Origin: a virus
Virus record (IMG/VR): IMGVR_UViG_3300028832_000024
Reading direction: 5' to 3' (one strand)
DNA length: 45,708 bases
Positions 1 through 45,708 of the stretch are shown here, in pieces. The translations under genes were made by a program, and so were the position numbers. A model generated the notes under the pieces. The model made no database searches. It saw only the letters and a program-made list of their open reading frames with translations, and was not told where the DNA came from. Within the stretch, counting starts at the first letter, position 1. The number at the start of each line of letters is the position of its first letter.

Positions 1-127
1 CGGTAAGATCGCAACCCACGGAAATTTCCAAATTAAGCCCGTAATTCATCGTGTTAGTGTAACCGATCAACCCAATATCGAACATTTCGGGGTATTCGGC
101 GAAATCGGCGGGGGCGTGGATTCCGAA
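1..127. repeat. 127-nt direct terminal repeat, identical to 45582..45708 (closure overlap of a circular or terminally redundant genome)
   Basis: Bases 1..127 (cggtaagatcgcaacccacgg...gtggattccgaa) recur exactly at 45582..45708, at the extreme ends of the window. Confidence 0.95.
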
Positions 128-1027
128 CGGCGACACTTGCAAATACTTTGTCATTTGCCGCCACGAATCAATCGAACCGCCTAAACAGGTTTGGCACGGT
201 TCGACGGACCAATCTTTCGAAACGTTCAACGCCCGCATTCCCACGGGCAATTCGTTTTGGTTGTAGCAAAGGAACCACGCGCCGCCCGCGTCGTTTCCGT
301 CGCCGTCCGCGCCGGGTATATACGGCAAATAAATGGGTTCGGACGGGGTAAACCATTGGAACCCGCCGTGGGTATTGGTAAACGTCAGTTCAATTTCGCG
401 CATTGGCGCAACTTGCGAAGAATGGAACAGGTAAAGTTTTACCGTTCCCGTGGCCCCGATCATTTGCAAACCGATCCGTTCGATTTTCGTTGTTACGCCC
501 ATTGCGCGGACGGGGACGATTTCGAAACCAACGATCTTTCCCGTTGGATCAATGGTCGCGGCCATTCGTGCGGCCCCGTCAAAGAACGTGCGACGTTCCA
601 ACAAATTCCGCGTTTCCTGTTGCAGTTGCTTTTCCTGTATGAACGTTTGAACGGCCGTATTGATCCCGTTAACGGTCAAGTTCCGCACAAAGTCCGAAAC
701 CATATTGTACGCCGCCCAATCGGGGTTGTTTTCAGTCGGGGCCGATCCTGTATTCGGATTGACGGCAACCCATACTTTCCCGCCGTGCTTGACCTTTACG
801 CCGACCGCGTACGGAATAGTATTCTTCCAATCGGGGTATTTATACAAGTAATCGTCCGGCATAATTGCGCGGACGTTCGCCAACGTGCAAAGCGGGTGCG
901 CCCCTTGAAACGTTAACCCGCTTTCGGATTGCGTCAACGCGTCGTCAATTTGATTTTGGGGGTTGTAATCCTGTTGCCAACCAACGACAGGCAATAACGC
1001 CGTTTGAATATCTTGTAAACGTATCAT
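1..1027 (-). CDS. N-terminal 342 codons of a 438-aa virion-module protein that wraps the window junction (continues 45581..45292); carries a CBM5/12-like aromatic motif
   Basis: ATG at 1027..1025. I checked the minus frame codon by codon and found no stop down to base 1. It is in frame (through the 127-nt overlap) with track ORF 45292..45666. It is missing from the ORF track only because it runs off the edge. It lies directly downstream of the capsid gene. Confidence 0.75.
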   Translation of the reverse strand, partial: MIRLQDIQTALLPVVGWQQDYNPQNQIDDALTQSESGLTFQGAHPLCTLANVRAIMPDDYLYKYPDWKNTIPYAVGVKVKHGGKVWVAVNPNTGSAPTENNPDWAAYNMVSDFVRNLTVNGINTAVQTFIQEKQLQQETRNLLERRTFFDGAARMAATIDPTGKIVGFEIVPVRAMGVTTKIERIGLQMIGATGTVKLYLFHSSQVAPMREIELTFTNTHGGFQWFTPSEPIYLPYIPGADGDGNDAGGAWFLCYNQNELPVGMRALNVSKDWSVEPCQTCLGGSIDSWRQMTKYLQVSPFGIHAPADFAEYPEMFDIGLIGYTNTMNYGLNLEISVGCDLT

Positions 1028-1082
1028 AAAAAGTTCGATTTCTTTACAGGTTTTCCGAACGTGCAAAAGTTCTTTACAAATG

Positions 1083-1116
1083 AAAAACGGGGACGGGGTT
1101 TTTGTTCCCGTCCCCG
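1083..1116 (-). terminator. Intrinsic terminator after the major capsid gene
   Basis: Minus-strand RNA CGGGGACGGG-AACAAAAAC-CCCGTCCCCG (10-bp GC stem, 1088..1097 / 1107..1116) followed by TTTTT (1083..1087). It lies 27 nt after the capsid stop codon. Confidence 0.8.
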
Positions 1117-1142
1117 CGTGGTTTGGTTTCAGTCAGTCCCGA

Positions 1143-2261
1143 TTAGGTGGTAATTGCCTGTGTCGGGACGGGGTTATCTTCCGTATTCACGATTTCCACG
1201 GGCGCGGCGAACGGGTTCGCGGTTCCGGGCGCGGCCAATTCAACCTTAATGATCGGGTTGGCAACGGTTTCGGGCGCGGAATTGTAGGCAACGAGGAACG
1301 CCACGTCAACGGAAAAACCGAAATATTCCTTGACGTTGCAAACCATATCGGCGGAAGCGGCCCCGGCGATGCCGGATTGGTCGCCAACGGCGGTATAGTA
1401 GTGGGAACCCACGGGCAAGTCAATGAACGGAAGCCGCACCACGTCCCATTCGTGGAAATTCGCACGGGTACGGGCAAGGGCTTCGCGGTCAACGCGGGTA
1501 AGGACGCCCACATTACCGTCGGCGACAACGTAACCCGTGGCGAACACGCCCTGTTCGTTGGTAATGTTGTTGGTATAGTGGAACACTTTGTTATCGTATT
1601 CCAAACGCTTGTTGACGTCGTTATAGATATCGTGTTCGGCCAACTTGCGGACCAACGAATCGAAGCCCGCGCCGCCGATAACGTGCAACATTTCGGGGTA
1701 GGCATTCGCCCGCATCATCGCGTTAAGATCGGAAAGGAATTCCATTCGCGCGATCCACGGAATTTGCACGGAATTCGACGTTACGGTGTAATACAATTGA
1801 TCCTTGAACACTTGGGTTTTGTTCGCTTCCAAAGCGGCGATTGCCAAAACGTCCATTGCGGTTGCAAGGGCGCGGCAAACCTTTTCCATTTTGCGGGCGA
1901 AATCGTGTTCGTAGGAAATTTCGTTGTTGCGGTACAGTTGCGGGACCATTGTGAAACCAACGGCCAACGTTACCCAATTCACGGTGTAAAGGGCGGACGT
2001 ATTTTCGTCGTCGCCAATGACACAGGAACGGACGTTGGACACGGTAACGTCGCCGTCGTAGTTAATGACGGGAATTTGAACCGTGTTGCCGATAGATTCG
2101 AACGCGCGGTCGCGCAAGTTCGGGTTAATAATGGAATTCGCGGCGTTGGTTTGTTCGATGAAGAAATCCAACGCGCCGTATTCCAACGGGCGGGCCATAT
2201 TCCGGTCGAATTCCGGATTTTCCACGCGCCAATTTTGCAAACGGGTTGCGATAAGGGACAT
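1143..2261 (-). CDS. Major capsid protein (putative)
   Basis: 372-aa ORF directly downstream of a coiled-coil scaffold-like ORF and the portal, followed by a strong terminator. Size and synteny are typical of an HK97-fold capsid gene. No motif-level proof. Confidence 0.6.
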   Translation of the reverse strand: MSLIATRLQNWRVENPEFDRNMARPLEYGALDFFIEQTNAANSIINPNLRDRAFESIGNTVQIPVINYDGDVTVSNVRSCVIGDDENTSALYTVNWVTLAVGFTMVPQLYRNNEISYEHDFARKMEKVCRALATAMDVLAIAALEANKTQVFKDQLYYTVTSNSVQIPWIARMEFLSDLNAMMRANAYPEMLHVIGGAGFDSLVRKLAEHDIYNDVNKRLEYDNKVFHYTNNITNEQGVFATGYVVADGNVGVLTRVDREALARTRANFHEWDVVRLPFIDLPVGSHYYTAVGDQSGIAGAASADMVCNVKEYFGFSVDVAFLVAYNSAPETVANPIIKVELAAPGTANPFAAPVEIVNTEDNPVPTQAITT

Positions 2262-2321
2262 AATGAAAAATGTTTTTAATGGTTAATGTTTGCCGGATTG
2301 ACCCGTTACCCGGTGGGATTG

Positions 2322-3272
2322 TTAGCGAATCGGCAACGCCTTGATTGCATCGCGGTTTTCTTTCCACGCTTGCGCCATTGCGTCGTCAAATTCTTTTGTT
2401 CCGTTGACCTTTCCTTGCGCCATTAATTGCTTTGCAATAATTTCGTGCGCTTCGTCTTGCGTACGTGCGCCCGAAAGATCAACAGTTCCGCCCGAACCTT
2501 GAATTTCTTTTCCGCCTTGCGATCCCGCCCCCGTTTGTTTGCGTCCTGTTTCCAACACACCCATTGTTGTAAGTTCTTTGGCGACAAGTTCGGCCGCCGT
2601 AAACGGGCGCAAATTGTTTTCGGGGTTTCGACGGGGCGTTCCGTTGTCCATAAATGCAAGGACCTTTCCGCCGTTACCGTCGTCTATATATTCGGGGTTC
2701 ATCGCCTTTACTTTGGCGACGGCCTGTTCAGTAAGGACGGACACGACGGACGCGGGCAAATCGGCCTTGAATTTCAATCCGGCGGTTGCTTTCGCAAATT
2801 CGCCGTCAATCTTCATTCCGAACAGGGCCTTTTCGTGTTCGGATTGGGCGTTGTCGTATTTGGTTTTCAATTCCGCGTATTCCCGCGTAACGTTCCCCAA
2901 ATCGGCCTTTGCCTGTTCCAAAGCGCGTTTTGTTTCAGCGTCCGCGCCACCCTTTGCGATTACCGATTCCAAACGCGCCTTTTCTTTGGTCAGTTCGGAA
3001 ATTTGGCTTTGCAGTTCGGTTGCGTTTCCCGCTTGCGCCTTGATTTCGCCAATTACCCGTTTGGCGTAATCGTAGGTTTTTTCGGTCCCGTTCTTTGCGA
3101 TCCCCGACGCGGCCAAAATATCCGCGTCTAATCCGCCGTAAATTTCGCCTGTCTTTTGGCCAATAACGGCGGTTTCGTCGTTCTTGGACATTTCGACCAC
3201 GGCGTTAATTTGTTCGTCCGAAAGGCCCGCCGTTGCGGAATTGCCTTTCAAAAGTTCGGTTGTTAGTGCCAT
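2322..3272 (-). CDS. Scaffolding protein (putative)
   Basis: 316 aa, rich in Ala/Glu/Lys with long heptad-like stretches (ELQSQISELTKEKARLESV, KADLGNVTREYAELKTKYDNAQSEHEK), immediately upstream of the capsid gene. Confidence 0.5.
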   Translation of the reverse strand: MALTTELLKGNSATAGLSDEQINAVVEMSKNDETAVIGQKTGEIYGGLDADILAASGIAKNGTEKTYDYAKRVIGEIKAQAGNATELQSQISELTKEKARLESVIAKGGADAETKRALEQAKADLGNVTREYAELKTKYDNAQSEHEKALFGMKIDGEFAKATAGLKFKADLPASVVSVLTEQAVAKVKAMNPEYIDDGNGGKVLAFMDNGTPRRNPENNLRPFTAAELVAKELTTMGVLETGRKQTGAGSQGGKEIQGSGGTVDLSGARTQDEAHEIIAKQLMAQGKVNGTKEFDDAMAQAWKENRDAIKALPIR

Positions 3273-3323
3273 AATTCTTTCCCTTTGAATTTGGTTTCAG
3301 TCTTTCACGGTATCGCCCACAGG

Positions 3324-3581
3324 TTACGCGGAAATGGTTTCCTGTGCGGTAACGGATTGCAAGGACGCGCCGCCGAAAACGAAAGTATAAGTCCGGGTCG
3401 TGCTTACGTCAGCATACGACGCGGAAATACACTTTGAAACGCCCACGGCGGAACGTTGCACCACGTCAAGAATTGTTCCGGCTTTGTAGCATTCGACCAA
3501 CTTTTTCTTTTGATCGTCGGTAAACGTCCCCAAAGTGGAAACGTCAATGAACAAATTGTCCTGTTGTGCGATTTGTGCCAT
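3324..3581 (-). CDS. Hypothetical head-module protein (85 aa)
   Basis: ATG-initiated ORF in the co-directional head gene block; no recognisable motif. Confidence 0.5.
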   Translation of the reverse strand: MAQIAQQDNLFIDVSTLGTFTDDQKKKLVECYKAGTILDVVQRSAVGVSKCISASYADVSTTRTYTFVFGGASLQSVTAQETISA

Positions 3582-3602
3582 AACTGTAACGGTTAATAGT
3601 TG

Positions 3603-4055
3603 TTATTCGGTTTCTTCTTTATCGGCCTTTTTACGGCCCTTTTTGGCGGGTTCGCCCTGTTCCTGTTCGTTGGCCTTTTCGCGGTCCGCAAGTGCTTTCG
3701 CAACGGCGGCGGCGACGGCCGCATCGAACTTTTCCTGTTCCGCCTTTTTCTTCGCTTCCGCTTCCGCTTTGGCTAATTCGGCGGCTTTGGCCTGTTGATC
3801 CTTAATCCACGCGTTCGGATCGTGCAAAATTAGGATTTCGTATCCCTGTTTGCGCAAACTGTCGGCGATATGGGATTCAAACGCTTTTTTCCCGAACTTT
3901 TGCACCCGTGGCGTTGAAATGCGCTTGCCTGTTTTCGGGTCAAATTGTTTGACCTCAATAACGGCGTGGTATGCACGTTCTTCGCCTTTGGGAACAATGT
4001 AGTTGTCCGGGGTTAGTCTTTCGATTGGGGTATCCCGCCCGTCTTTTGTTAACAT
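3603..4055 (-). CDS. Hypothetical head-module protein with K/E/A-rich C-terminal tail
   Basis: 150-aa ORF between portal and scaffold. The C-terminus AKAAELAKAEAEAKKKAEQEKFDAAVAAAVAKALADREKANEQEQ is low complexity and helical. Confidence 0.5.
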   Translation of the reverse strand: MLTKDGRDTPIERLTPDNYIVPKGEERAYHAVIEVKQFDPKTGKRISTPRVQKFGKKAFESHIADSLRKQGYEILILHDPNAWIKDQQAKAAELAKAEAEAKKKAEQEKFDAAVAAAVAKALADREKANEQEQGEPAKKGRKKADKEETE

Positions 4056-4077
4056 ACTATCCTTTCGGTTTTATTGG

Positions 4078-5820
4078 TTAAACATTGGCCACGTTCGGCG
4101 TTTGCTCTTGCGCATATTGCCGTAGTTGGTCAGTAATAATTTCGATCTTGCGTTGGTACGGTATTTCGATTCCAAAGTCCAAAATATTCGTGTTTTCGCG
4201 TTCAAATCTTCGCACAAAATTAGGAAAGTTTAACTTTATACGCAAATCTACGTCGGAAACAAGATTTTTTTCGTACAGTTCGGAAACCTCTTGCCGCGAC
4301 AAATGCCGATACGGTTCAAGTTCCGCAAGCAATCGCATTCGGCGCAATTGCGTTGGATCGTTTCGGTATTCCGTTTCTAAAATTTGGTTGGACATAACGT
4401 CCAATTCCGATTCGGAAACGCCCGCTTCCTTTGCGGTCCTGTACCGTTCCCGCAATTCGTCGGGGGAATACAGGTAAAATTCCGTTCCGTAATTGATTTG
4501 TGCCGATAAGAAATATTTTCCGTACCGCAAACGGCAAATCGTTTCGTCAACCCATTGTTGGGCGGCTTCGAAACCCTTTTTGACGCGGTTTAATACCGTT
4601 GTAACCGATTCGAAATTCGCGCGTACCTGTTGTTCGTTGAACGCGTCGCGGTTCGTTACGATTTCATCTTGACCAACAACGGCGGTAATGATTTCTTCCC
4701 GCAAGCGTTTTTGTTCTTCGACGTTATAATCCAACGATTCCCGATCAACTTTCAAGATTTGAACAGGGTTGCGCAAATCGGGTTGGTTTTCTTCCGCGTT
4801 CGGGACGGGAATTTCAACGAACGATCCCGCGCCGATAATCCGTTTGTTTCCGCATTTCGGGCAACGCAACAGTAATCCCGCCATATCCAAACGGTAATGG
4901 CCTTGCTTGTCGCGCAAGAATCCGCCGTCGCAATAATCGCCGTTTTCGGCGTTTGTGAAATCGCAACTTTGTTCATAACCCGAAAGAATGGGATACGCGC
5001 CCATTAGATCCAATTGCCGTTTTGAAATGTGGAAGAATTCGAACCAATCCAAACTTTCCAATTCGGCGGATAGCGGCGACGCCTTTACGTCGGGGTCCTC
5101 TAACGAAATCGGTTCGTTCCAAAAGAAACGGGCCGGGCAATAACCCAAATCGTGCGGGGCTTCGATTTTCGGCATACCGTTAATTTGTCCTGTATGCTTT
5201 TTGTCGTCCCAAACGCGGTAAGTTTCATCGTCCAACACTATAATTTCGTCCCGGCGGCGGAATACAATGTAATCCATTACGCCCGTCGTGTGGTCGGCCT
5301 TGTACGTAATAACGTCGTCAATGGGCAACCAATAGAAATACGGTTCGGGTAGATCGGTTGTTTGTTCCCTTGCTACGTCCACGATCAGCACGGAATTTAT
5401 TTCAGTCTTGAAGAATTCCCAACCTTTCGTGGACCATACGTTCGGTTCGTCCAACTTTTCCGCCCTGTACCGTTCCCAATCGTCCCGTTGTGCGGTATTG
5501 ACGAATTGATAATTAAACGCGGGGTTTCGGCCGTCAAAAATCCGGCTTAACTTGTCGAAGCAAATTTCGGTAATTTCGTTTGTCTTGACAGGATAGCGGA
5601 ATAGGGCCTTGAATAATACGAATTTGTCGTGTGGCAAGATATTTTCCGCCATTGCAAGAAATTGCGTTAGCGGAATGCTGATATACGGCGAATTGAACGT
5701 GGTAACGCGCTTAACCGTGTGAAACTTGATCCGCGATTGGTGCAGTTTTGCACGGTTAAGCACGTCGGCACGTCTATTTTCCGATATCCTTTTTCTTATT
5801 GCCGCGACGTCGTATCCCAT
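4078..5820 (-). CDS. Portal protein (putative)
   Basis: 580-aa ORF in the head module downstream of TerL and upstream of scaffold and capsid. Assigned by size and synteny only. Confidence 0.55.
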   Translation of the reverse strand: MGYDVAAIRKRISENRRADVLNRAKLHQSRIKFHTVKRVTTFNSPYISIPLTQFLAMAENILPHDKFVLFKALFRYPVKTNEITEICFDKLSRIFDGRNPAFNYQFVNTAQRDDWERYRAEKLDEPNVWSTKGWEFFKTEINSVLIVDVAREQTTDLPEPYFYWLPIDDVITYKADHTTGVMDYIVFRRRDEIIVLDDETYRVWDDKKHTGQINGMPKIEAPHDLGYCPARFFWNEPISLEDPDVKASPLSAELESLDWFEFFHISKRQLDLMGAYPILSGYEQSCDFTNAENGDYCDGGFLRDKQGHYRLDMAGLLLRCPKCGNKRIIGAGSFVEIPVPNAEENQPDLRNPVQILKVDRESLDYNVEEQKRLREEIITAVVGQDEIVTNRDAFNEQQVRANFESVTTVLNRVKKGFEAAQQWVDETICRLRYGKYFLSAQINYGTEFYLYSPDELRERYRTAKEAGVSESELDVMSNQILETEYRNDPTQLRRMRLLAELEPYRHLSRQEVSELYEKNLVSDVDLRIKLNFPNFVRRFERENTNILDFGIEIPYQRKIEIITDQLRQYAQEQTPNVANV

Positions 5821-5965
5821 TGTCTATAAATTCGTAATTACTGTTTGCCGTAAGTTCCCAACCGCCGTTATTCGGCATACGCAACAAACGTTCGGCGTGG
5901 GAAATTTCAAATTGGCGGGTAACGCCGTTTGCAACTAACGTTACCGTTGTTGTTTTGGCGTTCAT
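5774..5965 (-). CDS. Hypothetical small protein (63 aa)
   Basis: ATG ORF that fills the gap between the 220-aa gene and the portal; overlaps the annotated portal start by 47 nt. Confidence 0.4.
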   Translation of the reverse strand: MNAKTTTVTLVANGVTRQFEISHAERLLRMPNNGGWELTANSNYEFIDNGIRRRGNKKKDIGK

Positions 5966-5969
5966 ACGA

Positions 5970-6632
5970 TTAAGACGCGGGGACTAAATCGGTAAGCGGG
6001 TTAAAGTCGGTCGGCTTCACGATTGCAAGATCATCGGAATAGTTGTCGGGATATTGCCAACTAATCGCGTTGGAATCCTTTGCGTCGAAATTGCCGTGGA
6101 TCAGCGAACCGATAAACAGGGCGCGAATCGGGATCGGGTAATAGGTTGTAACGACAGGGTTGGTTCCTGTGGTTTCAGCCACACATTGAATGTTTCCGTT
6201 TTCGTCAAACAGGAACACGCCCAAATTGCCCGCGTTCGCTTCGCATTGCAATTCTTTCATAACCTTGATAACGGATTGCGGGATCGAACGCAATTGCCCG
6301 TCAAACTGAACGGGATTTCCGCCCAAAACCTCTGCAATACCGCCCAAATCATCGTTTCCGCCGGACGACATACGGGCGTCGCCGCCGGAATCAGCGGGGG
6401 CGTTGATATACGGGGATACAACGATTTTGCTACCGTCGGCGGCGGCAAGAAGCGCGGTCCACGACGCTTTCAGCAAGATAGACGCGGAATTGGTAAAACT
6501 GTTCCGCGTTCCGTCGGCCTTGCGCAAGCGTTGGAATGCAACTTTTTGAATTTGGCCGAAATTTTCCGAACAGGCAACGTTCGGAATGGTCGTCAGCGCG
6601 GACGCGGCCGGGCATTGGCAAACAAGCGACAT
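5970..6632 (-). CDS. Hypothetical structural protein (220 aa) with its own promoter-like box
   Basis: ATG ORF preceded by a 160-nt non-coding gap containing TACATTTG. Gly/Ser/Asn-rich and beta-type in composition. Function not recognisable; a tube or decoration role is possible but unsupported. Confidence 0.5.
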   Translation of the reverse strand: MSLVCQCPAASALTTIPNVACSENFGQIQKVAFQRLRKADGTRNSFTNSASILLKASWTALLAAADGSKIVVSPYINAPADSGGDARMSSGGNDDLGGIAEVLGGNPVQFDGQLRSIPQSVIKVMKELQCEANAGNLGVFLFDENGNIQCVAETTGTNPVVTTYYPIPIRALFIGSLIHGNFDAKDSNAISWQYPDNYSDDLAIVKPTDFNPLTDLVPAS

Positions 6633-6694
6633 AATTTTGAATTTTAGTTGGTTAACAATGTTTCAACGGTTGACCCTTGACCGCCTTTCAAGTG

Positions 6695-6702
6695 CAAATG
6701 TA
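6695..6702 (-). promoter_or_regulatory. Candidate -7 box TACATTTG upstream of the 220-aa gene
   Basis: Minus-strand TACATTTG matches the Bacteroidota TAnnTTTG consensus. It lies in the only sizeable gap of the head module. No well-spaced TTTG -33 element. Confidence 0.3.
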
Positions 6703-6792
6703 ATTATTTTTTCGAAAAATCGCCTACAATCGAATTTCTTTTCAAAAATGGGTAATTCCTTATCTTTTCAAAGAAACGCCCTTATACGGCCA

Positions 6793-9309
6793 TTAATGGA
6801 CCCGTACGCCCCGCGACATTGCGTTGTACGGTTTGGTATTCCCGTCGGCAAGTTCCTTTTCGTAAATTCCTGTCAGCCCGTCCGCGTCGTCGTCGTGTTC
6901 GTTCGCGTCGAACTTGCGCAAGAATCCCGTAACGTGCTTGTAAAACGCGGGGTAACGCGTTTCCCACCCGAACGGCATTATTATTTGCTGATTCACAAAC
7001 GGGGCGTTCGTTACGATACGCGATTCTTTGTTTTGGCCTTGATAGAACGGGACCGTTAACGCCCGAATTTTTTTCTTTACGTTTTTTTCGAATTGCGATC
7101 CGCCGTTGTTCGATTCGATCCAAACTTTTTGGACGCCGTTTCCGTTGATCAGTCGCGGAACGGTTACTGTCGTAACGTCCGTTGATTCGTCCGTAAATTC
7201 AATATCCGTTATTAGCGCAAACAACAACGGTTCGAACCGCTTGTTATGTTCGTTCCAAATTTGGTTTTCCGAACGGACTATATCGTACGACGCCGCGAAC
7301 AAAAAGTCGTCCCCTTGATCCGCGACGTCCACGTAACAACCCGAACGGATATATTGGCCGTAATCATCTTTGTTTACCCACGTCTTGAACGGTTGATACA
7401 ACAACGCGGTTGCATCGCCGGGGTTTCCTTGATACAAGCACTGAAAACCCACGGGGTCCAAATTTTTAGCGGCCAACAGGCGTTCCAAAGAATGACGCGC
7501 GGGCCACAACGGTTGGCCCGCTTCGCGCCCGTCTATTTCCGTGGGCGTCCCCGTCTTGATCGCTTCGAAATTTACCAATACCCACGCGCCCGCCGGTATG
7601 TTGTCGAAATCTTCCCACTTTTCGGCGACGATTACCTGTTCGGATTCAAGTATTTTGCCGATTATATCTTCGGGGTGCCAACGGGTAAATACAATCAGTT
7701 GTTGCGAATCGTTATGCAATCGTGTTTGTGCAACCTTTGTGTACCAATCCCACGCCGTCGCCCGAATTTGCGGGCTATTCGCTTCTAACGAATCCTTATA
7801 AAGATCGTCGAAAATCATAACGTCAACGGTTTTAGACGTCAGCGAACCGCCACGGCCCACAACGCGCAACGATCCTGTATGGTTTACGATTTCGAAAACG
7901 TCCGAATTCCGCAAATAGTTGTTTGCAACAGTTACGACGTTAGATCCATTCAAACAAGTTTCGGGGAATACGCCGTGGTATTTCTCGTTATCAATCAGTC
8001 TTTGAACGTCGCGGTTAAAGTCTTTGGCAATTGTAGCCGCGTACGAACAAATGCAAATGCGCAAATCGGGATAAAGCCCCAACATTTCGGCCGGTAGGAA
8101 TCTACTTGAACCTTGCGAATTATGCGTCGGTACAAGTTCATACCCCGCAAGATAAATCCCGCCGTCAACCTCAATACAATTTACGTTCGCTTCGCCGTAT
8201 TCCGTTACTGAATCAATGAAAAACCGCTTTTTATCGGGCCGATCCGAACACGTTTTATTTTCCAAACGCAATTGTTTTCGCGGAATATCGAAGATCCTGT
8301 CGGTGCGATCCGGATTAAACATAATACGTACTTTGTTCCCGCAATCTTTACCGTATAGGCGGGCAACGTATTTATGCCGTGTTGCTTTATAACCCAACGA
8401 TCGCAACAGTAAGTAAACGTCGTTTGCCAAAATGCCGTCCTTTTGACAAAATTCGCACGTCCCACGGGTATTTATATAACCGTCCGTGTCCATTAATCCG
8501 CGCAATAATTCGCGCCTACTTTCAGCGTCGGCCAATAAATATTCGGCGGGTATATGTTTATTGAACAAAACGCCAATTTCCCGCAATTTCCGTGTTTCAA
8601 GTCCTTTCAAATGAACACGAAAAGCGGTTTTGTCTTTTTTAATTTCTATCGCATATTGCCGTAAATGTTCTATATCTTCCGCGCCGCAAGAAATCCATTT
8701 ATCGAATTTGTTGCCGTCGCCCAACCATACGCCCAATAAATACGGATCAATAGGCAAAACCCGTTTCGGCATTTCGATAATTGCATCGGCGGGAATAAAA
8801 GGATTGCGCCGATTCCGTTTCGCAAAAATGTTTTGCGTTTCTACAATTTCACGAACACGGCCTTTGTGGTTATCGTGGTCAGCATATACGACCCATTCGT
8901 GTTGACGGGCGGCAATCAAACTGAACCCGTCGGCAAAATTCACGAATTGCGATTCACATTTATATACCCCGCTATTCCATTTTACGCGCCGTGGTTTCCC
9001 GTCCCCGCCGAAAACAAAATCGCCGGGCTTTAAATCCCCGTGTCGCTTCCAACCTGTTGTCGTAAGTACGGGCGTATCGTATCGCAATGCCTTGCCGTGT
9101 TGCGGCGGGGCCTGTATAATCAGTTTCCGTATTTGTTGCTTTGCGAACTTGTCTAATACCCTGTAATACGCTTTGTGAAACGGCGTTGGTTGGAAATTTG
9201 GGTCCATATATTGCGCGAACCATAAAAGATTCCGCCGCGCCCCCTCTTGCAAAAACAATTCGGGGTGCGTGGCCAATGTTCGCGTTATTTGCATCGTGTC
9301 AACGTCCAT
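6793..9309 (-). CDS. terL: Terminase large subunit interrupted by an intein (514-aa extein + 324-aa intein)
   Basis: Removing residues 74..397 restores the Walker A loop QAPPQHGK|S. Walker B-like VDVMIFDDLYKD follows, with a nuclease-sized C-terminal half. The gene sits upstream of the portal. Confidence 0.85.
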   Translation of the reverse strand: MDVDTMQITRTLATHPELFLQEGARRNLLWFAQYMDPNFQPTPFHKAYYRVLDKFAKQQIRKLIIQAPPQHGKALRYDTPVLTTTGWKRHGDLKPGDFVFGGDGKPRRVKWNSGVYKCESQFVNFADGFSLIAARQHEWVVYADHDNHKGRVREIVETQNIFAKRNRRNPFIPADAIIEMPKRVLPIDPYLLGVWLGDGNKFDKWISCGAEDIEHLRQYAIEIKKDKTAFRVHLKGLETRKLREIGVLFNKHIPAEYLLADAESRRELLRGLMDTDGYINTRGTCEFCQKDGILANDVYLLLRSLGYKATRHKYVARLYGKDCGNKVRIMFNPDRTDRIFDIPRKQLRLENKTCSDRPDKKRFFIDSVTEYGEANVNCIEVDGGIYLAGYELVPTHNSQGSSRFLPAEMLGLYPDLRICICSYAATIAKDFNRDVQRLIDNEKYHGVFPETCLNGSNVVTVANNYLRNSDVFEIVNHTGSLRVVGRGGSLTSKTVDVMIFDDLYKDSLEANSPQIRATAWDWYTKVAQTRLHNDSQQLIVFTRWHPEDIIGKILESEQVIVAEKWEDFDNIPAGAWVLVNFEAIKTGTPTEIDGREAGQPLWPARHSLERLLAAKNLDPVGFQCLYQGNPGDATALLYQPFKTWVNKDDYGQYIRSGCYVDVADQGDDFLFAASYDIVRSENQIWNEHNKRFEPLLFALITDIEFTDESTDVTTVTVPRLINGNGVQKVWIESNNGGSQFEKNVKKKIRALTVPFYQGQNKESRIVTNAPFVNQQIIMPFGWETRYPAFYKHVTGFLRKFDANEHDDDADGLTGIYEKELADGNTKPYNAMSRGVRVH
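8119..9090 (-). mobile_element. Intein (324 aa) with LAGLIDADG homing endonuclease, class 3-type signature
   Basis: Block A ALRYDTPVLTTTGWKRHGDL (Ala1 instead of Cys/Ser). Block B ARQHEW (His, then Trp two residues later). Two LAGLIDADG motifs: LLGVWLGDGN and LLRGLMDTDGY. Block F VNCIEVDG (Cys where class 1 inteins have Asp). Block G LVPTHN followed by Ser+1. Confidence 0.85.
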
Positions 9310-9317
9310 TATTCAGT

Positions 9318-9364
9318 AAAAAGGCCGAACAGGTAACGGGGCGGGTTCGCCCCTGTCCGGCCTT
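9318..9364 (-). terminator. Strong hairpin plus T-tract immediately upstream of the terL start codon
   Basis: Minus-strand AAGGCCGGACAGG-GGCGAACCCGCC-CCGTTA-CCTGTTCGGCCTT. This gives a 13-bp outer stem with one G-U pair and an inner GGCG/CGCC stem. It runs into TTTTT, and 8 nt later comes the terL ATG. Confidence 0.7.
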
Positions 9365-9379
9365 GCGGTCAAAAGGAAT

Positions 9380-9655
9380 TTATACGCTTTTCGATTCGAA
9401 ATTATCCGCCCACTTAAAAATAACCTTGCATTTTGCAAAATCTTCGCGGCGCGTGTCATATATCCACAAACGGAAATAATGCGGTTCCGCGTCGGGAAAC
9501 TTTTTACAAAACAATTGGTAGGCGTTTTCGATCCTGTTTAGATCCCGAATCGTTTTCGCCCTTTCCTGTATAACTTGTTCGAACGCCTGTCCAAACGTCT
9601 TTTTTTCATCAATTAAAAGACGCTTAAACATATCGTCTATAAATTCGTGTTCCAT
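9380..9655 (-). CDS. Hypothetical protein (91 aa from ATG 9655)
   Basis: The track ORF 9380..9670 starts at TTG. The first ATG (MEHEFIDD...) overlaps the upstream stop codon as TAATG. Confidence 0.5.
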   Translation of the reverse strand: MEHEFIDDMFKRLLIDEKKTFGQAFEQVIQERAKTIRDLNRIENAYQLFCKKFPDAEPHYFRLWIYDTRREDFAKCKVIFKWADNFESKSV

Positions 9656-9792
9656 TATGTATTCGCCCAATATTTCGGTTTATCCCATATTTTCCAATAA
9701 TGCGCGTACCCGATTTCGTGGCGTTTGTACGCCAAATCCAATTCGCGCCCCGCCTTTGATCGTTTACGGCGTGTTGTGTATCGCATCGGCAT
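9655..9792 (-). CDS. Hypothetical small basic protein (45 aa)
   Basis: ATG at 9792, 2 nt after the terS stop. Its own stop overlaps the next ATG (TAATG), which suggests translational coupling. Confidence 0.4.
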   Translation of the reverse strand: MPMRYTTRRKRSKAGRELDLAYKRHEIGYAHYWKIWDKPKYWANT

Positions 9793-9793
9793 A

Positions 9794-10345
9794 CTATTTC
9801 GTATTGATTGCGTTAATAACCTGTTCCAACAATTCGTCGGGAACATTCGTCAAAGAAACGTTCGATTTGGTTTCCGTTTCGATCTTTCCGCTTATTTCCT
9901 GTATATGGCGGTTCGACCATTGATCGGGCGCACGGTTGCACAACGCAAAGATAATTGCCGTTGCATTCGGCGCGGCCTTTTTGTGGACAACCTTTGTTTT
10001 ATTGACAACCAATTTACCGTTTTTGTCCAACGCCGATTCGGTTGTCGTTTCGTCCCATTCGTAACCCTGTACCAATTCTAACAGGGAACGTTTGCAGTCA
10101 ACGACCAATTGGGAATCGTACCAATCTTGGTATTGTCTTTCGGCATTTTTGACCGCTTCATAAAATTCACTATCTTCGTTTAGATGCCTGTAAAATGTTT
10201 GGTGCGAAACCCGCGCCGCCGTGTACGCGTCTTTGTACGATTTACCCGTGGCGATCGCCTTAACCATAATTTCCACTTTGGCGTCCGTCCATTGCGGTTT
10301 GCGCCCGCGTTTCGTCTTTGGTTCGGTTTTCTCTTTGTTTGCCAT
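9794..10345 (-). CDS. terS: Terminase small subunit (putative)
   Basis: N-terminal HTH-like segment GKSYKDAYTAARVSHQTFYRHL and the terminase-small-like motif AIIFALCNRAPDQW. First gene of the packaging block. Start taken at ATG 10345 (MANKEK...). Confidence 0.55.
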   Translation of the reverse strand: MANKEKTEPKTKRGRKPQWTDAKVEIMVKAIATGKSYKDAYTAARVSHQTFYRHLNEDSEFYEAVKNAERQYQDWYDSQLVVDCKRSLLELVQGYEWDETTTESALDKNGKLVVNKTKVVHKKAAPNATAIIFALCNRAPDQWSNRHIQEISGKIETETKSNVSLTNVPDELLEQVINAINTK

Positions 10346-10360
10346 AATACACGGTTTTTG

Positions 10361-10368
10361 CAAAAATA
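10361..10368 (-). promoter_or_regulatory. Candidate -7 box TATTTTTG upstream of terS
   Basis: Minus-strand TATTTTTG lies 15 nt upstream of the terS ATG, in a 50-nt gap. The -33 element is poor. Confidence 0.3.
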
Positions 10369-10396
10369 GTAAATTATCGGGAAACGGTTAACAATT

Positions 10397-10546
10397 TCAA
10401 TGTTTGTAAGTTGTCCGTAATTTCCAACTGTAACAAGAGTTTAACGGCCAAACAATCAGTTTAGACAGGGCGCACACGCCGGGGCCGTCCATTGCGTCCC
10501 ACTTGAAGAACGCGCACGTTTCACAGGTATTAGGACGTCTTGCCAT
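10397..10546 (-). CDS. Small Cys-rich protein (49 aa, CxxC...C...C)
   Basis: ATG at 10546, 1 nt after the upstream stop. Sequence MARRPNTCETCAFFKWDAMDGPGVCALSKLIVWPLNSCYSWK suggests a zinc-ribbon-like fold. Confidence 0.4.
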   Translation of the reverse strand: MARRPNTCETCAFFKWDAMDGPGVCALSKLIVWPLNSCYSWKLRTTYKH

Positions 10547-10547
10547 A

Positions 10548-11129
10548 TTAGATTTTGTATTCTTTTTCGAATTTTTCCTGTTCGATGATTTCGAAGCGTC
10601 CGGGGCCACGATACACGATATATGAATGTTCGGGCGCGTCGGCGTAAACGCTTCCGCTTGCGTTCAAGAATTGGAAAGCGATTTTTCCGTCGGGGACGAT
10701 CAGCAATTGGCCGTTACCCACGAACGACAACAATTGCGCATCGTTTCCCCTTTCGACCTGTACGGCCAAAATTTCGTTTGCGTCGTCAGTCTTTGAATAA
10801 TACGGCGTTCCCGCCGACGGATTTTCTTTCGCGTCCCGATCCAAACGGACTAACGCGGGATAACGTTCGTTTGAGAAAAGGACGGTAACGACGAAAACGT
10901 GGCGTTCGGGGTCGTCGTCCATTCCAATAAGGCGTTTTCCCGTGCGTCCCTCTATTGCGTCCCAAAGGGCCAACAAATATTCGGGTTCGTGGGCGTGGTT
11001 TTCGTAATCCGCTTCAAAAAAGAAATGATCGCCACCGTTGCACAATTCGCACGGTTTCCCCGTCAGCGATTCGACCATTACGGCCAATTCCATATCCCAC
11101 GGGGTAAGTTTGTTTTCCCAATATTCCAT
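10548..11129 (-). CDS. Hypothetical protein (193 aa)
   Basis: ATG ORF with a TAATG overlap to the upstream gene; no motif recognised. Confidence 0.55.
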   Translation of the reverse strand: MEYWENKLTPWDMELAVMVESLTGKPCELCNGGDHFFFEADYENHAHEPEYLLALWDAIEGRTGKRLIGMDDDPERHVFVVTVLFSNERYPALVRLDRDAKENPSAGTPYYSKTDDANEILAVQVERGNDAQLLSFVGNGQLLIVPDGKIAFQFLNASGSVYADAPEHSYIVYRGPGRFEIIEQEKFEKEYKI

Positions 11130-11632
11130 TACATTCGTTTTTTAATGATTTCCCAACCGTCCGCGCCTAACGCCATTTCGCGGGGGTATTCGGTAATATC
11201 GTCTTTCGGTACGACGATTCCATAAACCCCCAATTGGCCCTTTATCGGCATTTCGACAACACGGCGCGGATTGCGCATTAACCACCCGAACCCCTTTCGC
11301 GGTCGTTGATCTTCGGGGATACACGTAGCGGCCCAATCTTCGTTGGTAAATTCTTCCACGGGCTTTGTATCGTACAGTTCGACGAATCCGCACGTAACGC
11401 CCGACAAATGACGGCCCCACGGATCAACGGGTTTGGCCGACGAACATATCAGCAAATCGCCCCTGTAATTCGTGTTGCGCGTCCGAACCTCTATTGTTTT
11501 TGCCGCGTGGTACATTCCCGATTCGTCGCGGGCAATGGCCTTTGTCAACAAATCCGCGTACGGTTGTTTTACGGTCAGCGCGTGGAATAAATCGTGGATT
11601 TCGGGATCGTATTTTTTTCGGTCTATTTGCAT
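11129..11632 (-). CDS. ASCH/PUA-like domain protein (putative)
   Basis: ALTVKQPYADLL...AKTIEVRTRNTNYRGDLLICSS resembles the ASCH core pattern (QPWa.lI..G.KtiE.R...y.G.llI). Confidence 0.5.
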   Translation of the reverse strand: MQIDRKKYDPEIHDLFHALTVKQPYADLLTKAIARDESGMYHAAKTIEVRTRNTNYRGDLLICSSAKPVDPWGRHLSGVTCGFVELYDTKPVEEFTNEDWAATCIPEDQRPRKGFGWLMRNPRRVVEMPIKGQLGVYGIVVPKDDITEYPREMALGADGWEIIKKRM

Positions 11633-11634
11633 AA

Positions 11635-12033
11635 TTAGACGGGCATATCTTCAACCGTTGGCGTGTATTCGGGTGCGGGTGCGGGGGCGGGGGCCTGTTC
11701 GGGCTTCTTTCCCAACAGTTCCATTTCTTCCACGATTATTTCGGTAATATAACGGGTATTTCCCGATTCGTCCCTGTAATCGCGGGTTCGGATCTTTCCG
11801 ACAATCAAAAGGGGCGTACCCTTTTTTACGTACTGTTCGCACACGCCCGCCAACCCTGTTTGTTTTACGACGATATTGTGCCAATCCGTTACGTCGGGTA
11901 TATCCTTTCCGTCGCGCGTCTTGAATCCTCGTTCAGTCGTGGCCAACGTAAATTGTGCAACCTTACCGCCGTTTTCGAAATTGGTAATTCGGGGATCTTG
12001 CCCGACATTTCCTTTTAGAAAAACTTTATTCAT
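11635..12033 (-). CDS. ssb: Single-stranded DNA-binding protein
   Basis: OB-fold SSB pattern MNKVFLKGNVGQDPRITNFENGGKVAQFTLATTE...WHNIVV...LLIVGKIRTRDY, a PAPAPAP linker and an acidic tip EDMPV. ATG 12033 overlaps the upstream stop as ATGA. Confidence 0.85.
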   Translation of the reverse strand: MNKVFLKGNVGQDPRITNFENGGKVAQFTLATTERGFKTRDGKDIPDVTDWHNIVVKQTGLAGVCEQYVKKGTPLLIVGKIRTRDYRDESGNTRYITEIIVEEMELLGKKPEQAPAPAPAPEYTPTVEDMPV

Positions 12034-12452
12034 AAATCGGAATATTCCTTTTTCAATTGTTCGATTATAATTTGGTTCCCCGCAAATATACGCATATTCT
12101 TGCGGTCGCCGTTTTCCCACCTGTTGTGCATTTCAAACGATAGGATATTGACGTTTCGCGGATCGTGGGCCATTTCGGGGTGCGCCCCACGCGTCAAGAT
12201 ATGGGAAATATACGTGGCCGAATATTGTTTAAGCGGGCGCATCGTTTCCGCGCATTGGTGCGGGTAATGATCCCAACAAAATCGGTAAAAACGTTCGTTT
12301 TCCTGTGGCGTGTGGCCCGTTCCGAAAAGTTCCCGTTGGATTGCAACACGCAACCGTATATCCATTGCGAACCGACGGTCCAACAACGGTTCGATTCCGT
12401 GCGCCTTGCAAAGATCATATTCGGCGCGGGTTGTAATCAAAACGGGTTCCAT
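12030..12452 (-). CDS. Hypothetical protein, possibly HNH-like nuclease
   Basis: His-rich segment ISHILTRGAHPEMAHDPRNVNILSFEMHNRWENG loosely fits an H-N-H arrangement. Not verified. Confidence 0.3.
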   Translation of the reverse strand: MEPVLITTRAEYDLCKAHGIEPLLDRRFAMDIRLRVAIQRELFGTGHTPQENERFYRFCWDHYPHQCAETMRPLKQYSATYISHILTRGAHPEMAHDPRNVNILSFEMHNRWENGDRKNMRIFAGNQIIIEQLKKEYSDL

Positions 12453-12928
12453 TATTCGCCGAATACGGCCATTTCCGCCGTTTTGTCCTCAAACAAATAA
12501 GCGTGGGTTTCTTCGACAACCTTATCGGCAAATACCGTCAGTTCGGCGGCCACGTCCTTTTCGCTTGTCTTATACTTGATTCGCGGGGTTTTGAACGTTA
12601 CGCGCCCGAACGCGGTTTCAATGTTGCCAATAATGGAAATGCCGATATTGTCGTTTTTTCCCGCGAAAGCAATTCCCGTGGGTTCGATTTTCGACACGCC
12701 CATTTCATAATCCGCCAACCATTCCGTATTGTTGAAAATTTTCGTTGCGATCGCGCGAAGATCCCGCGAAAACAGGGATTCAAAATCGGGGTGCATCGGG
12801 CGCGATACCTTGACGTGGTATTCGTTTTCGGTAACGCTTCCGTTATCGTCGGTTTCGGAAATTCGGTATTTGCAATCCACGCCGAACATTCCAACTTTAA
12901 GGGAACGTAATTCAAAAGTTTTTTCCAT
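12452..12928 (-). CDS. Hypothetical protein (158 aa from ATG 12928)
   Basis: The track ORF extends to 12997. The first ATG (MEKTFELRSL) lies 16 nt after the upstream stop. Confidence 0.5.
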   Translation of the reverse strand: MEKTFELRSLKVGMFGVDCKYRISETDDNGSVTENEYHVKVSRPMHPDFESLFSRDLRAIATKIFNNTEWLADYEMGVSKIEPTGIAFAGKNDNIGISIIGNIETAFGRVTFKTPRIKYKTSEKDVAAELTVFADKVVEETHAYLFEDKTAEMAVFGE

Positions 12929-12944
12929 ATCGCTTTTTGGTTTA

Positions 12945-13133
12945 TTATTTTGCCGGTTCCGCCGGTTCGGGTTGTAAGACTGATACCGCAACGTCAATCA
13001 ATTTTAGAATATCTTCCAACACGGCGATTGACGCGGGATTGGTATTCTTTTCCTTTTTGGCGTGGGTTAGCCAATTGTTGACGTATTCCCGCGTTAGCGC
13101 GGGCGTGTTGTTGAATTTGATAGTTTTTGCCAT
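12945..13133 (-). CDS. Hypothetical small protein (62 aa)
   Basis: ATG ORF tightly packed between neighbouring genes. Confidence 0.5.
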   Translation of the reverse strand: MAKTIKFNNTPALTREYVNNWLTHAKKEKNTNPASIAVLEDILKLIDVAVSVLQPEPAEPAK

Positions 13134-13135
13134 AA

Positions 13136-13972
13136 TTAGAAATCGTTTTGTTCCAACAGTTCATTAGCCGCCGTTAATTTTGCCGAATTTTCGATTTGCG
13201 GGGCTTTTTCCTGTTGGACGGGTAATTTATCATTTTCGGAAATTGGATTGAAATTTGGACAGGTTACGGGCTTTTCGGGCATTTGTCCGAATTTCTTTGC
13301 GGATTCGGCCGCAATACGGGCGGCGTTCCCGTCCTGTTTGGCCTGTTCCTGTTCGTCGGGGTATTCCTTTACTTTCAGTTCGACCAATTCGTTTTCGATA
13401 AGGACGGGCAAGCAACGGGCAACGGCCTTGCAGTCCTCTAACGCGTCGTGTGCTTCGAACGTTTCGCCGGGGAAACAACGGTCGTATAGTTCGCCCAAAT
13501 TCGGGAATTTCAAACGGCCCGACGCGAAACGGGCGTCCACCCATTTCATCGTCGAACGCATCGTGTCAATACGTTTGCCTTTATACAGGGCGGATTCCAC
13601 GTCGTTTGCGTCGTAATATTCGCGCCCCAATTCGCGCAAGATATTGGCCTTAATGATTCCCGTATCAAAATGGATATTGTGGCCGCAAATAAGGCCCGCT
13701 TCGTGGCAATCCTGTATCAGCATATCAACAACGGCCGCGAACGGTTCGCCGTGTTCAAGCGCGTATTCCGTGGTAATTCCGTGGACCTGTTGCGCATCTT
13801 CGGGAATTTCCCACCCGTCGGGCCGTATAATGTGGTTTTCGGCCTTGCAACCGTGCAACCACGCAATTTGTACGACGTGCGGATAATCCATATAGTCGGA
13901 ATCCCATTTCGCCGCGCGATCGGGAATCCCCGTCGTTTCCGTGTCTAAAAATAAAACGTCCTTGATTTCCAT
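13136..13972 (-). CDS. DEDDh (DnaQ-like) 3'-5' exonuclease
   Basis: Exo I FLDTETTG, Exo II GHNIHFD, Exo III HDALEDC. Start taken at ATG 13972 (MEIKDVLF...). Confidence 0.85.
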   Translation of the reverse strand: MEIKDVLFLDTETTGIPDRAAKWDSDYMDYPHVVQIAWLHGCKAENHIIRPDGWEIPEDAQQVHGITTEYALEHGEPFAAVVDMLIQDCHEAGLICGHNIHFDTGIIKANILRELGREYYDANDVESALYKGKRIDTMRSTMKWVDARFASGRLKFPNLGELYDRCFPGETFEAHDALEDCKAVARCLPVLIENELVELKVKEYPDEQEQAKQDGNAARIAAESAKKFGQMPEKPVTCPNFNPISENDKLPVQQEKAPQIENSAKLTAANELLEQNDF

Positions 13973-13982
13973 TGTATCGCCT

Positions 13983-14153
13983 TTATTTGTTGTCAATAAC
14001 TGTTTGTGTTTTGTCGGGCTTGTTTCCGTACAGGGTCCCGAAACGCATTCCGTCCCATTCGCGTTGCGCCTTTTCCCACGTATAGACCGTAAAGGACCAA
14101 CCCGAACCAACGATCGTGTAACTTACGTAATCTTTTGGATCTATTTTTTTCAT
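13983..14153 (-). CDS. Hypothetical small protein (56 aa)
   Basis: ATG 14153 lies 1 nt after the upstream stop; co-directional packing. Confidence 0.4.
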   Translation of the reverse strand: MKKIDPKDYVSYTIVGSGWSFTVYTWEKAQREWDGMRFGTLYGNKPDKTQTVIDNK

Positions 14154-14154
14154 T

Positions 14155-14559
14155 TTACAGGGTTTTAGGATCTTCGATATAAACGAACAGGTTTTCGGCG
14201 GCAAACTGTTTTACCCATTCCAAAAATTCGGAAAAGTCAGTTTTTGACATTTCGCGGGCTTCCATTAAATCGCCCAAACCGGACCAACAATTTACGCATT
14301 GTTCACGTAACCAAACGTCGGTTTGTCTTTCCGTTTTCCGTTCGCCTGTTTCATAAAGTGCCACTTGAATCGTCGGAACAATGTAATTGTAATAATACGC
14401 CAATTGCAATTCCGTTGAACCACGTTCGGCCGATTCGAAGCGGACGACAACGCGTTCGCCTTTATGGGCTTCGAAAAAAGCGTTTACCCGATCCATTGGC
14501 ATACGCAATTTTCCGTCGGCCCCGATCAGTCCCGATTCGCTAATTTTCGTTTGTTTCAT
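14155..14559 (-). CDS. Hypothetical protein (134 aa)
   Basis: ATG ORF in the replication block; no motif recognised. Confidence 0.5.
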   Translation of the reverse strand: MKQTKISESGLIGADGKLRMPMDRVNAFFEAHKGERVVVRFESAERGSTELQLAYYYNYIVPTIQVALYETGERKTERQTDVWLREQCVNCWSGLGDLMEAREMSKTDFSEFLEWVKQFAAENLFVYIEDPKTL

Positions 14560-14800
14560 CTTCGAACCAATATTCTTTGTAACGAATCCCGTCGGGGGTA
14601 ATTAACCATTTGTCTTTCATTACATACCCCGTAATTTTTCCGTCGCGGATCTTTTGACGGATAACGCAAAAACAGGTGTGCATTTCGGAAACGCGAAATT
14701 CCCTACTGTCATATAACGAAAGGCGTCGGCCATTCTTCAACGCGCCGATAATCTTTCCGATTGCGGCGGTTCGGTTAGTTGCTTGTTTTAGTGTGTCCAT
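14540..14800 (-). CDS. Putative winged-helix DNA-binding protein
   Basis: KIIGALKNGRRLSLYDSREFRVSEMHTCFCVIRQKIRDGKITGYV resembles the phage HTH_39-like pattern (name, target and recognition helix followed by R.k...G..I). Confidence 0.35.
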   Translation of the reverse strand: MDTLKQATNRTAAIGKIIGALKNGRRLSLYDSREFRVSEMHTCFCVIRQKIRDGKITGYVMKDKWLITPDGIRYKEYWFEDETNEN

Positions 14801-14802
14801 AA

Positions 14803-15219
14803 TTAGTTCGTGTTCTTTTTTGGGATCAATGCCGATTCAAGTTCGGGGAATTCTTCGCAAACGATTTGGGCGACAGTTAGGTTATACGCCTGTTGGCCCA
14901 ATTGCTGAATGTATTTCCGTTCGGCGTTCGTGCGTTCGGACGTTCCCGTAAGGATTTTGGCATATTCCAATGCAAAATCGGAAACGGACAAATCCATTAC
15001 GCGGTCCACGGGGTGCGCGGGCAACTTGTAACCGACGGCCCCGCCCGCCTTGCGCATTGCTTCGAACGATTTGCGCGACGTGTTCCTGTCCTCTTTTTGC
15101 GCGGTTAGATACGCGGCAAGATTCTTTTCGAAACGGTCAGATACGACAATATCGGAAACCGTTTTGCCCCGTAAACCCTTGCAAGCGTTGATCTTGTTTT
15201 TTGTTGCTTTGTCTAACAT
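14803..15219 (-). CDS. Hypothetical protein (138 aa from ATG 15219)
   Basis: First ATG (MLDKATKNK...) of track ORF 14803..15255. Confidence 0.5.
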   Translation of the reverse strand: MLDKATKNKINACKGLRGKTVSDIVVSDRFEKNLAAYLTAQKEDRNTSRKSFEAMRKAGGAVGYKLPAHPVDRVMDLSVSDFALEYAKILTGTSERTNAERKYIQQLGQQAYNLTVAQIVCEEFPELESALIPKKNTN

Positions 15220-15267
15220 AATGTGAAAAGGCCGTGGCGGAATGACAACCGCCACGGCGCGATTGAT

Positions 15268-16677
15268 TTAACGTTCGGTATATTCTTCGACCAACATTTC
15301 GGTTTGTCCGCGTTGGACCTGTTCGATGAACCCTTGAAATCCGTTCTTTCGGGCAATTTCCACGATCGTTTGCAACCGCTTCGCGCCCAAAGATTCGCCA
15401 CGGGCAATTCGGAAAACCTTAACGGTCGGGTTGGAAGCAATGACCAATTTAGCCGCGATTTCCATTGTTTGAGAATCGGAAACTTTGCCGGGGACGAACG
15501 GAACGCCGTTCAGTTCCAAACCGTCGTCCGTAAAGGACAAACCCGCGATCGGCAATTCAGCGTTTGCGATAAGGTCGGCGCGTTCCGTGGAAAGTTCCGC
15601 GATTTGGCGGTCCATTTCTTCCGATTTGGCCTTGATCGTGTCGTATTGGGCTTTTTTTTCCTTGTACTGACAAACGACGTTGTAACGCTTGTTATGGGCT
15701 TCCGCCTGTTCCAACAGGGCCGGGACGTCAGTATTTTCGGGGTTGTTCGCTTCGTATTTTGCCAACCATTGTTCGCCATTGGCCTTGCGTTCAGCGAACG
15801 ACGCGCGATCCGCTTCAATGGCGGCAAGGTTTTCGGACAATACGGCGTCAATCTTCGCGGACGCTTCCTTTTCATCGGCCAACGCCTTTTCGTACGCGGC
15901 TTTGGCGGCGGCAACCCTGTCGGCGTAAACCTTGCGGGTTTCGTCCGCCTTTGCTTTTTCCGCTTCAATTCGTCCGGGGATCGCGGCCAACTGTTCCGTG
16001 CGTTGCGCGACGGCGGCGCGTACCGTTTTGGCCTTTTCAATCAATTGGGCGTTGATTTGCTGACGTTCCATTAACGCGGTAACGTCAACAGGCATTGCGT
16101 ACCGGTCAACGTCGCCCGGGTTCAACTGTTTGGCCATCGTGTCCACGAATCCGGCGAACGTCTTGACGTCGCGGTTGATCCCGGTACGTTCGGATTTCAG
16201 TCCGGCCACGGTTACGTCAATTTCGTCAATCCTCTTTCGGACGGGTTCGGGCAACAGGGCCTTAACAACCGCGATTTGCTTCCGGCGTCCGTCGGCGGTT
16301 TCCGACCAACGGGAAAATTCCACGGCGTCAAAATCTTGATACCCGAAAATCCGTTGAAGCATTGAAACGTTGTTCGTCGCCATTCCGGTTGTCTTTTGCT
16401 TGATCGTCAGCGTACCGCGCGGGTTCGCTTCCGTGAACGACAGTTGTACGTCGTATTCTTCGCCGTCGTCGCCCACGATCATTTTGGCAAAGCCCTTTGA
16501 CGCGCCGTTACGTAACACGTCGTCCCGGTTTCCGGTCAGTAATGCGCCGATCGCTTTCAACAACGTGGATTTTCCTAATTCGTTGTCGCCGGTAATGAAA
16601 TACACGGATCCGTCAAAGTCGGCGGAAAACTCTTTGATAACTTGGAAATTCAGTAATTCCAAACGCTTGATATACAT
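15268..16677 (-). CDS. SMC/Rad50/SbcC-like AAA ATPase
   Basis: N-terminal Walker A FITGDNELGKSTLLKAIG, a roughly 200-aa A/E/K-rich coiled-coil middle, and a C-terminal globular part. This is the architecture of RecF/RecN/SMC-type ATPases. Confidence 0.7.
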   Translation of the reverse strand: MYIKRLELLNFQVIKEFSADFDGSVYFITGDNELGKSTLLKAIGALLTGNRDDVLRNGASKGFAKMIVGDDGEEYDVQLSFTEANPRGTLTIKQKTTGMATNNVSMLQRIFGYQDFDAVEFSRWSETADGRRKQIAVVKALLPEPVRKRIDEIDVTVAGLKSERTGINRDVKTFAGFVDTMAKQLNPGDVDRYAMPVDVTALMERQQINAQLIEKAKTVRAAVAQRTEQLAAIPGRIEAEKAKADETRKVYADRVAAAKAAYEKALADEKEASAKIDAVLSENLAAIEADRASFAERKANGEQWLAKYEANNPENTDVPALLEQAEAHNKRYNVVCQYKEKKAQYDTIKAKSEEMDRQIAELSTERADLIANAELPIAGLSFTDDGLELNGVPFVPGKVSDSQTMEIAAKLVIASNPTVKVFRIARGESLGAKRLQTIVEIARKNGFQGFIEQVQRGQTEMLVEEYTER

Positions 16678-16722
16678 TGTATCGCCTGTATTTGTGGGGC
16701 CGGTTGCCCGGCCCCGGGTTAA

Positions 16723-17148
16723 TTATTTCAATTCACGCTTCCACACGTTCCCGACGGACTTATCCCCACAATCCCAAATGTCCCAAATCCGCCCGTCAGC
16801 GTTTACGAAAGTCAAGTGGCCCGCCATTGAAAGGATATAAACCCAACCGCCGACGGCAAGTCTTTCACAGTATTCGCGCCCCGTGAATCGGGTCCCGTCC
16901 GCGTGGCGTGGCATCGGGCATTTCACGAACCCGCGCGTTTCAAGGAATTTGACGTACGTTTCCGGGCAATCCATTGCCGTACCGCGCTTGATTCCAAGTT
17001 CCGCCAATTCCCGGTAAACCTGTTCCCACGATTCGCCCAAAAAGGCCGAAATCGCACGTACAACACAATCCCCGGTTTTACGTCCTTTGGGGTTGACGTT
17101 TGAGAAATGAAACGTTGCCGTGCCCTGTTCTCTTTTCATCTTTGCCAT
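16723..17148 (-). CDS. Hypothetical protein, possibly a papain-like Cys/His hydrolase
   Basis: GDCVVRAIS near the N-terminus and SMAGHLTFVNADGRIWDIWD near the C-terminus could form a Cys-His-Asp triad. Inference only. Start taken at ATG 17148. Confidence 0.3.
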   Translation of the reverse strand: MAKMKREQGTATFHFSNVNPKGRKTGDCVVRAISAFLGESWEQVYRELAELGIKRGTAMDCPETYVKFLETRGFVKCPMPRHADGTRFTGREYCERLAVGGWVYILSMAGHLTFVNADGRIWDIWDCGDKSVGNVWKRELK

Positions 17149-17169
17149 TGCAAACAAAATTTAAGTTCC

Positions 17170-17188
17170 CGGGAATCGGCCCGGTCCG
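17170..17188 (-). promoter_or_regulatory. Orphan copy of the conserved leader hairpin (no promoter box) between the tRNAs and the next gene
   Basis: cgggaatcggcccggtccg is near-identical to the hairpin in the leaders of promoters P-A (28802..28820) and P-D (17629..17647). Confidence 0.5.
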
Positions 17189-17272
17189 TTTGGGTTGGGT
17201 TTCCTTATCAACTATTCCATTGCGGGCGGTTGTAGTCATTAAATCCCCTTTTGCTGATTTCGGAAACCCTTG

Positions 17273-17354
17273 TACCCCCGCCCGGACTTGAACCGGGACC
17301 CCTGTACGGGACGACATTTTGAGTGTCGCGCGGCTACCTTTTCGCCACGGGGGT
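17273..17354 (-). tRNA. tRNA-Leu(CAA): tRNA-Leu (anticodon CAA), type II with long variable arm
   Basis: Folded by hand. 7-bp acceptor stem ACCCCCG/CGGGGGT, D stem GCG/CGC with a GG loop, anticodon stem CGACA/TGTCG with loop CTCAAAA, 14-nt variable arm, T stem CCCGG/CCGGG with loop TTCAAGT. 82 nt; no encoded CCA. Confidence 0.85.
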
Positions 17355-17360
17355 ATTTTG

Positions 17361-17431
17361 TTGTTGCGTCCGGATTTGAACCGAAACTGTTGGAACCAAA
17401 ATCCAAAGTGCTACCGTTACACCACGCAACA
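17361..17431 (-). tRNA. tRNA-Gln(TTG): tRNA-Gln (anticodon TTG)
   Basis: 7-bp acceptor stem TGTTGCG/CGCAACA, D loop AACGGTA, anticodon stem TTGGA/TCCAA with loop TTTTGGT, T stem TTCGG/CCGGA with loop TTCAAAT. 71 nt. Confidence 0.8.
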
Positions 17432-17441
17432 ATTGTGTATC

Positions 17442-17612
17442 TTAAACGGCGATCCGGCCGATATTGTTTTTCAACATAATCGCGGCCATTGCCATCGCCA
17501 TAACTTTCGCCTGTTCGTCGTTCAGTCCCTCAAAGTTTTTGCGGATAAAATCGCCCTCTTTTTCCATATAGGCATTGACGATACCGCTTGCAATTTCTTT
17601 TACGCTTTTCAT
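17442..17612 (-). CDS. Small protein (56 aa), first gene behind promoter P-D
   Basis: Hand-translated: MKSVKEIASGIVNAYMEKEGDFIRKNFEGLNDEQAKVMAMAMAAIMLKNNIGRIAV. It falls below the 60-aa cut-off of the ORF track. Positioned 17 nt after the conserved leader. Confidence 0.5.
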   Translation of the reverse strand: MKSVKEIASGIVNAYMEKEGDFIRKNFEGLNDEQAKVMAMAMAAIMLKNNIGRIAV

Positions 17613-17628
17613 TTCTCTTTGTCTTTAC

Positions 17629-17702
17629 CGGGAACCGGCCCGGTCCGTGGGTTACAACCTTAACCCGACACAAAGGTAAGGATAATTTTTATATTTCCAA
17701 AA
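17629..17702 (-). promoter_or_regulatory. Promoter P-D with conserved two-hairpin leader
   Basis: Minus strand: TTTTGG (17697..17702), 19-nt spacer, TACCTTTG (17671..17678), then hairpins GGGTTAAGGTTGTAACCC and CGGACCGGGCCGGTTCCCG. Confidence 0.65.
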
Positions 17703-17707
17703 GATTT

Positions 17708-17908
17708 TCACATTTTTTTGCAAAAAAGTTGCGTCCGGTCCACAATCCCCGGTTTCCAAACGACGGCCCCGGCCATCAATGCCCGTTCAAAGGCCGTGTC
17801 GGTTTCCCTGTGTTGGCCCAATTCAAACCAATGTTTGTATTTGGACCGCTTGACCATAACACGGCAAATCCCGTTCGGGTCCCGGGCAATATACGCGTTC
17901 ACTTTCAT
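17708..17908 (-). CDS. Hypothetical small protein (66 aa from ATG 17908)
   Basis: MKVNAYIARDPNG...; the ATG overlaps the upstream TGA as ATGA. Confidence 0.45.
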   Translation of the reverse strand: MKVNAYIARDPNGICRVMVKRSKYKHWFELGQHRETDTAFERALMAGAVVWKPGIVDRTQLFCKKM

Positions 17909-18084
17909 TTCTTTTTCGTCCTGTATTTTTCCGATTGGGCCTTTGCGATCTTGGTCGCCGGGGCGGTAAATTCCCATCCACGCGAAAACGTGTTATGCCG
18001 ATGAAAACCGACATTCCGGGCGGCGGCGGGGTCGCCCTTGAAATCCTGTAATTTCAAATTGGCCGCGTTTCTTTTCCTTGACAT
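17905..18084 (-). CDS. Hypothetical basic protein (59 aa)
   Basis: Hand-translated: MSRKRNAANLKLQDFKGDPAAARNVGFHRHNTFSRGWEFTAPATKIAKAQSEKYRTKKK. It fills an otherwise unexplained gap and is just below the track cut-off. Confidence 0.4.
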   Translation of the reverse strand: MSRKRNAANLKLQDFKGDPAAARNVGFHRHNTFSRGWEFTAPATKIAKAQSEKYRTKKK

Positions 18085-18085
18085 A

Positions 18086-18316
18086 TCAAAACAATTTTGG
18101 CGTGTGGTCTAACAACGACGCGTTCAGCGCGTCAAGTTCCTTTTCCAACCGCCGGGATTCTTCCAACAGTTCGGGTTTGCGGAACGTGAAGAAACGGCGT
18201 TGCGTGTGGCGGACGTGGGCCACAAACTGAACGTATTCCCGGGCCTGTTCGGGCGTTATTTTATCCAAATTTTGGATTTGCGGGCATTTCGGCGTTTCCA
18301 TAAGGTATTTATCCAT
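18086..18316 (-). CDS. Hypothetical protein (76 aa)
   Basis: ATG ORF, co-directional; no motif recognised. Confidence 0.5.
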   Translation of the reverse strand: MDKYLMETPKCPQIQNLDKITPEQAREYVQFVAHVRHTQRRFFTFRKPELLEESRRLEKELDALNASLLDHTPKLF

Positions 18317-18578
18317 TTTTCTTTTTCGTTCGCTTTACGGGCTTCTTTTTGGCCTTGTCGGGTATGGTCGTTTTTCGTGGCCGTCCTCTTTTCTTTTTTG
18401 GGTGCAATATTTCTTGGACCATATTCGGGACCGCTTCCGATCCGGCCTTGCACCAAAAGAACGTCGCCGTTCCCGTCCTGTAAAAGTGTTCGCACGATCG
18501 GCAAGCCGGGGAATCAATGTCGGTTTTCTTTCCGAACGGACACGGCGTCGTAATGGTCGTGAAAATCTTTGTTGGCAT
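18309..18578 (-). CDS. Zinc-ribbon protein with AT-hook-like basic tail
   Basis: CPFG...CRSC...C cysteines followed by KKKRGRPRKTTIPDKAKKKPVKRTKKK (GRP core of an AT-hook). Confidence 0.45.
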   Translation of the reverse strand: MPTKIFTTITTPCPFGKKTDIDSPACRSCEHFYRTGTATFFWCKAGSEAVPNMVQEILHPKKKRGRPRKTTIPDKAKKKPVKRTKKKNG

Positions 18579-18579
18579 A

Positions 18580-19140
18580 TCAAAACAATTTTTGGTATTC
18601 CCGTTCGGGCAAATTGGCCTTTACCCATTTGGGATTATTGACCAACGCCCAACGCCCAAAGTGCATTATTAACAGGGCGTCAGCATTCCATAACGTCGCC
18701 TTTATTTCGGGGTACAGTTGCGCGGCCTTATCGCAATAACGCCGTTTCCTGTCGGCCTTTTCTTCGTGTTGGCCGCGAACCCTCAATTTCAATTTGGTTT
18801 GCCACGAAAGCGGGTGAACTAATACATACGGAACGCCCGCCGTTTCAATGATCGCCTTTAAATGTTCGTAATTGGCGATCATCTTTTGAACGCGGTACAA
18901 CTTACCCATATTCGTTTTACCGCCGTCGGCCTGTATATCGTCGGGACGTACCGACAGTTTTTCAAGAAAAACGATCGGTTTGTAGTTTTCCGCGTAATAC
19001 AGGAAGAAATCCCGCAATTCGGTTATATCTTTCGGCATTTTAACGGCCTTTGTCTTTTCGTTCGGGATATAAACGGCAAGTCCGCCCGCCGCGCCCGGAT
19101 CAACGCCGATAACGCAATTTATTTTAATCTTGTTTTCCAT
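18580..19140 (-). CDS. RuvC-fold Holliday junction resolvase (putative)
   Basis: IGVDPGAAGGLAVY (first catalytic Asp), FLEK (Glu) and NADALLIMHFG (C-terminal Asp), as in phage RuvC-like resolvases. Confidence 0.6.
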   Translation of the reverse strand: MENKIKINCVIGVDPGAAGGLAVYIPNEKTKAVKMPKDITELRDFFLYYAENYKPIVFLEKLSVRPDDIQADGGKTNMGKLYRVQKMIANYEHLKAIIETAGVPYVLVHPLSWQTKLKLRVRGQHEEKADRKRRYCDKAAQLYPEIKATLWNADALLIMHFGRWALVNNPKWVKANLPEREYQKLF

Positions 19141-19141
19141 T

Positions 19142-19816
19142 TTAGAAAAGGATCAAATTCGGTTGTACTTTATAACTTGCATCATATCGCACGTTGTCGC
19201 CTTTGGGATACGGCAAAACGGGATATTTCAACGCTTTCTTCATTTTGTTTTTTTCTCTTTTGTTTCCAATGAAATAGAAATAGCGATATTTCAACGTCCG
19301 TTCCTTTATTTCAAATTCAATTCCCTTTTCCTTTGCGCTATTGATCCCGCCGTAATCGTCTAACGCGTGGCGTGAATGCTTGTTATCAAATCCCGGCAAA
19401 CTGTATTCAATATGCGGTTTCGTCATTCCTGTATAAATCCAATTCGTCGCTTGATAAATATACCCGTGATGGTTCATTCCGCTATCAGCATAAGAAACAA
19501 TTACTTTCGGCGAACCATTATTCAGCATTCGCAAACATTGACCAACAAAGAAAGACAAAGTATTTTTCGGCAATCCGTCGTTTACACACAAACGGTTCAA
19601 TTCAAAAAATATATCTTTATATTCTTCGCCCAACGCGCCGACAACAAGCGACGGCGACGCGGGAACCCCAAAAGAACAAACGCCGATCAGTTCTTTATCA
19701 TCGTATAGGCCAAAAGCATAAACAATATTTGGCAACCGCCGGGCATAATGTTTATATAAAAACCATTCTTTCGTTTCGGACGGATCAATCGCCAAAACGT
19801 GTATAGTCGTTTTCAT
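19142..19816 (-). CDS. Mom-like GNAT-fold DNA-modification protein (putative)
   Basis: FLYKHYARRLP...FGLY...LIGVCSFGVP...ELNRLCV...PKNTLSFFVGQCL...VIVSYADSGMNHHGYIYQATNWIYTG matches, from memory, the conserved core of Mom-family (adenine methylcarbamoylation) acyltransferase-like proteins. Needs an HMM check. Confidence 0.45.
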   Translation of the reverse strand: MKTTIHVLAIDPSETKEWFLYKHYARRLPNIVYAFGLYDDKELIGVCSFGVPASPSLVVGALGEEYKDIFFELNRLCVNDGLPKNTLSFFVGQCLRMLNNGSPKVIVSYADSGMNHHGYIYQATNWIYTGMTKPHIEYSLPGFDNKHSRHALDDYGGINSAKEKGIEFEIKERTLKYRYFYFIGNKREKNKMKKALKYPVLPYPKGDNVRYDASYKVQPNLILF

Positions 19817-20703
19817 TATTTGACAATTTCTTTAACGCTTTTCCCCTGTTCAATCAGTCCCGAAAAGATATTTCCCAACGCTTTATGCCGGGCCAAAACG
19901 AACGATCCGTGTTCCAATCGCGGGTCGTTAATCCCGTTTTGCTTCAATTCGTTTACGTCCCCGACCATTCCACGCCGGGCAAAATCGTTGATCGTTCGTT
20001 GCCATACCTGTTTTTGTTCTTCCGGGGTTACGTTTACAGGAACGACCAACCCGTGTTCCGAAAGGATATTCCAAAAAACCAAATCAGTTACCGCCGACGT
20101 ATTCAACCGGCCCGTTTCCCGGAAATCGTCAAACGCTTCGTACAACTCTTTGATCGCTTCGTTGCGATATTCCTGTTTCTTGTCGTCGCCCGGCTTTAAT
20201 TCCGGCGTTTCAACGGCGTCAAACGCCTTTTTAAGCACGGCCCCCCGGCGCATCATATACGCGTCAAGGATTTTGCAAACATATTCGGCGTTGAATTGCT
20301 GATAATGGCCCCGATCGGCCTTTCCGTCCCGGGTACGTGGTAAGTATTCGTCCAATTGGCCGGTTATTGACATTTCAAAGGCCATTCGGAAATCCTTTAA
20401 CGTCAAGTTGGAATAATACCTTTTCAGTATTTCGGCCGTCCGGATTATCAAATATTGGGAATCCGCTTCGTCTTGCACCCTATAACCAACGTCTTTGCAA
20501 ATCCATTTCAAAGCGGTCCGCAATTCGGACGTCAATTCGGCCGGGGTAATTTCGGCGATCGTCTTTGCCGTGGACGCAAGGAACACGGCCCGTTCAACCG
20601 GGGTTAACGCGCCCATAACTGTTGCGTTCCCGACCATTTCCCGGCGCAATGCAACCGGCGATTTCTTGACCGTCGCAACGGCCGTTTCGTTACTGTATTG
20701 CAT
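19816..20703 (-). CDS. Hypothetical replication-module protein (295 aa)
   Basis: ATG ORF downstream of the initiator; no motif recognised. Confidence 0.5.
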   Translation of the reverse strand: MQYSNETAVATVKKSPVALRREMVGNATVMGALTPVERAVFLASTAKTIAEITPAELTSELRTALKWICKDVGYRVQDEADSQYLIIRTAEILKRYYSNLTLKDFRMAFEMSITGQLDEYLPRTRDGKADRGHYQQFNAEYVCKILDAYMMRRGAVLKKAFDAVETPELKPGDDKKQEYRNEAIKELYEAFDDFRETGRLNTSAVTDLVFWNILSEHGLVVPVNVTPEEQKQVWQRTINDFARRGMVGDVNELKQNGINDPRLEHGSFVLARHKALGNIFSGLIEQGKSVKEIVK

Positions 20704-21481
20704 CGCCCATTTCGGTTAAATATTTGATCGCGTCCAATGACAGGCCCGCGCCGCTTGCGCCGTCTTTCCTGTGTAACTTTCCCTTTTCAATATCGCCACG
20801 GATAAAGTTACGGGCCGTTGCAATCCAATCTTTCATTTTCTTGCCCTTTTGCGCCGACCAATCCGCGACGGCGTGGAAATAATACACGATATCCACGTCA
20901 GCGAATTCGGGGGCCTTGAATTCGGCCGCGAATGTATTGAAATCAGCGAACCGCGAATTTTCGAACAGGCAAAGCGATTCGGACGTACGGCGCGGGCGCG
21001 TAACGGTTACAGGAACAAACGACGGATCGGCGGGGAACAAACCGCCGTCGGCGGTATCTTCTATTTTATCGTTAGAATTATCTATCTTATTATTATTCGT
21101 TGCCGTTTCAGCAATACCCCCCGTTGCTATTTCAGCAACGCCCCCGTTGTTGTTTTGATAACGCCCCGTTGCTATTTCAGCAACGCCGTATCTTTTTGCA
21201 ACATAAGTGCAAAACTTGACGCCCGAAAAGAAGATTTCCCGTTTTTCGATCAGTCCACGTTCGATAAGGCGATCAATAATTTTTTTCGCGTTTTGCTTCG
21301 TTACATTCAGCGCGGAAGCGACGTAATTTAACGAACCACGGAATTCGGTTTCGTCGTCCTGTGTAAAACCGTATATCAGCGAATAGCACAAAAGTTCGTT
21401 ACCCGATAATCCAATTTCAACGATTGCGAATCCGGGAACGGTTATATAGTTGTCTATCTTAAATTTGCGTGGTTGTTCCAT
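20690..21481 (-). CDS. Replication initiator / replisome-organiser-like winged-helix protein (putative)
   Basis: Winged-helix-like LNYVASALNVTKQNAKKIIDRLIERGLIEKRE. The gene contains an internal AT-rich tract and iterated palindromes. Start taken at ATG 21481 (MEQPRKF...). The track ORF extends to GTG 21538 through a terminator-like hairpin. Confidence 0.5.
   Translation of the reverse strand: MEQPRKFKIDNYITVPGFAIVEIGLSGNELLCYSLIYGFTQDDETEFRGSLNYVASALNVTKQNAKKIIDRLIERGLIEKREIFFSGVKFCTYVAKRYGVAEIATGRYQNNNGGVAEIATGGIAETATNNNKIDNSNDKIEDTADGGLFPADPSFVPVTVTRPRRTSESLCLFENSRFADFNTFAAEFKAPEFADVDIVYYFHAVADWSAQKGKKMKDWIATARNFIRGDIEKGKLHRKDGASGAGLSLDAIKYLTEMGDAIQ
21099..21187 (-). repeat. Three iterated palindromic boxes (GTTGCT-ATTTC-AGCAAC) inside the initiator gene, next to an AT-rich tract: candidate replication origin
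   Basis: An exact 24-mer ccccgttgctatttcagcaacgcc occurs at 21119..21142 and 21164..21187, with a degenerate copy at 21099..21115. The AT-rich tract ttctattttatcgttagaattatctatcttattattatt lies at 21058..21097. Confidence 0.55.
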
Positions 21482-21484
21482 AAC

Positions 21485-21574
21485 AAAAAAACGCCCGTGG
21501 CTTTCCTTTGGTTGTGGCTGAAACCATTGTACTTGCACACGGGCATTATATTTCCCTTTTAACGTTCAGCCACA
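21485..21574 (-). promoter_or_regulatory. Structured leader with interleaved helices and a terminator-like hairpin plus T7 abutting the initiator start codon
   Basis: RNA sense: TGTGGCTGAA (21565..21574 rc) ... GCCCGTG (21538..21544 rc) ... TTCAGCCACA (21513..21522 rc) ... CACGGGC (21493..21499 rc) TTTTTTT (21485..21491 rc). Elements 1:3 pair over 10 bp and 2:4 over 7 bp in an interleaved arrangement. Confidence 0.5.
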
Positions 21575-21587
21575 AACGTTGTTAGTG

Positions 21588-21618
21588 CAAAGATAGGAAT
21601 TATAATTCAATTCCAAAA
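21588..21618 (-). promoter_or_regulatory. Promoter P-E (overlaps the 3' end of the PAPS-reductase-like gene)
   Basis: Minus strand TTTTGGAAT (ccaaaa at 21613..21618), 18-nt spacer, TATCTTTG (21588..21595). The extended -33 is the same as in P-A to P-D. Confidence 0.5.
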
Positions 21619-22421
21619 TATTCTTCTAAAAATTTTTTCGCGTCGGGCATTTCGAACAATCCTTGCGACATTATTTGTTTTGGGTCCCGATCGAAAAACA
21701 GGTCAGCCGCGAATTTCTTGTAAACGTCGCCCCTAAATAATTGCGCCCCCGCCGAATTGGGTTTGTTATTGTAGAACTCTTTACACGCGTTCAATTGGGA
21801 TTTAAATACATAAGGATATTTTTTGTATTGTTCCCGACGCAATTTCGCCGATGCAAGCGGGCAACCGATACAACCCAAACGACGTTCAACGTGGAATTGC
21901 CCACCCCCGTCGTAATATATTGGCGCACAACGTATTGAACGGTCCTTAATGAACGTTGCCACGTCGTCGTCGGTCCATTCCAATATCGGCAAATATATTC
22001 GGGCCTTTTCGGTTTTTGAATAGGTACGGCAAATTTCGGGTTCCTTATATAGTTTCGCCCTCTTTGTTGATTCCGCGCGGCGAATTCCCTGTATTGCCCG
22101 ATCGTGTATCTTATATTCTTTCAAGATTTCGCAACAAAAACGGGTAAACCTTGACGGGAAGCCCTTTTGTCGTACTATTTCAAGAAACGACATTTTCGGT
22201 TGTATGATCTTGACGCCCTGTTCCCGACAATGGGCCAACGTTCCGGGCGGATCAATGGTCGTATTCTTGTATATCGGTTCGAACGGGATTCCCGACATTC
22301 GCGCCAATTCCAATATTACGTCCGAATCTTTACCACCCGAATACGATAATTCGATCGGCCCGTCCTGTGGAATGGATTGCAATAACTTGATTGCAAAATC
22401 AATCTTTCGCGTCAGTTCCAT
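21600..22421 (-). CDS. PAPS reductase / PP-loop ATP pyrophosphatase family protein
   Basis: PP-loop SYSGGKDS near the N-terminus and Cys clusters FCCEILK and GCIGCP. The length and motif order fit the phosphoadenosine-phosphosulfate-reductase-like family common in phages. Confidence 0.75.
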   Translation of the reverse strand: MELTRKIDFAIKLLQSIPQDGPIELSYSGGKDSDVILELARMSGIPFEPIYKNTTIDPPGTLAHCREQGVKIIQPKMSFLEIVRQKGFPSRFTRFCCEILKEYKIHDRAIQGIRRAESTKRAKLYKEPEICRTYSKTEKARIYLPILEWTDDDVATFIKDRSIRCAPIYYDGGGQFHVERRLGCIGCPLASAKLRREQYKKYPYVFKSQLNACKEFYNNKPNSAGAQLFRGDVYKKFAADLFFDRDPKQIMSQGLFEMPDAKKFLEEYFGIEL

Positions 22422-23142
22422 TTCGCTTTGTTTCTAATAGTAACGATAAATTTTGTTCGGGGGCCATTGCCCGTTTAATTTCGGCGATCCTGTTATCGTT
22501 GGCAACCAACGAAACGACAGGATAACGCGAATTGACGCCCGGTTTGTTGCTTTTGGCAAACTGTACGGAAAGATCGAACACGGTTTGCGTTACGGTCCCG
22601 CGCATCAAACGAACGCCGTCGAACGATTCGCGTATATTCTTGACGCTTGACGCCTTGCCCTTTGTAGAGAATTGCCAAACGCCGACGATCCCACGGACGG
22701 CGGGAACAATGAACCGCAACGTTAGCACAATATCCCAATTTTCCGCGCCCCGTTTCGTCGGGTTGTTCCGTTCGATTTGGGCCATTATATCGGGGTATGC
22801 GTCCACGCTATAAGGGGCGTATCTTTCGCCGTTCCAAATTTCGAACGTTTGGCCGTCGCCCCGCGCAACTAACGCGCCCTTATCGTCGCGGTATTCGTAC
22901 CGTTCGTTGCAAACCTTTTCGGGCGCATCGTCGGGGAAAATTACCTGTATCGTTTGGGGCTTTTCGCCCAACGCGGCGGTAAACATTCCCGCGTACTTTC
23001 CCGACGGGATAAAGTAATCAACGCTAACGGGGTATTCCTTTCCGTTTTGCGTGGCCTGTTTCTTGCCGATATGCAACCGCCCAATTTCGGGTAGTTCTAA
23101 AATGCCGTTGGCCTGTTCGGGCCTGTGTATTCTTCCGCCCAT
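22399..23142 (-). CDS. Hypothetical protein next to the exonuclease (candidate recombination partner)
   Basis: 247 aa, immediately downstream of the PD-(D/E)XK nuclease. N-terminal IGRLHIGKK...PVSVDYFIP pattern. The role is inferred from synteny only. Confidence 0.3.
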   Translation of the reverse strand: MGGRIHRPEQANGILELPEIGRLHIGKKQATQNGKEYPVSVDYFIPSGKYAGMFTAALGEKPQTIQVIFPDDAPEKVCNERYEYRDDKGALVARGDGQTFEIWNGERYAPYSVDAYPDIMAQIERNNPTKRGAENWDIVLTLRFIVPAVRGIVGVWQFSTKGKASSVKNIRESFDGVRLMRGTVTQTVFDLSVQFAKSNKPGVNSRYPVVSLVANDNRIAEIKRAMAPEQNLSLLLETKRNGTDAKD

Positions 23143-23145
23143 AAA

Positions 23146-24384
23146 CTAAATTTCGATTTCGTCAAACAACAAGTTTTGCTTTTCGGGTTCGGGATCGGGC
23201 GCGGGTGCAACAGGCACAACGGGGGCCGATTCGTTTTCCCACGGTAATTTTTCCTCAATTTCCGTTTTAACGGCCTTTTCGGGTTCGGACGTGGTATTTA
23301 TCGGTTCGGCCTTTTTCGTGCGTTTTGCGGGCTTCTTTGGGGCTTCCGTGGGCTTTTCCGCTTCCGTCGCCGTTCCCGCCTTTTCGGGCGTTTCCTTTTC
23401 GTTCGCTTTCGTCTTGATCAGTTCGGCCAAAGACAGGGACAAAATATTGTCGGTAATCTTTCCGTTGTCAAGATCCAAAACGCCCTTAACAATCGTCATT
23501 GTGTTGTCGCGTTTTTCGTCCTCAATCGTCGCAAGCGCCAACAGGTACGGCAATTTCTTTGCGTTTACGCTTTCCGTTTGATCTTTCAAATTGTACGTCG
23601 GTTTCGGCCCGCGCCAATCTTTCGGGGAAAAGTTGAACACGCGTTCCACGGGTACGTCGGGAAAGTTCACATTCCACATTTCGCGGTAAAGATGCAATTG
23701 CAATTCGTGTTCTTCGAAAAACCCTTTTCGGCCCGATTTGAAATCAACAATTGCCGTGTATTTCTTTCCCGTTTTCGGTTCAGTCATTACGCAAGGCATA
23801 TCCACGCAACCCGCGAAATGGAATTCGGGGTGTACCAAACCGATTTCGACGGCCAACGGGACGACGTTATAATCCCGCACGAATTGGGCGAACGCCAAAA
23901 CGTCCTTTCGGATCTTAACGCACCATTCCGAAAAAACTTTTTCGGGCAAGTTTTCCCGTTCCATATAGTCCAACAGTACGGCGGGGACGTTATCGAAATC
24001 GTACCGCCTGTTTATGATCAGCGTTTCAAACTGAATGTGCATAAACGTACCGTACGCGGCCGCAAGATCGCGTTTTTCAGTTGATCCGTCCTTGCCATTT
24101 GCCACGATCCAATCCAACAGGGCGGGCGGCGTCGGCATTACCTGTTTTAATAGCGTCGTAACGGACGGGTAGAATTCGGGTTCGCCCGATTCATTGAAAC
24201 GGTAATAATACCTGTGATTATCGCCGTTCAACTGATAAACCCTATAAGGGGGTTCCCGTAACGCGGTTTTGTCAAAGTACAACGACCGAATTTCTTCGAC
24301 GGTCATTCCGGGGAAAATTTCTTTTTCCTTTTCGGGTTCAGCGATCGTGGCCAACGCCGGATCAATTTCTTTCGTGTCTTTCAT
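23146..24384 (-). CDS. PD-(D/E)XK (RecB/YqaJ/Cas4-like) exonuclease with low-complexity acidic C-terminal tail
   Basis: Motif order GTFMHIQFE, FAGCVDM, AIVDFKSG, QLHLY fits the D...(D/E)xK...Q..Y nuclease core. It is followed by a P/E/K/A-rich linker and the terminal LLFDEIEI. Confidence 0.65.
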   Translation of the reverse strand: MKDTKEIDPALATIAEPEKEKEIFPGMTVEEIRSLYFDKTALREPPYRVYQLNGDNHRYYYRFNESGEPEFYPSVTTLLKQVMPTPPALLDWIVANGKDGSTEKRDLAAAYGTFMHIQFETLIINRRYDFDNVPAVLLDYMERENLPEKVFSEWCVKIRKDVLAFAQFVRDYNVVPLAVEIGLVHPEFHFAGCVDMPCVMTEPKTGKKYTAIVDFKSGRKGFFEEHELQLHLYREMWNVNFPDVPVERVFNFSPKDWRGPKPTYNLKDQTESVNAKKLPYLLALATIEDEKRDNTMTIVKGVLDLDNGKITDNILSLSLAELIKTKANEKETPEKAGTATEAEKPTEAPKKPAKRTKKAEPINTTSEPEKAVKTEIEEKLPWENESAPVVPVAPAPDPEPEKQNLLFDEIEI

Positions 24385-24403
24385 CGTATCGCCTGTTTAA
24401 GAA

Positions 24404-24565
24404 TTACTTTCCTTTGTTCTCTTTGTAGTCGTGCCAAAACAACCCCGCCATTACAACGGAAATGGCCAACGTAATAAAGTGGGACGGATTCCAAAAGATT
24501 GCAAGCAAGCAAAGCCCCGCCACAACGGACCAAACAATGGCCCAAAAAAGATTTACTTTTTCCAT
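24404..24565 (-). CDS. Small membrane protein (53 aa, two hydrophobic helices)
   Basis: Hand-translated: MEKVNLFWAIVWSVVAGLCLLAIFWNPSHFITLAISVVMAGLFWHDYKENKGK. It fills the gap between the HTH and exonuclease genes and is below the track cut-off. Confidence 0.45.
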   Translation of the reverse strand: MEKVNLFWAIVWSVVAGLCLLAIFWNPSHFITLAISVVMAGLFWHDYKENKGK

Positions 24566-24593
24566 AATTTTTATTTTACTTTTTGGCGGTTTT

Positions 24594-24824
24594 TTATTCG
24601 TTGGAAAGCCCGAAAAGGAAATCGGCGGAACAACCTGTCATTTCGCAAATGATATTAACCCATTCGGGATTGATTCGGGCCGTTACGCCATTACATAACG
24701 ACGTCATATTCACTTGTTGCGCAACGGTCGTGGAATCGGGCCACAATCGGGCCGCGATATCCTTTTTCAAAACCTTTTTGCCCTGTTCTTTGGCGCGGGC
24801 GATCGCCTGTTCAATTCGCATCAT
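24594..24824 (-). CDS. XRE/Cro-type helix-turn-helix transcriptional regulator
   Basis: KKDIAARLW...VAQQVN...ICEMTGCSADFLFGLSNE is typical of an HTH_3 C-terminus. Early position behind P-B. Confidence 0.6.
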   Translation of the reverse strand: MMRIEQAIARAKEQGKKVLKKDIAARLWPDSTTVAQQVNMTSLCNGVTARINPEWVNIICEMTGCSADFLFGLSNE

Positions 24825-25264
24825 AATTCGTTTTTGCTTTTAATAATTTCGCCACAAATCGGGCAATGATATACGTAATAATCAATAACGTAGGAATTCG
24901 GCGTATAATAATCGCCGTCTTTCAGTTCGTGGCCGATCGTTTCGTTGAATTTCAGTTCCCCGCCACATTTCGGGCAATCGCCGTTCCCCCTAATAGTAAG
25001 GCCACAAAAGGCGTCAAACACGTCGGCCGTAATGGAATGGGATTCGTCCCCGTACAGGAATTTCGACAAAACGGCGCATACGTCCGAAACATATTGCGGG
25101 CCGGTGGCGATCAGCACGGATTCGCCCCAATTGTCGGGCGTGTCCTCAATCATTCCCGCGTCAATAAACCTTTTGCAAAGGTTTTCAGCAACCATATTAA
25201 GATCAACAGGGCCGATAATTTCGGACGCGATTCGTTGTAAGTTTTCGTCAATCTTGAATTTCAT
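24821..25264 (-). CDS. Hypothetical protein with C-terminal zinc ribbon
   Basis: CPKCGG...(30 aa)...CPICGE pair of CxxC knuckles. Confidence 0.5.
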   Translation of the reverse strand: MKFKIDENLQRIASEIIGPVDLNMVAENLCKRFIDAGMIEDTPDNWGESVLIATGPQYVSDVCAVLSKFLYGDESHSITADVFDAFCGLTIRGNGDCPKCGGELKFNETIGHELKDGDYYTPNSYVIDYYVYHCPICGEIIKSKNEL

Positions 25265-25268
25265 AACC

Positions 25269-25466
25269 TTAAATCAAATGTTGTTCTCTTACACACAAAT
25301 AACCGGCGTCGCCATATACCCAATATTTCACGATAGGGCGTCCGCTTGTTCCGATAGTAAGTTCCATTCGAACAACCTTGCCCGACGCGATAGACGGATT
25401 TTCACTATTACGCGGATATTTGAATTTCACGACGTCGCCGATTCCGTATTTGGTTTTAATTTCCAT
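25269..25466 (-). CDS. Hypothetical small protein (65 aa), first gene behind P-B
   Basis: ATG ORF 17 nt after the conserved leader. Confidence 0.5.
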   Translation of the reverse strand: MEIKTKYGIGDVVKFKYPRNSENPSIASGKVVRMELTIGTSGRPIVKYWVYGDAGYLCVREQHLI

Positions 25467-25483
25467 ATTGCTTTGTTTTTATT

Positions 25484-25559
25484 CGGGAACCCGCCCGATC
25501 GGTTGGATTCTTCCCCGAATCCACAGGCAAAGTTAGTAATTAATTTTTAACTACCAAAA
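25484..25559 (-). promoter_or_regulatory. Promoter P-B with two-hairpin leader
   Basis: Minus strand TTTTGG (25554..25559), 19-nt spacer, TAACTTTG (25528..25535), then hairpins GGATTCGGGGAAGAATCC and CGATCGGGCGGGTTCCCG. Confidence 0.6.
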
Positions 25560-25741
25560 TTTTTTCCATGATTTTTATAACTTTTTTTGTGCGCCCTGTT
25601 TGGTGGGCGTCAAAATAGGCATTTTCCAACCAACTTATTTTGTCGGAATTTTCGATTTAAGACACTTTCGGCGTTCGGACGATACCTATTTCATTTTCGG
25701 AAAGAAACGCGCTATACGGGCCGTTTTGCGGGCCAAACGGA

Positions 25742-25978
25742 CAAAGACAAAGATCGGCCGACGTTTCGCAACATTGGCCGACCCCTTTTCTTATCTTATG
25801 AAACCTTTTGGCACGACAAATATAGAAAAACCGCCCGTGTTTCGCAACAGGGACGGCCAAATAACACTAAAACGTAGTAACCTATGAATTCGTGGCAAAT
25901 ATATAAAAACGGGGCGTATTTCGCAACAAGCCCCGTTCCAACCACTTAAAACTATTTGATATGCACACTACAAAGATA
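25742..25978 (-). repeat. Array B: three tandem hairpin / T-tract / TATATTTG units (terminator-promoter modules)
   Basis: Hairpins at 25910..25935, 25831..25856 and 25754..25781, each with loop GTTGCGAAA(T/C). The stems differ between copies but remain complementary. -7 boxes lie at 25971..25978, 25896..25903 and 25817..25824, and the last unit is degenerate. Spacing is 77-79 nt. Confidence 0.7.
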
Positions 25979-25982
25979 GTGT

Positions 25983-26348
25983 TTATTTCATCGTTTCCGC
26001 GTTAAGGTGTTTATGGATCAGCGTATAAACGGCGGTAATCGCGGCTTTGTTTTCGTTGTATTCCTGTTGGGTGCAATCGGCCACGAAATTTTCGAATCGC
26101 TTGTATAAGTCTTGCAATTCGGTATGTGTCATTGTGTACCGACGGCAACCCGATTCGTCAATTACGCCCATTCTTTTGTATCCGTGTTCAACCATAACGG
26201 CGTCCGCGTCGCCAAAAGAAACATTTGCGCGAAATTTTTTAGATCCGTTTATATCGCGGTAAAATGCGTAATATAACGAACGTTTTCCGGCCTGTTTATC
26301 AATATACCCGTACTGTCGGGAAACGGGGTTGTAATAGTTGTATTTCAT
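25983..26348 (-). CDS. Hypothetical protein (121 aa)
   Basis: ATG ORF; no motif recognised. Confidence 0.5.
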   Translation of the reverse strand: MKYNYYNPVSRQYGYIDKQAGKRSLYYAFYRDINGSKKFRANVSFGDADAVMVEHGYKRMGVIDESGCRRYTMTHTELQDLYKRFENFVADCTQQEYNENKAAITAVYTLIHKHLNAETMK

Positions 26349-26392
26349 AACAGTTTGGATTTATGGCCCCGCTTGCGCGGGGCGTTATTTAT

Positions 26393-26638
26393 TTATGCAA
26401 GTTCGATTCCAACGTAAGTATATTCCAATTCTTGATCGTATTCGGAACCGTCAAATTTTTCGCCAAAGAAATTTTTGATTTTGGAAACTGCGTCGGTATT
26501 GTTGCCCTCAATTTCAACAGTAAGATAGATTCCGCCTTTTTTGCGACCCGCTAATACGGTAACGTCAACACTTGCACCCGCGATTGCACCAATTTTGGCG
26601 TTCATCATTTTTTTAAGAAGATCCGTTTTCATTTTCAT
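26393..26638 (-). CDS. Hypothetical protein (81 aa), first gene behind P-C
   Basis: ATG ORF 13 nt after the leader hairpin. Confidence 0.5.
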   Translation of the reverse strand: MKMKTDLLKKMMNAKIGAIAGASVDVTVLAGRKKGGIYLTVEIEGNNTDAVSKIKNFFGEKFDGSEYDQELEYTYVGIELA

Positions 26639-26651
26639 TGCGTTTTTTGTT

Positions 26652-26727
26652 CCGAAAACCCGTTCGGTCGGTCGGGTTAGTTCCTTAACCCACTACAAAG
26701 GTACGACAATTTTTCTAATTTCCAAAA
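26652..26727 (-). promoter_or_regulatory. Promoter P-C with two-hairpin leader
   Basis: Minus strand TTTTGG (26722..26727), 19-nt spacer, TACCTTTG (26696..26703), then GGGTTAAGGAACTAACCC (26674..26691) and CCGAACGGGTTTTCGG (26652..26667). Confidence 0.6.
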
Positions 26728-26833
26728 GTTTTTCCTATATTTTTCGAAAAAAGTTGCATTTTTTTTGATTTTCCCGAAATAATACGCCCCGATCGGGGTA
26801 TATTTGTATTGAACAACCCAAAAAATAATCGTT

Positions 26834-26977
26834 ATGCCTGTAATGAAAACGCAAGGTGGTTGGCGTTGGGGCCAATCCGGGAAAGTTTACCCGACAAAGG
26901 AACAGGCCGAAAGACAGGGACGCGCGATTTACGCGTCGGGGTACAGGGAAAAGCCCACGCAATCCAAAAAGAAATAG
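26834..26977 (+). CDS. Small basic protein (47 aa); the only plausible plus-strand gene
   Basis: MPVMKTQGGWRWGQSGKVYPTKEQAERQGRAIYASGYREKPTQSKKK. It is preceded by TATATTTG (26799..26806) and followed by hairpins and a plus-strand terminator. Divergent from P-C. Confidence 0.45.
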   Translation: MPVMKTQGGWRWGQSGKVYPTKEQAERQGRAIYASGYREKPTQSKKK

Positions 26978-27055
26978 GGAATTATCGGGTTTTCCGATTT
27001 TTCCCTATCTTTGTGGTGTCTTTTTACCACGTATCGCCCTTTCGGTAATTTGACG

Positions 27056-27100
27056 CCGCGCCCGCCCACGGATCAGTCCGCCGACGGGTGCGGTTTTTTT
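27056..27100 (+). terminator. Plus-strand intrinsic terminator at the convergence point
   Basis: CCGCGCCCG (27056..27064) pairs with CGGGTGCGG (27085..27093), 9 bp with one G-U pair, followed by TTTTTTT (27094..27100). It abuts the stop codon of the converging minus-strand gene. Confidence 0.6.
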
Positions 27101-27387
27101 CATCGAAGATTCGGCGTTATCTTCTTTCCCCCGCAAGATTCGGCCAACTGTACGATTATTGCGTCGTTTTCCGCGTCTTTCGGCGCGACAACTTGCGCGA
27201 TTTCGCCCATTATATCGAACAGGTAGTAATCGGGTCGCGGATCGGCCAACATTAGTTCATAATGGAAATATTCGGGGCCGGTGTCCGAAAGGAATGCGAA
27301 CGCCAAAACCTTATAATCGCGGACGCCCTCTTTTTCCATTACGGCGCGGTATTCTTCGCCCTTTATGCTTTTGCTATTCCGTGCCAT
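27100..27387 (-). CDS. Hypothetical early protein (95 aa)
   Basis: ATG ORF; last gene of the P-A operon. Confidence 0.5.
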   Translation of the reverse strand: MARNSKSIKGEEYRAVMEKEGVRDYKVLAFAFLSDTGPEYFHYELMLADPRPDYYLFDIMGEIAQVVAPKDAENDAIIVQLAESCGGKKITPNLR

Positions 27388-27610
27388 TGCTGAAAAAATC
27401 TTTGCGGTAAAACTGTATTGCCAATTGCGCGGCCCTGTTAGGCGTGGGCGCGGTTATTTGGTACGTCTTGCGCGGGGCGTGGTTGTTTTGCCCGAACCCA
27501 CGGCAAAGACAGTCGTAAATCGTGTATGGGTTCCCGCGTTCGGGTTTGTCCAACGGGCTTTGCGAAACCTCTACAACCGACAACGGATTTGAAAACCTGT
27601 ACTTTTGCAT
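27374..27610 (-). CDS. Hypothetical early protein (78 aa)
   Basis: ATG ORF in the co-directional block. Confidence 0.5.
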   Translation of the reverse strand: MQKYRFSNPLSVVEVSQSPLDKPERGNPYTIYDCLCRGFGQNNHAPRKTYQITAPTPNRAAQLAIQFYRKDFFSNGTE

Positions 27611-27613
27611 AAC

Positions 27614-27910
27614 CTATTTGTTTTTAATCCTTGATTCATAAACGGCCCGCCGTTCCCCGTCCTTGCGTGGTACGCCTTTTTTGGTCAGCGCAACGCCATA
27701 ATAGAAAATAGATATTTCCAGATAAACTGTAAACGATACCTGTTCAACGCGGATCGTATCCATTCCGTCGGTAACAATATCCCCTATCTTGTACTTTGCG
27801 TTTTCCGCAACATATTGTCTATATGCCAAATGTTTTGCGTTGTCCGCATCGTGTTCGATCGCCTTAATTCTTTCGTCTAATTCTTGCTTTGTCATAACTA
27901 AATAAGTCAT
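27614..27910 (-). CDS. Hypothetical early protein (98 aa)
   Basis: ATG ORF in the co-directional block. Confidence 0.5.
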   Translation of the reverse strand: MTYLVMTKQELDERIKAIEHDADNAKHLAYRQYVAENAKYKIGDIVTDGMDTIRVEQVSFTVYLEISIFYYGVALTKKGVPRKDGERRAVYESRIKNK

Positions 27911-28003
27911 TCAAAATTCAACAAATACCATAAAGAAAACGAACAATGCACCCAATACGGCCATTGGCCAACGTTCTTTAACGTCTTCCCAAATTTGTTT
28001 CAT
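27911..28003 (-). CDS. Mini membrane peptide (30 aa)
   Basis: Hand-translated: MKQIWEDVKERWPMAVLGALFVFFMVFVEF. Its stop abuts the next ATG (TGAATG). Confidence 0.3.
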   Translation of the reverse strand: MKQIWEDVKERWPMAVLGALFVFFMVFVEF

Positions 28004-28004
28004 A

Positions 28005-28247
28005 TTACATTGATTCTATTTGTTTAACAATCGTTCCCGGACGCCAAAAACCACGTTTTTTTGCGTATTTCGTGGCGGTTTTTTCATCTTTGGCGAAAAC
28101 CTGTTTTCCGTTTACGTCCCAACAGGGAAGATTATTTTTCGGGATTGGTTTTACATATACTTTTGACGTCCCCGTGTCAAACAATTGTTTATCGGCGGAC
28201 GCCGCAAGCATCGCCAACCCCGCTAATAATTTAAATTGTTTATACAT
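28005..28247 (-). CDS. Secreted or lipoprotein-like small protein (80 aa)
   Basis: N-terminal signal-like MYKQFKLLAGLAMLAASA. Confidence 0.45.
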   Translation of the reverse strand: MYKQFKLLAGLAMLAASADKQLFDTGTSKVYVKPIPKNNLPCWDVNGKQVFAKDEKTATKYAKKRGFWRPGTIVKQIESM

Positions 28248-28271
28248 AACTTTTTGATTTTATGGGACGGT

Positions 28272-28535
28272 TTACTGTCCCTGTATTTTTACTTTCTTAT
28301 GCGTTGCGAATGTATGCCCGAAAGCGGTAATTTCCGCGTGGCAAAGATTTTCGTACAGGAACGACAACATTGTATCATCGACGGGAATGCTTCCGATAAG
28401 AACGGGCCTTTTGTACGCAACAATAGCGGATATTAAAACGCTTGCCGTCTTGACTGTCAATTTGTCATATTCGGCGGAATAGGTTTCGCCCATTAACTTT
28501 TCAATGTAGTTCAATTGTTTTTCAGTTGCTTTCAT
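28272..28535 (-). CDS. Hypothetical early protein (87 aa from ATG 28535)
   Basis: First ATG (MKATEKQLNYIEKL...) of track ORF 28272..28625. Confidence 0.45.
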   Translation of the reverse strand: MKATEKQLNYIEKLMGETYSAEYDKLTVKTASVLISAIVAYKRPVLIGSIPVDDTMLSFLYENLCHAEITAFGHTFATHKKVKIQGQ

Positions 28536-28548
28536 AATTCGGGATTGA

Positions 28549-28782
28549 TTAAGCGGCGTAAAAAGAAATTTTGATACCACGACGTAATTTGCAAACGCAT
28601 TTATCATCAAGCGAACCGAACGCACGATCTAAAAGGCGGTTGCAAAGTTCCAAATCAGCGACGATTTTAACAAGCCCCGAAACGCCAACAAGCGTGTTAA
28701 TCTTTTTCCCGTCGAACAGGCCCGAAACCTTGATTTTGTAATTAGCGTTGATTTCGCGGGTGGTGTATTTAAGCGTTGCCAT
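28549..28782 (-). CDS. Hypothetical early protein (77 aa), first gene behind P-A
   Basis: ATG ORF 19 nt after the conserved leader. Confidence 0.5.
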   Translation of the reverse strand: MATLKYTTREINANYKIKVSGLFDGKKINTLVGVSGLVKIVADLELCNRLLDRAFGSLDDKCVCKLRRGIKISFYAA

Positions 28783-28801
28783 AACTGTTTGTTTTTTGTA
28801 T

Positions 28802-28876
28802 CGGGAATCGGCCCGATCCGTTGGGTTAGTTCCTTAACCCGCTACAAAGGTAGGTATTTATTTTTAATTACCAAAA
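28802..28876 (-). promoter_or_regulatory. Promoter P-A with two-hairpin leader
   Basis: Minus strand TTTTGG (28871..28876), 19-nt spacer, TACCTTTG (28845..28852), then GGGTTAAGGAACTAACCC (28823..28840) and CGGATCGGGCCGATTCCCG (28802..28820). Confidence 0.65.
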
Positions 28877-29035
28877 CTTTTTCCATAATTTTTGCAAAAA
28901 AAGTTCGAAAAAAGTTATTTTCGGCGATTTTTCGATTTGTGGCCATATTTCGTGGCGGACGGTAAGTTGTACCATTTTCGGGGGAAAGTGTCTTAAATCC
29001 AAAATAAACGCCCTTTGCGGGGACGATATGAACAA

Positions 29036-29339
29036 CGGCCACATTTCGCAACGGGGCCGCGTTCGATTGGTTAGTTTGTAAGAAAAGAAGATTATGATTC
29101 AATGCAAATATAATAAAAAACGGTCGCGTTTCACAACGGGACCGCCCTTTAAGCAATGAAAAAACTATTTCGTACGGCAAAGATACAAAAAACGACCGTA
29201 TTTCACAACACGGCCGTTTCTCTCTTAATCCTATAACCTATATACTGTTCGATGCAAATATAAATAAAACGGGTGGATTTCGCAACCGACCCGTTAGCAA
29301 ACATAATCAATTATGAGTATTTTAAGCGTTACAAATATA
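29036..29339 (-). repeat. Array A: four tandem hairpin / T-tract / TAT(A/C)TTTG units (terminator-promoter modules)
   Basis: Hairpins at 29270..29293, 29193..29216, 29121..29144 and 29036..29059, each with loop GTTG(C/T)GAAA(T/C) and covarying stems. -7 boxes lie at 29332..29339, 29255..29262, 29178..29185 and 29105..29112. Spacing is 72-85 nt. Confidence 0.7.
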
Positions 29340-29342
29340 CGA

Positions 29343-29957
29343 TTATTTTTCGATAACGACGTGTTCGACCCCTAAAATTTTGGTATGCGGGTTCTGGCTT
29401 ACCACGTCCACGCGCCGATCCTGTACGCGCTTCGTTTTCCACAGGAAACCCAAAAATCGCTTATACTTAACCGTTTCGGCCAACAACAGGGAATCCCGAT
29501 TGGCCAACGTTCCCGTAAACTGATCTTTGGTCAACAGTCCGTCAAAGTCGAACCACGCGTCCCCGCAATGGACCGCCACGGCGGGCGTAACGATCGAATC
29601 CCGTACAATGATAACCGTATCCCGTGGCGTGGCCTTTAAGTCAATGATCGTTTGCGATTGGGTCGTATTTACCGCCGATAAGTCCCTGTTGCGGGCTTTA
29701 AGTTCGCGGATCAATTCGGCGTCGTCGGCGCGGAATCGTTCGAATTCCTTTATTGTCAGTTGCAAGGATTCGACCCGCGCGGCGTTCATCGAATCGCGGA
29801 TCTTGAACAATTCCACGTCGGAAAGCAACGCGGCCGTATTCCCTTTGTACCTGTCGCGTTCGGCCGTCAACTGTTCAATTCTTTTGTTGGTCAGTATAAC
29901 GGCAATTGCGACCGCCACAATACAGGCGATCGCAATTAACAGTTTCCGCGCGTCCAT
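29343..29957 (-). CDS. Type II membrane-anchored coiled-coil protein (spanin-like candidate)
   Basis: From ATG 29957 (TAATG overlap): MDARKLLIAIACIVAVAIAVILT (TM anchor), then a coiled-coil RIEQLTAERDRYKGN...IKEFERFRADDAELIRELKARNRDL, then a globular C-terminus. Last gene of the lysis block. Confidence 0.4.
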   Translation of the reverse strand: MDARKLLIAIACIVAVAIAVILTNKRIEQLTAERDRYKGNTAALLSDVELFKIRDSMNAARVESLQLTIKEFERFRADDAELIRELKARNRDLSAVNTTQSQTIIDLKATPRDTVIIVRDSIVTPAVAVHCGDAWFDFDGLLTKDQFTGTLANRDSLLLAETVKYKRFLGFLWKTKRVQDRRVDVVSQNPHTKILGVEHVVIEK

Positions 29958-30325
29958 TATGCGCCGATATGGGTTTTGTCCGTACTGTTGTACGCCCAAC
30001 CGCTTTCGGAATGGTCGTAAGACACGGTTTCCACGTTGGCCGCGTCAGCGTAAGTAAGACACAATCCGCCGTTTTCCGCGTCTTTGTAGGAAACGACGTA
30101 CAAGTGTTGCGCGGTTCCTGTTTTCTTTGCCACTTTGTCGCCAACGTTCAGCGCGTCCAACTGTTCGTCGGTTAGCGCGGTAATGTCGGCAACCTCTAAC
30201 GGAAGCGCGGAACCCGCAAGGGCGGAAAGGATCGCGCCCAACGCGCCGCCCAAATCAATTTGGTTGCCCTGTCCGGCAATCTTTTCGGCGATCAACGCCA
30301 ATAATTCGTCCTGTTTCATATTCAC
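29957..30325 (-). CDS. Hypothetical protein (122 aa)
   Basis: ATG ORF within the lysis block; no motif recognised. Confidence 0.5.
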   Translation of the reverse strand: MNMKQDELLALIAEKIAGQGNQIDLGGALGAILSALAGSALPLEVADITALTDEQLDALNVGDKVAKKTGTAQHLYVVSYKDAENGGLCLTYADAANVETVSYDHSESGWAYNSTDKTHIGA

Positions 30326-30361
30326 TTAACGTTAAATGGTTTGCACAAAGTTAACACAAAA

Positions 30362-30742
30362 TTATTTCCTTACAACCCCGCCCAATTTATCCGCCCATTT
30401 TTCAGTAAAAAACGAATAATAGGAACGCCCCCGCGACGGATTCCAATACCACGCCCACAATAGCGACGGAATGCCCACGACAAACAGGTATAAAGGCCCC
30501 AAATAAAGCGATTGGCGGGAATGGCCGTATTCGTGTCCCCAAGTGTCCGGATTCGACAAATACGGCCATTTTACGATAATTGTACGGCCCAACGAAATAC
30601 CGCCCTTAAATTTTCTATCAACAACGACGTTGACGCCACGGAACAGGATTGAACGTCCACGGTATATAACACGAAATGCAAGCCCGACAATATTTTGCGG
30701 GGCTTGCCATATCCAAAGCAATATTTCCCAAACTGTTTTCAT
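30362..30742 (-). CDS. Membrane protein with an HExxHxxQ zincin-like motif
   Basis: From ATG 30742 (ATGA overlap with the amidase stop): an N-terminal hydrophobic helix, WGHEYGHSRQS, then a second hydrophobic segment LYLGPLYLFVVGIPSLLWAWYW. Confidence 0.45.
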   Translation of the reverse strand: MKTVWEILLWIWQAPQNIVGLAFRVIYRGRSILFRGVNVVVDRKFKGGISLGRTIIVKWPYLSNPDTWGHEYGHSRQSLYLGPLYLFVVGIPSLLWAWYWNPSRGRSYYSFFTEKWADKLGGVVRK

Positions 30743-31227
30743 CGTTCCGCCGTGCAAATGGAAATCGGGAATTCGGCCTTTGCATCGAAACACGGGCAAA
30801 GTTTAATCCATTCGTTTTTTTCGATCGTCCCGTTTCCGTTCTTATCGGGGCTTGCGTCCCTGTGGCCGATAACTTCCTTAATCGGGTATTCGTCCATAAG
30901 ACGATAAACCAAGTCAACCAACGCTTTTTTTTGTTCGGGCGTCCGCGTGTCGGCGGGTTCCCCGTTTTCGTCAAGCCCGCCCACGTACACGATTCCGATT
31001 GAATGTTTGTTGTACGATTTCCCCGACAGGCCCGCAGTATTGCAATGCGCCCCGTCGCGGGAAAGAGGTCGGCCCGTTTCCACGGTCCCGTCCAAGTCAA
31101 CGACGTAGTTGTAGCCGATGCAAGCGAAACCGCGTTCTTTATGCATCTTGTCAATGTCGGAAGCCCGCAAGTCTTGGCCCGCGCGGGATGCCGTGCAATG
31201 GATTACGATAGCATCTATTGTTTTCAT
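30739..31227 (-). CDS. N-acetylmuramoyl-L-alanine amidase (Amidase_2 / PGRP-type endolysin)
   Basis: AIVIHCTA...DIDKMHKERGF..IGYNYVV...GAHC...HSIGIVYVGG...VIGHRD......CPCF is the typical T7-lysozyme-type motif order, including the Zn-ligand His/His/Cys positions. Confidence 0.85.
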   Translation of the reverse strand: MKTIDAIVIHCTASRAGQDLRASDIDKMHKERGFACIGYNYVVDLDGTVETGRPLSRDGAHCNTAGLSGKSYNKHSIGIVYVGGLDENGEPADTRTPEQKKALVDLVYRLMDEYPIKEVIGHRDASPDKNGNGTIEKNEWIKLCPCFDAKAEFPISICTAER

Positions 31228-31231
31228 AAAC

Positions 31232-32032
31232 TTATAAGTTTAAACCCAAATTAAAACGGATATTATCAACGGCGTGGTTCTGCAAGATTTCCGCTTCCGT
31301 TAAGGCCCTGTTATAAATACGGATTGAATAGATTTTCCCCATATAATAACTGCCGTTACTGCGCCGTCCTATATAGGTGGTTGCCGTTGAACGCCCGCTC
31401 ATATATGTATTGCCGTGCGCGGTCATTGCTTCCCCGTTTTGGATTGCGCGGTTAACATTGACGCTTGCGACGCCCTTCATTGGCAACGTGTCGTAGGTGG
31501 TTCGGTTCGTTCCGTTCGACCAATTCAGTACGCCGCCCACGCTACCGAACGCAAGCGCGTTTGCAGTTTTCGGCATATACAGAACACGCGTTCCACTTCC
31601 TTCCCTCTCAAAACAAATTTCGATCGTACCCGTGGAGTTTAACGGCGTGGTAAACGCCGTGTTGCTCAAATAATCGTCTGTCCCGTCGAAATATATGTGG
31701 TCCGCATTGAACGTTGCCCCGTTGTTGGTAAATAGAACGTTTCCGACGACGCTTTCCCACGACGTGTTCCCCGTTTTCCCCGTCTTTCCGTCCAAGTGAA
31801 GGACAAGCCCGTCTTGTACGTAATCCGAAAGATTCCCGCCGCTTCCCGCCGCTTGTTGGACCGTAAGGGTTTGCGACACGTTCCCCGCCGTGAAAGTTAC
31901 GACCTTCGAACGGGCCGCCCCCGTATTCGGATCGGAAGAAACCGCGATTTGCTGATTACCCGAAAAGTCGGGGGACGTTATATAAATTTTATCCCCCGAA
32001 CCGTCGGCCCATTCAATTTGTTGTGTCGGCAT
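31232..32032 (-). CDS. Protein with C-terminal half of a BACON domain at its N-terminus plus a LamG (concanavalin-like lectin) domain
   Basis: From ATG 32032: MPTQQIEWADGSGDKIYITSPDFSGNQQIAVSSDPNTGAARSKVVTFTAGNVSQTLTVQQ (second half of a BACON domain). The C-terminus ...YMGKIYSIRIYNRALTEAEI is the classic Laminin_G_3 ending. Confidence 0.65.
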   Translation of the reverse strand: MPTQQIEWADGSGDKIYITSPDFSGNQQIAVSSDPNTGAARSKVVTFTAGNVSQTLTVQQAAGSGGNLSDYVQDGLVLHLDGKTGKTGNTSWESVVGNVLFTNNGATFNADHIYFDGTDDYLSNTAFTTPLNSTGTIEICFEREGSGTRVLYMPKTANALAFGSVGGVLNWSNGTNRTTYDTLPMKGVASVNVNRAIQNGEAMTAHGNTYMSGRSTATTYIGRRSNGSYYMGKIYSIRIYNRALTEAEILQNHAVDNIRFNLGLNL

Positions 32033-32637
32033 TACGAAATCGTCCAATAAGTGTTGGAAGAAACGGTAACGTTAACGGCCGTTCCGTTCGCGTCCATATT
32101 AATCGTTGTCGGGGAAATGGTCAAGTACGCGTCGGCTTCCGCCTGTGTAATTTCGCAAACGGACGATACGTTGTTATTGGTCGTAACTGTCAGTTGGGAA
32201 ACCAACGACGCAACCGACGTGTTGGCGGGAATGTTCGTAAAGGTAATTTCGAATTCGTATTCCTGTATTGCGCCCGGATCGCCCGTAATGGCCGCGCCGT
32301 TTTGCGTGGAAACCGAATTCGCCAAATATGACGACGGCAAAACCAAACCGATTTCGTTTGTACCCGTAAGCGCAAACGTCAGTTTCGAAGAATTCGATCG
32401 GCCGTGTATCGTCAGCGTTCCGCCCGTTTTCGGGACCGCCGCCGTATCGTCAATAATTACGAATTCCGTCTTTCCCGCCTGTATGATCGTAAGGGTTTTG
32501 GATTCCACGCCCGACGCCGAAAACGTGGCCGTCGTTTGACGCGCGGTTCGTCCTGTGTGTTGTGTACCTGTCCATTGGACGGTATCATTTCCGTTTCCAC
32601 TTTGTTTGTTCGGGGAAACCCAACTTGCGTAAGGCAT
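32032..32637 (-). CDS. Protein that starts with a BACON C-terminal half and ends with a BACON N-terminal half
   Basis: N-terminus MPYASWVSPNKQSGNGNDTVQWTGTQHTGRTARQTTATFSASGVESKTLTIIQ. C-terminus YLTISPTTINMDANGTAVNVTVSSNTYWTIS followed by the stop. Confidence 0.6.
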   Translation of the reverse strand: MPYASWVSPNKQSGNGNDTVQWTGTQHTGRTARQTTATFSASGVESKTLTIIQAGKTEFVIIDDTAAVPKTGGTLTIHGRSNSSKLTFALTGTNEIGLVLPSSYLANSVSTQNGAAITGDPGAIQEYEFEITFTNIPANTSVASLVSQLTVTTNNNVSSVCEITQAEADAYLTISPTTINMDANGTAVNVTVSSNTYWTIS

Positions 32638-32649
32638 AATTTGAAAATT

Positions 32650-32946
32650 TTAATTGATTGTCCAATAAGTATTGCTAAATACGTCGTTTTGCGTTTGGCC
32701 CGCCAAAATCCAAACAACCGTAGGACTGATTTCAAGATACGGACCGCGTATATTCGGGGCGCAAGACTGAAACACACGGCAACGGATTCCGCCGATTCGC
32801 TTTGCCGTCGCATCAATCCCGCTGATCCGTTCGGCGTGGACTGCAATAGCGTTGCGGGGTTCGGCCTTTGTGCTGATCCCGCCCACGCGTTCGGCATTAC
32901 AGGCAATCCCGCCGATCCGTTTGCATTTTACGGTCAAACAACCCAT
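32650..32946 (-). CDS. Protein with five decapeptide repeats, ending in a BACON N-terminal half
   Basis: KRIGGIACNA ERVGGISTKA EPRNAIAVHA ERISGIDATA KRIGGIRCRV, then YLEISPTVVWILAGQTQNDVFSNTYWTIN and the stop. The TAA is in frame with the next ORF. Confidence 0.5.
   Translation of the reverse strand: MGCLTVKCKRIGGIACNAERVGGISTKAEPRNAIAVHAERISGIDATAKRIGGIRCRVFQSCAPNIRGPYLEISPTVVWILAGQTQNDVFSNTYWTIN
32773..32922 (-). repeat. Five tandem 30-nt coding repeats
   Basis: Minus strand aaacggatcggcgggattgcctgtaatgcc / gaacgcgtgggcgggatcagcacaaaggcc / gaaccccgcaacgctattgcagtccacgcc / gaacggatcagcgggattgatgcgacggca / aagcgaatcggcggaatccgttgccgtgtg. Confidence 0.8.
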
Positions 32947-32947
32947 A

Positions 32948-33283
32948 TTAAACAGGATTCAAAATTACTATATCGAATTTGTCTATTTCAAGACGGATAC
33001 CGCCTTGAAAGTCCGTATCGGGGACGAACGCTTTTACAATGCAATTGACGATCCCCGCGTGGAAGATCGAAGAATCGAAGCACAAATAATATTTATGCGT
33101 TTCGTTCCCGTTTTCCGTCGTGGTTTCTTCGATAAATTCGCTTTTCGGGATTTCCTTTTCGGTCGGTCCCTGTTTGAGAATGACCGAAAAATCGTCGTTG
33201 TGCATCGAAAAGCCGGGGGCCTCAATTTCGAACAGGAATTTAAGGCCCGATCCCTCAAAAGAATGCGCGATATTTTGTTTCAT
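32948..33283 (-). CDS. Hypothetical protein (111 aa), beta-rich
   Basis: ATG ORF directly downstream of the holin; no motif recognised. Confidence 0.5.
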   Translation of the reverse strand: MKQNIAHSFEGSGLKFLFEIEAPGFSMHNDDFSVILKQGPTEKEIPKSEFIEETTTENGNETHKYYLCFDSSIFHAGIVNCIVKAFVPDTDFQGGIRLEIDKFDIVILNPV

Positions 33284-33295
33284 ATCAATTGTGTT

Positions 33296-33766
33296 TTATT
33301 CTTTTTGTGCGTCGTCGAACGTCATTCCCAACTGATCTTCAACTTTGAATTTCATAAACTTGCGCAACCAACGGAATAAGGGGTGGTCGGAAATAACGGC
33401 CGCGTTTTCAAGAAACGACCAAAATTCAACGCCACAACAAAACGCCGTAAAGTAATTGGCGAACCTTAACCGCGATTCCATATTTTCGGCAAGCACTTGC
33501 GACAACATATCAGCAAGCACAATGCCGATTAGGATAAAGACGTATTTGTATATCGTGCGCCACGCCTTGATTGATTCGAAAGCGAACTTTTGCTTTGTCC
33601 GCTTTGCGACAACGGCGGATTTCAATACGCCCGTTATAAAATCAACCGCTTCGAATACAGTAACGGCAATGAATAGCGGCAACAAATCGTTGACCAACAG
33701 GCCCACGAATCCGGCAAAAAATCCCACTATCAGTTTGTCGGGGTAAAGTGTAAAAGTCCGTATCAT
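33296..33766 (-). CDS. Holin (Phage_holin_4-like, putative)
   Basis: Three to four hydrophobic helices, DFITGVLKSAV...KAWRTIYKY and VEFWSFLENAAV (the E..S..EN signature of that holin family). Confidence 0.6.
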   Translation of the reverse strand: MIRTFTLYPDKLIVGFFAGFVGLLVNDLLPLFIAVTVFEAVDFITGVLKSAVVAKRTKQKFAFESIKAWRTIYKYVFILIGIVLADMLSQVLAENMESRLRFANYFTAFCCGVEFWSFLENAAVISDHPLFRWLRKFMKFKVEDQLGMTFDDAQKE

Positions 33767-33778
33767 TTTTTTTCCTGT

Positions 33779-36031
33779 TTATTGTGCGATTTCGGGGAAA
33801 TCTACCAAATATCGGCCCGCGATTGCTTTTGCGCCGAACGTTGTAGGGTGTACGCCGTCGTCCAACATTCCCGAATACCACGTACCGTTATCGTCGGAAG
33901 AAACGGCGTCGTAAACGTCAACATAACGATAGCCCGAAGATTTCACATAATTATTTATTGACGCTTTCGAACCGTCGGTCGGCCACGGGATCGTTTGCAA
34001 AATTAATTCGATTCCAAGCGCACGGCAAAGCATTTCAACTTTAATTACTATATCTTTCCATTTCCAATAACTATCATTCATTCCCAACGCCCAAACCAAG
34101 AATTTCGGCGTACCATACAACAACGCGTTTTGCAACGCGGGGAACATATCTTCCGACGTTCCGCCCGCCAAACCAATTACCGTAAATTGGTCAATCCCAT
34201 AACCGTTTATAAGTTGATACGGCCAACGTTGCGCGTAAATTGATGTATAACTATCTCCGACAATCCAAACCGGTTTTCTCATACGGTCCGAAACAACACG
34301 CAACACGGAATTTGTAACAACTGCGCCATCCAATACTTCGACAAATGCGTAACCATATTGTTCCCGCAATTCATCATCCATCGAATAGTTGAATTGACCG
34401 TTGGACGAAACAATATTTACGGAAAATTTCTTGTATTGGATTGTAAATATAACCGTAATAAATGACGCAATTATAAGTCCGTGCGCTTGTTTAGAAATAG
34501 ACGTTGAATTTGTCCCCGTGCCAGTATATTTTCGAATGTCAATATACGTTGAATCCACACGCACAAAAAATCCAAGAGAACTTCCGCGCCCAACTCCAAT
34601 GTCAAACGTTCCCGCCGTTGTTATCTTTGCAGTAAACGAAACGATTCGGTTGCTTTTAAGATAATACGGGAAATTCGATATATTCATTCTATTACCGCCG
34701 GATTCGGACAAAGAAGAATCCAACGTTAACGCCGAAACACCCGCGCCATCTTGCCCAACGGAAGAAAAAGCCGGAATCAAAGATGGAACATTTTCTTTTG
34801 CGATTATTTGCGAACCGCTAAACGGCGTAATTATTTGTTCTTGATAAGTTGGCGCAAATGCACCAGTTATATTCAAATCTTCATAAAGAATGAATTTGTA
34901 TGTTGCGTTAACTGTTATCGTGAAACGAACAAACGCATCCCCATCAACATAACTGTATGTTGCGCCAGTCGAACGAATATATTGCTTGTTCGAATCATAA
35001 ACGGCGTGGCCACCAACTGAACCATAAGTTTTGTAATTGTATGACCTTACAATTTGACTAACCGGTATAAAATCAGTTGCACGATATTCCCCGGAAGAAA
35101 GAGAAACAAACGCACCCGTATTTTTGTTTATATAACCCATTTGGGCCTTACTACTATCGAATACGTTAAAGGAAACATATTTCGAAGATTGGCCCGATAT
35201 TTCTAATTCGATTGTCCCCGGTGCAATTTTATCGGATGTTATCGCACCATCCGCAATCATTCGTGTTTTAATGTATTGGTCTTGTATGCCAACCGATTTA
35301 ATAACAATGGATTCCGGGGTATAATAATAATCCCCAGTCGAATAACCGGAATTTACCGCCAAATACAACGCATCTTCCGGAGCAACCGCACGTTCCGTTT
35401 GATTAATCGCAACACCGATTGTTGACGAACCCACGCATAAATCAATATCTCCGCCCGATTGTGGCGCATCATTACTTTTAAGGAAACAAAAACGCGTACC
35501 GTATTCCGAATTTGCCGTAACCTCTACAACATCCCCCGGCTTTACTGGAATCCGACGATGATAATAATTCGTGTTCGTTCCATATTGCCCCGCTTCGGTA
35601 ATTTGATAATATCGTCTGTTATAATTTGATTTGATTTGCGCGGCGGTCAACGATAACGTTTCAACAAAAACACGGTTTAAATCGTCCACGTCTTTTGTTA
35701 AACGCGTAATGATTGCATCATAGTTTTTTCCAACGAAGATTGTCTGTAACGTCCACGAACCGTTATATTTCAATGCCCCCAAATGGCCATCCGGCACAAC
35801 GGAAGAATTGAAATTTGGATATGTACCGGCCCCGGCAATATAAAACACGTTTTGGTCGGGCGTTCCCGGGTTTGTGGCCGGTTCAGCAATGCCGACAAAT
35901 TGATAATCCGCGCCTAATGAATTAATCATTGCCAACAATGATTGTTGAAGCAATGCGCCGGTTATTTCATTGTTACCGTTGGTTTTTACAACGTCCGCTA
36001 TTGCGCCCTTTAATGTCGCGTAATTGCTCAT
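33779..36031 (-). CDS. Tail fibre / receptor-binding protein with C-terminal SGNH (GDSL) esterase domain
   Basis: The last 165 aa (33782..34276) carry SGNH blocks I IVGDSYT, II GLAGGT, III ALGMND and V DDGVHP. The N-terminal 580 aa are beta-rich and fibre-like. The gene lies at the end of the tail block. Confidence 0.75.
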   Translation of the reverse strand: MSNYATLKGAIADVVKTNGNNEITGALLQQSLLAMINSLGADYQFVGIAEPATNPGTPDQNVFYIAGAGTYPNFNSSVVPDGHLGALKYNGSWTLQTIFVGKNYDAIITRLTKDVDDLNRVFVETLSLTAAQIKSNYNRRYYQITEAGQYGTNTNYYHRRIPVKPGDVVEVTANSEYGTRFCFLKSNDAPQSGGDIDLCVGSSTIGVAINQTERAVAPEDALYLAVNSGYSTGDYYYTPESIVIKSVGIQDQYIKTRMIADGAITSDKIAPGTIELEISGQSSKYVSFNVFDSSKAQMGYINKNTGAFVSLSSGEYRATDFIPVSQIVRSYNYKTYGSVGGHAVYDSNKQYIRSTGATYSYVDGDAFVRFTITVNATYKFILYEDLNITGAFAPTYQEQIITPFSGSQIIAKENVPSLIPAFSSVGQDGAGVSALTLDSSLSESGGNRMNISNFPYYLKSNRIVSFTAKITTAGTFDIGVGRGSSLGFFVRVDSTYIDIRKYTGTGTNSTSISKQAHGLIIASFITVIFTIQYKKFSVNIVSSNGQFNYSMDDELREQYGYAFVEVLDGAVVTNSVLRVVSDRMRKPVWIVGDSYTSIYAQRWPYQLINGYGIDQFTVIGLAGGTSEDMFPALQNALLYGTPKFLVWALGMNDSYWKWKDIVIKVEMLCRALGIELILQTIPWPTDGSKASINNYVKSSGYRYVDVYDAVSSDDNGTWYSGMLDDGVHPTTFGAKAIAGRYLVDFPEIAQ

Positions 36032-36033
36032 AT

Positions 36034-36900
36034 CTATTCGTTGTTAAAATCGTTGTTGAAATCATCATTGAAATCGCCCCGTTGGGCCTTTATGTAACCC
36101 AACCCGATTTTCTTTGCGACCGTGGCCGTTTCAAACACCGCTTCGACCGCCGCGACATCGCCGTTATCTTCCCATTCCGGGGTAATTAGGAATGTGTCTA
36201 AACTGTACCGTTGTCCGTGATATTCGATTTCGGCAAAATCCGCCATCCGTATAAAACGCATCACGTCCAACAGATATTCGGACGCAAGGAAATTAAACCG
36301 GTATCGTTTTTCCGAAATCTGTTTGGTCGGAAAGAAATAACCATCCCTTTCTTCCCCTTCTTCTTCAAACACATATTCGGGTTTTGCAATATCACTTTGC
36401 AGATACAAAACGTTCTTGAATGCCGGGTTAGTATAAACGATAGTTCCGGCATCCATCACGAAATCGTCAACGTCCCACCACGTAATTTTTAAGTATGGTT
36501 CAATATCATTTACGACCGTAAAAATATCCGAATAATAATACAAGTTATTTACCGTCATTCGCAAATAATAACGGCCGTTCCCCATTTCAGTAAAAGCGGG
36601 CAATAATCCGGGGTACACGATAACGTCATAATTCAACGTCGCAAATTGTTTCGACGTCAAACCCGAATCAATAAGTTTTGTTCGGCAATTCTCTATTTGC
36701 GTATCCGTATTTGCATCGTATAACCATATTTGGCCAATGGTAACGCTTGATTCGTGCGGGACGATAAATTGGAATGGTAACACGAATCCGGCGGGCGTAA
36801 ATAATGGATATACGCGACCATATACCCACCATTTGCGGGCATTTTGTTGCGCAATGGTACGATACCACGGCAATACGGACAAATTGTTATTCGGTATCAT
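36034..36900 (-). CDS. Tail/baseplate protein (288 aa) with DFN-repeat acidic tail
   Basis: Position between the 815-aa tail protein and the fibre. C-terminus GDFNDDFNNDFNNE. Confidence 0.45.
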   Translation of the reverse strand: MIPNNNLSVLPWYRTIAQQNARKWWVYGRVYPLFTPAGFVLPFQFIVPHESSVTIGQIWLYDANTDTQIENCRTKLIDSGLTSKQFATLNYDVIVYPGLLPAFTEMGNGRYYLRMTVNNLYYYSDIFTVVNDIEPYLKITWWDVDDFVMDAGTIVYTNPAFKNVLYLQSDIAKPEYVFEEEGEERDGYFFPTKQISEKRYRFNFLASEYLLDVMRFIRMADFAEIEYHGQRYSLDTFLITPEWEDNGDVAAVEAVFETATVAKKIGLGYIKAQRGDFNDDFNNDFNNE

Positions 36901-39334
36901 ATTTTAACGTTGCGTTTGCGTTCCTACTTGACAAATTTAAGGATATTTTTTCAATCGTTCCGTTGCCTAAACTTGTTTTGATTAATTGCAACAAATTAGG
37001 ATCGTTCAGCAACGGGAATTGTACCGATTGCGTTTTCAGTTTTTTTACGCCGATCGCCGTCTTTACAACGCCGTCTATTTCATAAGCGGGGGCGGGCATA
37101 TCGTACGCGTAATATTCTTGAAGAATACAAAAAGCGACCCACGCATTTTGCAAATAATGGTTGTTCCCGTCAACAACATAATTTACGTACGGCAATTCGC
37201 ACAAATTGAAATCAACCGAATAAACCGTTATTGTTGCCCCCGTTGTACCGTCAACGAAATAAATCGAATTCGCATCTTCCGGGACGTATAAGGCGACGGT
37301 TTCCCGCGTTGAAATATGCGGGCTTTGCGACATTCCGCCGTCGGCAAATACACGGAAAGCAAATTGGCCCGTGGACGCTTCGGCGTTTATATAAATGGTT
37401 TTTCCCTTCCAATTTTCCGGGACGGGATTACGGAACGCGGGCGTACCGTTATATGTATATTCTTCCGTTTGGGGTAGTTCGTTTTGCTTTGTTGCGCCTA
37501 ATAGTACAAACCCGTCCTTTGAAATGGCCGACGGGTTCAATAGGATATAATCCAAATCCGACGTAAATTGCGAAACGTTAATTTGTTCGATATTTTCGGG
37601 GTTAACGAATTTTGAAATAATATCTATCGGGAACCCTTCGAATAATTGCGTAACTTCGTCAGCCCAACCGAATTGATAACGCGCGGCCATTTGCGGTTTG
37701 TCGTACTGATATTGATTCCGTGCAAAGTCCCACGATTTCCCGTTGCGCGAAACCTTTTGCGCCGTCAAGTCAACGCCAACGACAGGCGAACCCGAATAAG
37801 CCCCGCCGTTCCTAAAATATTGGATATGTTCAACGCGGAATTTTCCCGTTGCATCAATGAACCAATAGCAACGGAAACAGTCCCGCAACATATCTAAAAC
37901 GGCCCGTAATGTAATCGGCGCATTTTGCGCGGGCTGATCATACCCCGCCGAAATAATGTTCGATTTCGGGGTAATAAGCAAAACTTGATTGATCCCCAAA
38001 GGATTAGCCGCCCCGTATAGGAATTGGGAATAATCCGTCGTCCCGTCGTGTGTAATGTTCGGGGCGATCTTCCCCAACAAAACCGATATAACGGAAAATA
38101 TCGGGTATGCGTACCGAATCGTAAACGCCTTTCGCGCTGATTGTTCCAAAATATAATCAAATACGAAAGGCGAAAACCACACGGAAACGAAACCCCAACC
38201 GTTACGCGCCACGGGGAAAAATTCCTGTCCGTATATTGTGTACGGTTGTTGATAGTATTCGCCGGGCTGATACAATCCCCACTTTGTCGGCGTGGCCGTG
38301 TGCCTGTTCGAAAAAGAAATCGTTTCGGGAAACTGATAGCCAATAACCCGCGTGTAATTCCTGTTATCGTCCACGAAATCATCGTTTGGAATCGGGAACG
38401 TGGAATCTTGCCCGATCGCGTCAACGTCGCACAAATAACGGGCGTAAACGTCTATCGTTTCAATATCAAGCGTTACATTTCCCGTGGCGGGCGTTCCGTC
38501 AACGGGGAATACTGTTACAGTATAATTTCCGGCCAAATCGCGGTTAACTCTTTCATTCGCCCACGTTGCGCCCGTGTTTTGATCATATATTCGAATATGG
38601 TCGAAATTGGTCCACGTTGTACGCGCAAACCCAAAACCGCCGGAATCAATGTTAAAATATTTTCCCGATTGCCCTGTAACAACGCCCGCAACCATTTCGG
38701 GCAACTGTGGCGACATTGTACCCGTAATCCGAATATTGGTAAAGCCCTTGTTTATTGCAAAGTGGTAATAATATTCCAATTTCTTTCCCGTTCCACCGCC
38801 CGGCAATTCTACGGTTTCCGTGTCGCTAACGGGTTCACATTCCTGTTCCCACCACATACCCGACAGGAAACAACCGATAACGGATTGGTTCGGAACGTAA
38901 ACTTGAACCATTGGTCGTTTATCGGCCTTTACGGGGATTATTTGCGGGGCTAAATCAATTAGGTTGTATTCCTTATCCAACCCAGCCAAAACGTCGTTAT
39001 ACTGATCCAATACGGTTGGTTTGACGACGACCGTTTCCGCGTCGTCGTCGAACTTGCAGTCGGTTTTCCAAAATGTACCCGTCCAATACGACGCCCACGT
39101 TACGCCCGCGTCGTAAGAAATAAAGATTTCCAACCCGAATTGTTCGTCGAAAGACTGTTCGACGATAAATTGGTAATCTTCGCTTTCGAACGTCAGTTCG
39201 CCCGACAGTTTGGCGCGGAAAAATTCCTGTCCCGATTCCTTTTCGAAATCCTTTGCCAATCCGTCGTTATATATCGGGTACGCCCGTTGCGTCGTGCCGT
39301 CGGCCGTCAGTTCAAATTTATATATCGGGTTCAT
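36887..39334 (-). CDS. Distal tail / tail-tip protein (815 aa, Dit/Tal position)
   Basis: Starts with a TAATG overlap on the tape-measure stop codon, the canonical position of distal tail and tip proteins in siphoviruses. No motif proof. Confidence 0.5.
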   Translation of the reverse strand: MNPIYKFELTADGTTQRAYPIYNDGLAKDFEKESGQEFFRAKLSGELTFESEDYQFIVEQSFDEQFGLEIFISYDAGVTWASYWTGTFWKTDCKFDDDAETVVVKPTVLDQYNDVLAGLDKEYNLIDLAPQIIPVKADKRPMVQVYVPNQSVIGCFLSGMWWEQECEPVSDTETVELPGGGTGKKLEYYYHFAINKGFTNIRITGTMSPQLPEMVAGVVTGQSGKYFNIDSGGFGFARTTWTNFDHIRIYDQNTGATWANERVNRDLAGNYTVTVFPVDGTPATGNVTLDIETIDVYARYLCDVDAIGQDSTFPIPNDDFVDDNRNYTRVIGYQFPETISFSNRHTATPTKWGLYQPGEYYQQPYTIYGQEFFPVARNGWGFVSVWFSPFVFDYILEQSARKAFTIRYAYPIFSVISVLLGKIAPNITHDGTTDYSQFLYGAANPLGINQVLLITPKSNIISAGYDQPAQNAPITLRAVLDMLRDCFRCYWFIDATGKFRVEHIQYFRNGGAYSGSPVVGVDLTAQKVSRNGKSWDFARNQYQYDKPQMAARYQFGWADEVTQLFEGFPIDIISKFVNPENIEQINVSQFTSDLDYILLNPSAISKDGFVLLGATKQNELPQTEEYTYNGTPAFRNPVPENWKGKTIYINAEASTGQFAFRVFADGGMSQSPHISTRETVALYVPEDANSIYFVDGTTGATITVYSVDFNLCELPYVNYVVDGNNHYLQNAWVAFCILQEYYAYDMPAPAYEIDGVVKTAIGVKKLKTQSVQFPLLNDPNLLQLIKTSLGNGTIEKISLNLSSRNANATLKYDTE

Positions 39335-42300
39335 TACGATTTGATTTTACGGGTTAGATTCTTGTAACGGATAACGGTATTTCCTTGCGCATCAACGAAA
39401 CGGGTTTCGTCGCCCTGTTCGCGGATCTTCGCCACGTCCCGTTCAAGCCCCGAAAGATCCGTTTTTTCGGCCCCGATCATTCCGACGGCGTAACGGTCCA
39501 TTTGTTCGTTTGCGCGTTGGTAGCGGTCCGCAAACGTGCCGTTATTAAGCGAATTAATTACGTCGGGGATTACTGAACGGTAACGGCGGGAATTTTTCTT
39601 ATTAATGACGGCAAAGAATTCGCCGCCTTCCGCGCGTCGCCGTGTTCCGTCGGGCTTCGTTCCCAAATCAACGTCGTGGCCCGACGCGTGGGAACCGCCT
39701 TGCAACAGTTCGACCACACCGTGTTCGTACTGTTCCGTTTGTTGGGAAACCTGTACGGCGCGGATCTTCGAAACGGCGAAAGACGCCCACATTGTCGCCA
39801 ACGCCGCAACCGCAAGGGCGGGACCGACAACAGGGATTCCCGACAATGATTTCCAAATATTCGCCGACGCCGTGGTTAACGACGACGCTTGCGCGACGGA
39901 ATCCGCCGCCAATTGTGCGCGTTGGGCTTTTTGGCGTTCCCGTTCGGCCTGTTGCTGATTCTTCCGCGCCAATGCCAATTCCTTTTGGGCGGTTTCAACC
40001 GAATTTGCATAACCCGCGTTTCGGGCTTCGATTTCAGCGTCCAACGCCCTTTGCGCGGATTCAACTTGCGAATTGGCCGCGTTGACGGCCGCTTCCGCCG
40101 CCGAATTCCACGCGTCAACTAACGAATTGATTGAATCCGCGACGGAATCAATTGCCGTGTTAATGGCGTCCTGTTGTTCGGAATCCAAACTTAAACCCAA
40201 TAGTTCGTAAAGGTTGTTATAACCCAACCTTTTCGTTTGTTTTTCGATCCCCTCAATTGTCGCTTTAACGGCCTTGATTTCGTCCGCCGTCATTTTTTCC
40301 GTGGCGGTTTCATTAAGTTTAAGGATCGCTTCTAATCGGGCCTTTTCCTGTTGCAACTTGAACAACGTTTTTTGGCGTTCGTTCCTATCCAACAGTTCGA
40401 ATTCCGCTTGCGCCAAATCTTGCGCGGCCTTTATATCGCGTTCTGCCAACTTTTGATTAAAGTTAGTCGCTTCACGCAAACGCATTGCGTCGTATTTGGC
40501 GTTGATCGCCTTTTCGTCCTGTCGTACTTTTTCGTCCTTTTGGCGGTTTTGTTCGATTTCGATTGCCTGTTGTTTGTCAATGTTCGCCAAACGTAACGCA
40601 AGCATTTCTTCCGTTCCGTCCTGTGTAATGGCGATTTGCAGTTGGATCGCCTGTTGTTCGGCCTGTAATCGTTGGACGTTCAGTTTGGAAACCTCGTTGT
40701 TAAACGTCTTGACCGCTTCCAACTGTTGTTTGTCATATTTAGCGTTAATGGCGGCTTCCTCTTGCCGTTCGGTTTTAGTCTTTTGGCGGTTTTGTTCCAA
40801 TTCCAATTGGCGTTGGGCTTCGATTTTGTCCTGTCGCAACTGCAACATTTTTTCCGTTCCCGCTTCCGTAATGGAAATTTCCAAATCAATTGATTCGATA
40901 ACGGCCCTACGGTCGGCGATGCGTTGTTTCTTCGCCGCTTCAATGGCTTTTTTCGCGGCCGCGTCTAATTCCTTTTGTTTCCGTTCCGCTTCCGCTTGCG
41001 CCTGTTGTGCCTGTCGTTCGGCGTCCGCTTCGTCGCTTGTTATTTGGGAAAGAACAATGGTTCGCGCCTGTTTCAGCCCTTTAAGGGTGTCTTCCGTCAT
41101 TTGTGCCATTTTTTGACGGGACCCCAAACCCAACCACTTATTTATTAATCCGTCGTCTAACGCTTGATATTGTCTTTGTTTTAATAATTCTTCTTGCTTT
41201 GTTACGAAACTATCCATATAACGCTTTGCATCTTCCGCGCCGTACTGTTCGTATCGTTCGCCGAACGCTTCCACGTATTTTTCCGTTGTGCTACCGACCC
41301 ACGTTTCGCGCGGGAACAACAATTCGCGCGTTTTGGTAATCAAGTCGGTTAACGAATCTATTAGATCCTTAACAACGCCGTTGGATTCGCTGAACGCCAA
41401 CGTTAGACCTTCCCACGCGGATTTCAACAACAACGTTGAACCTTCGACCGTGTTTAAACGTTCCTTTTCAATGCGTTCCAATTCGCCGGAAACGTCCTCT
41501 AACGATTGGCGCAATTCGCGGGCGGAATCGGCCCCCGAAATGAACGCCGTAAACGCCGCGACGGACCGACGGTCGGTCAGTTCCAACGCTTCGTTTAGAT
41601 CCGTTCCCGATTTGCGTAACTTAATCAACCCGTCTATAATTTCGTCAAACGTTTTGGCGGGTCCGCCCATTGCCTTTGCCAACTTGCCGTTGGCGTCGGC
41701 CAATTTCAAGATAATGTTACGCGTTGCCGTGGCCGCGCTTGACGCATCAAATCCCGCGTTGGCAAGCGATCCCAAAAGGGCGGTCGTATCTTTGACGGTA
41801 AGCCCGAACGCATTTGCGACGGGGAAAACCGTACCGATCGAATTTTGTATCCTGTCGAACGACAAAGCGGATTTGTTCGTCGCAACCGCAAGCGTCGCCA
41901 ACACGTCGTCCGTGTCGCGCCCCGACAGGTTGAACGCCCGCAACGTGGAACCCGCCACGCTTGCGGCGTCCGCAAGATTCGCGCCCACGGCCGTTGCAAA
42001 CTGCAACACGGATTTTTGCATCGAAATAATAGACCCTTGACCGAATCCCAACTTTGCCAATTCCGTTTGCAATTGGACAACTTGCGAAGCCGTGTATTCA
42101 GTCGAACGGCCCAACATTAGCGCGGAATCCGTTAACGCTTTCATTTCGTCCCGCGTAACGCCCAATATTGTTGACAAATTCGCGTTGGCCTGTTCGAATT
42201 CGCGCATTGTCTTTGCCGAACCCGTCAAGTAACGGACGAATACCATTAATATTGCGACCGTACCGTTTAACGCGGTCGCAAATCCTTGCACGGCCTTTGT

Positions 42301-42948
42301 AGCGATCGGCAACGACGACGCGCCGATATTGTGTAAGCCCGTGCGCATATTGACGAAACCCGTTACAACTTGACCGATCGGCCCCGGCAATCCCTTTAAT
42401 GCGTTTTGATAATGGCCGACCTCTAATGTATATTTTCCCGTTGCCTGTTGCAAACGGGACATTTCTTCGTAGATTAACCGCGTTTCGGTTTCCAATTCCT
42501 TGCCGACGCCCGCCGTGCGCCGTTCTTCCGCCGTCATTTCGTTTAGACGGATCTTATTTAACCGATATTGGGCCGAAAGTCTTTTATAGGAACCCTCTTT
42601 CGAATTGTTTATTTCGACGATTAGTTTGTCAATCCGTTGTTGTTCCTTGACCGCCGAAATAACCTGTTGGCGACGCCTGTAAGTTTCACTTTCGGCGTCG
42701 TTGCTTTTCTTGTACGCGGCGGTCAGTTTGTCCGATTCCGTCGTAAGCAATTCAATTTGCTTTCGTTGTTCTTCCGTCGCGCCGGACAAATTCGACATAC
42801 TTTGCGCCGCCTGTTGTGCCGCGCTTTGAATGTTGCTTTTAACCGTATTGTATTTGGCGATCAGCGCGTCCAATTGTGCGATTAAGTCCGTAATCGAATT
42901 GTCGGGCGTAATTAAATCGCGGTAATAAATCGGGTTCGGGTTGTCCAT
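39334..42948 (-). CDS. Tail tape measure protein
   Basis: 1204 aa. Residues ~240-470 (FEQANANLSTILGVT...LGFGQGSIISMQKSVLQFATAVGANLADAASVAGSTLRAFNL...ATLAVATNKSALSF...LLGSLANAGFDASSAATATRN) match the TP901-type tape-measure core. Extensive coiled coil. Confidence 0.9.
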   Translation of the reverse strand: MDNPNPIYYRDLITPDNSITDLIAQLDALIAKYNTVKSNIQSAAQQAAQSMSNLSGATEEQRKQIELLTTESDKLTAAYKKSNDAESETYRRRQQVISAVKEQQRIDKLIVEINNSKEGSYKRLSAQYRLNKIRLNEMTAEERRTAGVGKELETETRLIYEEMSRLQQATGKYTLEVGHYQNALKGLPGPIGQVVTGFVNMRTGLHNIGASSLPIATKAVQGFATALNGTVAILMVFVRYLTGSAKTMREFEQANANLSTILGVTRDEMKALTDSALMLGRSTEYTASQVVQLQTELAKLGFGQGSIISMQKSVLQFATAVGANLADAASVAGSTLRAFNLSGRDTDDVLATLAVATNKSALSFDRIQNSIGTVFPVANAFGLTVKDTTALLGSLANAGFDASSAATATRNIILKLADANGKLAKAMGGPAKTFDEIIDGLIKLRKSGTDLNEALELTDRRSVAAFTAFISGADSARELRQSLEDVSGELERIEKERLNTVEGSTLLLKSAWEGLTLAFSESNGVVKDLIDSLTDLITKTRELLFPRETWVGSTTEKYVEAFGERYEQYGAEDAKRYMDSFVTKQEELLKQRQYQALDDGLINKWLGLGSRQKMAQMTEDTLKGLKQARTIVLSQITSDEADAERQAQQAQAEAERKQKELDAAAKKAIEAAKKQRIADRRAVIESIDLEISITEAGTEKMLQLRQDKIEAQRQLELEQNRQKTKTERQEEAAINAKYDKQQLEAVKTFNNEVSKLNVQRLQAEQQAIQLQIAITQDGTEEMLALRLANIDKQQAIEIEQNRQKDEKVRQDEKAINAKYDAMRLREATNFNQKLAERDIKAAQDLAQAEFELLDRNERQKTLFKLQQEKARLEAILKLNETATEKMTADEIKAVKATIEGIEKQTKRLGYNNLYELLGLSLDSEQQDAINTAIDSVADSINSLVDAWNSAAEAAVNAANSQVESAQRALDAEIEARNAGYANSVETAQKELALARKNQQQAERERQKAQRAQLAADSVAQASSLTTASANIWKSLSGIPVVGPALAVAALATMWASFAVSKIRAVQVSQQTEQYEHGVVELLQGGSHASGHDVDLGTKPDGTRRRAEGGEFFAVINKKNSRRYRSVIPDVINSLNNGTFADRYQRANEQMDRYAVGMIGAEKTDLSGLERDVAKIREQGDETRFVDAQGNTVIRYKNLTRKIKS
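40408..40893 (-). repeat. Tandem duplication of an 81-aa (243-nt) coiled-coil unit within the tape measure
   Basis: Residues 686-766 (SIDLEISITEAGTEKMLQLRQDKIEAQRQLELEQNRQKTKTERQEEAAINAKYDK...) versus 767-847 (AIQLQIAITQDGTEEMLALRLANIDKQQAIEIEQNRQKDEKVRQDEKAINAKYDA...). The DNA landmark tggcggtttt recurs 243 nt apart. Confidence 0.85.
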
Positions 42949-43021
42949 AACAGTTATTTTTGTTAAAAGTCCCGAATTTGGGCGTTTCTCTTTCGGGACG
43001 GTAAATTATATATCTTTTCCC

Positions 43022-43807
43022 TTATCGTGGCTTATTCGCCCGTTTTTGTGCCTTTTCCGCCTGTCTTGCCCTTTCCTGTACGAAATCGAACGCGTTGTAG
43101 AATTCCAATACTGAATATTCCTTCGGTTTGACGTGCAATTGTTCCGACAATACCAAACAAATATTTTCGAATTGGCGGTCGAATTGGATTTCGGCCGATT
43201 CGGGACCGCTAAAACATTTCGGGTTCGAATACGTTATAAGCGCGGTCGTCAATTTCTCAATTTCGGGCGTCGCGTCGGGGTTGTCCACGCCGTCAATGAT
43301 ATTTTGCAAAACGCCCAAAGTCCGTTTCTTCAACAAATCGTAATATTCTTTGACCGTCGAATCGGCAAACAGGGCGGGAAAGTACGTTCTTAATTCCCCG
43401 TCAATTTTTTTTTTGACCGCTTCCAATTGGGCGGTTAACTCTTTTTCGGGGACGTCTTGCAGTTCGGCCGTTATGCGCAACAACGCGTCGTCCGTCAAGT
43501 CGTTGCATTCGTGGCCGTCAATCTTCGTTACAAGCACGGCAAACGCCCTGTGTTTGGGGTTGATTTCGTTTTGGATCATAAACACGGATTGGCGCAAGTT
43601 TTCCAATTCCTGTTGCGCCTTTTCCGTCTTTCCGTCCATAAGGTAACGGCGCATCTTTTCCGTGCGCTGATCGAACGCCGCTATATCCGAACCGACGCCC
43701 GAATCAATCAGCAACAATTTTTGGTATTTGTGGAAACGTACGATCGGCAATTCGTCTATTGTGTCGTACATTTCGACCGTGTGTTTTCCTATTTTCGTCG
43801 TTACCAT
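43022..43807 (-). CDS. Tail assembly chaperone-position protein (261 aa)
   Basis: Acidic helical protein immediately upstream of the tape measure. Assigned by synteny only; no slippery site identified. Confidence 0.3.
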   Translation of the reverse strand: MVTTKIGKHTVEMYDTIDELPIVRFHKYQKLLLIDSGVGSDIAAFDQRTEKMRRYLMDGKTEKAQQELENLRQSVFMIQNEINPKHRAFAVLVTKIDGHECNDLTDDALLRITAELQDVPEKELTAQLEAVKKKIDGELRTYFPALFADSTVKEYYDLLKKRTLGVLQNIIDGVDNPDATPEIEKLTTALITYSNPKCFSGPESAEIQFDRQFENICLVLSEQLHVKPKEYSVLEFYNAFDFVQERARQAEKAQKRANKPR

Positions 43808-44073
43808 AATTCACGCGCTATTACTGTGGAACAAACGGGGATCAGCAACAACCACCAATTACCCGTCGTTACGCACAAAGTTAACGAAATTATGACGGAA
43901 ACCCACCAACTGCAACAAAACTTACACGAAAACAATTTATACAAGAAATCATTCGGGGCGTGTACTTGTAACCATTCTATCCAACCCCATTTGTACGCAA
44001 GGCCCAACAGGAACGCGGCCGACAACGCGACGGCCACGACGTAACACACAAAAGCAACTATTCCGCTATACAT
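43801..44073 (-). CDS. Cys/Trp-rich integral membrane protein (90 aa, about 3 TM) embedded in the tail module
   Basis: MYSGIVAFVCYVVAVALSAAFLLGLAY...LFSCKFCCSWWVSVIISLTLCV...WWLLLIPVCSTVI. Confidence 0.5.
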   Translation of the reverse strand: MYSGIVAFVCYVVAVALSAAFLLGLAYKWGWIEWLQVHAPNDFLYKLFSCKFCCSWWVSVIISLTLCVTTGNWWLLLIPVCSTVIARELW

Positions 44074-44657
44074 AATTCGTCGAATTCCAAAAGCCCGTCG
44101 AAGCGGAAGCCCGCGAACGGGTGCATTAAAAATTGGTTGTCAATTTCCGACAGGGAATAACCCCTGTATATGTTTTCGGCGCGTTCGTAAATCCTGTTGA
44201 TCGTAATTCGGCCTTGCGATAGATACCACCCCGAACGCCCGCTTAATATGCGCAATATTTCCGCCTTGATCAATTCGGTATTGCGGTTGTCGGGCGCATT
44301 GTAAACGCGCGTCAAGTCAAACCAAACGATTAGGCCGAACGGGGCCTTAATTTGTCGCGCCCACGGTCCCGCGTCTATCGTTTGCGGGTCCTCTATTTCG
44401 AAAAAAGCAAAGTTCCCGATCTTCGAATCGGGGGAAACCTCTATATAGTCATTCGGGCCGTGTCCGTTCCAATTACCGCAATACACGTTGGGCGTAACGA
44501 TCTTTTTTCCGTTGACCATTTTCGTAAGGCGTTGGGAACGCCCGAACGCCGCGTCCAACCACGGCAACCCGTTCGCCAATCCCGTTTGGATTTCCCCGAT
44601 AACCCTATCCAACATTACGGGGTTATTGATAATCGGGGCGTTTGTTTCGCTATACAT
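44058..44657 (-). CDS. Hypothetical tail-module protein (199 aa; major tail tube by position)
   Basis: Located where the siphovirus tube gene usually sits (upstream of chaperone and tape measure). No motif proof. Confidence 0.3.
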   Translation of the reverse strand: MYSETNAPIINNPVMLDRVIGEIQTGLANGLPWLDAAFGRSQRLTKMVNGKKIVTPNVYCGNWNGHGPNDYIEVSPDSKIGNFAFFEIEDPQTIDAGPWARQIKAPFGLIVWFDLTRVYNAPDNRNTELIKAEILRILSGRSGWYLSQGRITINRIYERAENIYRGYSLSEIDNQFLMHPFAGFRFDGLLEFDELCIAE

Positions 44658-45162
44658 ACAGTTTGGATTTTAATTCGTTCATCAACTCTTGATATGCGCC
44701 ACAATCGGTAAAGATATAGGCCCACTTTTGCACCATAAGCCCGAAAGCGGTAATTCCGTATTTGGCCACGATCCCCGCCGCGTACGGCGTCGTCGGTACG
44801 ATTCCCACGGTATCGGCCGCAAACTGTACGCCCAATTCGTCGTGGAAGCGTCCGTTAATATACAGGTTGGGGGCGTCGGGGTTCCTGTTGGCCCTATACG
44901 GATAATTGATCCCGTCTTGTTTCCACGCGGCGTAACGTCCGGCCGATTCTACGGAATGGAAATACCCTTTGGGTTTTAAATCTTCCGAATAGAACGGGCG
45001 CATATCTTCGCCTTTGGAATTCTTGCCCTCAAATAATTGTATCCGTTGTTGTTCGATTATATCTTCGGAATGCTGAACAACGACGTTGCGGATTAATTCG
45101 CCGGTCGTCAAACCGTCGTTAACTGATTGAACACGGGTCCGCAAGTCGTTTAATATTCCCAT
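44650..45162 (-). CDS. Hypothetical head-tail joining region protein (170 aa)
   Basis: ATG ORF between the wrap-around structural gene and the tail genes. Confidence 0.4.
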   Translation of the reverse strand: MGILNDLRTRVQSVNDGLTTGELIRNVVVQHSEDIIEQQRIQLFEGKNSKGEDMRPFYSEDLKPKGYFHSVESAGRYAAWKQDGINYPYRANRNPDAPNLYINGRFHDELGVQFAADTVGIVPTTPYAAGIVAKYGITAFGLMVQKWAYIFTDCGAYQELMNELKSKLYV

Positions 45163-45291
45163 TTCGTCGTATTGGCCTTTATTTGGCGATTTGCGGGCGT
45201 TTCGTCAAAAAGACGATAAGTTTATTATCTTTCGGCAAAACGCCCGTTATATGCCATTTCTTGCAAAATTAACTTATAAGTTTATTTCGGG

Positions 45292-45708
45292 CTAAACGGT
45301 ACGGTATTTTACGCCGTGGTTGTTGCATTGCAAACAAATACGATCCAATCCCCGCGTATCAATTGACAACGCCTTATACGCCTGTTTCAGTTCGTACCCC
45401 AAACCCGTTGCGCGGCCCGTCGGGTTTCCGTCCAATTCGTATAACAGTTCGTCGCGGGTAACGTTCACTTGATTACGGTTTACCCGAACGTCGGGGTTCA
45501 TCGCAATAGTGCGCAAGACGTTTGCCACAACCTGTTTTTGAATGACGGTCGCAAAGATTTGTCGTTGCGAAATAATAAAGTCGGTAAGATCGCAACCCAC
45601 GGAAATTTCCAAATTAAGCCCGTAATTCATCGTGTTAGTGTAACCGATCAACCCAATATCGAACATTTCGGGGTATTCGGCGAAATCGGCGGGGGCGTGG
45701 ATTCCGAA
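45292..45708 (-). CDS. C-terminal part of the 438-aa junction-spanning structural protein (unique part 45292..45581)
   Basis: Same reading frame as minus-strand 1..1027 through the terminal overlap. The Met at 45666 used by the track is internal. Confidence 0.75.
   Translation of the reverse strand, partial: FGIHAPADFAEYPEMFDIGLIGYTNTMNYGLNLEISVGCDLTDFIISQRQIFATVIQKQVVANVLRTIAMNPDVRVNRNQVNVTRDELLYELDGNPTGRATGLGYELKQAYKALSIDTRGLDRICLQCNNHGVKYRTV
45582..45708. repeat. Second copy of the 127-nt terminal repeat
   Basis: Identical to 1..127. Confidence 0.95.

What the first reader, a model, noticed from the sequence alone, without database searches (positions are those of the whole stretch)
32635..32652. 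A BACON domain is cut by a single in-frame TAA between two genes
The 98-aa ORF ends ...YLEISPTVVWILAGQTQNDVFSNTYWTIN, then TAA.

Four in-frame codons later (N F Q I) the next ORF starts: MPYASWVSPNKQSGNGNDTVQWTGTQHTGRTARQTTATFSASGVESKTLTIIQ.

Joined, the two pieces read as one canonical BACON domain (l.vsP..v.f.a.g....v.SN..W.......sW.sv.P..G.G....v......g..aR.a......g....l.v.Q). The stop lies in the loop after the SNxxW strand.

The possibilities are programmed TAA read-through that yields a minor fused fibre, two polypeptides that rebuild the Ig-like fold by strand complementation, or a recent nonsense mutation.
Basis: partly seen in the sequence, partly recalled or inferred. Interest (0 to 1): 0.75.

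Follow-up and report, generated by a model that had tools for sequence, protein, structure and literature searches.

The report
Half-BACON ends on three phage genes
The stop codon is a real and ancient gene boundary: three neighbouring phage genes each carry half of a BACON (Ig-like) fold at their ends, in hundreds of gut-phage lineages including crAss-like phages, probably so that separate virion-surface proteins click together.

Summary
All genes are on the minus strand. Gene A (98 aa, 32650..32946) ends ...SNTYWTIN-TAA. Twelve in-frame bases follow, then gene B (201 aa, 32032..32637) starts MPYASWVSP....

The same split occurs a second time. B ends ...SNTYWTIS-TAA, overlapping the ATG (TAATG) of gene C (266 aa, 31232..32032). 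C starts with the matching C-terminal half.

The joined halves are BACON:
- A profile of 27 joined A-end/B-start sequences aligns across the junction to the solved BACON of BoGH5A (3ZMR, E=1.6e-6).
- Naturally fused relatives hit Pfam BACON_2 across both halves.

Read-through and a recent nonsense mutation are refuted:
- All 78 distinct relatives (32-100% identity) keep the split.
- A|B spacers run 5-132 nt; about half are out of frame, and 13 of 30 in-frame ones hold another stop.
- All three stop codons are used.
- One relative places A downstream of B-C.
- There is no suppressor tRNA and no RNA structure.

Best reading (inferred): the half-domains are terminal connectors completed after translation, an N-half "plug" at a C-terminus and a C-half "socket" at an N-terminus. 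Which half pairs with which is unresolved. Covariation shows B's own two halves contact each other, so B may close on itself as a circular permutant or stack head to tail. I found no description in the papers searched.

The parts
32650..32946 (-). Gene A (98 aa). Conserved MGCL N-terminus, five roughly 10-aa repeats (A-E/K-R-I-G-G-I-x-x-x), then a C-terminal BACON N-half. The TAA stop is at 32650..32652.
   Evidence: A-type ORFs ending ...YLEIxPxxxW...SNTxWxIx-stop precede B in most related loci.
32773..32922 (-). Repeat region of A (residues 9-58). It is a peptide repeat, not a DNA tandem repeat. Proposed anchor part.
   Evidence: Read from the translation. TRF finds no DNA array. Similar repeats occur in A homologues of L006, L010, L013, L014, L054 and L100.
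32653..32745 (-). BACON N-half at the C-terminus of A (residues 68-98, GPYLEISPTVVWILAGQTQNDVFSNTYWTIN): the 'plug'.
   Evidence: It aligns to the N-terminal strands of BACON_2 / 3ZMR when joined to a C-half.
32638..32649 (-). 12-nt A/T-rich intergenic spacer (AATTTTCAAATT). It is in frame here by accident.
   Evidence: length 5-132 nt in relatives, sequence not conserved, 20% GC; no RNA structure.
32032..32637 (-). Gene B (201 aa): BACON C-half + middle all-beta domain + BACON N-half. The stop at 32032..32034 overlaps the ATG of C.
   Evidence: large family with fixed ends. AF2 pLDDT 96.6, pTM 0.81. BFVD match TM 0.89.
32470..32637 (-). BACON C-half at the N-terminus of B (residues 1-56): the 'socket'.
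   Evidence: DCA couplings to residues 173-201.
32137..32469 (-). Middle domain of B (residues 57-167, nine predicted beta strands, conserved GDPGA motif).
32035..32136 (-). BACON N-half at the C-terminus of B (residues 168-201, ...AYLTISPTTINMDANGTAVNVTVSSNTYWTIS).
   Evidence: (all 78 distinct B sequences keep the N-half ending: 77 end SNTxW..., L018 ends NTTFTVTPKA).
31232..32032 (-). Gene C (266 aa from the ATG at 32032; the ORF listing gives an upstream TTG at 32047): BACON C-half followed by a concanavalin-A/LamG-like domain.
   Evidence: PF13004 residues 23-61; PF13385 residues 123-249. C-type N-termini are conserved in relatives.
31847..32032 (-). BACON C-half at the N-terminus of C (residues 1-62).
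32948..33283 (-). Conserved 111-aa companion ORF (C-terminal motif ...VPDTDFxGGxR...). It travels together with A.
   Evidence: Homologues sit directly upstream of A in L006, L010, L013, L014 and L100, and move with A in L054. No Pfam or PHROG hit.
33296..33766 (-). Holin (context only).
   Evidence: PF05105 E=1.3e-13; phrog_199.
30739..31227 (-). N-acetylmuramoyl-L-alanine amidase endolysin (context only).
   Evidence: phrog_822 E=2.7e-51.

Best explanation
The TAA is the normal stop of gene A. It is one of two equivalent, ancient gene boundaries (A|B and B|C) that fall in the same surface loop of a BACON (Ig-like beta-sandwich) fold. A, B and C are made as three separate proteins.

Each carries an incomplete half-BACON at a terminus:
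- A ends in an N-half (a 'plug').
- B starts with a C-half (a 'socket') and ends with a plug.
- C starts with a socket, followed by a LamG-like domain.

My preferred mechanism is that these halves are terminal connectors. After translation a plug and a socket from different chains assemble into one complete BACON sandwich by fold complementation. This would link an anchor protein (A), one or more middle links (B) and a distal binding protein (C) into a non-covalent virion-surface adhesin or fibre. It would also let phages swap modules at the junctions.

Shown here:
- The split is conserved.
- The genes are translationally independent.
- The joined halves are colinear with a solved BACON domain.
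- Every junction type also exists as a covalent fusion in relatives.
- B's two halves co-vary as if in contact.

Inferred, not shown:
- That complementation happens between chains.
- That A's plug enters B's socket.
- That the products are virion-borne glycan adhesins.

Confidence is about 0.9 that this is a conserved gene boundary with no recoding, and about 0.5 for the trans plug-and-socket chain.
For: Conservation of the split:
- B homologues number more than 1500, and the top 120 are all 201-202 aa.
- There are 745 clusters at 50% identity, mostly about 200 aa matching residues 1-201.
- All 78 distinct loci have B starting with the C-half and ending in the same N-half, all but the most distant (L018) as SNTxW....
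- The same A-B-C triplet is in the RefSeq crAss-like genome cr111_1, gp003-gp005.

Translational independence:
- Spacers are 5-132 nt at A|B and -1 to 155 nt at B|C, with mixed frames and stop codons.
- A is relocated in L054.

The halves make one BACON:
- Pfam BACON_2 spans the N-half plus the C-half in natural fusions: P0220 residues 177-265, model 2-93, 35.7 bits; also P0296, P0123 and P0144.
- The junction profile aligns to 3zmr_A across the join.

Rosetta-stone fusions of every junction type:
- anchor-B: P0227.
- B-B: P0123, P0220, P0296.
- B-C: P0148, P0272, P0287.
- L100 has a B-C fusion and still keeps an A-type gene with a plug 1 nt upstream.

Terminal-connector pattern independent of cargo:
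- Proteins of 685, 845 and 1304 aa begin with a socket and end with a plug.
- Each is preceded by a protein ending in a near-identical plug.
- In L124 it is followed by a socket-only protein.

Gene linkage:
- 16 of 17 loci picked by the C-type socket have it directly after a B gene, mostly with a TAATG overlap.
- Many C-type proteins are only about 90 aa, essentially just a socket or cap.
Against: - No multimer prediction or experiment could be run, so no plug-socket pair between chains has been seen.
- Direct-coupling analysis on 296 B-family sequences (Neff 122) gives a coherent ladder between B's own halves: K47-S175, L49-I174, T50-T178, I52-N180, A54-N180/M181/D182, plus S40-S201, A41-T196 and R33-W198.
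- AlphaFold2 folds B alone as one rigid body (pLDDT 96.6, pTM 0.81).
- That shape matches an independent BFVD model of a 30%-identical homologue at TM 0.89.
- Phage csAssE-Sib has a lone B gene with no A or C beside it.
- These four results fit B closing on itself at least as well as they fit a chain.
- Some loci have more plugs than sockets (L123, L125), so an unpaired half can apparently exist.
- The window's own A-end/B-start join scores below the Pfam threshold.
- The module lies between the holin and the endolysin, so a virion role is not certain.
Confidence: 0.5

Rival explanations
1. B is a circular permutant that closes on itself. Its N-terminal C-half and C-terminal N-half form one BACON sandwich in cis, lying beside the middle domain, so both stops simply mark the new termini of a permuted domain. 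A's plug and C's socket then pair with each other in trans (an A:C heterodimer) or stay unpaired. On this reading nothing is rebuilt across the A|B stop.
For: - DCA ladder between B's own halves with Ig-like topology: A/A' parallel to G, C antiparallel to F. The same pairs recur in the 60-locus subset.
- AF2 gives a rigid monomer model (pLDDT 96.6, pTM 0.81), reproduced by an independent BFVD model (TM 0.89, rmsd 1.8 A over 203 columns).
- Lone B gene in csAssE-Sib.
- A is not always adjacent to B.
- Tandem B-B fusions exist. These are the intermediates expected by the permutation-by-duplication model.
Against:
- AF2 and DCA cannot tell contacts within a chain from head-to-tail contacts between chains.
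- Proteins of 685-1304 aa keep a socket at the very N-terminus and a plug at the very C-terminus, with long fibre-like cargo between them. This is awkward for cis closure.
- B-C and anchor-B fusions keep canonical BACON loop lengths across the join.
- The tight B-to-C coupling and gene order fit a chain better.
- The conserved plug on the upstream protein would have no partner in L123 and L125.
Confidence: 0.35
2. There is no structural interdependence. The half-BACON ends are scars of repeated recombination or gene fission at a conserved DNA/protein motif (SNTxWT). Each protein folds or functions alone, with other strands substituting for the missing half (for example the hairpin that follows the socket in short C-type proteins), or the halves dock onto other virion proteins.
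For: - AF2 still gives pLDDT 85-97 to a C-half in a construct with one more C-half than N-halves (P0287).
- Short C-type proteins carry a conserved two-strand tail after the socket.
- Plug/socket counts are unbalanced in some loci.
- Pairwise distances suggest that A, B and C recombine as separate modules.
Against: - A 30-aa three-strand piece and a 55-aa four-strand piece are not stable Ig-like folds alone.
- Both kinds of half are strongly conserved in sequence and position over 32-100% identity and across siphovirus-like, myovirus-like and crAss-like phages.
- The DCA shows real N-half/C-half contacts.
Confidence: 0.1
3. Programmed TAA read-through (or termination-reinitiation giving a fusion) produces a minor A-B fusion protein in this phage.
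For: In the window the spacer is in frame with no further stop. The 12-nt in-frame spacer is the commonest class (15 of 59 junctions).
Against: - 28 of 58 distinct junctions are out of frame, and 13 of the 30 in-frame spacers have another in-frame stop, for example TGA in L058.
- The spacer sequence and its peptide are not conserved.
- B|C in the same window is out of frame (TAATG).
- A can lie elsewhere in the locus.
- TAA is the least leaky stop codon (established knowledge).
- No suppressor tRNA: the only tRNAs are Leu-CAA and Gln-TTG.
- No stimulatory RNA structure and no Rfam element.
Confidence: 0.03
4. A recent nonsense mutation or assembly error split one gene, making it a pseudogene.
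For: None beyond the in-frame arrangement.
Against: - The same boundary is present in every one of 78 distinct relatives and in hundreds of protein clusters.
- An identical copy sits on an independent IMG/VR contig (L001, 100%).
- B has its own ATG and an A/T-rich upstream region.
- Both flanking ORFs are intact and conserved.
Confidence: 0.01

Closest known systems
BACON domain (Pfam PF13004 / viral BACON_2 PF19190; solved in BoGH5A, PDB 3ZMR), including the BACON repeat proteins of crAssphage and other gut phages
   Same: The same fold signature: l.vsP...SNxxW / W..vsP.sGsGn..v.v....tG..R...v.f.....v.v.Q. The junction profile aligns to 3ZMR residues 24-92. Fused relatives pass both Pfam models. 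The setting is also the same: Bacteroidota-infecting gut phages and putative glycan or mucus adhesion (PMC6949934, PMC13370021).
   Different: Here the domain is never contiguous. Gene boundaries cut it after the SNxxW strand, so the halves sit at protein termini. B has the halves in permuted order around an extra domain. The papers I could search do not mention split or permuted BACON domains.
Donor-strand complementation/exchange in chaperone-usher pili, and strand exchange in Bacteroidales type V pili
   Same: An incomplete Ig-like fold in one subunit is completed by a segment of the neighbouring subunit, giving ordered non-covalent chains with dedicated first and last subunits. Foldseek lists pilins and pilus chaperones among the generic hits.
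   Different: In pili one strand is donated. Here three strands would meet four, about half a domain. No chaperone, usher or maturation protease is evident. There is no sequence relationship. Complementation is only inferred here.
Circular permutation by tandem duplication and truncation (permutation-by-duplication model)
   Same: B has the C-terminal part of a domain at its N-terminus and the N-terminal part at its C-terminus. Tandem B-B intermediates exist. Covariation links the two ends.
   Different: The permuted domain embraces a second domain. The left-over halves are not lost: they are kept, conserved, on the neighbouring genes A and C.
Naturally split domains that reassemble, such as split inteins (DnaE-n/DnaE-c)
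   Same: One fold is encoded in two genes and reconstituted by high-affinity fragment association.
   Different: There is no catalysis or splicing here. The halves are adjacent genes in one operon and would act as a structural joint.
Adapter/anchor docking of phage receptor-binding proteins (for example branched tailspike complexes of CBA120 or G7C-like phages; crAss001 gp22 docking on tail hubs, PMC10172136)
   Same: Separate genes for anchor and distal binding modules, with exchangeable distal modules and a conserved docking end.
   Different: Known systems dock folded N-terminal domains or peptides onto a folded partner. They do not dock by sharing one beta-sandwich.

Membership tests
BACON domain (PF13004 / PF19190) | Significant match to the curated profile | tested here: met
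   - C N-terminus: PF13004, 25.5 bits against a cutoff of 25.
- B-end+C-start join: 33.1 bits.
- 23 of 27 A-end+B-start joins from relatives hit PF19190, best 2e-8.
- The window's own A|B join is sub-threshold at 15 bits.
BACON domain (PF13004 / PF19190) | Homology to a BACON domain of solved structure | tested here: met
   The profile of joined halves matches 3zmr_A residues 24-92 at E=1.6e-6, with the alignment continuous across the junction. It also matches 9s8x_A and 8va4_A.
BACON domain (PF13004 / PF19190) | A complete domain within one polypeptide | tested here: not met
   A has only model positions up to about 30 of PF19190. B and C start at about position 32-41. In fused relatives the model spans 2-93.
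Programmed stop-codon read-through | Downstream ORF conserved in frame with no further stop | tested here: not met
   28 of 58 junctions are out of frame, and 13 of the 30 in-frame spacers carry another stop.
Programmed stop-codon read-through | Stimulatory RNA element, leaky stop context or suppressor tRNA | tested here: not met
   Junction RNA fold z=+1.7. No Rfam hit. The only tRNAs are Leu-CAA and Gln-TTG.
Pseudogene / recent nonsense mutation | Close relatives have the intact, contiguous gene | tested here: not met
   All 78 distinct relatives are split. Fusions occur only in distant lineages.
Circularly permuted domain (gene B) | Segments of the canonical domain in swapped order in one chain | tested here: met
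   B residues 1-56 correspond to the BACON C-half and residues 168-201 to the N-half.
Circularly permuted domain (gene B) | The two segments pack into one domain within the same chain | tested here: inconclusive
   The DCA ladder and the rigid AF2 model show contact. They cannot tell contact within one chain from head-to-tail contact between chains.
Donor-strand / fold complementation assembly | Subunit with an incomplete fold, plus the complementary segment on another subunit | tested here: met
   Met at sequence level only: plug-only (A), socket+plug (B) and socket-only (C) proteins.
Donor-strand / fold complementation assembly | A physical complex in which the fold is completed between chains | not testable with these tools
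No experiment was possible.

The most novel reading that the evidence does not exclude
Half-BACON termini form a general plug-and-socket coupling system. Virion-surface proteins of gut Bacteroidota phages (siphovirus-like, myovirus-like and Crassvirales) would be joined end to end by sharing one Ig-like sandwich, three strands from one chain and four from the next. Dedicated starter proteins carry a plug only, link proteins carry a socket and a plug, and cap or tip proteins carry a socket only. Fusion and fission at the joint would be evolutionarily frequent, which allows mix-and-match of adhesin modules.
Probability: 0.4. Interest if true: 0.8.

Novelty: new variant of a known kind. Interest (0 to 1): 0.66.

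Why it matters
BACON-carrying proteins are among the most common accessory surface proteins of abundant human and animal gut phages. They have recently been tied to mucosal and epithelial adherence (PMC13370021).

If these proteins are assembled from separate genes through a shared, split Ig-like fold, several things follow:
- Gene-by-gene annotation will keep missing the real multi-chain adhesins. Relatives are currently labelled "hypothetical", "lipocalin-like" or "cellulase".
- It explains how phages can swap distal binding modules while keeping the anchor.
- It adds a natural half-domain complementation joint to the short list of such protein-protein couplings (pilus donor strands, split inteins).
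- It could be borrowed as a protein-engineering connector.

The hypothesis is directly testable with three small proteins. Even under the more conservative reading (B as a circular permutant), the conserved retention of the left-over halves on both neighbouring genes is unusual.

Tried and rejected
No multimer-like model could be made.
- I folded B alone and a natural B+short-C fusion, P0287. pLDDT stayed high everywhere, including on a C-half in a construct with one more C-half than N-halves, so pLDDT could not tell which halves pair. Coordinates are not exposed.
- Foldseek against PDB gave only generic tandem Ig-like hits, TM 0.3-0.4.
- Megablast of the region against isolated phages found no match.
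- PHROGs gave nothing for A or B.
- phmmer of a single joined domain against PDB gave only chance antibody hits. The profile search worked.
- The third homologue search, with only the C-type socket, returned 2 proteins and was wasted.
- Correlation of pairwise distances between the four halves is confounded by linkage and collinearity.
- Small-sample mutual information for A-end against B-start or C-start is dominated by clade effects. Neither decides the partner of A's plug.
- I first read the proteins above 1500 aa as arrays of B units. They are cellular BACON-repeat proteins with secretion signals and no middle domain, so I dropped them.
- TRF found no DNA tandem repeat under A's peptide repeats.
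- Literature searches for split BACON, fold complementation or strand complementation in phage tails found nothing relevant.
Full report
**1. The observation**

All the genes concerned are on the minus strand.
- ORF A (32650..32946, 98 aa) ends ...GPYLEISPTVVWILAGQTQNDVFSNTYWTIN, with TAA at 32652..32650.
- Twelve bases follow (AATTTTCAAATT; N-F-Q-I if read in frame).
- ORF B (32032..32637, 201 aa) then starts MPYASWVSPNKQSGNGNDTVQWTGTQHTGRTARQTTATFSASGVESKTLTIIQ.

What it missed is that the same thing happens again one gene later.
- B ends ...AYLTISPTTINMDANGTAVNVTVSSNTYWTIS-TAA.
- That stop overlaps by one base (TAATG) the ATG of ORF C (31232..32032, 266 aa).
- C begins MPTQQIEWADGSGDKIYITSPDFSGNQQIAVSSDPNTGAARSKVVTFTAGNVSQTLTVQQ, in a different reading frame.

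The layout is therefore: A = repeats + N-half; B = C-half + middle domain + N-half; C = C-half + LamG-like domain (PF13385).

**2. Is it BACON?**

With the window's own sequences the evidence is mixed.
- C alone hits PF13004 (model positions 17-61, 25.5 bits).
- The B-end/C-start join rises to 33.1 bits.
- The A-end/B-start join gives only a weak PF19190 hit of 15 bits.

The family settles it.
- Of 27 A-end/B-start joins taken from diverse relatives, 23 hit PF19190 (best 2e-8) and 16 hit PF13004.
- A profile of these joins aligns to the BACON domain of the solved xyloglucanase BoGH5A (3zmr_A residues 24-92, E=1.6e-6). The alignment runs straight across the junction...ntdWkie|MayasWvsp... against ...AEWHISTS-ESWCKSS....
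- In relatives where the pieces are naturally fused, PF19190 covers both halves in one stretch above threshold. P0220 matches at residues 177-265, model 2-93, 35.7 bits; P0296, P0123 and P0144 behave the same way.

Neither A nor B holds a whole domain.

**3. Not a mutation, not recoding**

B is a very large family with fixed ends.
- More than 1500 homologues were found, and the best 120 are all 201-202 aa.
- There are 745 clusters at 50% identity, most about 200 aa and matching residues 1-201 end to end.

I fetched 99 related loci from viral, genome and metagenome collections, covering B identity 32-100%.
- In all 78 distinct B genes the protein starts with the C-half and ends in the same N-half, as SNTxW... 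in all but the most distant one, L018.
- A|B spacers are 5, 6, 9, 11-25, 28, 31, 78 or 132 nt.
- B|C spacers are -1 (35 cases), 0, 2, 3, 4, 6, 8-11, 33, 45, 66 or 155 nt.
- Stops are TAA, TAG and TGA.
- Of 58 distinct A|B junctions, 28 are out of frame. Of the 30 in frame, 13 contain another in-frame stop, for example AAT CAC TGA ATT in L058.
- The spacers are 20% GC and their "peptides" are unrelated.
- In L054 the order is B-C-108aa-A, so A is not even next to B.

The window itself gives no support for recoding.
- It encodes only tRNA-Leu(CAA) and tRNA-Gln(TTG).
- It has no Rfam element near the junction.
- The junction RNA is less structured than shuffled controls (z=+1.7), as expected for an initiation region.

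Read-through, frameshifting and a recent nonsense mutation are therefore excluded as the explanation of the arrangement. A trace of read-through in this particular phage cannot be formally excluded, but nothing selects for it.

**4. What the family looks like**

Three kinds of protein recur.
- Plug-only proteins have a variable N-terminal part and then an N-half at the very C-terminus. A and its homologues are of this kind, and so are the 126-343-aa proteins in crAss-like and myovirus-like phages.
- Socket-plus-plug proteins include B, and also proteins of 685, 845 and 1304 aa with long cargo between the two halves.
- Socket-only proteins have a C-half at the very N-terminus. It is followed either by a binding-type domain (LamG-like in the window) or by only about 25 more residues, giving roughly 90-aa "caps".

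Every junction type also exists as a covalent fusion somewhere.
- Anchor-B: P0227.
- B-B: P0123, P0220, and the 408-aa P0296 family in a 94.7-kb crAss-like contig.
- B-C: P0148, P0272, P0287.
- L100 has a B-C fusion and still keeps an A-type gene with its plug 1 nt upstream.

The RefSeq crAss-like genome cr111_1 has the same triplet, gp003-gp005. It is annotated only as hypothetical or "lipocalin-like, BACON binding domain".

A conserved roughly 110-aa ORF (window 32948..33283) accompanies A and moves with it in L054.

**5. Which half pairs with which?**

This could not be settled.

For a chain (A plug into B socket, B plug into C socket):
- Gene order follows the proposed chain order.
- B and C are very tightly coupled. 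Sixteen of 17 loci selected by the C-type socket have it directly after B, mostly through a TAATG overlap.
- Fusions exist at each joint, with canonical BACON loop lengths across the join.
- The long socket...plug proteins are each preceded by a protein with a near-identical plug.

For B closing on itself:
- Mean-field DCA on 296 B-family sequences (Neff 122) recovers sensible within-domain contacts. It also gives a coherent parallel ladder between the last strand of B's N-terminal half and the first strand of its C-terminal half.
- The ladder pairs are K47-S175, L49-I174/T178, T50-T178, I52-N180 and A54-N180/M181/D182, at ranks 8-120. About 0.25 such pairs would be expected by chance in that band.
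- C-F type pairs also appear: S40-S201, A41-T196, R33-W198.
- AF2 folds B alone as one rigid body (pLDDT 96.6, pTM 0.81).
- An independent BFVD model of a 30%-identical homologue superposes at TM 0.89 and 1.8 A.
- Phage csAssE-Sib carries a lone B gene between opposite-strand genes.

Covariation and single-chain AF2 cannot distinguish contacts within a chain from head-to-tail contacts between copies of B. AF2 is also known to self-complement pilins. This evidence therefore fits either a closed circular permutant or a B-B polymer capped by A and C.

**6. Most likely mechanism**

I commit to the plug-and-socket reading with about 0.5 confidence.
- The half-BACON termini are connectors.
- They are completed after translation between chains.
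- This gives an anchor (A, perhaps with the 111-aa protein), link(s) (B) and a distal LamG-like binder (C).

The main rival, at about 0.35, is that B is a self-closed circular permutant. A and C would then pair with each other or stay unpaired.

That the three are separate proteins and that the boundary is ancient is about 0.9.

The likely role is glycan, capsule or mucus adhesion on the virion, by analogy with other phage BACON proteins (PMC6949934, PMC13370021). This is an inference.

The genomic context is compatible with that role but not conclusive.
- The window looks like a complete siphovirus-like genome of about 45.7 kb. It has a portal, large terminase, tape-measure protein, tail-fibre-like proteins and a GDSL-esterase protein. 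Related contigs are 45-46 kb.
- The 111aa-A-B-C block sits between the holin (PF05105) and the amidase endolysin.
- In other lineages the block follows the tape-measure and distal-tail genes (L012, L014) or precedes the tail sheath (L123-L125).

**7. Comparison with what is known, and novelty**

The fold is a known one (BACON). Fold or strand complementation between subunits is known from pili, and fragment reassembly is known from split inteins. Circular permutation by duplication is also known.

Not described in the papers I could search:
- A BACON or Ig-like domain that is systematically divided between neighbouring genes at a fixed loop.
- Plug-only, socket-only and socket-plus-plug proteins spread across unrelated phage morphotypes, including Crassvirales.

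I rate it a new variant of a known kind. It is of real interest to phage structural biologists and directly testable. The central mechanistic step is still an inference.

Noticed in passing
window 32773..32922 (-), residues 9-58 of gene A: A's N-terminal part is five roughly 10-aa repeats (KRIGGIACNA / ERVGGISTKA / EPRNAIAVHA / ERISGIDATA / KRIGGIRCRV) after a conserved MGCL start. A homologues in L014, L054 and L100 have comparable repeats with quite different sequences. No family hit. It may be the anchor part.
   Followed up: partly
window 32948..33283 (-): A 111-aa ORF with the C-terminal motif ...VPDTDFQGGIR... is conserved directly upstream of A in many loci and relocates together with A in L054. 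No Pfam or PHROG match. Likely a functional partner of A.
   Followed up: partly
window 30739..33766 (-): The 111aa-A-B-C block is inserted between the holin (33296..33766) and the amidase endolysin (30739..31227). In other relatives it lies next to, but not inside, the lysis genes. A role connected with lysis rather than the virion cannot be ruled out.
   Followed up: no
L007, L008, L009 (about 20 nt upstream of the B start at 4001): Three otherwise near-identical contigs differ in the length of a poly-A run (8, 9 or 10 A) just before the ATG of B. This shifts the frame relative to the upstream gene. It could be assembly noise or a slippage-prone tract affecting initiation.
   Followed up: no
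window 17272..17431 (-): Two adjacent phage-encoded tRNA genes, Leu(CAA) and Gln(TTG). Neither is a suppressor.
   Followed up: yes
window 31232..32047 (-): The mechanical ORF call for C starts at a TTG at 32047, inside B. Relatives show that the real start is the ATG at 32032, overlapping B's stop (TAATG).
   Followed up: yes
L105 (phage csAssE-Sib OR575929, locus 2480..3136): A lone B homologue (218 aa) is annotated 'glycosyl hydrolase family 5 / xyloglucanase', evidently by transfer from the BACON domain of BoGH5A. BFVD relatives are likewise named 'Cellulase'. These annotations are misleading because no catalytic domain is present.
   Followed up: partly
L124 and L125 (plug regions of the upstream gene and of the 685/1304-aa gene): Within one genome the two plugs, and the 30-40 residues before them, are nearly identical to each other. 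This suggests concerted evolution or recent duplication of the connector.
   Followed up: no
window 29343..29999 (-) and L102 6215..6799: A DUF6549 protein lies near the module both in this siphovirus-like window and in a crAss-like contig. In cr111_1 the gene after the module region is annotated as a lysis regulatory protein.
   Followed up: no
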